Origin: Rebecca billardiae RCC1528
Taxonomy: Eukaryota > Protista > Haptophyta
Assembly (NCBI GenBank): GCA_965240325.2
Contig: OZ251236.1
Location: forward strand, 1,240,001 to 1,304,000
Length of the DNA stretch: 64,000 nt
Reading direction: 5' to 3'
Of this stretch, positions 1 to 64,000 are shown one piece after another; positions within the stretch are counted from its first letter, which is position 1; each line of letters opens with the position of its first letter. The position numbers and the translations under genes were made by a program. The notes under the pieces are model-generated. The model was not told the origin of the DNA, searched no databases, and saw nothing but the letters and a program-made list of their open reading frames with translations.

Positions 1-432
1 CCGTGCACAGCGTTTGCGAGCGGTGGCGCGACGGCAGGGCGGACCACGTCGATCCCGACGGCTAAGAAGCGCTACTACGGCCGTGTTACGGCCGATGTGA
101 AGCAGTTCCTCGCCATGGGCGCCGCGATCCGCTCCGGCTCGGTGGACGACCCGCGCGTGGCTGACTTCTTTGCGGAGGGCGCAGACGACCTCAAGTCGGC
201 GGGCTACCTTCTCGCCGTCGCCTTCAAGATTGACGGACGCATCCCGCCGGACAAGATCCAGCAAAAGCGTAATCACGATGCCCTCATGAAGTCGCTCGAT
301 CAGCTCAGGGCGACCATTCGCGGCGGCAACGCCAAGGGTGCGGCAGATGCCTACGCTGCTGCCCTTGCCTCGATGGAGACCTACCTCGCGGGTGTCGAGC
401 TGCCGGCAACCTCGGACGCGGCGTTCCAGTGA
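1..432 (+). CDS. 5'-partial plastid/thylakoid-lumen protein, possibly Psb31/PsbQ-like helical bundle
   Basis: Frame 1 is open from base 1: ...PCTAFA|SGGATAGRTTSIPTAKKRYYGRV...YLLAVAFK... The AFA resembles a lumenal AxA cleavage site, and the mature part resembles red-lineage algal lumen proteins as I recall them. Confidence 0.45.
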   Translation, partial: PCTAFASGGATAGRTTSIPTAKKRYYGRVTADVKQFLAMGAAIRSGSVDDPRVADFFAEGADDLKSAGYLLAVAFKIDGRIPPDKIQQKRNHDALMKSLDQLRATIRGGNAKGAADAYAAALASMETYLAGVELPATSDAAFQ

Positions 433-896
433 GTGCAAGGTCTCGTGCTCACGCGTGCATCCCCCGCTGGTATCGCATGGCCCACGAGCGCGCGTACGAG
501 CATGAGAGTCGTCGTCACTTGGCCCTCACTTCTGATACTCTCAGGCCGGGAGTAGCTTTGGACGCTGTGCCAACGGCGGCACGGCGGCGTCCACGCCGTC
601 GCGGCCCGCGGGCGTCCGAGGGCACTCGGGCCCGTCTCAGACTCAGCGGTCAGCGCCCGGCTGGCTGACCGCGGCGGGCCCTGAGGCCAACTGGTGGCGG
701 CATTCTGATGATGCGCGCGTATTGCAGCCGCCGCCAGCTGGCATCGTCGGCACTAGCCGATAATCAGCACTGGCCCACTGCCATTCTGGCATTCGGTTGG
801 CTTCTGCCCGGCCATGTGGCATGTCAATAATGACGAATAATAAGAAATGCGGGCGTTGACCACTATGGGGGTAACTATGGAACTTGACCGGCGGCG

Positions 897-1637
897 ATGG
901 CGTCGCCGAGTAGGGTGGTCATATATGGGTCGTCAACGTCACGAGTGTGCAAGGTGCTGTGGGCGCTGCGTGAGGCAAATGTCTCCTTCGAGCGCATTGC
1001 CCGACCGCCCTGGGAGTTACGCGCCGAGAAGTCATACCTCCGCCTCAACCCCAAGGGCACTGTGCCGACAGCTGTGTTCTCCTTCGATGACGCACGCGGC
1101 GACGTAGTCCTGAACGAATCGAATACGATTGTGAGCTATGTTGCGCATCGACTGAGTGCCGATCTCTATCCTTCCAACCCAGAGACGCTTGCGCGAGCGT
1201 GGCAGTGGATGGAGTGGGCCGAGTCGTCAGCCTCGTCCAAGGTCTCGCCCATCTTTCTCGGCCTCGTGCGAGGCGTGGGCTATCCGCCCACCCCGGGCTC
1301 GAAAGCGAGCATCGAGCGCGACGGTGCAGGCATCCTCACGCACGTCAACGGCGCGAGCGTGCGAAAGTGCCTTGACGTCTGGGAGACGCTCGAGCATGAG
1401 CTCGGCAGTTCGGAGCAGGTGGGCAAGTACATGCAGGGAGATGCTCTCACAATGGCGGACATACCTTTGGGCGTACTGGCCGCACGGATGTTCAGCATGC
1501 CACAGGAGGAGCTCGGGTGGGACCCTGCAAAGGCCTTCCCGTCCACGCGCAAGTGGTACGAGCGCCTGATGCAACGCGAGGCGTACCGAGAGTGCGTCCT
1601 GCCGTGCGCACAGCCTCCGCGGCGCCCTAGTGCGTAA
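897..1637 (+). CDS. Glutathione S-transferase family protein
   Basis: Intronless 246-aa ORF with GST motifs KVLWALRE, LNPKGTVP, LNESNTI, QWMEW, LTMADI, WYERLMQR. Confidence 0.85.
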   Translation: MASPSRVVIYGSSTSRVCKVLWALREANVSFERIARPPWELRAEKSYLRLNPKGTVPTAVFSFDDARGDVVLNESNTIVSYVAHRLSADLYPSNPETLARAWQWMEWAESSASSKVSPIFLGLVRGVGYPPTPGSKASIERDGAGILTHVNGASVRKCLDVWETLEHELGSSEQVGKYMQGDALTMADIPLGVLAARMFSMPQEELGWDPAKAFPSTRKWYERLMQREAYRECVLPCAQPPRRPSA

Positions 1638-1902
1638 GTGCCTTAGTGCGGCCGCCGACGACGCGGTTGATGCATTCTGCGGGGCTGCTGGCAACGACTG
1701 ATGAGTACGCTCACATCTGGGCCGCACAAAGCGCTATGTATACCAGCGAGTCGGCATCGTCTCGCGCCGCGACGAGGGCTGCTGCAGGTTAGACTATATA
1801 TATATACGGTGATTACTCCCGTGTGTCAGTGTGTATGTGCCGTGAGTGAGTGATAAGAGTATATATATTGTCGGTATATAACGCATATATATTATATTAA
1901 TA

Positions 1903-3690
1903 TTACGCGGGCACCCCCTCGACTGCAGCGTCGAACTCTACTGACGAGCTGCTGCGCCTGCTGCGAGCGCTGCCAGGCCCAGCGCCCCGGGCAGGGGGCC
2001 CGGTCGTCGCTCCCCCTGCGCCGTAGTCGGCGCCATTGCCAGTGTAATCGGACCGCTCGTCATGACCATCGAGCTCGACGATCCGCAGCACCCAGCTCGA
2101 CATCTCCTCGCCGTCGCCAATGTCGGTGTCATGGAGGACGACAGCGCTCCCGCTGCTGACGAGGCCTATCCGCTTGATCTCCGCGAGCGCGGCGTCGATC
2201 ACGTCTTGCGGGCGCGGCGGGGACGGGGCCGCGCCGCCGATCTCGAGGCCGGCAGCGGGCGCGCCCCAAGGCACGACGATAGGCACGACACCGCGCAGCA
2301 GCGCACACTGCCTCGCGATGCTCTCGCTCGCGCACGCTGCCACGATAGGCACGGCGCCTGGCCGATACTTGGCCACGAGCCGCGGCGCGTCGCCCGTCTC
2401 GGTGACGACGAGCAGCACCGCCGCCTGCTGATCAAAGGCTGCGCGCGCCGCGGCCGCAGCCACCGCCTCGATCGACGGCGCTGGCCTCGGCATGATGGCA
2501 AGCTGCCGCATCGCGGTCGTGCCCTCGTCCGAGACCGCCTCCGCCTCGCGCGCGATCTCATCCATCACGCGCACCGCCTCAAGCGGCCACTTCCCCTTCG
2601 CGGTCTCCCCGGAGAGCATGACCGCGTCGGCGCCGTCGAGCACGGCGTTGGCGGTGTCGCTCACCTCCGCGCGCGTGGGGCGCGGGTTCGCCACCATCGA
2701 CTCGAGCATCTGCGTGGCGCAGATCACCGGCTTGCCTGCGAGCAGGCACTTGTCGATGATCATCTTCTGCGCGACGAAGACCTTCGGCGCGGGTAGCTCG
2801 ATGCCCAGGTCGCCGCGCGCGACCATCACGCCGTCAGCCGCGCGCAGGATCTCGTCAAACGCGCGCACGCCCTGCACGTTCTCAATCTTGGCAATCAGCT
2901 TGGCGCTCGAGGGGCCGAGCACCGCGCGCAGCGCCTCGATGTCCGCGCCCGAGCGCACGAACGAGGCGAACACGAAGTCGACGCCGTGCGCGCGGCCGAA
3001 GCGGATGTCGCGCGCGTCCTTCTCGCTCACCGCTGGCATCGTCGTGTCCGTCCCGGGCAGGTTGACGCCCTTGCGCTCGCCGAGCTCGCCATCGTTGCGC
3101 GCGCGCGCGCGCACCCAGCCGCTGCCCGTGTCGATCACCTCAAACTCGAGAAGGCCATCGTCGACGAGCATGAGGGAGCCCGGGCGCAGCGCACATCCGA
3201 TGCCGGCGTAGTCGACGTACACGCTCCGCTCGTCCCCCGCCATCCTGAGCGCCTCGTCCGCTGAGAAGAGCACCGTCGAGCCCGCGCGCACGAGCAGCGT
3301 CTGCAGCGGGTTGCCCGCCGGCGTGCCGCTCGCAAACATGCCGGTGCGGATCTCGGGGCCGCTCGTATCGAGCGCGATGGCCACGTCGCTACGGCCCAAA
3401 CGCCTCTGCACGGTGCGCACCATGTCGATCGTGCGCGCGTGCTGCTCGTGCGAGCCGTGTGAGAAGTTGAGGCGCGCGACGTTCATGCCGGCGCAGATCA
3501 GGCCGTCGACGAGCGCCTCGTCCGCCTTCGGCCCGAGCGTGGCGATGATCTTGCTGCGCCGACCGAAGCGCTCGAGCTCGCCGCGCGCTGGGGGCAAGGT
3601 CGTCGCCAGCCTCTGCAGCCGCGACAGGTACTCCACGACCTGCGCGCGCGCACCGGCCGCTCCACTGACACTACGGGCCATGCCCGCCAT
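1903..3690 (-). CDS. PYK: Pyruvate kinase
   Basis: Motifs SKIIATLGP, GMNVARLNFSHG, LDTSGPEIRTG, IAKIEN, DGVMVARGDLG, ATQMLESM, PTRAEVSD, VMLSGETAKG. First ATG at 3690 (alternative 3681); no introns. Confidence 0.96.
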   Translation of the reverse strand: MAGMARSVSGAAGARAQVVEYLSRLQRLATTLPPARGELERFGRRSKIIATLGPKADEALVDGLICAGMNVARLNFSHGSHEQHARTIDMVRTVQRRLGRSDVAIALDTSGPEIRTGMFASGTPAGNPLQTLLVRAGSTVLFSADEALRMAGDERSVYVDYAGIGCALRPGSLMLVDDGLLEFEVIDTGSGWVRARARNDGELGERKGVNLPGTDTTMPAVSEKDARDIRFGRAHGVDFVFASFVRSGADIEALRAVLGPSSAKLIAKIENVQGVRAFDEILRAADGVMVARGDLGIELPAPKVFVAQKMIIDKCLLAGKPVICATQMLESMVANPRPTRAEVSDTANAVLDGADAVMLSGETAKGKWPLEAVRVMDEIAREAEAVSDEGTTAMRQLAIMPRPAPSIEAVAAAAARAAFDQQAAVLLVVTETGDAPRLVAKYRPGAVPIVAACASESIARQCALLRGVVPIVVPWGAPAAGLEIGGAAPSPPRPQDVIDAALAEIKRIGLVSSGSAVVLHDTDIGDGEEMSSWVLRIVELDGHDERSDYTGNGADYGAGGATTGPPARGAGPGSARSRRSSSSVEFDAAVEGVPA

Positions 3691-3839
3691 TAGGTTGATA
3701 TTTGTGATGCGATGCGCCGCTGCCCGCACGGGACGGCCTCGGTCCGGACAGCCGGAACCCGGACTGACTGGCCGGCGACGGCTCGGCCACGCGAAGGCGA
3801 GGAGCAGCAAGGCGTCATCGTCATCAGTGACAGGTCACC

Positions 3840-4365
3840 ATGAAGCTCGCGGTGGCCCTGGTTTGCGCGACGCTCGCGGTGGCATCGGGCTTCACGATGA
3901 CCCCTGCTGCCCCAGTCTCGCACACCGTGCGCTCGAGCCGGCTCTTGACAGCCTCGGCTGACAGCGCGATCTCGATGCGCTGCCGCACGAACACGAAGCG
4001 CGAAAAGTTCTTCCGCAACCTCGAGGTGCGTGGGCGTGGCTCACGCATCGCCGGCGCGCTGGCCACTGCGTGCCCGTGGCGCTCTCGCGTGCCAAACGGT
4101 TGCCCGTCGCCGCACGCACCGGCCCAACCCCGCCCGACGCCCGTCACCCGCCCCTGCCGACCCCGCCTGGCATGCGTCGCCCGCCCACGCGCAGAACGCC
4201 AAGCGCTTCCGGAAGTCGTCGTGGAAGCCGTACAAATCGAACAAGGGGGAGTCCGAGGAGGATACTTCGTACATCGCGACGATCTACGTCGCCACGGATG
4301 CTTCGGGTGAGGCCATCGAGAGCGCGGAGGGAGCAGCTGAGGTGGCGGAGGGCGCGGCTGCGTAA
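3840..4365 (+). CDS. Small plastid-targeted basic protein (2 exons: 3840-4025, 4195-4365)
   Basis: Signal peptide MKLAVALVCATLAVASG|F plus a Ser/Arg-rich transit peptide. A GT-AG intron at 4026-4194 joins ...EKFFRNLE to NAKRFRKSSWKPYK in frame. Confidence 0.7.
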
Positions 4366-5052
4366 GCAGGCTTCCTACTCCACTCCGTGCGGCCATTGCT
4401 CGCAGCGCGGGCGGGCGTCTTCACGGCTGGAGATCGAGCTGGGAGGTGCCGCGCAACGTCCGATCGCACTCGCAACAGGCGTGGCAGGCACGCGTGCCTG
4501 CATGCCCTTCAAAAGCTCGCAGCAGCCATCACTCATCAGCCCATTTGTCGATTTGAGGCATTCGACCGCACCGTCAGCCGACAGCCCGTTCACGTTGCAC
4601 TAGCGTTGCAGCACCGTCAGGCTGCGTCTAGTAACTCAACCGCGCGCAGGTTCTGTGGTACCTGTGCAGGCACCTGCCGCTGGCGCTTGCCGCCGCCGAT
4701 CATCCAGGAAAGTAATATAGCAGGAATAAATCTGAAACTGCTGATGATTTAATATTTAAAAATTTAATATATATATATTACGAAATTATTATCAATTTAA
4801 TACGTCGCGGAAGGTACTTCAGTGAGCGGCGGCGCCGCGGACGGCGAGTGGCGCCTTCGGCCTTGCCCTGGCAGACGGTGGCGCCGAGCCCGAGTGGCCG
4901 CCGGCATCACTCGGACCCAGCACTGATGGTGCCACTGCCAGCACGGCCAGTCGGCGCAGTGCGGAGTGCCGCGCTGAGTCGGCGGGAGCGGCAGGCTGGC
5001 AGCGTGTCATTCGGGCCGCAGCGGTGTGAAGCCTCCGCAAGCCTCCGCAGAC

Positions 5053-7513
5053 TCACGCGACAGACACGTCGACATGCACGTCGTCCTCCCCCTCGGCGAG
5101 CGGGTGCGGCTGCGCCGGTCCGGCGAGCAGCGGCGCCTCTCGCGCGTCCTCCACGCCCGAGTCGACGAGGTTGGTCACGTCCGTCACCAGCGCCCACAAA
5201 TACGGCGTGAAGAACTCCTCGGCGTCGTCCTCCTGCTCGTACGTGAAGCGCAGCTCGTCGAGCTGCCGCAGCGCGCTCGGCCTCCACTCGCGCGCGGCCT
5301 CGTCGATCGCCGCCATCACCTTCTCCACGGTGAGCACGGCGGTGGCGCTGTCGGTGGCCGCCTGCGCGTCCGCCACCGTCGTCGGCAGCGTGGCCTCGCC
5401 CGTCGGCCGCGCGCCGCCTGCGCCGCCGTGCGCAGAGACGCGCGCGTCAAAGTGCGCGAGCACCGCCTGCACGTTGGCGAGCGCGTCGCCCAGCAGCGCG
5501 TGCGCCGCGCTCGGCTCGGTGAAGAGCTGCTGCCGCTCGAGCAGCGAGTACACCAGGTGCGCGTTGAGCGCGAGGCTCGGCCCACTGCGCGCGGCGCGGG
5601 CGCGGGCCCAACCAGCCGCGGCGGCGCGCGCGCGCGTGCGAGTGAGCGGCGCGCGTGAGCGGCTGCTGTCGCGGCGCACGCGGCTGCGCGCACCTCAGCG
5701 CCGCGTTGATGATCTCGAGCGAGATGCGCATCGCGTCGGTGCACGCGCTCTGCTCCGCGTTGAGCTGCGTGAGCTCGACCGCCGTCTCGCCGGCCGAGAT
5801 CACCACGTCGCCCGCCGCCACCGCCGCGCGCTGCTCCTCCAGCAGCTCCTCCGCGCGCGCGCCCAGCTTGGCCTGGCGCTTGGCCAGCCGCGCATACAGG
5901 TTGATGAGCGACAGTGCGGCGTACGGGTGCAGCGCGCGGTACGAGCCCGCCATGTTGGCGAGCGCGGCGAGGCAGTTGGTCGAGACGTACGGGTCGCGCC
6001 GCGCGCTCGAGTTGAGGTTGGCGTGCACGAGCCGGCACAGCACGCACACCGCGAGCGAGCCCACCGAGATCTGGCCGAGGATGCGCTCGCGGAACCACGG
6101 CACGCGCGGCAGCTGCATCGCAAACGCCGCGCCCACAAACGCGCCGTCCTGCGAGAGGATGAGCAGCACGATGAGCAGCATGTACATGCGCGCGGGCGGC
6201 GGCGCCTTCGCCGTCGCCGTGCCGTACACGCCGCGCAGCAGCGGCATGAGCAGCAGGTCCGCATCCGTGCGCGTGAGCACGTACCGCAGGAAGGGCCGGT
6301 TCGTGTGCAGCAGGTGGTACAGCAGGAGCACCGACGGCTCCGAGGGCAGCTGCGCGCACAGCACGTCGTACAGCGACTGGTAGTCGATCGCGCACGCGGG
6401 CGGGCCCGGCGCGCCGCCGGCGCCCTCGATGTCCGCCGCTCCGCCCGGCGCGGCGGCGAGCGCGGAGATCGACGCGTCGTCGGCGACGAGCGCGAGCGTC
6501 TCGGCCGCGCGCGTGCGCGCGGCAAAGCCGACGAGCGGGCGCAGCGCCGCGGGCATGTCCTGCGCGAGCACGAGCAGCAGGCAGAGCGAGGAGGAGTGCA
6601 GCGTGGGCGGCTGCGTCGGCTCGCCGGGCGTCGTGAAGAGGAGCGCGAGCAGCTGGCGCGGCAGGTAGAGCACCGCTGGGAGGATGCGCCAGCCGCCGCC
6701 GCCGTCAGCGTGCGCGGCGGCGGCGCGGCCGGCGCCGCCCTCGGCGCCGCCGCCCTCGGCGCCGCCGGCGTCGTTGGCGCCCTTGGCGCGGCCGGGCGAG
6801 CCGGCGTCGGGCGTCTCCGCCGCGCGAGGCACGTACACGTCGCGCGCCGAGGGCGGCGGCGGCGGCGCGCGCACGTGGTGCGCGAGCAGCGCGTGCGCGA
6901 GCTCGGCGGAGCGATAGGGCGAGCAGAGCGAGCACGCGAGCATCGGGATGGGCGGCGCGTCGAGCGGCGCGTACATCTGCGCGGAGAGGAGCGTGAGGGC
7001 GAGCAGGCAGACCTCGGTCAGCAGGGCGAGCGTGCCCGCGCGGCGCTCGATCCCGATGATCGCGTCCACCAGCGCGCGGTACGCCTCGCCCGCGAGCCCG
7101 CCGTCCGCGTCGTCCGTCGCCTCGGAAGGGCGCATCAGGTGCGCCGTCCGGAACGCGTCCATGTCAGGCGCGACCCGCATCAGGTAGCGCAGGAAGATGC
7201 GCGTGACGAAGAGCGCGTTGGCTGCAATCGCCGCCTCCTCGTCCGTGAGCACCTCGCGCGGGGCCGCGGTGGCGTCGCTCAGCCGCTTGATGGCGCGCCG
7301 CATCAGCTTCTGAAAGTTGCACGTGTGCGGGTTGTTCGCCGCGAGCTGCGAGCAGAGGCCCTCGAGGATCTCGTCCGAGTGCGAGACGTGCTCCGCGCCG
7401 ATGCGCGCCGAGAGCATCTGCTCGAACAGCGGGTCATCGTCGGGGAGCGCCTCGAGGCCGACGAACGGGTCCAGCGCGAAGATGGCCGTCTCGCTGCTAG
7501 AGCTGTTCCCCAT
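5053..7513 (-). CDS. DYM: Dymeclin (2 exons; intron 5585-5693)
   Basis: MGNSSS myristoylation start; motifs NNPHTCNF, YMLLIVLLILSQD, RDPYVSTNCLAALANM, LEIINAAL, NAHLVYSLL, LRFTYEQEDDAEEFFTPYLW. A phase-2 GT-AG intron restores the frame. Confidence 0.9.
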
Positions 7514-7632
7514 GCTGGCGAGGGGAGAGCGGAGGTGGATGATGCCAAGTCGCAAGACTCGGCGCGGCGGTCCGGTAGCAGCGCGCGGAAGCTCCGGAGT
7601 CCCGGACACTACTACCATCAAGGTCTGGAGCT

Positions 7633-8241
7633 TATGGAGCGCTCGTTGGAACTTGAGCGGGGGTGGAACTTGACACCGCATTTCCCAGCGAAGTGCCCCA
7701 TCTCGGCGGGGCTGGCACGGTCGGCACACGCTCCTGAGCGCTCGCTTCGCGGTGCGGCAGGCCTTGGGCAGCCCAGACAGACATGCCGCGACCGAATTAC
7801 CGGGCCATGCGCGCACCACACCCGCGCTACATGGCCTGCGCGCTGGACGACTGAGAGGCAACGCCGAACCACTGCATTCCACTGCCCCGCATGCACCCCG
7901 AGTCACCTTCAGAGGGCGTCGACGAGCGCAGAGCGGGTGCGTGGGAGTTCGACCAACTCGTGTACCTTCTTACAAGCACCAGCGGCGAGGTCGCAAGCCG
8001 AACCTTGACCAGCCGTGGAACTTGAGCTGGTCGGCAGCAAAACCACCGTTTAACCCGGATCAAGTTAGCAGCGTGCGAGGAGGAGGCGCGGTGCGCGTCC
8101 GCGGCTGGCGAGAGGCGTCCGGACCGTGCCGTTCTCGGCCGCGCCCGCGCGCTTCCCGCCGCCGCAGGCCCCGTGTACGCCCGTCGTCGCCCTCGCCGCG
8201 CGGGCGCCAAACCGGCGTCAAGTTCCAACGAGCGCTCCATA
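7633..8241. mobile_element. Non-autonomous TIR element (MITE-like) with probable TA target-site duplication
   Basis: Perfect 24-bp inverted repeat TATGGAGCGCTCGTTGGAACTTGA (7633-7656) / TCAAGTTCCAACGAGCGCTCCATA (8218-8241). TGGAACTTGA recurs at ~7664 and ~8016. No transposase ORF. Confidence 0.8.
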
Positions 8242-8434
8242 CTACTTTCACAGCGGAAACACTGTCGACGAGACGAATGCGAACGACATTGAATGCTGAT
8301 ATGCTTTTTGCGCCTTTTAGTTTTTAGTGGCCAGCGCATGCAGTCAGCTACAGAACTTACGACACAAAACCGTATTACAGTGACTACAGCAGTACTGCTG
8401 TAGCCTGTAGGTCTCAGACCGGGCCCAGCGAGAC

Positions 8435-10613
8435 TCATAGCATTGTCTGCGGACTACGAGCTCCGGCACGACCACCAGGGCCACGCGGCGGTCTCTGCGG
8501 CACTGAGGGACCGCCGGCAGAGCGAGAGGCAGCAGCGGCCACGCCAGAGTCGCCGTGCCGGCCCGCATCCGCGGCTCGACCTCCAGATCCGCTCGTCATC
8601 ACGCCATCGCGCTCTGAGACCGAGTCCGAGCGTGGCAGTCCGATGTGGTGCGCGGAGGCCATCCGTTCCGACGGCGCGTCGTGCCCGAGCGCCGCTTGGC
8701 CCTCGTCGTGGTGCCCGAGCTTGACGTGCATGAGCTGCCCGACGTAGTCGTGCAGCGTGTGCTCCGCCTCGTGCGCGGGGTCCACGCGCTTGCACTCGCC
8801 CAGGATGGCGCGCAGCGCGCTGTTGAAGTGGTCGGCCCCGCCAAAGCTGCCCTCGATGATGGCGCGCAGGTGGCGCTGGTCTTCCTCGTGCGCGCACTCC
8901 GCCCGGCGCACGTCGACGCCGGGCAGCGCGGCGTCGAGCGGCAGCGCGGCGCCGTCGTCCCCGCGTTGCGCCATCATCAGCGTCATCGAGGCGGCTGAGC
9001 CGCCCATCTCCACGTACACGTACAGCTCGACCAGGCACCCTGATGCGGCGCCCAGGGAGGAGGGCGGAAGGGGCGGCGCACACGGGGCGGTCGGCCTCGC
9101 GCGCGCGGCGTGCGCGCCGCGCGCGGGAGCGACGCCGCGCGCGCCGCGCCGCGCCGCGCCGGCTCGAGGAGCGCCCGCGCGCGCACAGAGCCGGCTCAGG
9201 TACGTGTCCCCGCAGATGGCGACGCACTCCTGGCACGCGGCCACCCACACGGGCAGGCACTCGAGGCTCTCCGCGATCGACGACTGGTTGATCGAGAAGC
9301 GGTCGAGCCAGACGAGGGGCTCGCGGCCGTGCTCGCGCACGAAGCGGCGGCGCCAGGCCTGCAGCTGCGTCCACTTGCGATGCGGCGAGTCGTGCCAGCT
9401 GCGGGCGGGAGCGCCGCCGCGGCCACGGGCGCAGCACGGCGCGCGGGGGAGGGAGGCAGACTCAGGCAGGGCGCGCGCGCGTTTGCATGCACGCGTCGCG
9501 CGCGCGGGCTCGCGCGCCGCGGGAGCGCAGTCCGCGGCGCCCGCACGGCGCGCCGACGCGCGCGCACGAGTGGGAGATGAAGGCATCCGCTGCGCCCAGC
9601 GCCGTCGGCCGCGTGAGCGCGTGCAGCGCGGGGTCAGGCTCGTTCGAGCTGAGGTGCTCGTAGCTGACGCGCGCGAGCGAGACGCATCGGAAGAGCCGCG
9701 CCGCCTTTGCCGCGACCACGTCCGGCGTGGAGGCGGAGAGGAGGCTGCCGATCCCGGCGGCGGTGCGCACGGCCTCGCTGCGGCTCGCGAGCCACGCCTG
9801 CGCGTACGCGGGCACGCGCGGGTCGTACAGCATCGCCCCGACCCCGATGAGCTGCAGCGCGTTCACCTGGTGCGTCACGTCCCAGATCAGAGGCAGCGCT
9901 GGGTGCAGCAGCAGCGACGCGCCAAACCAGAGCTCGGCGTGCACGCCGAGCAGCAGGAAGGTGACGCCGATGACGTGGAGCAGCCGCTCCAGCCGGAGCC
10001 GCGCGGGCATCTCCGCGCGCGCGGACGGCGCGAGCACCCACGTGGCGCACGCCACCACCAGCCCGCAGAAGGCGAAGAGCTCAGCGAGCAGCACGCTGCA
10101 GCGGCACGGCACGCGCGCCTCGAGCATCAGGTCGACGCAGGTGCCGTGGCGAGGCTGAGCGATCGCGCCGATGTACGCGACCTCAGCCGCATAGACGAGC
10201 GCGAACGTGACCCCGAGCCCAAGCGACAGGAAGACCGCGCCACGCACCATCCGCGGCTGCGCGGGAGTGAGTGACAGCAACACGATTGTCAAGCCGAGCT
10301 GGTTGATCGTCGGGCCGACGAGCTGCGTGGCGAAGACATTGTGCACCGAGAAGTTCGCCAAGTGCAGGACGACGACAAAGGACACCACGCAGATCGCGGC
10401 GCCCACCACGCGCAGAGGCAGCACGACCGCATAGTGGAAGGCGCGGCCTGCTGAGTGCAGCTCACCGAGGTGCGCGCGGATATGCTCGGCGTCGAGCGGA
10501 GCGTCGCCGACACAAATGGCGCCCGAGCTACGCGATCCGGGGGCCTGGCGAAGGCTTGTCAGCTGCGGCTCCAGGCGCTGCGTTCGCGACTTCGACGAGC
10601 ACGCGGCGCCCAT
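8435..10613 (-). CDS. Multi-pass membrane protein with C-terminal TIR-like domain (3 exons; introns 9399-9567, 9040-9186)
   Basis: About 6 hydrophobic segments. Splicing at canonical GT-AG sites yields DAFISHSWHD...VWLDRFSINQ...CLPVWVAAC...VAICGDTYLSRLWCLVEL, matching the TIR betaA/betaB/betaC-alphaC pattern. Confidence 0.75.
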
Positions 10614-11360
10614 CCTGCCGTCTCTCCTGGGATGCGCAGTGTTTCATCGACCTCATCAAATCAAGCTGCACCGGCAGGTCGGGCCTGGATTTCTTTGCTG
10701 GCAAGGCCCGCAAGGGTGGGCCTGATACACGATTGGGTGCATCAGTCTTGGCCATGTCTTCCAGCGCCTCGCGTTCGCGAGGCGTGCCCGAAACAGCTAC
10801 ACACTCACCGGTGCCCTGGGGCACCGGCGCAACCCGCATCCAACACTCCGCATATCGCAGACACGACATATCCACCCGCGCTTGCACACGCACGCCCCCC
10901 CCCCGCCTGCTTGCTGACCATGAAAGGACTGGCCCCGGGTGCGGACGCCAAGCGCATGCTCATCCCGACACGACGGCGAACACCTGCGGTGTGCCTGTGC
11001 GGAGGCACTGGGGAGCGACACGCGGAGTGTGGGCCGCCCTCCTTCCTGAGCAGCGCCCGGCCCTCAGGTGGAGACCGCGCCCGTCCCGGCCTCCCCGCGG
11101 CGGCCGCGAGCCCCCCCCCCCCCCCCCCCCTTTTCCCCATCCTGCCCGTTTCGCGACAAACCCCTCTCCCCCCGAAACGCACGACGGGCCGCCGTGGTCC
11201 GGGGGACCGGCGGGGCCACTCCGGACCTGGGTTTTGAAATTTGATTTCAACCCCGCGCGCCGAAATGCCTTTGGCACCAGCACCGACCTCGCTCGCACCG
11301 CAGTGCTTCCGCACCCGCCCCCCGGCCCTCCGCAGCCCCGCGCCCGCCACACCGGCCACC

Positions 11361-12464
11361 ATGCCCCCTTACCAGCACGGCTTTTTCCGCGACCGTCTCA
11401 ACAGCAGGAGCGCCTTGAGCTTCTTCCCCTCTTCCAACAACTTCGAGCGCGGGCTGCAGGTGGAACGGCCGAGCACCCCCACCGCCAGGCGGGATGCGGG
11501 CCAGCAGATGTGCACGACGATGATCAAGCTGAGCGCGCGCTGCCTGAGCGACGTGGCGCCCAACTCGCAAGGCGGGCGACTGCTCTCAGGACTCACCCAG
11601 GACCCCAAAGGCAATAAGCACGTTTTCTCCTTCACCGGCTCGGTGCTCGAGAACATGACCATCTGCCGCCGCCTGGCCACCAGCCTGTGCATGCCGAACA
11701 TTCTCACGGCGTGCACCACGGAGCTCACGCAGGAGATGCTCGCGCTGTCGGCGGCCGACCTCGCAACCCAGGCGAAGGACGTGTCCCTCACGCTCCCGGT
11801 TAGCCCCACGATGACGCTCGTGCAGTTTCACAGGGCCCTCTACGAGCAGATCGTGCCCGACATCAACAAGTACGTGACCAACGGTGAGCACGTCGAGACC
11901 AACATCTACTCCGGCGGTGTGAACCTGATCTTCCTCCGCCTGCGTTTCATGCCCATCGACCCCGAGCACCCCATCTTCTTCGCGCCGCTCAAGCCGAGCC
12001 GCCGCATCGCCGGCGCCGCCCGCGTCCCACACAACCTGTGGGGCGTGCCGCCCGCGCCGCCTGTGCCGCCCGCGCCGCCCGCCGCTGCGCGCCGCCCTGC
12101 TCCTCAGCCGGCCGACCAACAGGCGGCGGACCCCGCCGGCCCGGAGGCGGAGGAGCCCGAGGGGGAGGGTTCGGACGATGCCATCCCGCCACCCCAGCCA
12201 CCAACCGCGGCCGCGCCGTCGGACGGGCCCGAGGTGCAACAGGCCAGGCCGGCGCTCGGGGAGTCCAACTACCGCCTGGTCCTGCCCCCCGGCGCCGCGG
12301 CAGCCGGCAAGCGCGCGGCGACCGAGCCGTCCACGCCGGCGGAGGAGGATGGGCCCTCCTCCGCTGGCGGGAGCGACGCCAAGCCGGCCAAGCAGGCTCG
12401 CACCGCGTCCCTCGGCGACCCCCCCCGTGACCTGGCTGCCGCCGCGCCGCAGTCGCTGGCGTAG
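11361..12464 (+). CDS. Intronless orphan protein (367 aa): globular N-terminal ~220 aa plus Pro/Ala/acidic tail; possibly element- or virus-derived
   Basis: ATG in GCCACCATG context, normal amino-acid composition in the N-terminal part, C-ending codon bias. No recognisable family motif. Confidence 0.55.
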   Translation: MPPYQHGFFRDRLNSRSALSFFPSSNNFERGLQVERPSTPTARRDAGQQMCTTMIKLSARCLSDVAPNSQGGRLLSGLTQDPKGNKHVFSFTGSVLENMTICRRLATSLCMPNILTACTTELTQEMLALSAADLATQAKDVSLTLPVSPTMTLVQFHRALYEQIVPDINKYVTNGEHVETNIYSGGVNLIFLRLRFMPIDPEHPIFFAPLKPSRRIAGAARVPHNLWGVPPAPPVPPAPPAAARRPAPQPADQQAADPAGPEAEEPEGEGSDDAIPPPQPPTAAAPSDGPEVQQARPALGESNYRLVLPPGAAAAGKRAATEPSTPAEEDGPSSAGGSDAKPAKQARTASLGDPPRDLAAAAPQSLA

Positions 12465-12517
12465 AGCCGCGCGCGGCGCTGGCGCGCCAGACGCGCCCGG
12501 TTGGGCAGCGCAGGCAC

Positions 12518-12652
12518 CCTCAGCGGCCAGGACGACGACTTCCTCAACGGCAAGGGCGACGACTTCCTCTGCGGCCAGGGCGACGACTTCCTCAACGGCA
12601 AGGACGACGACTTCCTCAACGGCAAGGGCGACTACTCCCTCAACTCGGCAAG
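12518..12652 (+). repeat. 24-bp tandem repeat, ~5.5 copies (G[A/G]CGACGACTTCCTCAACGGCAAG)
   Basis: Units start at 12531, 12555, 12579, 12603 and 12627; translates as (G/D)DDFLNGK. Confidence 0.92.
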
Positions 12653-14096
12653 GCCACTAGGCCGCGCACACCGGCCCGGGCGACCACATCCACTACCTGC
12701 ACTACGGCATCAACTTGAACAGCCTCGGACGACGACGACACGGGCAACTACATGATGACCAAGGCCGACGACGACTGCAAAACAGCGGCATCCCCGGGCG
12801 CCTACTACCTCAGTGACCGTGTGATCAGCATCGGTTACGACGACTCCCTCACCCGCGGCCAACGCGCTCCGACATCCTCCATTAACTCCATTCAGTACTT
12901 CGACAGACGAATCAGGAGAGCTGCGCCCTCGTGCCTGTGTCTTTAAATCATAGAATTGGTCCGGTCGCTCGCTCCGGCGCTCCGCTTTCTGAGAGCTCAC
13001 TTGGCCCACCGTCCTGACTTTCAACTTGGCTTGGTGCCTCCGCCGTACAGTAGTCCGGTTTCGGTTCGGTGGTTCGCGGGCTCGCGGCCCAAACGAATCA
13101 TCAACAGGATGGCGTCTCGCGTCAATCACGAGTAACGACCGGCTCGGGCGGTCTGGCGGCTCGGCAGTGGGAACCGGAAACGTGAGCGGTGAGGCGTTAT
13201 AGTTTTGGGTCCCCTTGCGGTGAGCGGCCAACACGCCCGCTCTTGTCCGTGCAGGGTTCGTCCTGTGCATCCGCAATCCCAACATGCGAGCAGGGTTCAC
13301 GCTTCAGGTGGTGAAAACGTTATTGCAAGGTCCATGCCATGGCCACAAGTATGCGATGGACCATCAAGCATGTCAGCCTCGGGAGATGGCCCTGTCGGCT
13401 CTACTACCGACTGTCGGATACTCTCTGCACTCGGCGCGCCACGTGTGGAGCACGCGCCGGCAACATTGGGCATGGATGATGGAAGGTCCCGCCCACCTCA
13501 AAGGCCGGCGGGGCTGGTCGCCAACGCTGAATCACGCACTCACTCGCGCGCCGTAGGTCTGCACGCCAGCGCGACACACGCTCGCTAGTAAACCGTTGGA
13601 GGCGTGGGCGCTGAGTCACAGCCCACATCTACGCACTGGTGTATGGCCGTGCGGCCAGGTGAGCAAGCGCCCAGGTGAGCGCACGAACAGGACCGTGGAC
13701 TTGGAACCCGTATACATCCGAACCGTTGGTACGGTTCGTGAACTTCTTGGTACGGGTATTCCCGTGGGTAGAGGTAGCGCAAACTTGGACCCTGCGGACC
13801 ACATCAACCGCGGTGCTCGGACCTCCCTGATGAGCCCTCTTTTTGACTTTTGCAGCTGCTCCTGCCGGTAGCGAGTAGGCGAGCGCGCGATGCCGACCTC
13901 CTCCTCATCAGGGCTCATCCCAGGCCCAGCGCCCATGCGAGCTGGGGCGACCGATCAGGCGGCCGAGACTTTGAAAGGCTATATATACTACCGTAACTAC
14001 CGCACAACGATGATCGTTGCATGTGCGGTAGTAGTTACGGCATGCGTAGTGACTTCACTTCAGATCACAGATGTCATCATCTCATCATCATCATGA

Positions 14097-14135
14097 TGTG
14101 TGTGTGTGTGTATGTGTGTGTGTGTGTGTGTGTGT
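14097..14135. repeat. (TG)n microsatellite
   Basis: Direct reading; interrupted by TA. Confidence 0.95.
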
Positions 14136-14771
14136 ATGTCATATGGTCACTCAGCATTGCCCGATTCGCACGCAATATATTCATACACGCGGCGGGCTGC
14201 TAGACGCTGCCGCCCGCCGCTATCAGCTATAACTCACTGCGCAGTAGTGACTCGTTACGATACTACCGTAGTATCTACATGACGAGCCGACATAGTCTAG
14301 ATCGTCAATCAGTAATCATCATCACCGCTCGGCACGCGATGCATCTTATAATGTCAGCAGTCGGACAGTCGCGCCGGTCACGCGCTATTATTATGCTAAG
14401 CAGGCGACGGAATCGGGCAAATGATCATGGGCGGCACTGTCGGACTTGGTCTGTCGATCGATCCAGACGATCGACTGCCGCGGATGTTGGACTACTGTAC
14501 ACCTCAGTCATGCCTCAGTGCCGGCCAGCTGAACTGCTGCATTGTAGCTTTCACAATAATAATCACATTATTATAATAATAACTAACCTTAATTATGAAA
14601 ATGTCCATGATGATACGGCCAGCAGTATGCCGGCTGGACTACATACCTATTCTTTACTATATATTATTTGGCCTTTTGACCATTGCACACGACGGCTACT
14701 TCGAGTCCGAGACGACGCGGCTGACGATGCGTGGCACCGCGATCACCACGCTGGCGCGCACGTGTCCTCGC

Positions 14772-15010
14772 CACACGCCGTCACGCGGTGCGTCGCCGGG
14801 CTAATTACCTCTCGTCGGACGATCACGATGTCGATGGAGTGAACATCACTGCGGTGGCGCACACGCGTCATCGCCAGACGCGGTGCGTCGGGCTAATTGA
14901 GTACTTTCCGCTGGCGCCGTCGTCGGACGATCACTCACGTTGAGTCACGATCAATGATTCAATGTAAATCCATCACGATGTCGATGACGATGGAGTGAAC
15001 ACTGAACTGC
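14772..15010. repeat. Degenerate tandem duplication (2 copies)
   Basis: Blocks CGCGGTGCGTC, GGGCTAATT, CGTCGGACGATCAC, GATGTCGAT, GGAGTGAACA, ACTGCG occur twice in the same order; the second copy is expanded by small insertions. Confidence 0.8.
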
Positions 15011-15978
15011 GAAGTCGAGTGTCGGAGTGAGCGCTGACAATTGACATAAGTCCGCTGCGTCCTGCCAGTCCTGCTGTTCTTTGGCCGCTCCCGTGGTGCT
15101 AAGACTAAGAGTACCAAGACTGTCCAAGTGCGGTAGTTGCGACTTGAATAGCCTAGTCAGAACCGTCTACTCGGTCTAGATAGCTTACGTTGCTGTACTG
15201 AACGTACTACGTAGAGAGCTGCCGCTTGCCCTCGCGGGCTCGCCGGGAGTCAAGGCACGGAGACTACGGGAGAGCTCTTACAGTACTAGCTAGTACTAAC
15301 GTACCGTCGTGACACGACTTCTAGTTCTAGCAGTACTCTAAGTTGCTAGAGTTGGACCGGCTGAGAGTGAGTCTGTCTGTGAGAGCAGAGAGACTGTGAC
15401 GTGAGAGCTCTCGGACACGGGACAGAGTGACAGACGCGGTCGTAGACAGCAGATAGCTCTAGAGACTAGAGAGAATGATAATAGTTTCTAGTGTTCTGCA
15501 ACGTCGCTCGACTAGCTCATAATTCAGCTCAGCCTCAGCAGTTCGGCTGCGCTCTGACATAGACTCACAGTCCCACCCCAACGCCCTGAGTCACGGGCCT
15601 GAGTGCGCTGACGCCCTGGGTTCCCGTCCCCTCCATCTGCCGTCTGCGCGCCACCCGGCGCACGGTGACGTGCCTGCCCCTGGGATCCGGCCGCTGAGCC
15701 CGCCAGTGCTGCGGCCATCTGGCTCTGCCAGCCCCCCAGCCCGCTCACTGCGCGGCGCGCCTCCGACCAGGAGCTGCGCCGTGCATGATGCAAACATGTT
15801 GCCGCGCAGCGATGATGTCATCGGGCCGCACGATTGCGTGTACGTCTCGATGGTTATGAACGGTGGCGTACGGGCGCTCGGCAGCGCGTGCTGTCGACGC
15901 TGCGGTGCCACTGGTTGCCCTCGACACGGAGGCGAGCCTGGTGCCCTGTCGGCGGTAGTGCCCGTCGTCGGTGCCCCC

Positions 15979-16499
15979 TCACTGGCATGTGCGGCCGAAG
16001 AGATATGGCAGGAGGTAGTTGCACATGAAGTTGTTCTTGAGGTCGAGCAGGAACTCCGCGAGAGGGACGACGAACTTGCGCACAATGCGCACGGTCTGCG
16101 CGACAGCGGCGGACGACGCACGCGATCGGTCGCAGCACGCGCAGATGAGTGAGCAAAATCACGCGCTTGCACGGCGCGGTGACGTGGTGAGCCCAGCGCC
16201 ATGCAATGTCACAGACATGCTGACCGCCACACTGGCGATGTGCGATGGGTTGGATGCTGCGGAATGCACGCGGGCGCACGCACCATCACTGAGCAAAGGA
16301 ACGGCCGCAGGTTGCAGAGCGGTGGCGGCGCGGATGGCGGCGCGTTTGGTGTCGGTGGCGACGGCGGCGGGCTTGGCGGTGGCGAGGGTGGCGGAGGCGG
16401 GGGCGGCGAAATCGGAGTCGCGTCTGCCACCGGCAGGTCCGCAAACAAGACTGCGATGACACTGCAGATCACCACGCCGACTGACACGGGCCCACGCAT
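15979..16499 (-). CDS. Small secreted Pro-rich protein with 4-Cys C-terminal domain (110 aa; intron 16096-16283)
   Basis: Signal peptide MRGPVSVGVVICSVIAVLFADLPVADA and SPPP repeats. A phase-0 GTGCGT...CGCAG intron joins LCNLRPFLCSVM to TVRIVRKFVVPLAEFLLDLKNNFMCNYLLPYLFGRTCQ*. Confidence 0.7.
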
Positions 16500-17124
16500 C
16501 TTGACCGCAGCCACACGAGTGCGTGCAAGCCCTGCGCCCCTTGCCACCCAAGTGCGATTGTCGAGCAGCGCTGCGCCGGATCGAATAGCACGTGTGCGTG
16601 CGCGCTGCGCCTAGCGGCGCCACGGCGCCCATGAACCGGATACTAGTGGCGGTATGATTTCGTCGTCGGCGGCGGCTCGAAACATGCATGGGCGTGATGC
16701 ACTTGTTGAAGCCTGACTTTGGCTGCAGGGAAAGCGGCGCGAGTCTATTAGTGAATGGAGGCTCCAATACAACTTTGCACCCCCCCTCCAGACCTCGCCA
16801 CTCGATTTCATATAGGACGTCGCGGCGCATGCACTTTTGTTTTTGACGGCTCGACTGCGTTGGGGGCGCGCGGCGCCCGCGCTGCGTTTGCGCCGCCGGG
16901 TGCCAAGAATACCTAGTACGGCGGGGCAAACCCGGGTACGTTTATCGTATACATAATACATTTGATCATTTATTAAGTATTCGATCGAAGCGGTTTCCCT
17001 CTAATCTAAAGTACGCGTGGTAAACGAACACACGCGACGCCAGCCCGGCCTTGGAATCATATCGTCTAAAGTTCTGGCGCGGTCCTTCCCCCGCGTCCCA
17101 GCCCCCTACATCAAGGCTCCCTGG

Positions 17125-17176
17125 TATTGAAAAATACCCGCAGCTATTCGTTACCAGCCCATTTCATAGTCACTGA
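17125..17176 (+). mobile_element. Putative transposon terminus (copy A of inverted pair)
   Basis: TATTGAAAAATACCCGCAGCTATTCGTTACCAGCCCATTTCATAGTCACTGA matches the reverse complement of 22126-22178 with 2 substitutions and 2 small indels. Confidence 0.55.
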
Positions 17177-18959
17177 GCTCATGACGGATGACCGTCCATG
17201 CAAGGGGTCCATGGACGGTCACCGGATGAGAGCCCGCTGAGCCGGACGGGCTCACGGGCTTTCTGGGACGGGTGGCGCTTAAATAATGTACTGGCCAGCC
17301 CGCCCATTACCATATATTAAGCGCCGTGCGGAGTACTGCGATGAAGGATGGCGGACACAGGGACCGTCCGGGCCTCGGACCCTAGCTGTGTGCGTCTCTT
17401 GTTCTTAGTATGGGGGTAAACTGTACTGCTCGTGAGGACTTCCTGACCGCACCGTTGGCGACGCTCGGCCGAGAAACACAGTCCTGGAAGGATGGCGCTG
17501 AGACTTGAGCGCATGGGCGGGCGCGCGCCACTGATCTAACACCGGCGCGGACATCGCACGAGGACTCCCGAGGGGTGCTTTCGCCCATTAGTTCCGCCAT
17601 TGCTCCCCTCGTCGCGATCCCGCATGCAGGTCGAACCGAAGAGACTTGCCGGTCACGCATTGCTCCTCTGTGACTGATGAGGTGCACTTGACGCGTCAGT
17701 CAGCCGCCACGGGGCGAGTGCGACCTGCCACCTGGGGCGGTCCACGCCAGACTAGTGCAGCGTGCGAGCGCTCGCTCGCACCTGCCATGGCATCAATCAC
17801 GCACTGCGCACAACAGCCACCTCGCTCTATCCACCGCCACGCACGGGGCTGGCTCAGTCGGCGGACACGCGGTCGGTGACGGGCCCTCGTAATCACCGCG
17901 GAGGCGGTCCGAGGTGTATAACTAATTATTGTAGTAATAACTAACTATTTATTAACGAATAATTTCTGTAATATATTTTATATATATATAAGACTTTACT
18001 ACGACAGCGCATTGTAGCTGACTAGCAGTATCTAGACCTCGGTCCGCGCTCACGGGCGCGGGTGAGCGCCGCAGACGGTATGAGCGCCATATACTCGCAC
18101 GCGCCGAGCCGCGCGGCGGCGAGGCGCCATGAATATGATGTGTCATCAATCATCATGTCACTGATGTCATGTGAAAAATGATCGCGCTGCGCACGCGCCA
18201 CTCGTCCGAGACCAAGCGTCTTACTTATTCGCGTCACGAGCAGCCGGGCCAATGAACAAAAGAATTGCGACCTAGGTTAGGTTACGACCCCCGGAGGCCG
18301 TCGCCGTTGGCACGGCGGCCCGCACGGAACCGTCAACCGATGGCGATGGCATTCGTTCGGAGGCCCGTCCGGGCCGCCGGCCTGCTGCCCGCCGTGGGCC
18401 GGCCGGGACCCTCAGTCCGCTCAGAGTGCCCGAGGGGCCGACACTCCGGACAGGCCTCAGTTAATCAGAATGAAGGTCCCAAATAAACGTGATGATGACT
18501 CAGCTGCTTATACTGCGCATAGCACATATCGATCGATCGGTCGATATATATATAGGCCGATCACATTCGTCACGGGCTGCAGCACTTTGAAAAGTATGCC
18601 AGACTCTAGTCCGACGCGTCGGCACGTCTGCGCCGTGTGCCAGCCGAGCCCAAGTGGCCGTCTTTGATGCCATGATGGGGCCCATTGGCACCAAGTTCGC
18701 GCAACGCCGCGGCGGCTGGTCTCCGTTCTGCAATCAGCCAGTGCCGCCGCCCTGGCGATGCAGTGCCGCGCGTGACGCGTGTTCCCCTAACAGAGGGTGT
18801 CGTGCGGGTCGGTCCGCACGTTCGGTCTGTTGGTGCGTGACATGAGAGTGAACTTGTGATCAGCCGCCTGACGGCGACGTCAGCGAGCGCGCCAGGGCCG
18901 CACACTCGCCATATTGGCGGTAGGGAACGCCAATGCGCGTCGCATCGATCGTCACAATG

Positions 18960-19520
18960 TCACAATAGCCTCACCACCTTTGATGCTGCTATTCCTGCAG
19001 GGCCAGCAACACCCGAGCCAAGTGTTGCCCCGACGATGGACTTGATTGCGCCGAATCCAGGGATGGAGAACCCACCGCCACCCTTTTCGGCGCCACCTGA
19101 CGACCCGCAGCACATCCCGCAGCAGAGGCAGTTCACCACTTCACGCACGGCGATCAGCAGCGCAACCACGCAACTGAGCGCCCACCAGCAGATTGGTGGA
19201 TTGGGCGCGCAGTCACCTGTTGTGATCTCTGTGAAGGTAGATGTCGAGTTGTGGAGTTGGCACTGAAGCAGTGGGACGAAGGGACACTGGCACTCACTGT
19301 CACGCACGGCGAGTCGGCCACCCATCCGTTCCAGGTTGCGGCAGATGATAGCCGTAGGTCGCAAACCTCGTGATTCGCAGGTCTCTGCACCGATTGCCTG
19401 CTCACATGGGGTCTTGCACGTCCTCTCACCCGCGTGCGCCTGCCATTGCAGATCGGCCTGCATGCGCATCACCACGTATGAGACGACGACGAAGCCCAGG
19501 CACAAGACGAGTAAGCGCAT
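18960..19520 (-). CDS. Hypothetical Cys-rich membrane protein (186 aa)
   Basis: N-terminal hydrophobic segment, Cys-rich luminal region, second TM (WWALSCVVALLIAV), CLCCGMCC cluster and glycine-zipper-like tail; head-to-head with TSR2. Confidence 0.6.
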   Translation of the reverse strand: MRLLVLCLGFVVVSYVVMRMQADLQWQAHAGERTCKTPCEQAIGAETCESRGLRPTAIICRNLERMGGRLAVRDSECQCPFVPLLQCQLHNSTSTFTEITTGDCAPNPPICWWALSCVVALLIAVREVVNCLCCGMCCGSSGGAEKGGGGFSIPGFGAIKSIVGATLGSGVAGPAGIAASKVVRLL

Positions 19521-19820
19521 GGCGCAGAAACGCGGCGGCCTTCGAGCACCGCGACGTCAAGCAGCTTGCCCCGCCCCCGAAGGTCGCCACCGGTCTTTTC
19601 CCCGGCGAGATCTCAGCGCAACAGCTGTCCGTGTGACCGTGTCCTGTGCGGTCGCCCGGTGCAGCGGTGCTGCCGTGCTGGTACCCGTCCGGACGCACGC
19701 TGCTGCACGCGACGAGTTTAGACTCGCGACCATCGTCGCGCGTCACTTTGCTGCGGTGAGTGCAAGGCGACGGACGACGCGTGCGCGAGCGCCGGCAGCG
19801 CGCGTCGCACGGCTACAACC

Positions 19821-20456
19821 ATGGCAGCCTCCAGTATCCCGCTCCAGGGGGAAGCCGCAGATCAACTCGCGCAGCACGTGGCAGCCGCCGTGCGCATCGT
19901 CTTCGATCGTTGGACAGCACTACAGCTTGCCGTAGATCACCAGTGGGGTGGGGCGGAGTCCCCGGCCAAGGTGGCTGCTTTTGCAGACTCCGCATGCCGG
20001 CTGGTGTTCTCAACGCAACGCGTGTACTTCGACCAGTTTGCCGATCTGCTGGACTCGACGCTCCTCGACGAATTTGCCACGCAAGCGGAGGACGATTCAG
20101 TCGAGGAGGTGGCCGAGCGACTGCAGAACATACACGACGAATGGCGTGTTGGCCATGCGCCCACAGCGCTCGCCATGCTTGCATCAGCGCAGCAGCAGCC
20201 GGCCCAGCGCGAGACGACTCTTGCGATGTGCAAGGCTGGCGCAGGAATAGGGGATGAAGACGACGATCTCGTGGACGACAACGGCGATCAGCACAGCCTG
20301 CCTGGTGGCGAGGCGCAAGGGCTCGCACTCCACGCACAGAGCTCACCAACTGCGATGGATGCGGATGCGCAAACTGCAGAGCAACCCCCTCCGCGGCCGG
20401 AGCCAGTGATTGATGATGACGGGTTTGAACTCGTGCCAGCGCGGCGGCGGCGCTGA
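19821..20456 (+). CDS. TSR2: Pre-rRNA-processing protein TSR2 (WGG domain)
   Basis: RWTALQLAVDHQWGG, EDDSVEEVA, and C-terminal DDDGFELV..RRRR. Confidence 0.9.
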   Translation: MAASSIPLQGEAADQLAQHVAAAVRIVFDRWTALQLAVDHQWGGAESPAKVAAFADSACRLVFSTQRVYFDQFADLLDSTLLDEFATQAEDDSVEEVAERLQNIHDEWRVGHAPTALAMLASAQQQPAQRETTLAMCKAGAGIGDEDDDLVDDNGDQHSLPGGEAQGLALHAQSSPTAMDADAQTAEQPPPRPEPVIDDDGFELVPARRRR

Positions 20457-20899
20457 GTCAGAGACTCAGTCAGGGACGTGCTTCCCAGGGCCAGGCTACC
20501 GTTGTTGGCCGCGTCCGAGAATCTTCAGACAGGCAGACTACGACGCCGATCGAATCACTGAGGCCTGAGGCTGAGGGGGGTTACAATAAGTAGTGAATAA
20601 CATCCAATCGGACCCGAATCCGGGCGGCATTAACGTAAACGGGCGGGCTTAGCCGTAACTCGTAAGTCGCCTGTCATCGGTTGACTGTTTTAAAAATCAT
20701 ATTCGCTATATATAGAGAGAGACGAGAGAGAGACGAGAGAGAATTATTAGTATAGCACTCGGGCTCGCGGCTCACGAGTCACGGCTGCCGCCGTGCGGCG
20801 GCCGCCCGTCTCGGACTGCCCCGGAGTCCGGACCGTGCGTCGCGGTGCGAGTCAGCCGAGTGCGGGCTGGGCCTTTAAAATGCATATAAGTGCCCGATA

Positions 20900-20903
<4 letters not shown>

Positions 20904-20937
<34 letters not shown>
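20904..20937. repeat. (AT)n microsatellite
   Basis: Direct reading. Confidence 0.95.
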
Positions 20938-20939
<2 letters not shown>

Positions 20940-21156
20940 CCGCGTTCCGCGGTCCTTTTCCGTAGAACGAACGTAGTTCGGGGCCCGCGGTGGCGGTGCA
21001 CCCTCCGTCGCAGTCGTCCCGTACACGTGTAACTAGACTCCATCCAGCGCCGCGCCGCCCAGCGCCGCGCCGCCGCCGGCGTGCGCCGAGTGTGGATGTC
21101 GGTCGTCGGCCGAGCTGCCCTCATCACAGACGGCCCTTACCTGACCCCCTGCGCGT

Positions 21157-21666
21157 GCGCGACGGCCGACAGGCGGATGCGACTCGGCGTGATCGACGCA
21201 CGAGCGCGACTCTTGCACGCCAGGCCACCGGCGGAGCTGACTGACTGACAGCCAGGGAGCCGGACGGCGCGGGACCGCGCGGATTCGACCGTTCGTTCGG
21301 GCCTGCCGCTGACCGTCGTCGCCGCGACGCCAGCAGCGCAGGAGTAGATGATCTGCAGGTCAGTAGGGTTCGACCTGCGCGCCTGAGCGACGGCCGACAG
21401 GCGGGCGCGAGGCGTGAGCGACGCATGAGCGCGACTCTACGTGCACACCAGGCACCACGCGGCCGAGCTGACTGACCGCGAGCCAGGGAGCACGGTGCGA
21501 GCAGCCATGCAGCACCGGTGCTTGCGCGCGCCGCGCGTGCACGGGGTGACACACCTCGGTCAGGCTCGGCACGCGTCGCAGAGGCACGGCCAGCTCTGGG
21601 CACGCCAGGCGCCCAGGCCACGCGGAGCTGACAGCCACGGGGAGCCGACGGCGCGCGGGGCCGCGG
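21157..21666. repeat. Degenerate ~230-bp-period repeat (2 copies plus a partial third)
   Basis: GCGACGGCCGACAGGCGG...GAGCGCGACTCT...CCAGGC...GAGCTGAC...AGCCAGGGAGC at ~21159 and ~21388; partial copy at ~21600. Confidence 0.75.
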
Positions 21667-22125
21667 CCAGTTCCGAGTTCGACTTGCGCCTGCTCTGAAG
21701 AAGAGTTCTGGGAGACCCTGGTGGAGAGGCATGGCAAGGGGGGCGTGTGGTGAAGTCGGAGACTCAGAGATCGATCAGTCCGGCATCATGCGCCGCTGCC
21801 CCCGAGCTTGCGAGAGCCCGAACACAGGGCGGCGGCTGCGGCGGCGGCGGCGCGGCCGCGCGGCCGGCCGCGCAGGCATCGACAGGGCGCGGCAGGGGCG
21901 TGCGGAGTGACTAGTGAGCGGGCACGAACGCGATGTCGACGGCCGTCGGGACCCGCCGCAGACGCGCGCTCCAGGCGCCACTCGGCACTCGCCACGCGCA
22001 CCTGCCCATCGAGCGCCCCCTTGCGGACCAACCAAGAGTCGTCGCGGCTCGCTCGCCACCCCCGAAGAAACCTGCACACGTCGTCCTTGCGACGGCGGAG
22101 GTTTTGAGCTCGCCAGCTCGGTAAG

Positions 22126-22178
22126 TCAGTGACTATGGAATGGGCTGGCAACGAATAGCTGCGCGGGTATTTTCAATA
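22126..22178 (-). mobile_element. Putative transposon terminus (copy B of inverted pair), followed by AT-rich subterminal DNA to ~22390
   Basis: Inverted match to 17125-17176; the subterminal segment 22289-22324 matches 25761-25796 in inverted orientation. Confidence 0.55.
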
Positions 22179-23187
22179 AGGCTTGCGGGTTTTAGACTCT
22201 AGATACCAACCGCCGCGAAGCCAAGTTCATATTCATCAAGGCGGAGGCAAACTATCACACATGAACGAGAGTCTACCCACAAAATTTACATTGCGTTAAT
22301 CTGAGGTGGGCCGAAACGAGTGTTTGGCAGACGTCGAGGAAAAAACATGGCCGCCCCTGATTGGCTGAGGCTTTAACACCCTTCAATAGCGCTCGAGAGC
22401 GCAAGATTCCCGTAATAGGGAGGTCCGCAGGGACTCTTCAATCTTCCCATCGTCGCGCTTCGAGGACCAGCTCCAGCTCCGCCAGTTCCGACCGAGCCAC
22501 CGAGGGGAGGTGAAGCTGGCGCCCTGGCCTTTCCCGGTCGAACACCTGCTCGCTACTACAGCTCGGGCTGCGGTCCGAACACGGCGTGGCAGAATGGCGC
22601 CAAGCAGTAAGGTGATGGACGCGGCTGGGCGTTGACCGTTGCCCAAGACCAGCGGGTGCTGCGCGGTAAATTGCTCGTGCGCGGCGGGCCGGTCAGTTGG
22701 AGTCCGCGCTCCGCAGCGCGGAGCACGTGAAGCGAACAGAGTGTCCGCAGCCACAGATGCGGTGGTCAGCTCATGCAGGTTCGTGATCAACCAGTTCTCG
22801 CGCGGCCATCAACACCGCCACGCCCTGCCCCTGATCATCTCGTCGCTCGAGAACCCGCGCGAGCGGGAAATGGATGGGTCGGGCATGGCGGGCATCGAGT
22901 CCTACCTCTTCTTGCAGTGCTCCCTGCAGCCGCAGTCACTGCTCGACAGCATGGGTGGTGCAGTCAGGTCGGGAGCACCGTCAGAGCCCATTGCCTTGCC
23001 AAGGCTGGTGTACTTTGACCGAAGCCACTTCTGCGCGGAGGCGGCTGGTGACGCCATCATTGCCAAGCGCGCCGGCCGCGAGTCACATTCAACACCGACG
23101 ACGAGGCGAGGCGCGGAAGAAGCTGCGGTGGCTGCTGCTGTACAGGTCCGGGGTGCCCAAGACTAGGGCGATAACGGCCATCCCACG

Positions 23188-23374
23188 GTGCTGCCCGGTG
23201 AGAACGTGCTCCGATGATCATCCGATGATCATAGTGTCTGTGCGCCGCGCCGACAGGCACCACCGCCGCGGCACTATTCTCGTGCAGTGCTGCCCGGCGG
23301 TGAGAACGTGCTCTGATAATCATGATAGCAGTCTGCGTCTGTGCGCCGCCGGGCACCGCCACTTTTCCCGTGCA
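23188..23374. repeat. ~99-bp degenerate tandem duplication
   Basis: GTGCTGCCCGG(CGG)TGAGAACGTGCTC at 23188 and 23287, with collinear downstream blocks. Confidence 0.85.
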
Positions 23375-23653
23375 GCGTCGAGCTAGTGGTTTTTAGATCC
23401 GTGCGCCCACGACGTAGTGCGCTGGCGTCGGGCTCCGCGCGACGGCCACGGCTGCCAGCCTGAGGCACCCAGAATAGCGGGCTCATCCGATTCGATCCTC
23501 ACTCATACGTCTCATCGGAGTCACTTCGATCTTCCGTTTCAATCACCATGCATGCCGTAGTCGTATAGTCGTGTATATTCCTGACAGGCTCATCAGCGCC
23601 TGCGGCCCTACGGTTTAAAAGTGAATAATATCGTACGTAGTACTGGGGCAGGG

Positions 23654-23773
23654 CACCCGGCGCGGAGTGACTCGGCGCGTGTGCCGTGACCGGCGGCGGC
23701 CCGCGGCGTCACGGCGTGCCTCACCCGGCGCGCGTGCCGACCGGCGGCGGCCCGCGGCGTCACGGCGTGCCTC
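23654..23773. repeat. 51-bp-period tandem duplication with a perfect 35-bp core
   Basis: GACCGGCGGCGGCCCGCGGCGTCACGGCGTGCCTC at 23688-23722 and 23739-23773. Confidence 0.9.
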
Positions 23774-25663
23774 GCATGGCATCAGATTCAGACAGCAGCA
23801 GACTAAATACGGTGACTCTGCTGCAGTGTAAGGCGGTTCTCCGCCACGCTGATCGAGTGATCGAGCACGTGCTTGCTTCCCGGCGAGCGGCGCGGCGGCG
23901 GCGACGTGATCATAATCACATCACAGTGTCTAGTGTCAGCAGCTATACTGATGACGATTACTGTCGTCTCGTCATACTGTAGTACTACGCAGCTCGTCAG
24001 TCAACGCCTGCTGGCGGCTCGTCAGTCGACGCCTGCTGGCGGCGCTCACCACGACTCACACCAGGCTTACTCACGACGATTGGCATCAGCATAGTAGATC
24101 AATCATGCAGCGTCGGAGTTCGTCACTACGTCGACGCGGCCGGGGACTCGGACAGCCGCCATAACTACATTGTTGTTAGACTTACTCGGCGGAGTCAGAG
24201 TCGTCGGAGACTAAAGTTACGGCGGCCGGACGCACTCATCATCAGTGTCGATCGACAATTGACGACATCCCGGACCATATCAACGGCGCGGCCCGCGCGG
24301 GCAGCACGGTCTGACTAAAGAGGTCATCGTCATCAGACTCAGCAGCCTCGGACGGCATGACGCAGTAGACGGCCACGGGGACGCCGCGGCCGCGCTGATG
24401 CTGCAAGTAGCGTATATGTGATGATGTAGAAAACGAGCCGTTGCGCTCGTCAAAAGTCCGAGGGCGAGGCCACCGCGCCCGCGGGACCGGCGTCGACCGC
24501 AGATCAGGTGTCGTCGGACAGCTGACTGACGGCGGCGGCGTGGCCGGCGCAGGCGTCGCCCGGCCGCGGCCTTGGCCCGCGCAGTCATTGACGGCACTCG
24601 GTCCCGTGGCATCCGAAGGCAGTGTCACAGACCATGATGGCGGCATACATCCGCGAGTCACACCCGCGGCCCCGCCGCCGTCCGCGTCCGCGCGCCGATG
24701 ATGGCGGTCTGGCCGCGCGCGACACGGTCGTTCTTCTCCGGCGGATCCCAATCATGCTGCGGTGGAGGCGGCGACGGAGGCGGTTCGAAGCCGCGTCTGC
24801 CAGCGTGGAAGCGCGGGGCGGCGCTGCGGCAGAATGTGGCTGCGCCACTCCAGCTGCCGCCCAATGCGCCGTGGATATGCACGCGCGCTCCTCATGTGCG
24901 CAGTCGCGGGCGAGGCTCACCGCCGAGCCGGGTAAGCACCCTCCGCCTACTTGACTGTCGGCCTGTCGACATGCTCTGCACGAGGACCCCGCGCCTTGCG
25001 CGCAGATGGCCAGCAGGCACACCGTTCCATCACCGATCACGGCGCCGCTGCTTGAGCGGCGAGCGCGAGCGCGACCGACAGCGCCGGCGCGCCGGGCCTG
25101 CGCCGTTCTGATTTCGCATGCAGCGCATGCGCTGCCACCAGCGAGGCCGTGGCGGGCTGCGATTGCCGCGCTCCAGCCGCCGCTGCACGCGGCACGGATG
25201 GCACAGCACGTGCCTCCACATAGTGGTCGTGGCTGACGGTATAGCCGCCTCGTCGGCCTGTGCGGCTGTGGCGTCGGCGTCCTCAAGTCCGCCTGCCGCA
25301 GTCGGCCTGCAGCAGCGGGCAGCGGAGAGGGTGTGGTGCAGCGCAGCGGTGACCGAGACGGAGAGGGCCACGCAGCCGGGCGCAGATAAGCATGGGTTGG
25401 ACGCTCCCTTCGCCACGCTCATGAACGACGACCTGCAACATCATCCCGCTGGCACTCAACGCCATCGAGGAAGCGTGAGCGCTCTCGTCTGACGAAATCG
25501 CGCAAAAGTGTTCCTCTGATACGCCGGACTCGTCGTCGCCCCCCGGCGTCCTCCCTGCAGGATCATAGGGCTTTGGACGTGTGTGCCTTTGGCCTCTGCT
25601 TCGCTGACATGATTAGTGCTTTCGCGAGACTCTGATTCCAATCTGCTCAGTTTTCATTGTCTT

Positions 25664-26040
25664 TCATGGGACTTTACTCAAAATGTGGGTGACATGGTTC
25701 ACTCGTTTCGGCCAATGGGAGCACTGCTTTCGTGATTTTCGAGAGCCTCCCTTTTTCGCGAACACTCGTTTCGCCCCACAAGAAATTAACGCAATGCCCA
25801 GCCTGGCACACGCTTGGGCGTGGGTTTCGTTGATTCCTCTGTTCACTATTCAAGACGGCGGCCGCGTCCTTTTTCGACGCTAATGCACCTGTAAGGGAGT
25901 CTCAAAATCGAAACTCGGTCTCCTCCAGCCCTAAAAAATCGCCCCCCGTCCCTTTTTTCTTGATCAAAGATCTTTTTGAAACGTGGTTCGGGCCCGCTGG
26001 TGCGGGCTCCACGCTGCGCGCTCCGCCCTGCACCGCGGGC
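25664..26040. mobile_element. AT-rich transposon-like remnant related to the 22.1-22.4 kb segment
   Basis: CACTCGTTTCGGCC (25700-25713) and a 31/36 match (25761-25796) to the reverse complement of 22289-22324; T/A tracts; no ORF. Boundaries approximate. Confidence 0.45.
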
Positions 26041-26204
26041 CATTATATATAAGCTGCTATATCATGGATGATTCGTCATAGTATTGCGATGTAACTTCAC
26101 GACGCGCGGCCGATAATTCGCGGAAGCCTGGCTAGACAACTAGCCGTCAGTGCTAAGTCAGTCACACGGTCATTGGCGTCTGTAGGCTGCCACCGGCACA
26201 GGGC

Positions 26205-27392
26205 TCAGTCAGACTCGGACGCTTTCGCGGCGAACGCCTCCTTCTTGTCCTTGGAACCAAACACGGACGTGTACGGGTCATACTCCTGCCCCTCTTTCGC
26301 GACACGCTCATAGTGCTCACGCAGCGTCGTCTTGCCGTACCGCTCTGCGGGGTCGGTCGTGAGCATGTCCTCGAGCGCGTAGTACCGGCCGATGCGGCCG
26401 AGTTCCGCCGCGTCCTCGAGCTGCTCGCTCTTCAGCAGGTCGGCCAGACCCTGCAGCCCGTTGATGATGAAGTCGAACAGGCCGATCGGCACGCCGAGCA
26501 GCTTCGGCTTCTCCTTGCCGAGGATCTCGGCGATGAGCTTGCCCTGTCCGACCATCGAGAGCCCTTCGTCCGGGCCGCCGATGTTCCACACGGCGTTCTT
26601 CTTCGCCGGGTCGGCGATCGTGTCGATGATGGCTGACGCCAGGTCAGGCTCAGAGATTGGGTTGCAGGTGGCACTCTTGCCCTCGCCGAGGTCGAAGTAG
26701 ACGAACGGGCCGCCCGAGTCGACGACCTCGACCTGGCCGCTCACGGACTTGAAGAAAGCGGTCGGGCGCACGATCGAGTAGCTCACGTCCGACTGCGCGC
26801 GCAGCTTCTCCTCCATCTCCTTCTTCGCGTACTGGAACTGCAGCGCGTACGAGTGGCCGAGCTCGGCCGAGCGCACGCAGTACGCGGAGAGCAGGACGAA
26901 GTGGCGCGCGCCCGCCTCGCGCGCAGCCTCGAGGCAGTTGAGCGTGGCCTGGTAGTCGATCGCGTAGCTGTCCTTCTTCGTGCCGGACCGGCTGGCGAGG
27001 CAGCTGACCACCACGTCCACGGTGCCAGGCCCGAACGGCGCGCCCTCGCGCGTGAGCGACGGCCGGTCGCACACGTCCGCCCCAACGACCGAGGCACCCT
27101 CGAACTTGGGCTCGCCACTCGCCCGCGCAACGTCACGCACAACGGCGGTCGTAGGGTACCCCCGCCGCACCGACTCCTGCACCACCGCCTTGCCAATGTA
27201 CCCAGTGGCGCCCACCACGACCACGCGCTCCCCCGTGCACGACTCGCCCGGGACGAAGGCGGATGCGCGGACGGATGACGCTCGTGGCGCGACGACACGC
27301 CTCGAGGACGGGTGGCCGCTGACGGGCGTGAAGCCCGCAGCGCGCGGGACGCCGAGCGCGAGTGCGACGAGCGCTGCGACAGGAGCGCGCAT
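26205..27392 (-). CDS. DVR: NADPH-dependent 3,8-divinyl (proto)chlorophyllide a 8-vinyl reductase, plastid-targeted
   Basis: Bipartite leader [14 protein letters not shown]...AAG|F; motifs [68 protein letters not shown]. Confidence 0.92.
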
Positions 27393-27594
27393 GTCCCGCC
27401 GCGTCGTCGTCACTGATGCGTACAGAAATACGACGTGCGGCGGTGCGGGTAATCGGTCATTAGCGTCGGTATTTGCCGATTCATCTTCTCGTCGCTGGCG
27501 AGCGACTGGCGAGCCGGAGGCGGACCAGACGCGCCAGCCAGCAACGTGTCGGGACGCGCCGTGCCGGTGGATCTCGCGGCCGTGCATCGGGTGC

Positions 27595-28053
27595 ATGCAG
27601 CTGACGATGCTCCTCGCGCTCATGCCGCGTGCAGCCATGCCATCGGCGTCCCGAACGCTCATGAGTACGAGGAGACCGGCGTTCGGCGCGATGGCGGCGA
27701 ACCCATCGGCTGTGCGCATGCTTTCCTTTGCTCCGCCTCCTGCGTATGACATTGCTGACGTGCTTGACGAGGTCAAGGCCGGCGAGGCGCAGCTGATCGA
27801 CGTGCGTGAACGCCATGAGTGGGCTGCAGGCCATCTGGAGGATGCGCACCTAGCCCCCCTCTCCGAGCTGCAGCAGGGCATCTTGGCCGCAGCCGTGGAC
27901 CAGGACGCAAAGCTGTACGTGCACTGCGCGGCCGGCGTGCGCGTGCATGCGGCAGCGCCGCTGCTGCGCTCGCTCGGCTGTGGCGAGGTCATTCCCTTGC
28001 AGGAAGGATTCGCATCGCTGCTGCAGCTAGGCATGCCCATGGCAAAGGAGTGA
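27595..28053 (+). CDS. Single-domain rhodanese-like protein, probably organelle-targeted
   Basis: [18 protein letters not shown] and catalytic loop YVHCAAGVR; N-terminal transit-like leader. Confidence 0.85.
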
Positions 28054-29317
28054 CAGCCCCGAGCCCCTGCCGACACACTGTGTGGTGATGACTGTCAGGG
28101 CGGTGTTACGAGTGTCATTCGTCAGAGGACTCAGTCACTCATAGGCTCAGAGCGGAGAGCCGCGCAGCGGCAGCACCGAGGCTCCGAGCACGGCTCGCTC
28201 TCAGCGGCGGACGCATCAGATTACATGCATCGCAGCGCACTGCCGCACTACCGCGTTCATCTTCATGACTTCATCCCGCGCGCCGGGGCTCGCGGCTTCG
28301 GTCAGACCGTCACCGATGAATGTCCGATGGGCGACAGACGGGTCACAGCGGACCGATGGCGATAGGCGATATATGAACGACGTGGTCAGTATGCAACGGG
28401 CAGGCGTCAGAGTCAGCAAGCTGTAGCAGCAGATCGAGCAGCAGAGACAAACACCGCCAGGGGCAGGATCAGCGCTCCTCGCCGTCGTCGGCGCCCCCCC
28501 TCGTAGTCGCCCATCACTCCATCGCCGAGCGGAAGCTCGCTCGACGTACCGTCTCACGGGCGTCTGGCGTCGCGGTCGACGCGCGCGCGCCGGGCCGCGC
28601 GCGCGGCGCCACCGCGGTGGTCGCAGTGCCACGCGTCGTCAGCCGTCGTCTCGAAGTAGTCACCGATAATCGATATGATGACTGCGCTCATCATTAATAA
28701 GTCATTTATATATATTATATTTTACATATGCTACTGCATTATTATTATGATTATTTAAGTTTAACTGAGACTCTGACGATTATTGTAGTACTATGCCATT
28801 GATGATCGACTTACATTACTGATTACATAGTCACATAGTGATAATCAATTATAAATCAATAATGATTAATGAGCAGTCGACGCCGACTACTTTAAAGCTC
28901 TGTCGTGAGTCACCGGTCTGCATGATCGATATCTGACATCTGCAGTGAGTCTGGGTGGTCCCATAATATGAGTGATCGCCGCCGCGCCCGCTGGCCGGCG
29001 GCCAGGCCCAGAGCCGAGAGCGCCAGCGCCGCCGCGCCGCCACTACTCGTCCGTCGTCGTACCGTCCGGGAACGCGCCCGGAAGCTCTGAGATTGAGAAA
29101 CAAGTCTCATCAACCACGTCGTGCCGGATGGCCGATCCCGGTCCGCCGCGACAAGCGACGTACATCGTGATCGCGTCGTTGAATGCCATGAACAGCCGAA
29201 GGGAGCCCGCCGCCACAGCTGGCGGCGTTCCGCGTCGTCGTTGACCGTGCCCGTTGGTTGACGACGCTGCTTGACTCCTTGCGTCTGCGCAGACATGAGA
29301 CGGTCACTTGTCACCGA

Positions 29318-31070
29318 TCAGTACGCGAAGCCAGAGTTGGCCTCGCGCTTGGGCTCGTGCCGCGTGAAGTTGGACGGCTTCTGGTTGCGGCCGATGTGCG
29401 CGTTGATTTCCTGGGCAGGCACGGCCGAGAGGTACCGGCCGTACGAGTTGGCGCTCGTCGCCCACATGGCGCTCTTGCTCTCGATGGGGGCGCGCGAGCC
29501 CGGCACGCGGCGCATGACCACGCCGTCGTCCTCGTCGTGCTGCGCGTAGGGAGCGCTCGCGCGGGGCTGCTGCTGCGGCTGCTGCGGGGGCGGCGCGAAG
29601 CGTGCCTCGGGCAGACCATTCTGAGGCAGGCCTCCGCCATCGATGCGCATGCGCTCGAGCGCATCCGTTGGCGGCCCGCCGTTCTGAGCATGGCTGCCGG
29701 GGGCCGGGGCGTGCCGGTGGCCAGCCGACGGCGCGCGCGGCGGCGACGAGCCGCGCTGGAGGGCGGCGGCTCGTGCGGCCTGCTCGTAGGCCTCGCGCTC
29801 TGGCGGCATCGGCGGCTGCGCTGCCGCGCTTGGGTGTGCGTGCACATGCTCGGGCTCGTCGTAGCTGGGCATGTGGAAGCGCGGCCGTGCGCCGAGCTCG
29901 GCCCTCGCCAGCTCGGCGTCATCCGCCGGCTGCGACGGCGCAGGGCGCGCCACCTCGGGCGCCGGCTTGGGCGCGGCTCCCTGGCCGTCCTCGCGCATGA
30001 GGCAGCCCATGAAGTCATCAAAATTGGGAAAACCCGACGGATCGACGTCGCAGCGCGCCAGCAGCTCGGAGAAGCCGGCCACGGACATGAGCAGACCCTG
30101 CCGGGGCGAGGCAGCCACGGGCGGCGGGGCGGCGGGGCGCGCGCGCACACCGGTCAGGGGTGAGGACGAGGGCGTGTGCGGCGCGCGGGGCCAGGCGGAG
30201 GGAGACGGGCTGCGCCACGCGCGCACGCACCTGCTTCCGCAGTGCGTCCGCCACCTGCGAGATCTCGCCGATCATGCCGTCCTTGTCCCGCGGCAGCGCG
30301 CGCACCTCGCGCGCAATCGCGGCGTGCTTGGCAGCGAGCTCCTGCACGTGCGCGTCGCCGTGCATGTGCTGGTCGAGCGCGTCGGGTACGGCGGCGGGCG
30401 GCGGCGCACGCGCATGCGCGTGCGCGCCACCGATCGAGCCGACGCCGTCGCGCACGCCCACGCTGCTCGGCGGTCCGACGCTGTGTGCGCGCGGTGCTGG
30501 CGCGGCGGCGGCGGCGGCCGACGGCGCCGGCATCCGAAGCTGGTACTGGGAGTAGTCGACGGGGCCGCGCCGCTTGCCGCGGGCGCTGGTCGGCTGGCTC
30601 TGCGCGCTGGCGTCTGCGCCGCCGAAGAGCAGGCTGCCCATGTTGCCCTCACGCCGCGAATGCTGCCCCGCCACCGGGCCAGCCTCGGGAGCCGACATGG
30701 GAACGTCGCGCTGCGGGCCAGGCCCGAGGCCGCGCGCGCGGAGACTGCTCACGCCGACGAGCTTCTGCTGGGGCGCGTCATCGGACGGGCCGGCCAGCAA
30801 GTCGGCGGTGTCGGCGCGACCGCGCACGGGGCGCCGGCCCGTCGCAGGTTGATCGGCAGCCGAGCCGCGGTCGCCGAGGAACGGATGGTTGCTTGAGGTC
30901 ACGTTGCGGTGATGGGGGTTGTGCGGCGCGGCACTCGCCGACTGCTCGCCTGGGAACAGGACGTTGGCCATGTTGTCGCGCTGATTGTCATACCGCAGGC
31001 TGCGCGTCTCGCCCCCCGCGGCGCGCGCGCCGTGCGGAAACATCGGCGCGTTGCCCCCGAGCGGCGGCAT
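29318..31070 (-). CDS. Hypothetical protein with degenerate EF-hand pair and C-terminal PIERCE/DUF4490-like motif (intron 30098-30230)
   Basis: A GT-AG phase-0 intron joins RDKDGMIG...ALRKQ to GLLMS...CDVDPSGFPNFDDF. C-terminus is MWATSANSYG...KPSNFTRH...NSGF. Confidence 0.6.
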
Positions 31071-33460
31071 GATGGCCCACGCTTCCGTCAACTGCCGATG
31101 AGCCCGAGCGGGAGCGTTCAAAGGCGAAGATCTGTACAGTGGTGCTCAAGGCGGACGGTCCGGTCGGCGGCGGTCCGGATCACGAAACGTGAACGACTGC
31201 TGACGAGACTCAAAAGGTGTCGTCGCGGTCGCGAAAGGGCGCGCGCGCGCAGTGCACCAGCCGCCGCTTCGCAGCTTCGCGCTCGCTGGTCGGTTCCGCT
31301 TGCAGCGCCTGCCCTCCTCCGCGACGCAGCACCTCAGGCGGGCACCAGGTGTGCACGTGGCGCATCTCACCATGATGTACGCGGCGTGTGTGTTCCAGCC
31401 CGCGGTGGCTGGCGTCATCGCCGACGCGGCAGCCGCGGCACCCGCGACGAGGAGAACTCTTGGCGTTGCCATCGCGCAGCTGGAGGAGCGGTCGGTGAGC
31501 AAAGGCGCGTGCAGACCAGTCAGCACCGCGTCGCCGCTGCGGCGGTTGCGTGCATCTGGCGCAACTGCGAGTGAGCCCAACGAGCAGCACGCCCGTGACT
31601 CAAGACGCGACAGCTGACCTCGTGTGCACCATGTGCTGGATTCGTGGTGGTGGCGCCGAGCGCTCCACGTGCTGCCGAACAGCTCTGCTGACTGTACAAC
31701 ACCTGCCTGGGTACGTGCCCAGGGGCTGAAGCGAGTCCTCTTCCAGCCTCATCTCCAACATCAGATTCGAGGATGGGACTCGTGACTGCGCAGGGCTCTG
31801 CAGCAGCACGACCCGTCACGCTAGTGCTTCGAGCGCTCGACCACTGGGAGTTCTCACTTTCTCCAGTCTCGGTTCTGCTGCTGCTAGCATGACTGCAGGG
31901 CGTGTTGGCAGCAGCACTCGATGCGGCGACGCTCTCGACTCGTCCGCAGCGGTGCTGCGCCACACAGTTCCCTGCTGTACACCACGCACGTGTTCCGCCC
32001 GGAGCATAACTACCGTCACGCCCACGGCCCAGCGAGTCTGACGGAGTGGGCTCGGGCCCGATCCGTCGCGGTCCGTCGGCGTCGGCGTCAGCCAGTACTT
32101 AGCAGTCACTACTCATTGAGGCCCGTCCGTCCACTGACCGGTGGTCCGTGGTGCCTGGTGGCCGTGGACAGAGGCCGTGGTGCCCTCAGCCCTGCTGGCC
32201 GGCCGTCAGCCCCGTACTCGGCTACGTACTATTACCAGCCGCACCCGTGTCCCGTCGGCCGACCGGACTCGGAGGCGCCTGAGGCGGGCGCTCCGCGCTG
32301 GCGCACGCGCGCGACCGCGGCCATCGGCTCCGAGACGGTGCCGTCGTTCTCAGCCACTCGAGGACAACATCGTCGCCCGGACGGAGCTCGAGGCCGCGCC
32401 ACTTGAGGCACCCGAATGATGTGCGGCTTCTCCCCATCCCCCGCGCGCGTGATGAGCTCGGCCTTTCCGCCCGCTGGGGCCGGCGGGAGTGCGGCCGGAG
32501 ACCGAGATCGGCGGAGGCGCCTCACCATCGCCCCCGCTGGTGTTCCCGGCCGGCCGGGCTGTAGAGCCGCAGCGGCGGACCGACTCCCGAGCCAGGCTCG
32601 GAACGCAACCCACGCCTTGTCCGCAAGCAACCTAGTCATTCAGGGCCATCAGGGCTCAGGCTGATGAATCGGAGTGAGTGGCCGTGTACTGTTACTGTAC
32701 GTCAGACCCGCGTGACGGGCGGCCGCTCGGACTCGGACTCACTGAGTCGGAGGCAGTCGGACCGGATGTCCGGCCGACCCGGCGCAGCCGACCGAGACTG
32801 GCGAGAGTCCGACATGTGCTCTCAGTGACTCTGTCTCTGACTCTGTCTCTGACTGTCACTGAGTCACTGCTAAGAGTGAGACACGCAGACCTATATAGTT
32901 ATTAGTCACTATGACATTTAGACGACAGTCAATGATTATGATGAGACAGATGAGAGTCAGTCTCGGTGACTCTGATTAGAGACTCGCGGCAATACTCTCA
33001 CTCTGTCGTCAGCCTCATGGTCATCGCACCCGCACGGCCTCACGGGCTCGGCTGCTCGGACCGGGTCCGGGTGCCGCAGCCCGCGCCCGGCGCAGGCGCA
33101 CTCTGTGACACACTCAGCACTGCTCCGGACGACGGAGTCCCGGGCCCGGCCCGGCGGCCCGCGCCGCGCGTCACTGACTCTCGTCTCCGTCCCCGCCACC
33201 CAGACCCAGTCGACAGATGCCAGTCACCCCTGCTGCTCAAGTCCAAGACGCGCTCCGGTACAGACGGTAGCCCTATATGGCTAGCTACAGGGCCGCCGTT
33301 ACGGGCCCTCGAACGTTACTGAGCGGGCTCCCAGGACTCGTCGGGACTCGAAGCCCGAGGGCAAGGTCCGATGGGCCTCCGTGGCCTCGGGCACGGCAGC
33401 GACGCAGCGTCACTGACCGCCCCCGCCGTCACATGAGCCCTCCTCAGGCTCAGCGTCGCA

Positions 33461-36400
33461 TTAGCGGTACATCGCATACCGGTCCGTCATGGCGACGCGC
33501 TCGCCCATCGCGGCCGACTTGGCCGCCCCGGCTGGCGCCGCCCCGAGCGGGACGGAGAGCACGTTGGGCGTCGCCCACGGCACGTCGGTGATGCGCGCGG
33601 AGGACGTCACCTGCATGGCGCCGCCGCCAGCCGCCCGCCGACGGGCGGCGGTGATGATGTCCGCCGACTGCGCCCGGTGGAGGCGTGCGTGCTGCGGCTG
33701 CGCGGCCGCCGCGGCGACGGCCGACGACGAGGGCGCGTGCCCGGCCGCCGCCGCACCGCCTGTGCCCGGCGACCATGCCGCCTTGGCGCGGCCGGGTGGC
33801 TGTGTGCGCGTGCCCGGCCGCGCGCGCGCGCCTCCGGCCGCGGGCGCGGTGGCGCCGCCCGGCGCGTCGCCGAGCGCGCCCGACGTGGCCGCGCAGCCGA
33901 GGGTCGGGCTTCCGGCGTCGGCGCGCGCGCCCTGCGCCGCCGCTGCGGCTGCGGCGCCTCCGTCTGCGCCGCCGGCAGCGGCGCGCGCGCTCCATGGGCG
34001 CGGCCGTCCGGCGTGCTGAGCGCCTGGCGCGTGCTGATGAGGCACGCGCACTTGCGACGCGCCTGCCAGCTGGCCACCGCCCAGCGCCGATCCGCGGGAC
34101 GGCGCGCGGCCGCCGGCCGGCTCGGCGGGCGGCTCGGCCGCGGGCTGCGCGCGCGCCGGCTGGATGAACTGCGCCAGCAGCGCCTCGAGCTGCGCGTCGG
34201 ACGCGACGGCCAGCCATGCGCGCAGCTCGGCGCGCGACCGATCCTGCTGCGGCGCGCGCGCGCTCGACGACGCGTGCAGGCCGTCCGCGCGCGCAGCCTC
34301 GCCGATCGGGTGCTGGCTGTGCGCCCGGTCGGAGAGCGCAGCCGTCTGCTGCTCGTACGCGCGCATGTACCCACCCAGCTGCTGCAGCAGCGTGTGGCAG
34401 CGGTGCAGCCGGCGCGTGGCGGCGCCGCCCGCGCCCGCGACGCCCGTGTCGGCCGGCGGCAGCGACCACGCCCCACCGAGCTCGGCGCCGCCGATCGCGT
34501 GCCGCGCGGCGACCAGCCTCTCGATCACGTCGAGCCTCGCGTCCATCGCGGCGCCGTCCGCGTCGTCCGCCTCCTCCTCGGCGCCGGGCCGGGCCGAGCG
34601 CGCGCGCGCGCCCGCCGCGCCGCGCGCCGCGCCTGGCGGTGAGCCGCGCGCGCCCGCGACGCCGGCGGCGAGCTGCCTTGCCAGCAGCGCGGCCTCCGCC
34701 TCGAGTTTGCGGTGCACCCGGCGCAGGTAGGCGGCGAAAGCGTCGCGCGCCTGCAGCGGGGAGATGGCGCCGCCGGCCGCGCTGTACGGCGCGCCCGGCC
34801 GCGCGCTGACCGCCGTGCGCTCGGCGCGCGCGCCGAGCGGCGTCGAGCCGCGCGCGGTGAGCGCGCCCGCCGGTGCCGCCGAGCTGTGCGCGGCGTGCGC
34901 GCGCGCGCGCACGCCGGCGCTCGCGGGGCGCGGGCGAGGCGCGCGCGCGGCCGACGGCTCGGCCTGCGTTGGGCTGCCGCTGCGGTCGTGCGCCGCGTCC
35001 GCCGCCGCCCGCCTCTGTGGCGCTGCGCTGCCGTGCCTCTGCCGCGCCTCGACCCCAGCGGCGGCGGCGGCCGAGCTGCGCGCAAGGGCGAGCCGCGCCG
35101 AGTCGAGCGCAGCGGCTGCGGACGAGGCCACGCCGTCGCTGCTCGCGCCGCCATCGCTCACAGTGGGCGAGCCCCGCCCGGCCGAGGCCGGCGGGCCGAG
35201 CGCGCGCGCGGCACTCGCGCCCTCCCTCTCGCCGCGCCGCTCGGCGCCGTCCGCGCGAGAGCCGTCCGGACTCGCGTCCGCGCCAGTGCCGCCGTCAGTG
35301 CCGCCCTCGGCGCGGCCCTCGGCGCGGCCCTCGGCGCGGCCCTCGGCGAGGCCCTCGGCGCGGACAGAGGCCGTGCGGTCGGCGCGCGCGGCCGGCGGTG
35401 TCGAGTCTGCGCCCGGCGCGGCGGCTGTTGGCGGCGCGGCCGTCTGGTGCGGCGGCTCGCGATACGACGGCAGGCTCGGGTGCGCGGCGCCGAGCGACGC
35501 CGGGCGGAGCAGCTGCACGCCCTGCATGTCCACAGCGCCACCGCCGAGCGGCGCGCCGCCACCGGCGCGCGCGCTCGGCTGCTGCGGCCGCTGCGGCCGC
35601 GCATCCTCGTCGCCCCCCGCGGCCGGGCGGTGCGCGGCCGCGTTCGCCGCGGCCGTGGCCGCCGCGTGCCGCGCGGCGCGGTGGCGCCTCAGGTACGCGC
35701 TCGCCAGCGCCACGTTGAGCGGCCGCTCGATGTCGAAGAAGGGCAAATACGCCTGCGACGTCTCCGCTGGGAAGAGCCGCCGCCACCCGCCGCCCTTGGC
35801 GTCGCCCTCGTCGAGCTCCCGCAGCGCGCGGCGCACGTCGGGCGCGTACGCGGACTCCTCGGCGAGCGCGGCGGGGGGCGGCTGCAGCGCGAGCGCGGGC
35901 ACGCCCGCGCGCCCCGCCGTCCCCGCCAGCGCGGCGAGCTGCGCGCGCTCGGCGCGCAGCGCGAGCGCGGCGGGGGGCGGCTGCAGCGCGAGCGCGGGCA
36001 CGCCCGCGCGCCCCGCCGTCCCCGCCAGCGCGGCGAGCTGCGCGCGCTCGGCGCGCAGCGCGTGCGCGGGCTCGCCGCGCGAGAGTCGCTCGTTGGCAGC
36101 GGTCGCGGTGCGCCGCCTCACGTCGCGCAGCCCGCGCTTGTCGTACGGCTGGAAGGAGACGAGCGAGAAGAGGTCGGTGAGCATGGAGGACTTCACCTTG
36201 TAGTCCAGCGGCGCGTCCGCCGCGAGCGACGGCCCGAGGTTCACCTCGAGCAGCCACGGCTTGAGCGTGTCGTCCAGCAGCACATCAAAGCCGAGCAGCT
36301 GGAAGCACGAGCCTCGGTGCGGGGTGGAGCCCTTCAGGTTGGCGAGGACCTGCGGCTCGATCGAGATGGCGGTCTTGATGATCAGGTCGTCGATGCGGCG

Positions 36401-37401
36401 GAAGACCGAGCCGACCGGCACGCCGCGCTTCGCGAGGAACCGCTTCAGCGCGGAGAGCGACCACTTGTTCCCGTAGTCGTCCGCGTCCGCGTGCTGGTTC
36501 TCGACAAAGTTGCGGTTGCGCCGGTTGACCGAGTAGTTGGTCAGGTGCATGAAGTGGTTGTTCAGCCCGTACCGCGAGTTGTGGTACCGCTCGGTGGCGA
36601 AGCGCACGAGGCCCTCGTCGTACAGGTGCACCTTCAGCGGCTCGTACGACGTGATGGCGACGTACTGCCGCGCGCCGCGCGGACGGCAGCACCGCGCGCG
36701 CGCGCGACGATGAGCGCGCGCCCGGCGCACACGCGCGCCGAGCGCGCCGCGCGCGCGCGCGCGCGCACCAGGCGCATGTCGAACTTGAAGCCGTCGACGA
36801 GGAGCGGGTTGGTGACGTACCGGCTGACCACGCACGCGTCGTCCAGCGGCAGCGAGTGCAGCTGCGCGGCGATCAGGATGCCGCGTCCGCACGAGGACGC
36901 GCACGGCTTGGTGATCCACATCGCGTCCTTCGCGCGCGCGTGCTCGGCCTGGAGCTGGTCGTACTCGGCGGGGAGCACGAAGGTGGCGGGGATGAAGTCA
37001 AAGTGCCGCGCCCCGTGGATCTCGCGCATCCGCCCGAGGTTGCGGCACAGCTTGTCCTTGCGCGTGAGCTCGTGCATCTGCGGGAAGCGGTTCACCTTCT
37101 GGTACGCGTTCAGGCTCTGCAGCATGTGCGACTTGACGGGCGAGCCGGTCCAGAGCAGGTTGAACTCGTTGGACGAGGTCGGTCGGAAGCCGTTCGACTC
37201 GAGCACCGCGCGCACCAGCTTGCTCTCCGTCCGCGCCATCCTGTACGTGAGCTGTAACCGGCCCGTGTACGCTACGTCGATGCCGCCAATCGACGGCGGC
37301 ACGCGGAAGTAGAGGTACTCGGTCCGGCCCTGCGGACCGCCTAGAACAACCGAGGGCTCGCCGTCGGCCTCACCCACACCCTCCTCATCCTCGTCCGACA
37401 T
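33461..37401 (-). CDS. Tubulin polyglutamylase, TTLL5/TTLL4-like (intron 36665-36768)
   Basis: TTL motifs QKVNRFP, ELTRKD, WITKPCASSCGRGI, KFDMRL|YV, EGLVRFAT, MHLTNYSVN, GNKWSL, CFQLLGFDVLLD, PWLLEVNLGPSL, GGWRRLFP; long low-complexity tail. Confidence 0.9.
35862..36062. repeat. Perfect 99-bp in-frame tandem duplication inside the TTLL gene
   Basis: Copies start at 35862 and 35961; encodes ALRAERAQLAALAGTAGRAGVPALALQPPPAAL twice. Confidence 0.95.
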
Positions 37402-37534
37402 CCCAGCTGCCCGCACACACGCCCGCGGCTCCGCGCCTTGAACGGGCTGGGTGTGTGCACGCAGCCGCTCCCGAACGCCCCGAACTGCCTCGGGCCGCGA
37501 ATGGCCGTGATTTGAAGTGCAACAGAAAATCAGC

Positions 37535-38629
37535 ATGGCGTCCCGACCCGAGGTTCAAGGCAGGGCTACCAGCGACGATTCGTGTTGGACCTTGGTGCAG
37601 CAGCAGCACTTGAAGCACATCATGCCTCGCGAACGCGAGGCGGCGCGGGACCCTTTGCTGGTCTGGGCGTCGGATGTGCAGCTGGCATCCGCACGGCACG
37701 AGTACGACAAGCTGCGCGAGCTCTTTGAGCAGCCGATCGAGCATGCGCCCACGGCGCCTGCTTCGCGCGTCGCAGCGTCGCACGCATCACCGCCGCCGCC
37801 TGTGTCGTCCGTGTCCGCAGCGGCGGTCGCAGCTGCCAACGCCGCGGCAGCGAACGAAAAAGAGCTCGCACTCACCGAGCACGAAACGATCTGGCGCGCC
37901 GAGGTGGAGCAGCCGCTCCGCGAGGCTGTGCGGGACCTGACGGACAAGCTGAGGCAAGCGCGCTCGGCACACGCTGCCGCCTCGACGCGCGCGCAGCGGC
38001 TCGCGATGTTCAACATGCGGCTGGCGGAGCAGGTGCACACGCAGCGCGCACTGCGCAGGTCATGGGGCTGGTGGCACTCCTCGCAGTTCGAGAAGCGCCG
38101 CTGGGCACGCGTCGAGGAGGTGTGCAGCTTCGCACAGGAGCAGGCCAAGTATGCGCTGCGTGACGCGCAGCGCGCGGAGCGGCTCGCGCAGGCGGCGCGG
38201 CGCGCACAGCAGGGGACCGGGGGCGCGTCGCCGGGCGTGGAGGATGCGGGTGTGGAGCGCGACGAGCCCGGGCACTCGCCCGAGCATGATGAGGCGCTCG
38301 CCCAGGCGCGCGCGGCCCTGCGCGCGACCGTGGCGGACCGAGGCAGCCAGGGCCAACGCCCAACCGTGAGCCCAGCCGGCGCCGGCGAGCGTGACGAGCC
38401 GTACGGGGCATCCGCACGGCGGGCGGCGCGCCTCGAGCATCAGCTCGTGCAGCTCGAGGAGGAGCGGCTCGAGTCGCAGATCGCGTACGATCGGCGCGTT
38501 GCCGCGCTCGAGGCCGAGGTGGCGGAGCTGCGCATCGAGGCCGAGGCGCAGCGAGCGGAAAAGGAGCAGCTGCTTGCTATGCTCGCTGCACTCGACGGCA
38601 CCGGCCGGGGCCGGCCCGGTGCCCGCTGA
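37535..38629 (+). CDS. Hypothetical coiled-coil protein
   Basis: Intronless ORF rich in E/R/Q/A heptads; starts 133 bp from the TTLL ATG on the opposite strand. Confidence 0.7.
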   Translation: MASRPEVQGRATSDDSCWTLVQQQHLKHIMPREREAARDPLLVWASDVQLASARHEYDKLRELFEQPIEHAPTAPASRVAASHASPPPPVSSVSAAAVAAANAAAANEKELALTEHETIWRAEVEQPLREAVRDLTDKLRQARSAHAAASTRAQRLAMFNMRLAEQVHTQRALRRSWGWWHSSQFEKRRWARVEEVCSFAQEQAKYALRDAQRAERLAQAARRAQQGTGGASPGVEDAGVERDEPGHSPEHDEALAQARAALRATVADRGSQGQRPTVSPAGAGERDEPYGASARRAARLEHQLVQLEEERLESQIAYDRRVAALEAEVAELRIEAEAQRAEKEQLLAMLAALDGTGRGRPGAR

Positions 38630-38771
38630 AGACCTGAGACTGTGCTACGTGCTAAGGCGGCTACCGTTGGCGGCATCAGAATCATGATGACGTACTGCGC
38701 CAGTCGTGTCTCGGACTGTCCGCTGGTAACTAGATACTAGCGGACCGCCCCCGGGGATTACGGACCAATTC

Positions 38772-38802
<31 letters not shown>
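38772..38802. repeat. (TA)n microsatellite in a convergent spacer
   Basis: Direct reading. Confidence 0.9.
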
Positions 38803-38803
<1 letters not shown>

Positions 38804-40005
38804 GATTTATAAAGACACAGGCACGATGATTGAGATTTGAGGGCGCTGAGTCTCTCCTGATTCGTCTGTAAGTGTAGTGGTACTGGTCGAAGCTTGCAGC
38901 AGTGGCAGTGGTGTGAGCACGTTGATGACCGCATAAGCATTGACCGGACCTTAGCCCGGGCTGCCGCCGAGGCTGCCGCGCTGATCCTGATGCCCCGCCG
39001 GTGATGTTCCGAGTTGTTACCGTTACGCCCGTTGACTGTTACGACGACTGACGCCGCCACAGACAGACGACGACGACTGAGAGAGGCAGAGAGTGAGACA
39101 CTCAAGTCTCAACTACTCGTCTACGGTCTGTACTTGTAGTCAGGCCTCGGGCCCTCAGGCGGCTCAGGCCAGTCGTCAATCTCAGTCCGATCCCGGACTC
39201 CGTCTGAGCCGTAAGACTGAGCAGAGTAGTGAGAGTAGAATGACCGAGACCGATGAGACCGACTGCCACGACCGTCCGCCACGCCCCGGCACTGCCGCCC
39301 GCACTCGACGGTCTCGTCCGGACGACGAGGCGGCGCCACGGCCGGGCCGGCTACAGAGTACAGGGTCCAGTCGTCGGACTCGGCGACTGCTGTCAGTGTC
39401 GATGACGATATTCAGCCGTACGCCGACTAACTACGCCGTAAGTGATGGCACTATACTCACGACTATTTATTACGAGTAGTATCACGCCGAGTACGCTGTA
39501 GTACGCCGTGTACCGCCGACTACGGACTAGTGTCTAGTCACTCCGACTACGCGGACGATTCCGGACTTCACTGTTGCGGACGATCTCAAGCTAGCACTCT
39601 GATGAGTGATGACGATACGCCTAGCTCACTTAAGTAGCTGCTGACCGGCCTGAGCCCTGACGTGTACTCATCCCGGACTCTCGGGCCAGCCGCCACTACT
39701 GTACCGTAGTTTAAGGTTCCGAGCCCGGGACAGCGGGGACTACCGTCGGACCACTCGGTGCCCGTGCCAGCAGTGGCAGTGAGTGCGGCAGTGAGCGCGG
39801 ATCGGCGGACGAACAAAACCAGGGTGCTGGCGGCCCCGTGGGCCTGTGCCGTGCGTGCATCAAGTTCGGGCAGTTGACCGGTGAATTCCGGTATTGGCGG
39901 CGTACTCGAAGTCGAACGGTAAGCTAGTCGATGCGGAGTACCGACTGCCGACGGCGACGATCGCGTCACAGGCGGCAGGCGCGAGTCGCACACGTGCTGC
40001 TGGCA

Positions 40006-41190
40006 TCACCTCGCGAAGCCAGCTGGCTGTGTGTGCGAGGGCTGAGCGGCGAAGGCAGCGCGCGCACGCGGGGGCACGCGTGAGCGCCGCGCCGCAGAAG
40101 CATGGCGCGCGTGACAGGCGGCCCGGCGCAGCCAGCGCTGCGCAGGCTGACTGGGCGCGGCGCACGCGGCACGCACTTTCTTCTTGTGCTCGCCCCACAA
40201 CCACTCGTCATCGTTGGTGATGAGCTCCTCCTCGTCCTCGGGGCTCCCGTCGAAGCGCACCGTGAGCCCGTCCTTCTTGTGACCGGTCACCGTGCCGGGG
40301 TACGGCACGTCCACGCGGCCGCGCGCCGACGCCTCCTCGTACCAGACGGTGATGCGCGCGCCGACCACCTCGGCGGTGGACTTGCCCTTGAGATCGATGT
40401 CGGGCACCTTGGCGCGCGCCCCGGCCTTGCGCGCGGGGGCAGGCTTTGGCTGCTCAGGCGCCGAGCGCGCCTTCTTTGCAGGCTGCACCTCCTCGCTGGC
40501 CGCCTCTGCGCGAGCCGACGCGCGGCGCGGAGCGGCGGCCAGCCGGGGCGGGGGTTCGCGTGAGCGTGGCGCGCGCAGCGGCAGCAGGGGGCGCGCTCGC
40601 GCTCGCGCGTGCCTTCTGCGTGCCGCACGCTCTGGTTGTACGCGCGCTGCACCTCCTCCAGGTCGTCGTGCACCTCTGTGGGCTTGAGGGCAAACTGCAC
40701 CGAGGGCCACGTCAGCTTCTCGCGCTTGTTCTTCGCGGCGTCCTGCCGGCTCGCGGCGGCGGAGGGGTCGACGTTCGAGCGCGTGCGCATCTTTCGGATC
40801 GCGGCGGCGCGCATCTGCGAGAAGTTGCCGTCGTACCGCCCCTCGTCCGTCCGTCTGCGCTTGTCCTCAAACTCGTTGAGGAAGCGCTCGCGCAGGTTCT
40901 CCTCCTCCGCCTTGAAGTCGTCCTCGGCGGCCTTCTTCTCGCGCTCGAACTCATCCATCGCTGTACGGAGGCGCATGTCGCGGTGCTCTGCGATCTCGGC
41001 CTTCTGCCGCTGCCGCTGCTCCTCGAGCTTGCGCATCTCCGCCTTGAGCGTTGGGTGGTTGCCTGCGCGTCAGGACGCGCGCGCGCGCGCAGCCGCGCGA
41101 GCGTGGGCGACGAGCGCGATGGCGAGGCGTGGCACGTGCATGGACCGATGCGCACGCACCCTCGCGGATCTGTCGTAGCTCCACCTCCAT
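40006..41190 (-). CDS. Sds3/BRMS1-like Sin3-HDAC subunit with C-terminal Tudor-like domain (introns 41063-41159, 40506-40612 [GC-AG], 40027-40176)
   Basis: Spliced product ELRQIREGNHPTLKAEMRKLEEQR...EFEREKKAAEDDF...VQFALKPTEVHDDL fits the Sds3-like pattern, followed by VVGARITVWY...YPGTVTG...LTVRFDG. Confidence 0.7.
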
Positions 41191-41586
41191 CGCGCCCGCA
41201 CGGACGTGGGGCCGCGCCACGCGAGACGAGCAAGCAGCTTGCGGGTTTCGTCGACTTGGAACGATACTACGGTACGACCGATGACGGTATCTGTCCGTAC
41301 TGCTTCCGTTATTCACGTTCTGAACGTTCTGACTTCTGAGCCTTGGTCCGGCCTTGCGCGCGCGACGCTCTGAATCGCGGCAGGGCTATGCATCGCCTGC
41401 ATGGCGGCCATCGGCAAGCCCGGCAGGACGCACGCCCGGAGGCGTAGTGCCATCTTGCGTCGTGTAGAGTCACCCAGGGCGCTCCAGAGCAGACTATCCG
41501 GGCCACAAAGTCAAAGGAACGAGGTCCGACGCGTGGCGGCGCCGCCGGTCGCGGTGGCGGGTCCGGGCCGGATTATATCGCAAAGT

Positions 41587-42120
41587 CTAGCTGTCGATGT
41601 AGAGTTCGCGGAAGCCCGTGCGCGCGTCCTCCCGTCGGCTGAAGTGCACGCCGTTGCCGAGCTCTCCCATCACGATCTCAGCCGTCGTGCGCACGATGCA
41701 CCCCTGCAGGACATGGCCTCCAAGGACAGCGCACGCCTCGTCCGATATGCTCATGTGCAGATGATGTGCGTCCGCGCTGAAGGTGCCGACCAACGAGACG
41801 ATTTCATACTTGCCTTCGAGCATAAGAGCATCGCGCTTGCCCGCCGGCCTCAGCTCAGCCCGGCTGAGCGAGCCAACACACGTGAGGATGCATCCCGCAG
41901 CGATGCTCCGCTCACTCGCAAACTCGCGCACCTTTGCAAGCAGGTCGTCGCCAGGCAGGAGCCTCAGCGCGTGGGTTGCCATCGGCACGGGAGCTGGCGT
42001 GCTGAGCTGCTGTCTTCGACCCGGCGCGGCTTCGCCGGGCAGGGCACACATTCCCCGTGTGCGCACGGGCACAAGGGTGGCCACCAGCAGCCCGAGCTGA
42101 GCGCGAAGTCTCGCCGCCAT
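41587..42120 (-). CDS. PPC (DUF296) domain protein
   Basis: [54 protein letters not shown]. Confidence 0.9.
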
Positions 42121-42229
42121 GCTGCCGCCTTGGAAGAGCCCTGGCGGCCGGACTTGTTCGCCAGTCATTCCGGGCAAGGGGGCGCCGTGCGCTCAGCTCG
42201 GCATCGTAGCTCGGCGTGTGGACGGCCAC

Positions 42230-44609
<2,380 letters not shown>

Positions 44610-45258
44610 ATGTCACACTGCGCCCCCAGCTCGGAGTAGCCTTGCTTGCAGTGCACGCCGCATGGCCCGCCCCCGCGGCCGCTATGATCTGCGATCCGGC
44701 GGGCGGCTGCGGCCCCCGGGACCCCGACCGACGACCGTCAGCACGATTCGTAGTCACCCATGATGCTGATGCCTGATCCCAGGGCCAGGTACGCCACCTC
44801 GGCAACTCGGACATTCGGGTGAAAAGCCGCGAAAACTTCCAAACTTGAATGCCGATTGGTCTTTCTGACGTCGAGGCTCTCAGTAGATTCGCCAGCAAAA
44901 GTTCATCGTCGATCAGGGTTTTAGCCTTTTCGGCACGCGTTTCCGACCAGTCGTGGTCTCTGACAAGACAACTCTGAGACAGGCGTCGAGTGGCCAATGA
45001 CAGACAGCCTGAGATTATTGCTGGGCCCAAATAATAACGCCCAAAGTGGGCGCAAACTCGTGGGAAGTTGCACTTTCGCCGGTCGTTTGGGCCGGCGAAG
45101 GGATCTTCAGATCCGAGGCTGCGGCGGGGGCCCGCTCCCGCCGCGGAGCTCGCAGAGCGGCACAGGCAAGCCCCGCCCGCGCGGCCGCGAGCAGCCTGAG
45201 CAGGCGTCACGGTCACTGCTTCTGTTCCACGCCCACCGGTGGCGGCAAGCGGGGGACG

Positions 45259-47916
45259 ATGGCGAGCCGCGGCACGGCGAAGGGGCCGGTGAAGGCGGAC
45301 CACACGATTCGTGCGCCCAGCGACGGGCCGTCCAGCGCGACCCCGCTCGCCGCGAAGACGCCCATCGAGCGACTGCGCAAGACACCCTCGCCGACGGGTG
45401 AGAAGCTGCGCAAAACGCCTTCGCCGACTGGCGGCGAGCGGCTGCGCAAGTCCCCGTCGCCCACTGGCGGCCCGCTGCTCCGGACACACACACCGTCCCC
45501 CACTGGCCCCGAGCGCGTGCGCAAGACGCCCTCCCCGCGCACCACCCCGCACGCGGTCGTCGACAAGAAGCCGGCAGGAGTGCTGCCCGTGCGCCCCGCG
45601 AGCACAACGCCGCGCAAGACGCCGAGCCCGGACCTGCGGCAGAGCCCCGAGCCGTCGACGCGGGGCGGAGTCACCGTCCACTCGGCCGGCGGCGCGGGCG
45701 GCTCGGCCAAGCGGCCGAACACGCCCGGCGCGCGCGGCGCGCCCCGGCCTGCCATCAAGCGTTCCATGAGCGCCATGCTGCCGCGCGCGCGAGAGGCCGC
45801 TGCCTCTCGCGAGGAGCCGGGGCCGGGCCGCGTGTCGCGCTCGCTGCAGTCGCGCGACAGGCAGCTGCGCCGGCTGATCACGCAGGACACCTCGCTCGCC
45901 GTCCTCGACACCATCGCCATGCACCTCGCCGAGCTGCGGCTGCGCTCGCTGTCGGCCGAGGCGTCGCGCACCTCCGAGAGCGGCACGCAGACGACGACGG
46001 ACGCGGGCACGCAGACGGCCGCGCGCGGCGAGGCGGCGGTGCGCCGCGCGGTGGGCGCGGGGCGGGACGAGGAGGGCGAGGCGGACGAGCTCGACGACGG
46101 CGAGGTCGCCCAGATCGCCGCGGGCACCGAGCGCACGCTCACGAACCGAGGCATCACCCCAACGCTGCTGCGCATGTCGCAGACGTCCAGCGCTGCCTCC
46201 GCCGCCTCCGACCCGGCGCAGCGCTCGGACGAGGAGAGCGCGGTGCACGCGCCCGTGCAGATGATGTCGTCACTCGGTGCGCGCCGCGCCGCGCCGCGCC
46301 CGTGCGCGCGCCGCCGCCCCGCCCGCCGCTCGTGGGCGGCTGCGGCACGCACCGCGCTCGGCGCGCGCACCACGCTGCATGCGCGGCGTGTGGCGCGCGC
46401 GCGCGCGCGCGCGCTGCCCCGGGCGCGCACGCCTGTGACGCGAGCGCTCTCACCTGACGCCGTGCCCCCGATCGCGGCCGCCCCGCTGCGGTGCGCGCCG
46501 CCGCCCGCCCGGCTGCGCCCGCGCCGCGCCGCGCCGCGCGCGCAGGCATCTCGGCCGAGAAGCCTCAGCAGCCCACGGCCGTCTACTCCTCAGGGGAACC
46601 TCACGCGGCAGCGCGCGCGCGGCTGCCGGACCGGCCGGCGCCCAGCATGCCGCTGCCCGCGTGCCCGACGCTGGCGGGCGCGACTGCGTCGTCGCCGCTC
46701 ACCACGATCACCGCGAGCGTCGCGCGCGTCGCGGGCAGCGACGGCGGCCGGCGCGCGGAGCCGCACGACGGCTCGGAGGAGGCGGATGCTACTGACGGCT
46801 CGAGCGCGGGCGGCGGCCATGCTGCTCTCGAGGGGTTGATCGAGCCCCCGGGGGTGCTCGAGCAGCTCAAGAGCTTGCTGCAGGTGCAGGTGTGGGCGCA
46901 CGCACGCGCACGACACGCGCGGCGCGGGGCAGCAGCTCGGAGGCCCCTGCCCGCGCGCCACGCCCGCCAGCCTCCGCCCAGACCCCACCCGCCCTCACCG
47001 CGCGCGCCCCCGCCCTCTGCGCGCGTCTGGTCGCTTGCGCTCGCTTGCGCTCGCTTGCGCTCGCTTGCGCTTGCTTGCGCTTGCTTGCGCTTGCTTGCGC
47101 CTCCTGCGCTCTGCTGCCGCGCACCACGCGCAGGCGGACGAGGAGAACGACGAGGAGGTGCACAAGCTGGGGATGCACAAGGAGGGCGCGCTGCAGCACC
47201 AGCCCGTGCGGCACCACGGCCCGGACCCGATCCAGATGCTTTCGGACGGGCGGCACAACGCGTCGATGCTCGGCAGCACGGGCGCAGGGCTGGGCGTCGG
47301 CCCGCGCACCGCCTCCTCCACGCCGGTGAGCCCGGGGCTGCCGCCGCGCCCGTCGAGCCGAGCCCCCGGCGGCGAGAGCCCGCTGCTGGGCAGCGCGTCC
47401 GCGCGCTCGCCCGTCTCGCGCGATGCCGCGCTCGCGCCGCCGCTGCCGGCGAAGGGCGGCGCGGAAGGCGCGGAGGGCGCGCCCCACGCCCCGCCCTCGT
47501 CAAACGCGCGCTCGCCAAAGGAGATCGGCACCAGCCTCTTCCGCGCCCGCCGCGCGAGCGAGCTCGCGGGCGCTCCGCTGTCGCTGCCGGTCGCCGCGCG
47601 GCCCACGCGCGTGCCCCGGCTCGACCTGCGCGACGTGGACCAGCGGGCGCAGTCGACGCAAGCCGGGCCCGCCGCGGCGCTCCCGCGGCCGGCGACCGCG
47701 CACGGCGCGCTCGACCAGCACACCGTCGCGGCCAGCCCGCGCGGGCTCGTCACCTCGCGCTCGGACGTCTCGATCGGCTCGCCGCGCTCGGCGTTCACGA
47801 GCGTGAGTGTGCACAGCGCGCGCTCGACGCCCACGCCGCGCTCGCTCGACGGCTCGAGCACGTCCACGCCGCGCAACCCGCTGCCGCCCATCTCGGCTGG
47901 GCAGGCACCACGCTGA
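45259..47916 (+). CDS. Hypothetical low-complexity Ser/Pro-rich protein with RKTPSPT repeats (probable introns 46277-46545 and ~46890-47133)
   Basis: Three open segments joined in frame by GT-AG introns; about 6 imperfect (R)LRK(T/S)PSPTG repeats at 45370-45650. Confidence 0.55.
47031..47100. repeat. 10-bp minisatellite x7 inside an intron
   Basis: 4x TCGCTTGCGC followed by 3x TTGCTTGCGC. Confidence 0.95.
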
Positions 47917-48330
47917 CGACTCTAAGATCCTCCGATGATACACTGGTCCGAACTGCCATAGAGATCGACTGGCTGCGACGGGAGGGAGTCGGCTGTCGGG
48001 GCAGACGAAGCCTCGTCGCGTCATATATATACTACCATCATGTCTTACCGAACTTATTACTCAATATTTATTATTTACTGCGTGCCTGATAGTGATATTG
48101 TCAGAGTGCATTGTCCTGTCGTAACTGTAAGCGCCTATGGCAGTAAGCTACTCAGTCCTACTACGGCATATGATCACGACTGGATCATCGCGGACGAACC
48201 ACGGTCTGACTAGCTCCGATGAGATGCAGGCCGTGTGCGCAGGCTCCGCAGCCGCAGCACGGACTCGGAGCATTGAGCCGCAGCCGCGCAAGCCTTTGAC
48301 ATCATCGGCACACGAAGCCGATACAGAAGT

Positions 48331-48852
48331 TCACTGCAAGGCATCGTACGTGCCAGCAATGGCAAGGACTTCATCAAGAGCGGCAATCCCCTTCTTAAGC
48401 AAGTCCTGCGCCTTCGCCTTGTTCTCTTCGCGAGTAGCCTCGGCCACGCCGCCAAGCATGATGAGCACGTCGGCGCCAATGCCATAGCGCCGGATCGTGC
48501 CGATGGCGACCTTGTCATCCGCAGACAGGACGGGCGATTGTACGAGCACCGAGCAGTCCTTTTCCAGAGTACTCGAAGCACTTTCGACGGCATCCAATGC
48601 GCCGTCGAAGTTTGAACTCCCCAGTAGCGCATTGACACCTGCAAGCTCAGCGCGCGACGAGCGCATGCGGCCGACCGCAGCAGCTGCGTCTGACGCCTTG
48701 TACGTCTTGACCGCCGCAAAGACAGAGCGAGGTCGAGCGCAGACTGCGGCAGCCGTAATCGTGCAGAAAGCCTTGCGGCTGACGGCCACGGGTGAAGCCG
48801 TGCTGCAGGCGGACATCGTGACGAGGGTCATTGGGACGGCGAGCGACATCAT
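48331..48852 (-). CDS. Probable thylakoid-lumen helical protein of unknown function
   Basis: Leader with SRK, a hydrophobic stretch and VFA|A; amphipathic helical mature part containing IGTIRRYGIGADVLIM. Confidence 0.6.
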   Translation of the reverse strand: MMSLAVPMTLVTMSACSTASPVAVSRKAFCTITAAAVCARPRSVFAAVKTYKASDAAAAVGRMRSSRAELAGVNALLGSSNFDGALDAVESASSTLEKDCSVLVQSPVLSADDKVAIGTIRRYGIGADVLIMLGGVAEATREENKAKAQDLLKKGIAALDEVLAIAGTYDALQ

Positions 48853-48971
48853 CTCGCCCTCTTGTTCACGGCCGCGGCTTCACCGCCTTGCGCCCTTGCA
48901 AGCGCTGGTGGCGCACATGCACCACGGACCTTGACCGGACGGAGGAACTTGTGCCGGACACGGGAGTCCCA

Positions 48972-49814
48972 ATGGCGGACAGCGACCTCGAGCGACAAGC
49001 TTTGGAGGCGGAGGCCTTGCTGGCCATCTACCCCGACGGCGTCTTCTGGTCGGAGGGGGAGGGCGTATGGCACGCCCTTGTGAGCGATGCTAGTACAGCC
49101 CCCAGAGTCGAGCTGGCGCTGACCATCCCCGAGAACTACCCGTCGGCGGCGTCGCCTGGGCTGGCCATCGAGGCACCCGACATGACGCGTGAGTACAAGG
49201 AGCAGCTCCTGGCTCAGCTTGATGAGTTGAGCGTCGAGATGCGAGGCTGCGAGGTTGCGCATACGCTTATTGAGCACGCGCGTGAGTACGTCGCTGCCAA
49301 CTGCGCCGTCACAGTGGCGGAGCCGGCCGGTGCCAGAGAAGACCACGGGACGGCCTCTGCGCTCTCTGCCAATGAGAGCGCCCAGGAGACACCGGCTGGG
49401 CCTGTCCCGCACATCCACGCCGGCGAGCCCCTGACCGACCGCAAATCGACCTTCCAGGCGTTCGCAGCGCGCTGCTACTCCGAGGCCGATGTGCGCCGGG
49501 TCGTGCAGCACCTCCTGTCTGACAGGAAGATCGCACGCGCCACACATAACATGGTGGCGTGGCGGGTGTGGGACGAGCAGCGCCGCGTCCAGCTGCACGA
49601 CAACGACGACGACGGAGAGGCTGGTGCGGGCGTGAAGATGGCCGAGTTGTTGCACCTCATGCGTGTGAACAACCTCGTGGTCATGGTCTCTCGATGGTAC
49701 GGCGGCATCCACCTGGGCTCTGACCGATGGCGGCATATCGTGGCTACGGCCCGCCAGTGCATCGAAGACGCTGGCTTATTCAAGGCTGACGACGAAGCCG
49801 ACGCGGCGCGATGA
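48972..49814 (+). CDS. IMPACT: IMPACT/Yih1 family protein (RWD + UPF0029 domain)
   Basis: RWD motifs EAEALLAIY and PENYPS; then DRKSTFQA, ATHNMVAWR, DDDGEAGAG, VSRWYGGIHLG. Confidence 0.92.
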   Translation: MADSDLERQALEAEALLAIYPDGVFWSEGEGVWHALVSDASTAPRVELALTIPENYPSAASPGLAIEAPDMTREYKEQLLAQLDELSVEMRGCEVAHTLIEHAREYVAANCAVTVAEPAGAREDHGTASALSANESAQETPAGPVPHIHAGEPLTDRKSTFQAFAARCYSEADVRRVVQHLLSDRKIARATHNMVAWRVWDEQRRVQLHDNDDDGEAGAGVKMAELLHLMRVNNLVVMVSRWYGGIHLGSDRWRHIVATARQCIEDAGLFKADDEADAAR

Positions 49815-49893
49815 CGACGAGACGACGTGCGATGTGTACGTAGTCATGACGATGCTTACGACTACTGCTGTAATTGATGATATCGTCATGATA

Positions 49894-49894
<1 letters not shown>

Positions 49895-49921
<27 letters not shown>
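49895..49921. repeat. (ATT)n microsatellite between convergent genes
   Basis: Direct reading. Confidence 0.9.
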
Positions 49922-49924
<3 letters not shown>

Positions 49925-49982
49925 ATTACGATATGATATTATATTGCTCTATCAGTCATCCATCCGAACATCCGGATCCGCG

Positions 49983-52900
49983 TCAGTACCGTAGCTGAGT
50001 GATGAGCGCAACGCCGCGATTGATCCAGTGACTTTCGCTCTTGTCTGTCGGGATCTCGATGGGCATGACGTAATTGGTCGAGTGCCCTGTTGTGCTCAGC
50101 ACGCCGAACCGCGAGACGGTCTTGTACGTCGGCGCGGTGTAGATACCCGTCGTCGGCTTTACTCTGTTGGGCGTCGGCTTCAGGTTGAAGACGGGCATGG
50201 ACGAGTAGAGCTCCTTTGGCCTGGCCTCGGCCATCAGCTTCACGATCGGGTCCCACGAGGCGCCCTGCAGCGCGGGCGCGCGCGTCGCGTGGCCCGGGCA
50301 CACGCGTGAGCAGTGCACGCGTCTGCTGCGCGAGGCGCTCCGGGCTCGCGCGGCCTGCGCGGCGCGTGCGTGCGTGCGCGGGCGCGCACCTCGATGAAGA
50401 GGCCGTACACGAACACGCCCACCTCCGGCGGGCTCTCCAGCTCGGTGTGCGGCTGGTCGACCACCGCGTAGCCCCAGCTGATCGTGTCGATGGGCTCCTG
50501 CGACACGCGCGCATAGTTCTGCAGGGTGCCGGTGAGGAAGGCCTGCGGGAAGAAGAACCCCGAGATCCAGTACGACACCGGCTTGCCGTGGTCAAACCAG
50601 GCCTGGATGAAGCTCGTGCGGTCCTGCGCGCGTGGGCGCGCGCGTGGGCGCGCGGCCGGGCGGGGCGAGCGTGAGTCGCGTGCGGCCAGGACGCGCGTGT
50701 CCGCGCGCGCGTGTCGCGAGCGCGCGCTCACCTTGAGGTCGTTCACCCACGCGGCGAGCGGCTTGAGCGACGGGTACGCCTTGTCCGCCCACATCTGCGG
50801 CACCTGGTTGTTGAAGAGCGACGTGCCCATCCGCTCGAGCTCCTCCGACATCACGACCTCGCCCTTGATCGCCTTCTTGATCGACCTGAGCGAGAAGTGG
50901 ATCACGTGCAGCAGCCGGTTGTACCGCACAATCTCCTGCTGCAGCACCGTGTTCATGGACTCCTCGTACTTGGTCGGGTACTTGACCACGGCGCCCTCGA
51001 AGTCGAACTCGGGCACGACGCGCGTCTGCGCCGCACGAAGGCGCGCACCACGCGCGCGCGCGCCGCCGCCGATCAGCCACGGGAGGAGGAGCCAGGGGCG
51101 GGGGCCGGGGGGTGGGGGCGCTTCGCGGCGCGCGAGCGCGTCTCCGGGCGGCTGGCGCTCAGCTCGGACGCGCGAGGCGCGCGCACGCGCTCACCTGGAT
51201 GTCGGAGGCGACGTCTCCGATCTGCTCGTCGCGCGACTTGCCGCCGCCGGACGTCTGGCGCGGCTGCAGCTTGAGGATCGTCGCGAACAGCTCGTACGTC
51301 TCGTTCTGCGCGCACGTGATGTCGGCGTTGTCGTGCAGCCCAAACGCCTCGGGCGCGGCGTTGACCGGGAGCTCGGACACGTAGTCGAGGTAGCCCTGCC
51401 GGTCCTCCGCGCTGATCGAGCGGTAGTTGCCCGAGGCGGTGAACTGGTAGCCGTCGCGCGTGATGTTCTCGTTCAGGTACGCCTTGAGCATGTTGCCGAT
51501 CAGCCGGATGTCCCACGTGTCGGTCACGCGGCCGCCGTAGTTGACGACCGCGGTGAGGATGTTGAGCACCTTCCACGGAGGCTCTTCGTACTCGTCGATG
51601 AGCATGCGCGCCTGCATGAGGCACACGTCGCGGTCGCCGTCGGTGAACTCGTACGGGATGTTCCAGCCGAGCGGGCCGAACTTGCGCCGCTCGAGGATCG
51701 ACGCGTGGAAGAGCATGATGGCGAACTGCACCTTGCGCCACACGTCGGGCGTCTTGGTCGCGCCAAACGAGTCCTCCTGCGCGGTCGTGAGCGCGGTGCG
51801 CAGGTTGAGCCGGAGGCCCTTGGGCGGCTCGAAGGTCATCTTGACGCCGTTCTGCAGCACCGAGACGGGGAAGAACTTGGACGGCATCGAGGTGAGCCAC
51901 AGCCGGTAGTCCGGGTTCGTCTTGTCGATCTCGACGTCCTCGACCTCCTTCTCGAGCGTCGTCATCCAGGACTGGAAGAGGTGGCAGTTCATCAGCAGCA
52001 CCCACTTGCCCTGCTCCTTGCCGTCCTTGATCATCTTCTCCGCCTTGGGGCCCTGCCCCTGGCCGAGCGAGATCGACTCGAGCTTGTCCGCCATCCGCAC
52101 CTCCTTCGCGTACTCGCGCAGCACCTTCACCGGGTCCGCGCCCGACGAGAGCACGAAGATGAGCGGCAGCGTCGGGCTCGAGTCGGGGTAGGCGAGCGAG
52201 AGGTCAAACGGCGGCGGCTCGATGAACCGCTGCCCGAGGTGGTACCGGACGAAGGCCTGCACGGCGGGGACGACCTTGTCGGGGCGGAGCGCGCGCAGCA
52301 CGAGCATCTTCTGCAGCAGGTCGAGCGCCTCGTCCCACCGCCCCGGCAGCGCCTCGTCCTGCGGCGTGAGCGAGTCGATGATCGCGCGCCACGGCTCCGG
52401 GTTGGCCGACACGTCCGCGTCCAGCGCCGCAAACTTGGGCAGCGCCGAGAGGTTGATCAGCTCGATCCACGCCTTGTCGTCGAGCCACGCGACGGCGGGG
52501 CGGGGCACGTCGTGGCCCTCGCCCGTCGCCATCCCGCCCGCCAGCAGGAAGCGCCACTCCGCCATGTCCACCATCTTCTCGCCCATGAGCACCTTGACGC
52601 ACACGAGGAAGGAGAACATGAGCTTGTGCACCTCAAACAGCGAGCGGCACACGTTCACGTACAGCGAGTAGGTCACGTAGTCGTTCACGTTGGTGAGCCG
52701 CTGGTGCAGGTCGTCCGAGGCCTCGGCGCGGCCGATCCCCGTGACGAAGAGCTGCGTGAACCAGCTCAGCGAGTACTGGTACATCGGGTCGATCAGCGAG
52801 AGGTCGGAGATGGCGAAGAAGAGCGTCGCGCCGCGGAAGGCGACCGGCACGTACTTCTCGCGCGTCTCGTCAATCTCCTTCTCGGCGATCTCGGCCTCGG

Positions 52901-55900
52901 CGAGGGCGGTCTGGATCTGCTCGGAGGTCTCCTTGGACACGCCGAGCGTCTCGATCAGCTTCGTGTCGTCGAGGATGTTCCCCTCCGAGTTCGAGAGCAT
53001 GTAGAGGATGTCGGACTGCAGCTCGCTCAGCTTGCGCCGGTTCTCAGCGCCCTCGACCACCAGCCTGTTCTTCTTCTCGGCGAGGTCGGGCCGCTCGGTG
53101 GCGACGACCATGCCGAGCAGCTGCTCCTCGAGGCCGTCGGGCGTGATGGTGAAGTTGATCAGCGTCACCTTCACCTGCACCTCCGGCGCGTAGTGCGGGT
53201 TCGGGATCACCGTCGTGAGCGAGAAGCGGAAGTCCGGGTGGAAGGGGATCACCGAGTCGCCCAGCTTGAGCACGAGCGTGCCCGACGCGTCCTTGTACGT
53301 CTGGTTGAGCAGCACGGGCTCGAGGAAGGGGTCGAGGTGCTCGAGCACGTTCTCGAGCATCACGGGCGTGCCCAGCCGGATGCCCAGCTCGAGGTTCTGC
53401 TGGATCTTCTTGCTCGAGTCCGACGCCTTGATCGCCTTGAGCTGCGCCTTGGCCTGCGACGTCTTGAGGAACTTGTTCGCCTGCCCCTGCGGGTCGATCA
53501 GCAGCGGCCAGCGCGGCGTGCGCGAGATGATGCAGCCGTTCTCCACGGAGAACGAGTCGGCGGGGAGCCCGTCGATCGTCCACTGCCGGATCTCCACGGG
53601 CGTCGAGAGGATCGCCGGCACGCTCACGCCCTTCGAGAAGGGCACCTTGTTCTCGTCGAGCGACGTCTTCCACGTCGCGATCAGGTCGGCGCGGTACGTT
53701 GCGACAAACGGGCCGAGGTACGAGATGAGCGCGGCGCAGATGAGCACGTCGCCGGTGATGCCGTCCATCTGGCGCTGGTACTCCGCCGACTGCGTCTCCC
53801 AGTTCGACGCCTCGCCGCCCAGCCCCGAGAGCAGCTTCTCCGCGTTGCCCAGCTGGCGCTCGCACCGCTCGGTCTCCTCCTCGAGCTGCGCCTTCTTCTC
53901 GATCGCCGCGGTCAGCGCGGCCTCGAGCTTCTCGACGCGCTCGACGACGGCCTGGAGCTTGGCGGACGCGGCGTCGCGCGAGGCCGCCGCCGCGTTGAGC
54001 TGCTCCGTCGCCGCCGCGAGCTGCTGCCGCTTCGGCTCCACCTCCTTGGAGACGTAGTAGTAGGAGCGCATCGCGTGCGTCCACATGCACATCGCCTCGC
54101 ACGCGACCGACACCTTGGCGATCGCCTCGGGCTGGAAGGCCTCGTCGTCGCAGACGGGGTCGATGATCTTGATGGTCGACTCCTTGATCGAGTCCTTGTC
54201 GAACTCGACCAGCCGCGTCTTCAGCTTGTCCGGCCCCAGGTCGTTGAGCAGCTTCTGCGACGCGCCCCACCAGTCGTCGACCTTCTGCCCAGAGTCGGGG
54301 TCGGTCGTCTTGCCCGGCTTGATCTCAAACATGATGCACACCGCCTTGAGCACGAGCTTCACGCCGGACGGCGGCTTCTTGAGCGCCTTGATCTCGACGA
54401 TCTGGTCCTTCTTCAGCTTCGAGAGCGACTTCACCGCCTCCTCCAGCGCGGGCAGCGCCTTGGCCAGCCCCTCCTCCGCCGACGCCTTGATGCCCTCGCA
54501 CTCGGCCGCCTTGGCCGCCGCCGCCTCGGCGGCCGCCTCGGCGTCGACGCGGATGAGCGCGGCCTGCTCCTTGTCGGCGGCGATCTGGACCTGCTGCTCC
54601 TCGACCTCGACCTTGGTCCGCTCGAGCACGGGCTGGTTCTCCTCGAGCTGCGCCTGCAGCCCCGCCACCTGCGCCTTGGTCGAGGCGAGCTTCTCGAGGC
54701 CGATCACGAGCCGGTTGCGCTGCTCGGTCAGGTGCGAGTAGCGCGAGCCGTGCAGCGACTTGAGCACGGAGAGGAGCGAGAGGTACGAGGTGGGCGTGAC
54801 CTGGTTGTACCGCTGCATCTCCTCCATGTACCGCGTCGATGAGCGCTCCACCGACTGGTGCATCAGCACGCACATCCGGATCAGCCCGGGGTACTCCTCC
54901 GGCTTGACCGAGCCCTCGAGCTCGGCGAGGTTGGTGCGCGCGACCGACGAGAGCGCCGTCTCGGGCCACGGCGAGAACCAGTCGATCGTGCAGCAGTTGA
55001 CGAGCGAGGGGAACTGGCGGATGCGCGTGCGGTACGCCTCGGAGAGCGGCGACATCGCGAGCACGATGTGGATCCGCGCGCGGATCTGCTCGACGAACGC
55101 GGCGTACAGGTTGGTCTTGGAGATTGGGATCTTGCGCTGCTGCAGCTGCGGCGTCACCTTCTCAAAGATCGGCCCGAGGTCGGCGTCGTCGAAGAGGTTG
55201 GGCACCTCGCCGGAGGAGAGGATGTTGTTGATGTTCTCGAGGAAGATCTCGTTCACGATCTGCGTGTCCGTGAAGAGGAACGCCACGTGCTTCGCCTCGT
55301 GCCCCGCGAGCGTGAGCACCTGCTTGAGCGAGTCGCGCCACTCGCGCACGCCGTACGACTTTGTGATCTCGACCTGGAAGAGCTCGTACTCGGCGATGTG
55401 CACGGCGAGCTTGGTGAGCGACTGGCGGCCCGAGCCGCCGACGCCGAGGAGCAGCGCGTTGCCGCCCGGCTGGCGCAGCACGCGGCAGATCTTGCAGATG
55501 TGCTCGACCGCGTCGGTGAAGAGCACCAGGTGCATCGGCATGTGCAGCTCGTTGTACTCGGCGAGCGTGTCCGCCATCGAGCGCTTGAAGCGCGGGTAGT
55601 CGGTGACGAGCTCGTAGATGGGCGGCTCCTGCCCGGGCGTGACGAAGTCGGCGTACACGAGCCGCGCGCCGTCCGCGACCAGCTGCTCGAACGGCAGCTT
55701 GAAGAACTCGGTGCACTTGGCGCGCAGCACCGAGTCGAACCAGTCGCGGTCCTCGTCGTTGATCAGCCGGTCCGAGAAGACGCGCATGCACTCGTGCACC
55801 CACAGCCGGACGAGGTCGGGCTTCTCGGCGATGCGCCGCTTGTCCGCCATGCACACGCCCTGCACCACCTTGGCGATGTCGCGCAGGTTGAACGTGTAGT

Positions 55901-58900
55901 GCGACTTCTGCGGCGTGGGCAGCAGCTGCTCGCACACGGTGTGGTAGATGCCGAGCGTCGCGCCCACGAGCGGGTTGGCGAGCTCGGCGAGCGCCGGGAA
56001 GGTGGCGCCGCACAGCCCGTCGAGGATCGTGCCGAAGATGGTGGAGATCACCGCGTCGGACATGTCCACGAACGAGAGGAAGTGCATGTGCCGCAGCATC
56101 CGGTTCGACACCGGGTTGCGCCCGCCGCCCGGCGGGCCCATCGCGCCGATCAGCGTGACGTCGACGATCGAGCGCCACCGCAGCGTCTTGAGGTCGTACC
56201 AGCCGCCGCCCGCCGAGCCGGTGTGCCGGTCGGGGCAGATGTCGATGGCGGTGCGCAGCAGCTCGAGCGGCGGCTGCGCGCCGTACACCTCGCGCTTCGG
56301 CATGTTGAAGTCGTCGATGAAGATGTTGAAGCGCTTGCCCAGCACCGGGCCCCACATCGTGTACGCGAGGCCCGAGTCCTTGTCCGTGCCCTGCCGCCGC
56401 TTCTCGAACTTGCCGTCGAGGATGTCCTGCGTCTGGTTGGCGCCGGTCTGCGCGGAGAAGGCCATCAGGATCGGCTCGAAGCGCTCGGGCATGCCGCGCG
56501 ACAGCTTCTGCTGCACCGTCACCGACTTGGCCGTGCCGGTGGGGCCGACGCACATCGTGTGCGTGTGGTTGGTGAGCAGCGTCTCCAGCAGCGCCGCGTA
56601 GCAGATCGACGCGTCGGTCGGCACGATGATCGCGGCGAAGTCGCGCTGGTAGTCGATCTTGTCGGGGATCTCGTACGGCGGCGCGGTCTGCGACCACTTC
56701 GTCCAGCGCGGCGGCGACGGCTCCAGGTCGAGGTAGAAGTCGAAGACGAGCCCGCCGGACGGCAGCGCGGGCTGCATGCGGAACGGGCCCGTGCCGGCGC
56801 CGCGCAGCCACGCGTCGAAGGGCGCGCGCGACTCGCCGTCGAGCACGGCGCCGAGCGACCAGGTGAGCGCGTACACGAAGACGGCGCAGAGCACCGACGG
56901 CTCGAGCGCCGTCGCCAGCCGCTTCGCCCCCGCCTCCGCCTGCTCGGCGCTCTGGTTCTCCTGCGGCAGCAGCGGCAGCAGCAGCGCGTCCAGCATGCGC
57001 AGCACGCCGCCCACCTGGTTGGGGCCGACGGCCTGCACGGTCTGGCGCAGCTGCAGCCGGATGAGCTCGAGGCCGTCGTGGAGCAGGTGGTCGCACAGCT
57101 TCGCCAGCGGCTCGCGCGCCTTGTGCAGCGGCTCGGGCAGCCGCTCGAGCCACGACTTGATGAGCGGCGTCTCGTGCGGCTTGAGGCCTGCGCCCGGGTT
57201 GATGCGCGACTCGGGCAGCAGGTAGCCCGGCTCGACGAAGATCATGCCGCAGCGCGAGACGGTGGCGGGCGAGGCGACGGCGAGGTCCTCCACCTCGAAC
57301 ATCATCCGGTTCGACGGCGCGAGCGGGATGATCTCGCCCGAGGTGAGGCAGAGCTTCTTGTTGTCGTCCAGCACCGTGTTCATGTTCTCGATCCAGACCG
57401 CGTCGACCGGCCCGTCAAACATCATCCACTTGATGTCGTGCTCGGTGACGCCGGTCTCCTCGGTGTCGGGCTGCGACATGTGCCGGATGAGCGTCGCCGC
57501 GATCCCGTCCGTCCACTCGCCCGTCTGCAGGTCGAACGCGCCGTACAGCTGGTTCTGCGTGATCGACTTTGGGTTGCACAGGTAGACGCGCGTCATCTCG
57601 AACCCCTCCTCGCCCTTGAGGGTCGAGATGGCGCCCTGCAGCGTGCGCAGCACGCGCGTCTTGCCGCCGCCGGTCGGGCCGACGAGCATCATGCCGTGGC
57701 GCACCACCGTCATCTCGTACAGCTGGATGCACTTGAGCATGAACTCGGGCACGCACTGCAGCCCGAACGCGGCCGCCTGCTCGCGCACCGCCGCCTCGAG
57801 CGACGGGTACTCCGCCTTGGGCTCCTGCACGCCCGGGAAGAGGTCGGAGATGATCGAGCGGAAGAGGATGATGTCGTCGCGGAGGAACTTGGGCATGTTC
57901 GAGTCGCGGATCGCGCGGAGCATGATCAGGTCCTCCTCCATCTGCGACTGCGTGCGCTTGAGGATGCCCGCCGCCTGGATGACCGTGTTGACGGCGCGCA
58001 TCCCAAAGTCGTAGTGGTCCTGCGACGAGAGCTGCTCGCTCGAGAGGCGGAAGGTGCCGACGAGCTTCTGCGCGAGGAGGCGCGACTCGTCGAAGCCGAA
58101 CGAGAAGAGCCGGATCTCGCCGATCAGCGCGTAGTCCGGCACCATCATCGCCACCGGCCGGAAGAGCACCTTGAGGTTGTCCGGCAGCTCGGTGCGGCCC
58201 GCGTACCCGGGGTTCATCGTGATGAAGACGGAGCACGTGGGGTTGAGCTTGACGATGGCGCCCTCGAACTCGAACTCCTTGCGCGCGTCGATGATGGCGT
58301 TGGTGATCGTGAGGATCTGCTGCGCCACCACCGAGAGCACCTCGATGTCGATCCGGTTGAACTCGTCGAAGCACGCCCACGCGCCCGCGGTCGCGATGCC
58401 CTTGAAGAAGCGGCCCATCGACTTGTAGTCGAGCCCGTCCGAGCAGTTGAAGACGACGCACTGCTTGGCGAGCGCCTTGGCGAGGTCCTTGACCGACTCG
58501 GTCTTGCCCGTCCCCGCCGGCCCGGCCGGCGCGCCGCCCAGGTGCATGTGCAGCGCGCCCATCAGCGTCATGTAGCACTTGTCGGTGAGCGGCGTGATCA
58601 CGAGCCTCGACGAGTTGCCCAGGTACTCGTACCCGTACGGGAACGTGCACTGCACCATGCGCGCAAAGAGGTTGGTGGCGCCGAAGTCGGAGGGGACGTC
58701 CTCCCAGTAGTAGCGCAGCTGCGAGACCCACTCGAAGTCCGTGGCGCGCTCGATCCCCGCCTCGACCAGCCGCTCCACCACGTCGCGCGCGTGCACCTCC
58801 ATCACGATCAGCGCCGCCATCGTGAGCGACTGCAGCTTGCTCAGCTTCGTGCGCACCAGCTTCGTCAGCTCCTTGAGCTGCTCGATCTGCTTGTCGTAGT

Positions 58901-61900
58901 ACGCGCGCACGCCGGCGGTCGACTCGGTGAGCGCCTCCTCCACCTCCACCGTCCAGTAGTGCCCCGTCGCGGCGATCACCACCATGCCCTCCCACTTGAG
59001 GCAGAAGTCGCCGCGCGGCTGGCCGGGCGTGCGGTAGTCGGCGAGCGCGAGCTCGATCCGCTTGCGCACCGAGCGCTGCATCATCGCCTCGATGTCGCCC
59101 ATCCAGAACTCGACGGAGCCCTTGGGCTGGAGCGTCTCGACGAACTGCACCGTCTCCTTCTCCGCCGACGTCATCGACGACATCGTGTTCTCCGCGCCCT
59201 CCATCGTGATCGAGTTGACCGCCTCGAAGCACTTGCGCAGGTGCGGCTGCACCGCCGCCGGGTCCTTGGTCTGCGAGAGGATCGAGATGAGCTCGTCGTT
59301 CGAGAGGAAGTAGAAGCGGGCGAAGGCGGCGCGCTTGGTCTCGAGGTAGTCCGCCAGGTTCTTCTGCACGCGCTCCAGCTCCTCGTTCGCCTTGGTGAAC
59401 TGCTTGAGCAGCTCGGCGTCGTCGCAGAACGTGATGATGTTGGGCGCGGCGCTCACGCGCTCGATCGTCTTGCGCCAGTTGCGGTCCACGCCCGAGAAGC
59501 GCTTGCCCTCGGCGGGGAGCTGGCGGTTGATGTCCTCCGAGTCGAAGATGGGCTGCAGGTACATCCAGTTCCGCTGGCACGCGAGCCACTCCGTCGTCAC
59601 GTCCTGCACCAGCCGCAGCTGCCGCTCCCAGTCGGCGATCCGCTCCTCGAACGGCTCCTTGTACGGCGAGAAGGAGAACTGCTGCGTCAGCACGATGTGG
59701 TCGTCGAGCACGGTGTTCACCTCGTCCGAGAGCTTGATCACGCCGGTGCCCGTCGCGCGGTACGGCAGGATCTCGAAGTTGAGGCTCGCCCACGCGTCCT
59801 GCATCTCGTTCAGCGACTTCTCGATCGCGTACTCCTTGCGCGCCTGGTCGCACGTGCGCTCGATCGTCTCGAGCGTCTTGGGCGCGTGCAGCTGCAGCCC
59901 GTTCGTCGCGTCGCGCAGCGTGAACGACGGGTTGGGGTGGAGGTCGAAGCCGAGCTGCGCGGAGAGCGCGCTCCAGTGGCGCTCGCGCATCCCCTTGTCG
60001 CGCAGCGCCTTCACCAGCGGCACGAACGGCGCGAACGCCGCCATCTCCTCCTTGATCTGCGAGGCGATCGCGAGGCAGCCCGGCTGCTCGCGGAACGCCT
60101 TGACCGCCTTGACCATCGCGCGCTGCGCCTCGCTGAACGACTTGTCGACGTCGTCGGGGTCGAGCTCGACCAGCGGCCCGTCGAGCCACTTGGAGTGCCA
60201 CTTCGACCAGCTGTGCGCGTTCGACCACAGCGACGCGTACGGCTCGAAGTCGCGCGCGAGCTTGTCGATGCCGTCGTACTCGGTGCGCTCCTCGACGGCG
60301 AAGAGCTCCTCGCGCGCCGCAAACGTGTTCGCCTTCGCGCGGTACTCGGCGATGGAGGCCTCGACCTCGGAGGCCATCTGGTGGATCTGCTCGACGCGCG
60401 ACATCTCGGCGTGCTGCCCGAAGTCGGCCACCTTGTACTTGAGCTCCTCCAGCTGCCGCTCGAACCCCTTCTGCTCGTTGACCATCTCGGCGTGGAAGGT
60501 GGCGCGGTCCTCCTGCATCAGCTTGGCCGCCTCGTCCATCTTGAGCTGCATGCGCATCGGCCAGTGGAAGCACGCCCAGCGCGCGGTCATGTCCTCGCGC
60601 TGCACGTCGTGCTTGAACGACTCGAGCACGTCGTAGTGCGCCATCATCTCGTCGATCTGCTCCTGCGCCGCCTCGACGGACGCGGAGCACTCGGTCATGT
60701 ACTCTGTCAGCTCGGTCAGCCGCTCGATCGTCGCGGGCGTCTCCTGCAGCGTCGAGTGCATCGCGACGAAGGACTCGTTGAGCTTGCGCACGCGCTCGCG
60801 CGCGCGCGCGTCGATGAGCTGGAGCACCAGGTCGATCACCTGCGTGTGCTTGTCGATCATCAGCTGCCGCACCTGCGCCACCGAGACGAGGTAGCAGCCG
60901 ATCGCCACGAGGTGCGGCAGCTCGCGCTCGAGCCGCGCGCGCGACGCGACGTGGTCGTCCACCTTCGCCTTCATCTCGGCGAGCGAGGGGCGCTTGTCCT
61001 CCTCGGCGTCCGCGTTGGCGAACGCCTTGACGTACGCCTGCACGTCCAGCGCGATGTGCGGCAGGTGCTTGCCGAAGTCCTCCAGGTACTCCGTGAGCGG
61101 CTCGACCGACGCCTCGAGCGCGCCCTTCATGCGCTCCTTGGCCGCGCCCACCTGCGGCTCCTCCGCCGACACGGTCGGCAGGTCGCCCACGTCCTCGACG
61201 GGCTTGCCGAAGGTGAGGTCGAACGGGTCGAGCGGGCGTAGCCCCGCGATCGCGTTCACCGCCTCGTCCACCAGCCGCGTGGGCACGCTCGAGAAGAACT
61301 CGGGCGACGTCGAGTAGAAGAGCTCGTCGACGTGCGCCACCAGGTCGAGCACAAACAGCGCCGGCCGCTGCAGCACGTCCGGGTCCTCGGCGTAGCCGCG
61401 CCGCGCGGCGTGCTCGCAGATGAAGTCGGCGTACGCCTCGAGCGAGGTGTTCGTCACGATGCGCAGCGTGTCCGCCGCCATCAGGTTGATCGTGCGCGTC
61501 ATCCGCCGCGTGCGCAGCCCGTGGTCGGGGTCGGGCGGCTCGTCGGCCAACGCGGCGGCGGCGGCGCTCAGCCCGAGCTCGTCCGCGCTCGGCGACTCGT
61601 ACACCGAGGGCTGCGGCGCGGGCTGGCGCCACGCGGGCGTGGCGTCGACGATGGCGGAGAGCACACCCTTCTTCACCGTCGGCTGCCACGAGTCGCGCAG
61701 GAACTGCACGAAGCGCATGATGTGCTGCATCTGCATCTGCTCGAAGTCCTCGAGCCGGATCGACGCCGAGAGCTCGAGGTTGTACAGCGAGAGCTTCTGC
61801 AGCTGCAGGCACTCGTACCGCACCTGCAGCATGGCGACGACGGCCTCGGGCAGCGCGGCGGCGGCGATCGAGCGGAACGAGCCCGCGCACGACGCGTACT

Positions 61901-62920
61901 CGTAGCTCGCGGGCAGCCACAGAGGCGTGACGCCCAGCTCGGGCGCGGGCGCGCGCCGCTGGTCGGCGATCAGCGCCGCCGCCTCGGCCGTCAGCCGCGT
62001 CTGCGCGGTGAACGTGGGCTGCCGGAGCTCGGCGGCGAAGAGGAGCGAGTTGGTCGTGCGCGCGTACTCGTACTTCGCCTCCTCGACCAGCCCCGTCGGG
62101 TCGAGCTGCCCGTGCCGCAGCCGCTCCGTCGAGTACGCGAGCTCGAGGATCCGGTTGATCGAGACGGCCGAGAGCGAGCGCAGCTCGTGCGTCGGCATCT
62201 GCTCGATGTAGTAGCGGCGGAGCATGTCCTCCTCGACCTCGGCGCGGCGGCGGTGGGCGGAGGCGACGCGCGCGGCGAACGTCGACATCCGCTCGTCCGT
62301 GAAGTACAGGTTCACCCGGTCCTCCGGGTACGGCTTGGCGTCCATCGAGTTGGAGGCGTCCATCGCGGTGATCACGTACTGCCGCTTGTCGTGCGCGTAC
62401 TTGTGCACCTTCATGTACCGCCAGCTGCCCGTGCCCGTCTCCGGGTCGAGCACGAGCGCGAGGCCGTCCGCGCGCCGGCTCGCCTTGCGGAAGCTCGCGA
62501 TCCACTCGTGCGGCTGGCGCGACTCGTAGTCAGTGTCGTCAAACCAGCTGAGCGGCAGCCGCGTCTCAAAGCCCTGCGGCGGCGCGCGCGCGCGCGGGGC
62601 GGGCGCGGCGGAGCGCGCAGGTGCGCGCGGCGGGGACGGGCGGAGCACACTCCTGTCACGCGGCGCCAGTCCCAACCGCGCCTCGCGGCGCCAGGCCCGC
62701 TGCCAGCCACGGGCGATCTCCGCGCCGAGTGTCGTGCACGCACCAGCGGAGCCACCTGCTTCTTCGAGTAGTCGACCCCATGCGCGAGCAGCTCGTCCGC
62801 TAGCAACAACGGGCCCTTCTTGATGTGCTGCGGCACCTTGGGCGCGCCGAGCGACGTCTGCAGCGGCAGCGGCATGCGATCCGACGCATACCCGCCGCCG
62901 GGCAGCGCGGTGTACACCAT
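49983..62920 (-). CDS. DNAH1: Axonemal inner-arm dynein heavy chain, DNAH1-like (introns 62574-62755, 51026-51194, 50624-50731, 50265-50389)
   Basis: P-loops GPAGTGKT, GPTGGGKT, GPTGTAKS, GVGGSGRQ; motifs FARFYFLSNDEL, CFDEFNRI, LSSQDHYDFGMRA; C-terminal LSTTGHSTN and HWINRGVAL. The N-terminal LPLSWFDDTDYESRQPHEW resembles the DNAH1 class. The start codon is inferred. Confidence 0.93.
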
Positions 62921-63590
62921 CGCCTCCCAGCAGCTGGGGGCGTGCAAAACCGAAAGGGGGAGTCCGGCAGCCTGCACCGGCAGGCGCCAGGCGGGAGCAG
63001 TCCGGGACCATCCAGAGCCCGCCGTTGCCGCCCGTTGGCGAGAAACTGGCAAACTGCCCACGGTGAAATCGAAAATCAGCAGCATGGCGTCTTTGGCTTG
63101 CCACTTGCCGCCTTGTTGCCTACTCAACCTAGCAGGCCAGCGGCGGCGTCAGGGCATTGCTGCCCAGCCAAAGCGACCCTCATCATGTCATGCGGATCAC
63201 CGCCGTGCCGCGCGGCTGCATTCGCGTCGATTCGCCTGCAGGGCGACCGCGGGCGCGGCGCCACGCGGCCTGGCGCGCCGCTGCCGCCAGCTCGGATATA
63301 GTGCCTGTGGCGGCAGCCCGTAGCCGTAAGCGTATCACTATCATGGCCAGCCGGCCAGCTGGCCAGGGCGCCAGGCCTTTTCGATCCGAATGAGCACGCG
63401 GTGACTCGCTCCTCGTTGTCGCATGCCGGCTACTCCGGGTCCGGAACCCAGGGCTCTCAAGCTGTCAGCTCTGGCCTCTGGCTGGGAGTCCGGAAGTCGC
63501 GGATTCGCGCAGCGGAAAACAGCCGCAACTCCCCTCCAACAGCTCCTCGCGCGGTCGCGCCGACGACACCGCCGGACGTGAACGACGCGT

Positions 63591-64000
63591 ATGGGCGCGC
63601 AGCTCTCCACGCGCTGCGTGAGCTCTCTGCTCCCCTTCCTGGCGGTGAAGACCGAGGCTTTGCCTCTCCTCGATGACGCCGCCGTCGCCGCCACCGATGG
63701 CTCGACGCACAGCAGTGGCACGCAGCCGACCGCACCATCCGCCGTGTCTGCGCGCGCGGACGAGCTGCGCGTCTTCTCGGCGAACGTGTGGTGCCACTAC
63801 TTCAGCGCGCTCGCGTGGATGCTGACGGGCTGCAGACGCCTCGTTGGCACGATGTCCCCGCTCCCGTTCCGCCCTCGGCTCGACGTGGCCGCCGAGCACG
63901 CCGCGCAGCACGGCGCAGACGTCGTGGTGCTGCAGGAGCTCTTCGTGTTGCGGCTCGGCCCGCTCGTGCTCGCGGGCGCGTGGGAGCACATGGCGCAGCG
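63591..64000 (+). CDS. 3'-partial endonuclease/exonuclease/phosphatase (EEP) family protein
   Basis: Open from ATG 63591 (MGAQLS, myristoylation-like) to the window end; LRVFSANVW and ADVVVLQEL are EEP motifs. Absent from the ORF track because no stop falls within the window. Confidence 0.75.
   Translation, partial: MGAQLSTRCVSSLLPFLAVKTEALPLLDDAAVAATDGSTHSSGTQPTAPSAVSARADELRVFSANVWCHYFSALAWMLTGCRRLVGTMSPLPFRPRLDVAAEHAAQHGADVVVLQELFVLRLGPLVLAGAWEHMAQ

What the first reader, a model, noticed from the sequence alone, without database searches (positions are those of the whole stretch)
8435..10613. Six-TM membrane protein fused to a TIR-like domain with an intact catalytic Glu: candidate algal immune or signalling receptor
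Seen: the domain appears only after removing two introns that split its core motifs, giving DAFISHSWHD / VWLDRFSI / GDTYLSRLWCLVEL behind ~6 TM helices and an MGAACS acylation-type N-terminus. Established: in SARM1, plant TNLs and bacterial Thoeris-type TIRs, the Glu in the alphaC WCxxE motif is the catalytic residue for NAD+ cleavage. Inference: a membrane-gated NADase or nucleotide-signal generator with no LRR/Ig ectodomain. It lies at the edge of a repeat-rich accessory block, as defence genes often do.
Basis: partly seen in the sequence, partly recalled or inferred. Interest (0 to 1): 0.7.

Follow-up and report, generated by a model that had tools for sequence, protein, structure and literature searches.

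The report
Algal six-helix membrane protein with TIR-like domain
This is a real three-exon gene of a very GC-rich, probably haptophyte, alga: six membrane helices joined to an internal TIR/HET-type (immune and cell-death type) domain that keeps the key glutamate, one plain member of a very large and almost unstudied family of marine-protist receptor-like proteins.

Summary
On the minus strand, 10613 to 8435, three exons split by two GT-AG introns (169 and 147 nt) encode about 620 residues. These are a 60-residue N-terminus, six membrane helices, a helical linker, a TIR-like domain and a non-conserved tail.

Splicing rests on comparison only, because no RNA run was listed. Public homologues and a family profile run unbroken across both junctions. 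Only the two split codons are missing, and these spell the family-invariant Ser and Trp.

Pfam finds nothing in the single exons. Relatives score weakly for both TIR_2 and HET, and one of ten scanned singly reaches the TIR_2 cut-off.

The membrane core plus linker has 1,896 cluster representatives in public data. It is followed by this domain in every top hit that is not cut off. Some relatives add LRR or C-type lectin ectodomains.

NADase activity is inferred, not shown. The acylation and "accessory block" points are weak.

Multi-helix TIR genes are already reported in Gephyrocapsa huxleyi. This scan has noted other TIR/HET fusions elsewhere in this genome. Verdict: a new member of a known kind.

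The parts
9568..10613 (-). Exon 1 (ATG at 10613; ends with two bases, TC, of a split Ser codon). It encodes the N-terminus, six membrane helices, the linker and the first strand (DAFISH) of the TIR-like domain.
   Evidence: ORF and translation. Donor GTGCGCG at 9567. Homologues align up to the last residue.
9825..10490 (-). Six-helix membrane core (exon-1 residues about 42-263).
   Evidence: AlphaFold helices 42-88, 90-113, 120-151, 172-198, 204-236 and 244-263. Hydropathy peaks. Profile search: 1,896 representatives at E<=0.001. No convincing solved fold.
9597..9824 (-). Conserved helical linker between the membrane core and the TIR-like domain (residues about 264-339; family consensus AA..AAL.G...A..FR...L...DL..N).
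   Evidence: Alignment A3, nearly invariant columns. Helices 266-276, 280-293 and 297-307 in the model.
9399..9567 (-). Intron 1, 169 nt, GT..AG, phase 2.
   Evidence: Homologues and the family profile are continuous across it.
9187..9398 (-). Exon 2: WHD...VWLDRFSINQ...GDTYLSRL (helix A, strand B, helix B and strand C of the domain).
   Evidence: Profile positions 16-85, E 4e-29.
9040..9186 (-). Intron 2, 147 nt, GT..AG, phase 1. It is in frame and open, so ORF callers read through it.
   Evidence: P0001 is the read-through product.
8435..9039 (-). Exon 3: (W)CLVEL..., the rest of the domain, then a tail of about 115 residues and the stop TGA at 8435-8437.
   Evidence: Profile positions 87-167, E 9e-19.
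9026..9028 (-). GAG codon of the conserved glutamate in WCLVEL (family-invariant E90).
   Evidence: Invariant in 31 of 31 homologues. In the homologue it aligns with the WCLMEL / WCLDEL glutamate of the L6, L7 and ADR2 TIR domains.
8438..8785 (-). Non-conserved, low-complexity C-terminal tail. It is not certain that all of it is coding.
   Evidence: The profile match ends at exon-3 residue 84. The median tail in relatives is 23 residues.

Best explanation
The locus is an intact three-exon gene for a multi-pass membrane protein. It has a cytosolic N-terminus, six membrane helices, a conserved helical linker and a cytosolic domain of the TIR superfamily. At sequence level the domain lies between bacterial/plant TIR_2-type TIRs and the fungal HET domain. 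It keeps the alpha-C glutamate that is catalytic in SARM1, plant TIRs and bacterial TIRs.

Most likely mechanism (inferred): the six-helix core holds the TIR-like domains at a membrane and controls their self-association. When they cluster, the domains cleave NAD+ or make an NAD-derived nucleotide signal, leading to a defence, stress or death response. Relatives that add an outside LRR or C-type lectin domain plus one extra helix would be the ligand-sensing versions. This copy is the core-only version. It might be driven by a membrane or lipid cue, or by pairing with such relatives.

Shown: gene structure by comparison, TIR fold in a homologue, conserved motifs, obligate coupling of core and domain, and family size.
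Inferred: topology, enzymatic activity, gating and biological role.

Confidence is about 0.9 for 'a real 6TM plus TIR-superfamily protein with the Glu intact'. It is about 0.45 for the NAD-cleaving mechanism. The figure given blends the two.
For: Gene model: canonical GT-AG introns. Homologues P0002-P0042 and the A2 profile run across both junctions, missing exactly the two split-codon residues. The coding sequence and both introns are identical in an independent public read assembly.

Motifs: 19 of 21 family-invariant residues are kept in the window copy, including FISHSW.D, W.D, LP, R.WC..E and G. WCLMEL aligns to the L6/L7 and ADR2 alpha-C motif. One relative (P0030) reaches the Pfam TIR_2 cut-off, 28.3 against 28 bits.

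Topology: K/R are enriched in the N-terminus and in loops 2-3 and 4-5, and there are conserved Cys in loop 3-4. Members with a lectin ectodomain have one extra helix, seven in all, which puts the ectodomain outside and the domain inside.

Coupling: of 177 proteins with the core, 164 carry the domain, and the other 13 stop within 94 residues of the core's end.

Biology: virus-responsive TIR genes with multiple N-terminal membrane helices and a conserved Glu are reported in Gephyrocapsa huxleyi (PMC12489294).
Against: - No enzymatic data exist for this family or for HET domains (PMC10197012, PMC12881547).
- The single exons give no Pfam hit, and most relatives are below the TIR and HET cut-offs.
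- A family profile finds nothing in PDB sequences.
- The window copy departs from two family-invariant positions: Cys to Ser in WLDRFSINQ, and Gly to Ala after LPVWV.
- No RNA evidence for expression or splicing.
- Fold evidence comes from a homologue that is 51% identical over exon 2 and 34% over the conserved part of exon 3.
- A residue-level structural superposition of the Glu was not available.
Confidence: 0.55

Rival explanations
1. Non-enzymatic adaptor. The TIR/HET-like domain works only as a homotypic interaction module, as classically described for TLR and MyD88. It would recruit other TIR/HET proteins of the same genome, and the conserved Glu would be structural.
Against: The best structural matches are catalytic TIRs: RUN1, RPP1, SARM1 and AbTir. 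The Glu and the surrounding R.WC..E are invariant in 31 of 31 relatives, as expected of an active site.
Confidence: 0.25
2. Decaying or silent paralogue. The gene is a recently inactivated copy of a large family and makes no functional protein.
For: - Substitutions at two family-invariant positions (one search compared).
- A tail of about 115 residues not conserved in relatives.
- A 2,232-bp segment lies 111 bp upstream of the ATG in this assembly and is absent from another read set.
- No RNA run listed.
Against: All three exons are open, and both introns have canonical ends. 19 of 21 invariant residues are kept. The coding sequence is identical in the independent contig, whose only two differences lie 3' of the stop.
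Confidence: 0.1
3. The six-helix core is itself the effector, a channel or transporter, and the TIR/HET-like domain is its regulator rather than the output.
Confidence: 0.1

Closest known systems
Multi-helix TIR-domain genes of Gephyrocapsa (Emiliania) huxleyi (New Phytol 2025, PMC12489294)
   Same: [quoted passage not shown] They are proposed as receptor-like signal generators in virus infection.
   Different: Sequence identity with those genes could not be checked, because no supplement is held. The paper names no conserved six-helix core and does not size the family.
Plant TIR domains of TNL and TIR-only immune proteins (RUN1, L6/L7, RPP1, SNC1)
   Different: Only 12-16% identity. There is no NB-ARC or LRR, and the protein is membrane-embedded. 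The strand-B motif WLD(K/R)..I.Q is HET-like, not plant-like.
Fungal HET domain (PF06985)
   Same: Shares the three motif blocks: a Y.ALSY.WG-like FISHSW.D, a WIDALCINQ-like WLDKACIDQ (WLDRFSINQ here) and an RGWT.QE-like RLWC..E. 22 of 31 relatives give weak HET hits. UniRef names the E. huxleyi relative P0033 a HET-domain protein. Dyrka 2014 had already listed haptophyte HET-like proteins as bridging to TIR.
   Different: The best HET score is 15 bits against a 22.5 cut-off, and it is limited to the strand-B motif. The domain is about 165 residues, not 220-240.
SARM1 and bacterial TIR NADases (AbTir, ThsB, SPARTA TIR-APAZ; Pfam TIR_2)
   Different: The partner domains differ. Activity is untested here.
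Toll-like receptors
   Same: Relatives with an LRR or lectin ectodomain, a membrane anchor and a cytosolic TIR follow the same outside-sensor, inside-TIR logic.
   Different: The anchor is a conserved core of six or seven helices, not a single helix. The window copy has no ectodomain.

Membership tests
TIR superfamily (fold level) | Flavodoxin-like alternating beta/alpha fold with parallel sheet, matching solved TIR domains | tested here: met
   [not shown]
TIR superfamily (catalytic type) | Glutamate in the alpha-C helix (WC..E-type motif) | tested here: met
   WCLVEL in the window. E is invariant in 31 of 31 relatives. In the homologue the motif aligns with WCLMEL of L6/L7 and WCLDEL of ADR2, although those alignments have sub-threshold E of 0.4-0.5. 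In the model the motif lies in helix 85-96, right after strand C. No residue-level superposition was printed.
TIR superfamily (catalytic type) | Glu-dependent NAD+ cleavage or nucleotide-signal synthesis | not testable with these tools
   Needs a biochemical assay.
Pfam TIR_2 (PF13676) / TIR (PF01582) | Score at or above the curated gathering cut-off | tested here: not met
The window exons give no hit. Of the 31 relatives, 19 hit TIR_2 and 7 hit TIR. Among ten scanned singly only P0030 reaches the cut-off, 28.3 against 28, and the others score 12.7-21.7 bits.
Fungal HET domain (PF06985) | Score at or above the gathering cut-off over the whole domain | tested here: not met
   22 of 31 relatives hit weakly. 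The best is 15.0 bits against 22.5, and the hits mostly cover only profile positions 45-63. The window exons give no hit.
Protist 6TM-core plus TIR/HET-like family (unnamed) | Six-helix core, conserved linker and the domain in this order, alignable over the full length | tested here: met
   The exon-1 ORF product P0043 scores 228 bits, E 1.8e-62, against the core profile. Exons 2 and 3 match the domain profile. 164 of 177 core proteins carry the domain, and the rest are truncated.
N-myristoylated / acylated proteins | Met-Gly start with small residues and Ser at position 6, conserved in orthologues | tested here: inconclusive
   MGAACSS fits the pattern as I know it (recalled, not tested). None of the untruncated homologues begins this way. 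A cytosolic N-terminus is compatible with the charge distribution.

The most novel reading that the evidence does not exclude
The conserved six-helix core is a so far undescribed membrane sensing and oligomerising module, with no Pfam family and no clear solved fold. Across haptophytes, dinoflagellates and stramenopiles it gates a TIR/HET-type NAD-consuming domain. With LRR or lectin heads it would form a protist counterpart of Toll-like receptors that signals by enzyme activity rather than by adaptors. The core-only gene in this window would be the minimal form.
Probability: 0.25. Interest if true: 0.7.

Novelty: new member of a known kind. Interest (0 to 1): 0.45.

Why it matters
TIR domains are the shared enzymatic core of immunity in bacteria, plants and animals. 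How marine phytoplankton sense and resist viruses is largely unknown. This gene is a clean, minimal example of a very large protist family (about 1,900 clusters at 50% identity) that couples a conserved multi-helix membrane core to a TIR/HET-like domain.

The family sits between canonical TIR and the fungal HET domain, whose biochemistry is still undetermined. An activity assay on a member like this one would therefore bear on both algal antiviral signalling and the mechanism of HET-mediated cell death.

As a single locus it is not surprising. The architecture has been mentioned for G. huxleyi, and the scan has noted related fusions in this same genome.

Tried and rejected
- Pfam on the single exons and on the read-through ORF: nothing.
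- Family profile against PDB sequences: nothing.
- RNA runs for the locus: none was listed.
- Word search with the membrane core of exon 1: only the window's own ORF. That tool's length and word limits mean this blank says little, and the exhaustive profile search then found 1,896 relatives.
- Other copies of the domain in the 64-kb window: none.
- 'Repeat-rich block': only 14 short tandem arrays in the whole window. The neighbour on one side is Dymeclin.
- The 2,232-bp gap in the Logan contig read as an intron: rejected. No GT-AG, GC-AG or AT-AC ends fit in any register on either strand, and the same contig keeps both real introns.
- The same segment read as a transposon: no terminal inverted or direct repeats, and no other copy in the window.
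- Supplementary tables of the G. huxleyi paper: not held.

Full report
**1. What is in the sequence**

The window is about 68% G+C throughout. On the minus strand an ORF opens at the ATG at 10613 (MGAACSSK...) and runs to ...GAADAFISH. A second ORF holds ...SWHDSPHRKW...VWLDRFSINQ...GDTYLSRL. After 49 residues of Ala/Arg/Pro-rich text it continues ...CLVELYVYVEMGG..., down to a TGA at 8435-8437.

Both interruptions have the same ends, GTGCGCGCG...CAG:
- Intron 1 is 9567-9399 (169 nt).
- Intron 2 is 9186-9040 (147 nt). It is in frame and open, so an ORF caller reads through it and gives P0001.

Removing them creates two split codons, TC|C (Ser) and T|GG (Trp).

**2. Is the splice model right?**

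No RNA run could be listed for the locus, so I used comparison.

A word search with the exon 2-3 read-through found two full-length relatives, P0002 and P0003. Both have the same layout and unbroken DAFISHSWSD and SRLWCLMEL. A second search on that domain found 41 relatives.

BLAST of each exon on its own shows contiguous matches. On P0002, exon 1 ends at residue 368, exon 2 covers 370-439 and exon 3 starts at 441.

Against an HMM of 31 relatives:
- the exon-1 tail matches positions 3-14;
- exon 2 matches 16-85 (E 4e-29);
- exon 3 matches 87-167 (E 9e-19).

The two missing positions, 15 and 86, are family-invariant Ser and Trp. These are exactly what the split codons encode. This is strong indirect proof of both junctions.

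That step is referred.

**3. What the domain is**

Sequence level:
- Pfam gives nothing for the single exons.
- Of 31 relatives scanned singly, 22 hit HET weakly (best E 0.031), 19 hit TIR_2 (best 2.7e-6) and 7 hit TIR.
- Among ten scanned individually, only P0030 reaches a curated cut-off (TIR_2, 28.3 against 28 bits).
- The HET hits mostly cover only the WLDKACIDQ motif.

Fold level:
- An AlphaFold model of P0002:355-531 with the 31-sequence alignment is confident, pLDDT 88.5 and pTM 0.84. It has alternating strands and helices.
- Foldseek against the PDB returns almost only TIR domains. RUN1 has E 1.6e-4, followed by SNC1, RPP1, SARM1, SPARTA, L6 and AbTir.

The glutamate:
- A direct phmmer alignment is sub-threshold (E 0.4-0.5). 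It puts the homologue's WCLMEL on the WCLMEL of flax L6/L7 and the WCLDEL of ADR2.
- To my knowledge, that glutamate is the catalytic one in plant TIRs.

Conclusion: the domain belongs to the TIR superfamily, keeps the Glu, and at sequence level lies between TIR_2-type TIRs and the fungal HET domain. This bridging position for haptophyte and stramenopile 'HET' proteins was already shown by Dyrka et al. 2014 (PMC4986451). UniRef calls the E. huxleyi relative P0033 a HET-domain protein.

**4. The window copy against the family**

Of 21 invariant columns in the 31 relatives, the window keeps 19. The exceptions are Cys to Ser in WLD-RFS-INQ (family WLDKACIDQ) and Gly to Ala after LPVWV.

The conserved part ends about 84 residues into exon 3. 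The remaining 115 or so residues are low-complexity and unmatched. Relatives have a median tail of 23 residues. The true 3' end is therefore uncertain.

**5. The membrane part**

Hydropathy gives five clear peaks and a weaker sixth. An AlphaFold model of the exon-1 product with 30 homologous N-terminal regions has pLDDT 79 and pTM 0.71. It shows six long helices (42-88, 90-113, 120-151, 172-198, 204-236, 244-263). Three short helices then lead into the DAFISH strand.

Three observations fit an N-in, C-in topology with the domain in the cytosol:
- Lys/Arg concentrate in the N-terminus and in loops 2-3 and 4-5.
- Loop 3-4 carries conserved cysteines.
- Relatives with a signal peptide and a C-type lectin domain have one extra helix before the core, seven in all.

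This topology is an inference.

The MGAACS start fits the N-myristoylation pattern as I recall it. No homologue shares it, so it is a weak point.

**6. The family**

The word search with the core found only the window's own ORF. Because this left the core open, I ran the exhaustive profile search with the core-plus-linker alignment. It found 1,896 representatives at E<=0.001, 1,304 at 1e-10 and 427 at 1e-30.

Among the 177 proteins in hand that carry the core, 164 also carry the TIR/HET-like domain. The other 13 end within 94 residues after the core, so they are fragments. They include the window's own exon-1 ORF. The two modules are therefore obligately coupled.

About a quarter have more than 200 residues before the core. 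Among twenty N-terminal regions scanned:
- two have LRRs (P0058, P0171);
- five hit C-type lectin, four of them above the Pfam cut-off (P0029, P0041, P0099, P0107) and one below it (P0035);
- one has a glycosyltransferase-like piece;
- most have no Pfam family.

Named sources include E. huxleyi, Triparma and an MMETSP sample whose organism name is cut off in the listing.

A shape search of the ESM Atlas finds the same domain fold in three places:
- haptophyte clusters labelled TIR-domain fragments;
- an H-NOX fusion cluster;
- oomycete TPR proteins.

**7. Context**

The next gene on one side (5450-7906, minus strand) is Dymeclin, E 2e-80. This is an ordinary conserved gene. Tandem repeats in the window are few and short. 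No second copy of the domain lies in the window.

On the other side I found something unexpected. A Logan contig of run ERR14847148 carries the whole gene with both introns. Its only two differences from the window are at 8347 and 8284, both 3' of the stop. The contig joins window position 10724 directly to 12957.

The 2,232 bp that it lacks begin 111 bp upstream of the ATG. They contain the ORF of the neighbouring finding. The junction has a 2-bp TG overlap, no intron-like ends and no terminal repeats. I read this as a presence/absence difference between haplotypes or strains, or less likely an assembly shortcut.

**8. Literature**

A 2025 study of Gephyrocapsa huxleyi reports 15 virus-responsive TIR genes with a conserved Glu and no NBS or LRR. 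[quoted passage not shown] The study proposes a receptor-like, signal-producing role (PMC12489294).

Reviews in 2023 and 2025 still list HET biochemistry as undetermined (PMC10197012; PMC12881547).

I found no paper that defines the six-helix core or the LRR/lectin versions. The library searched is limited to open-access papers and preprints.

The scan's own notes list other TIR/HET fusions in this genome. They include H-NOX fusions, a hydrolase-6TM-TIR pair, a PA-7TM-TIR gene and a 6TM-TIR-TM-lectin gene 749 kb away on the same piece. These are unchecked leads, but they agree with a large paralogous family.

**9. Verdict**

Enzymatic activity, gating, acylation and the accessory-block context remain inference or are weak.

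As a single gene it is a new, minimal member of a kind already mentioned in the literature. The family as a whole is large and essentially uncharacterised.

Noticed in passing
window 10725-12956: A public read assembly (Logan contig of ERR14847148, locus L001) carries the gene with identical coding sequence. It joins 10724 directly to 12957, so it lacks these 2,232 bp. The junction has a 2-bp TG overlap, no intron-like ends and no terminal repeats. The segment starts 111 bp upstream of the gene's ATG and holds the 'orphan ORF with Gly/Asp repeats' of the neighbouring finding. It is probably a presence/absence polymorphism.
   Followed up: partly
window 5450-7906 (minus strand): An intronless ORF with a full-length Dymeclin match (PF09742, E 2e-80). 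The likely true start is the internal MGNSSSSE, another Met-Gly start.
   Followed up: partly
[not shown]
   Followed up: partly
public relatives P0058, P0171, P0029, P0041, P0099, P0107: Members of the same family carry LRR or C-type lectin ectodomains and one extra membrane helix before the six-helix core. This gives a Toll-like outside-sensor, inside-TIR layout on a seven-helix anchor.
   Followed up: partly
window 9094-9184 and both introns: Both introns are extremely GC-rich (GCGCGC-type low complexity) and start with the same nonamer, GTGCGCGCG. Intron 2 is an in-frame open stretch, which makes prokaryote-style ORF callers fuse exons 2 and 3 (P0001).
   Followed up: yes
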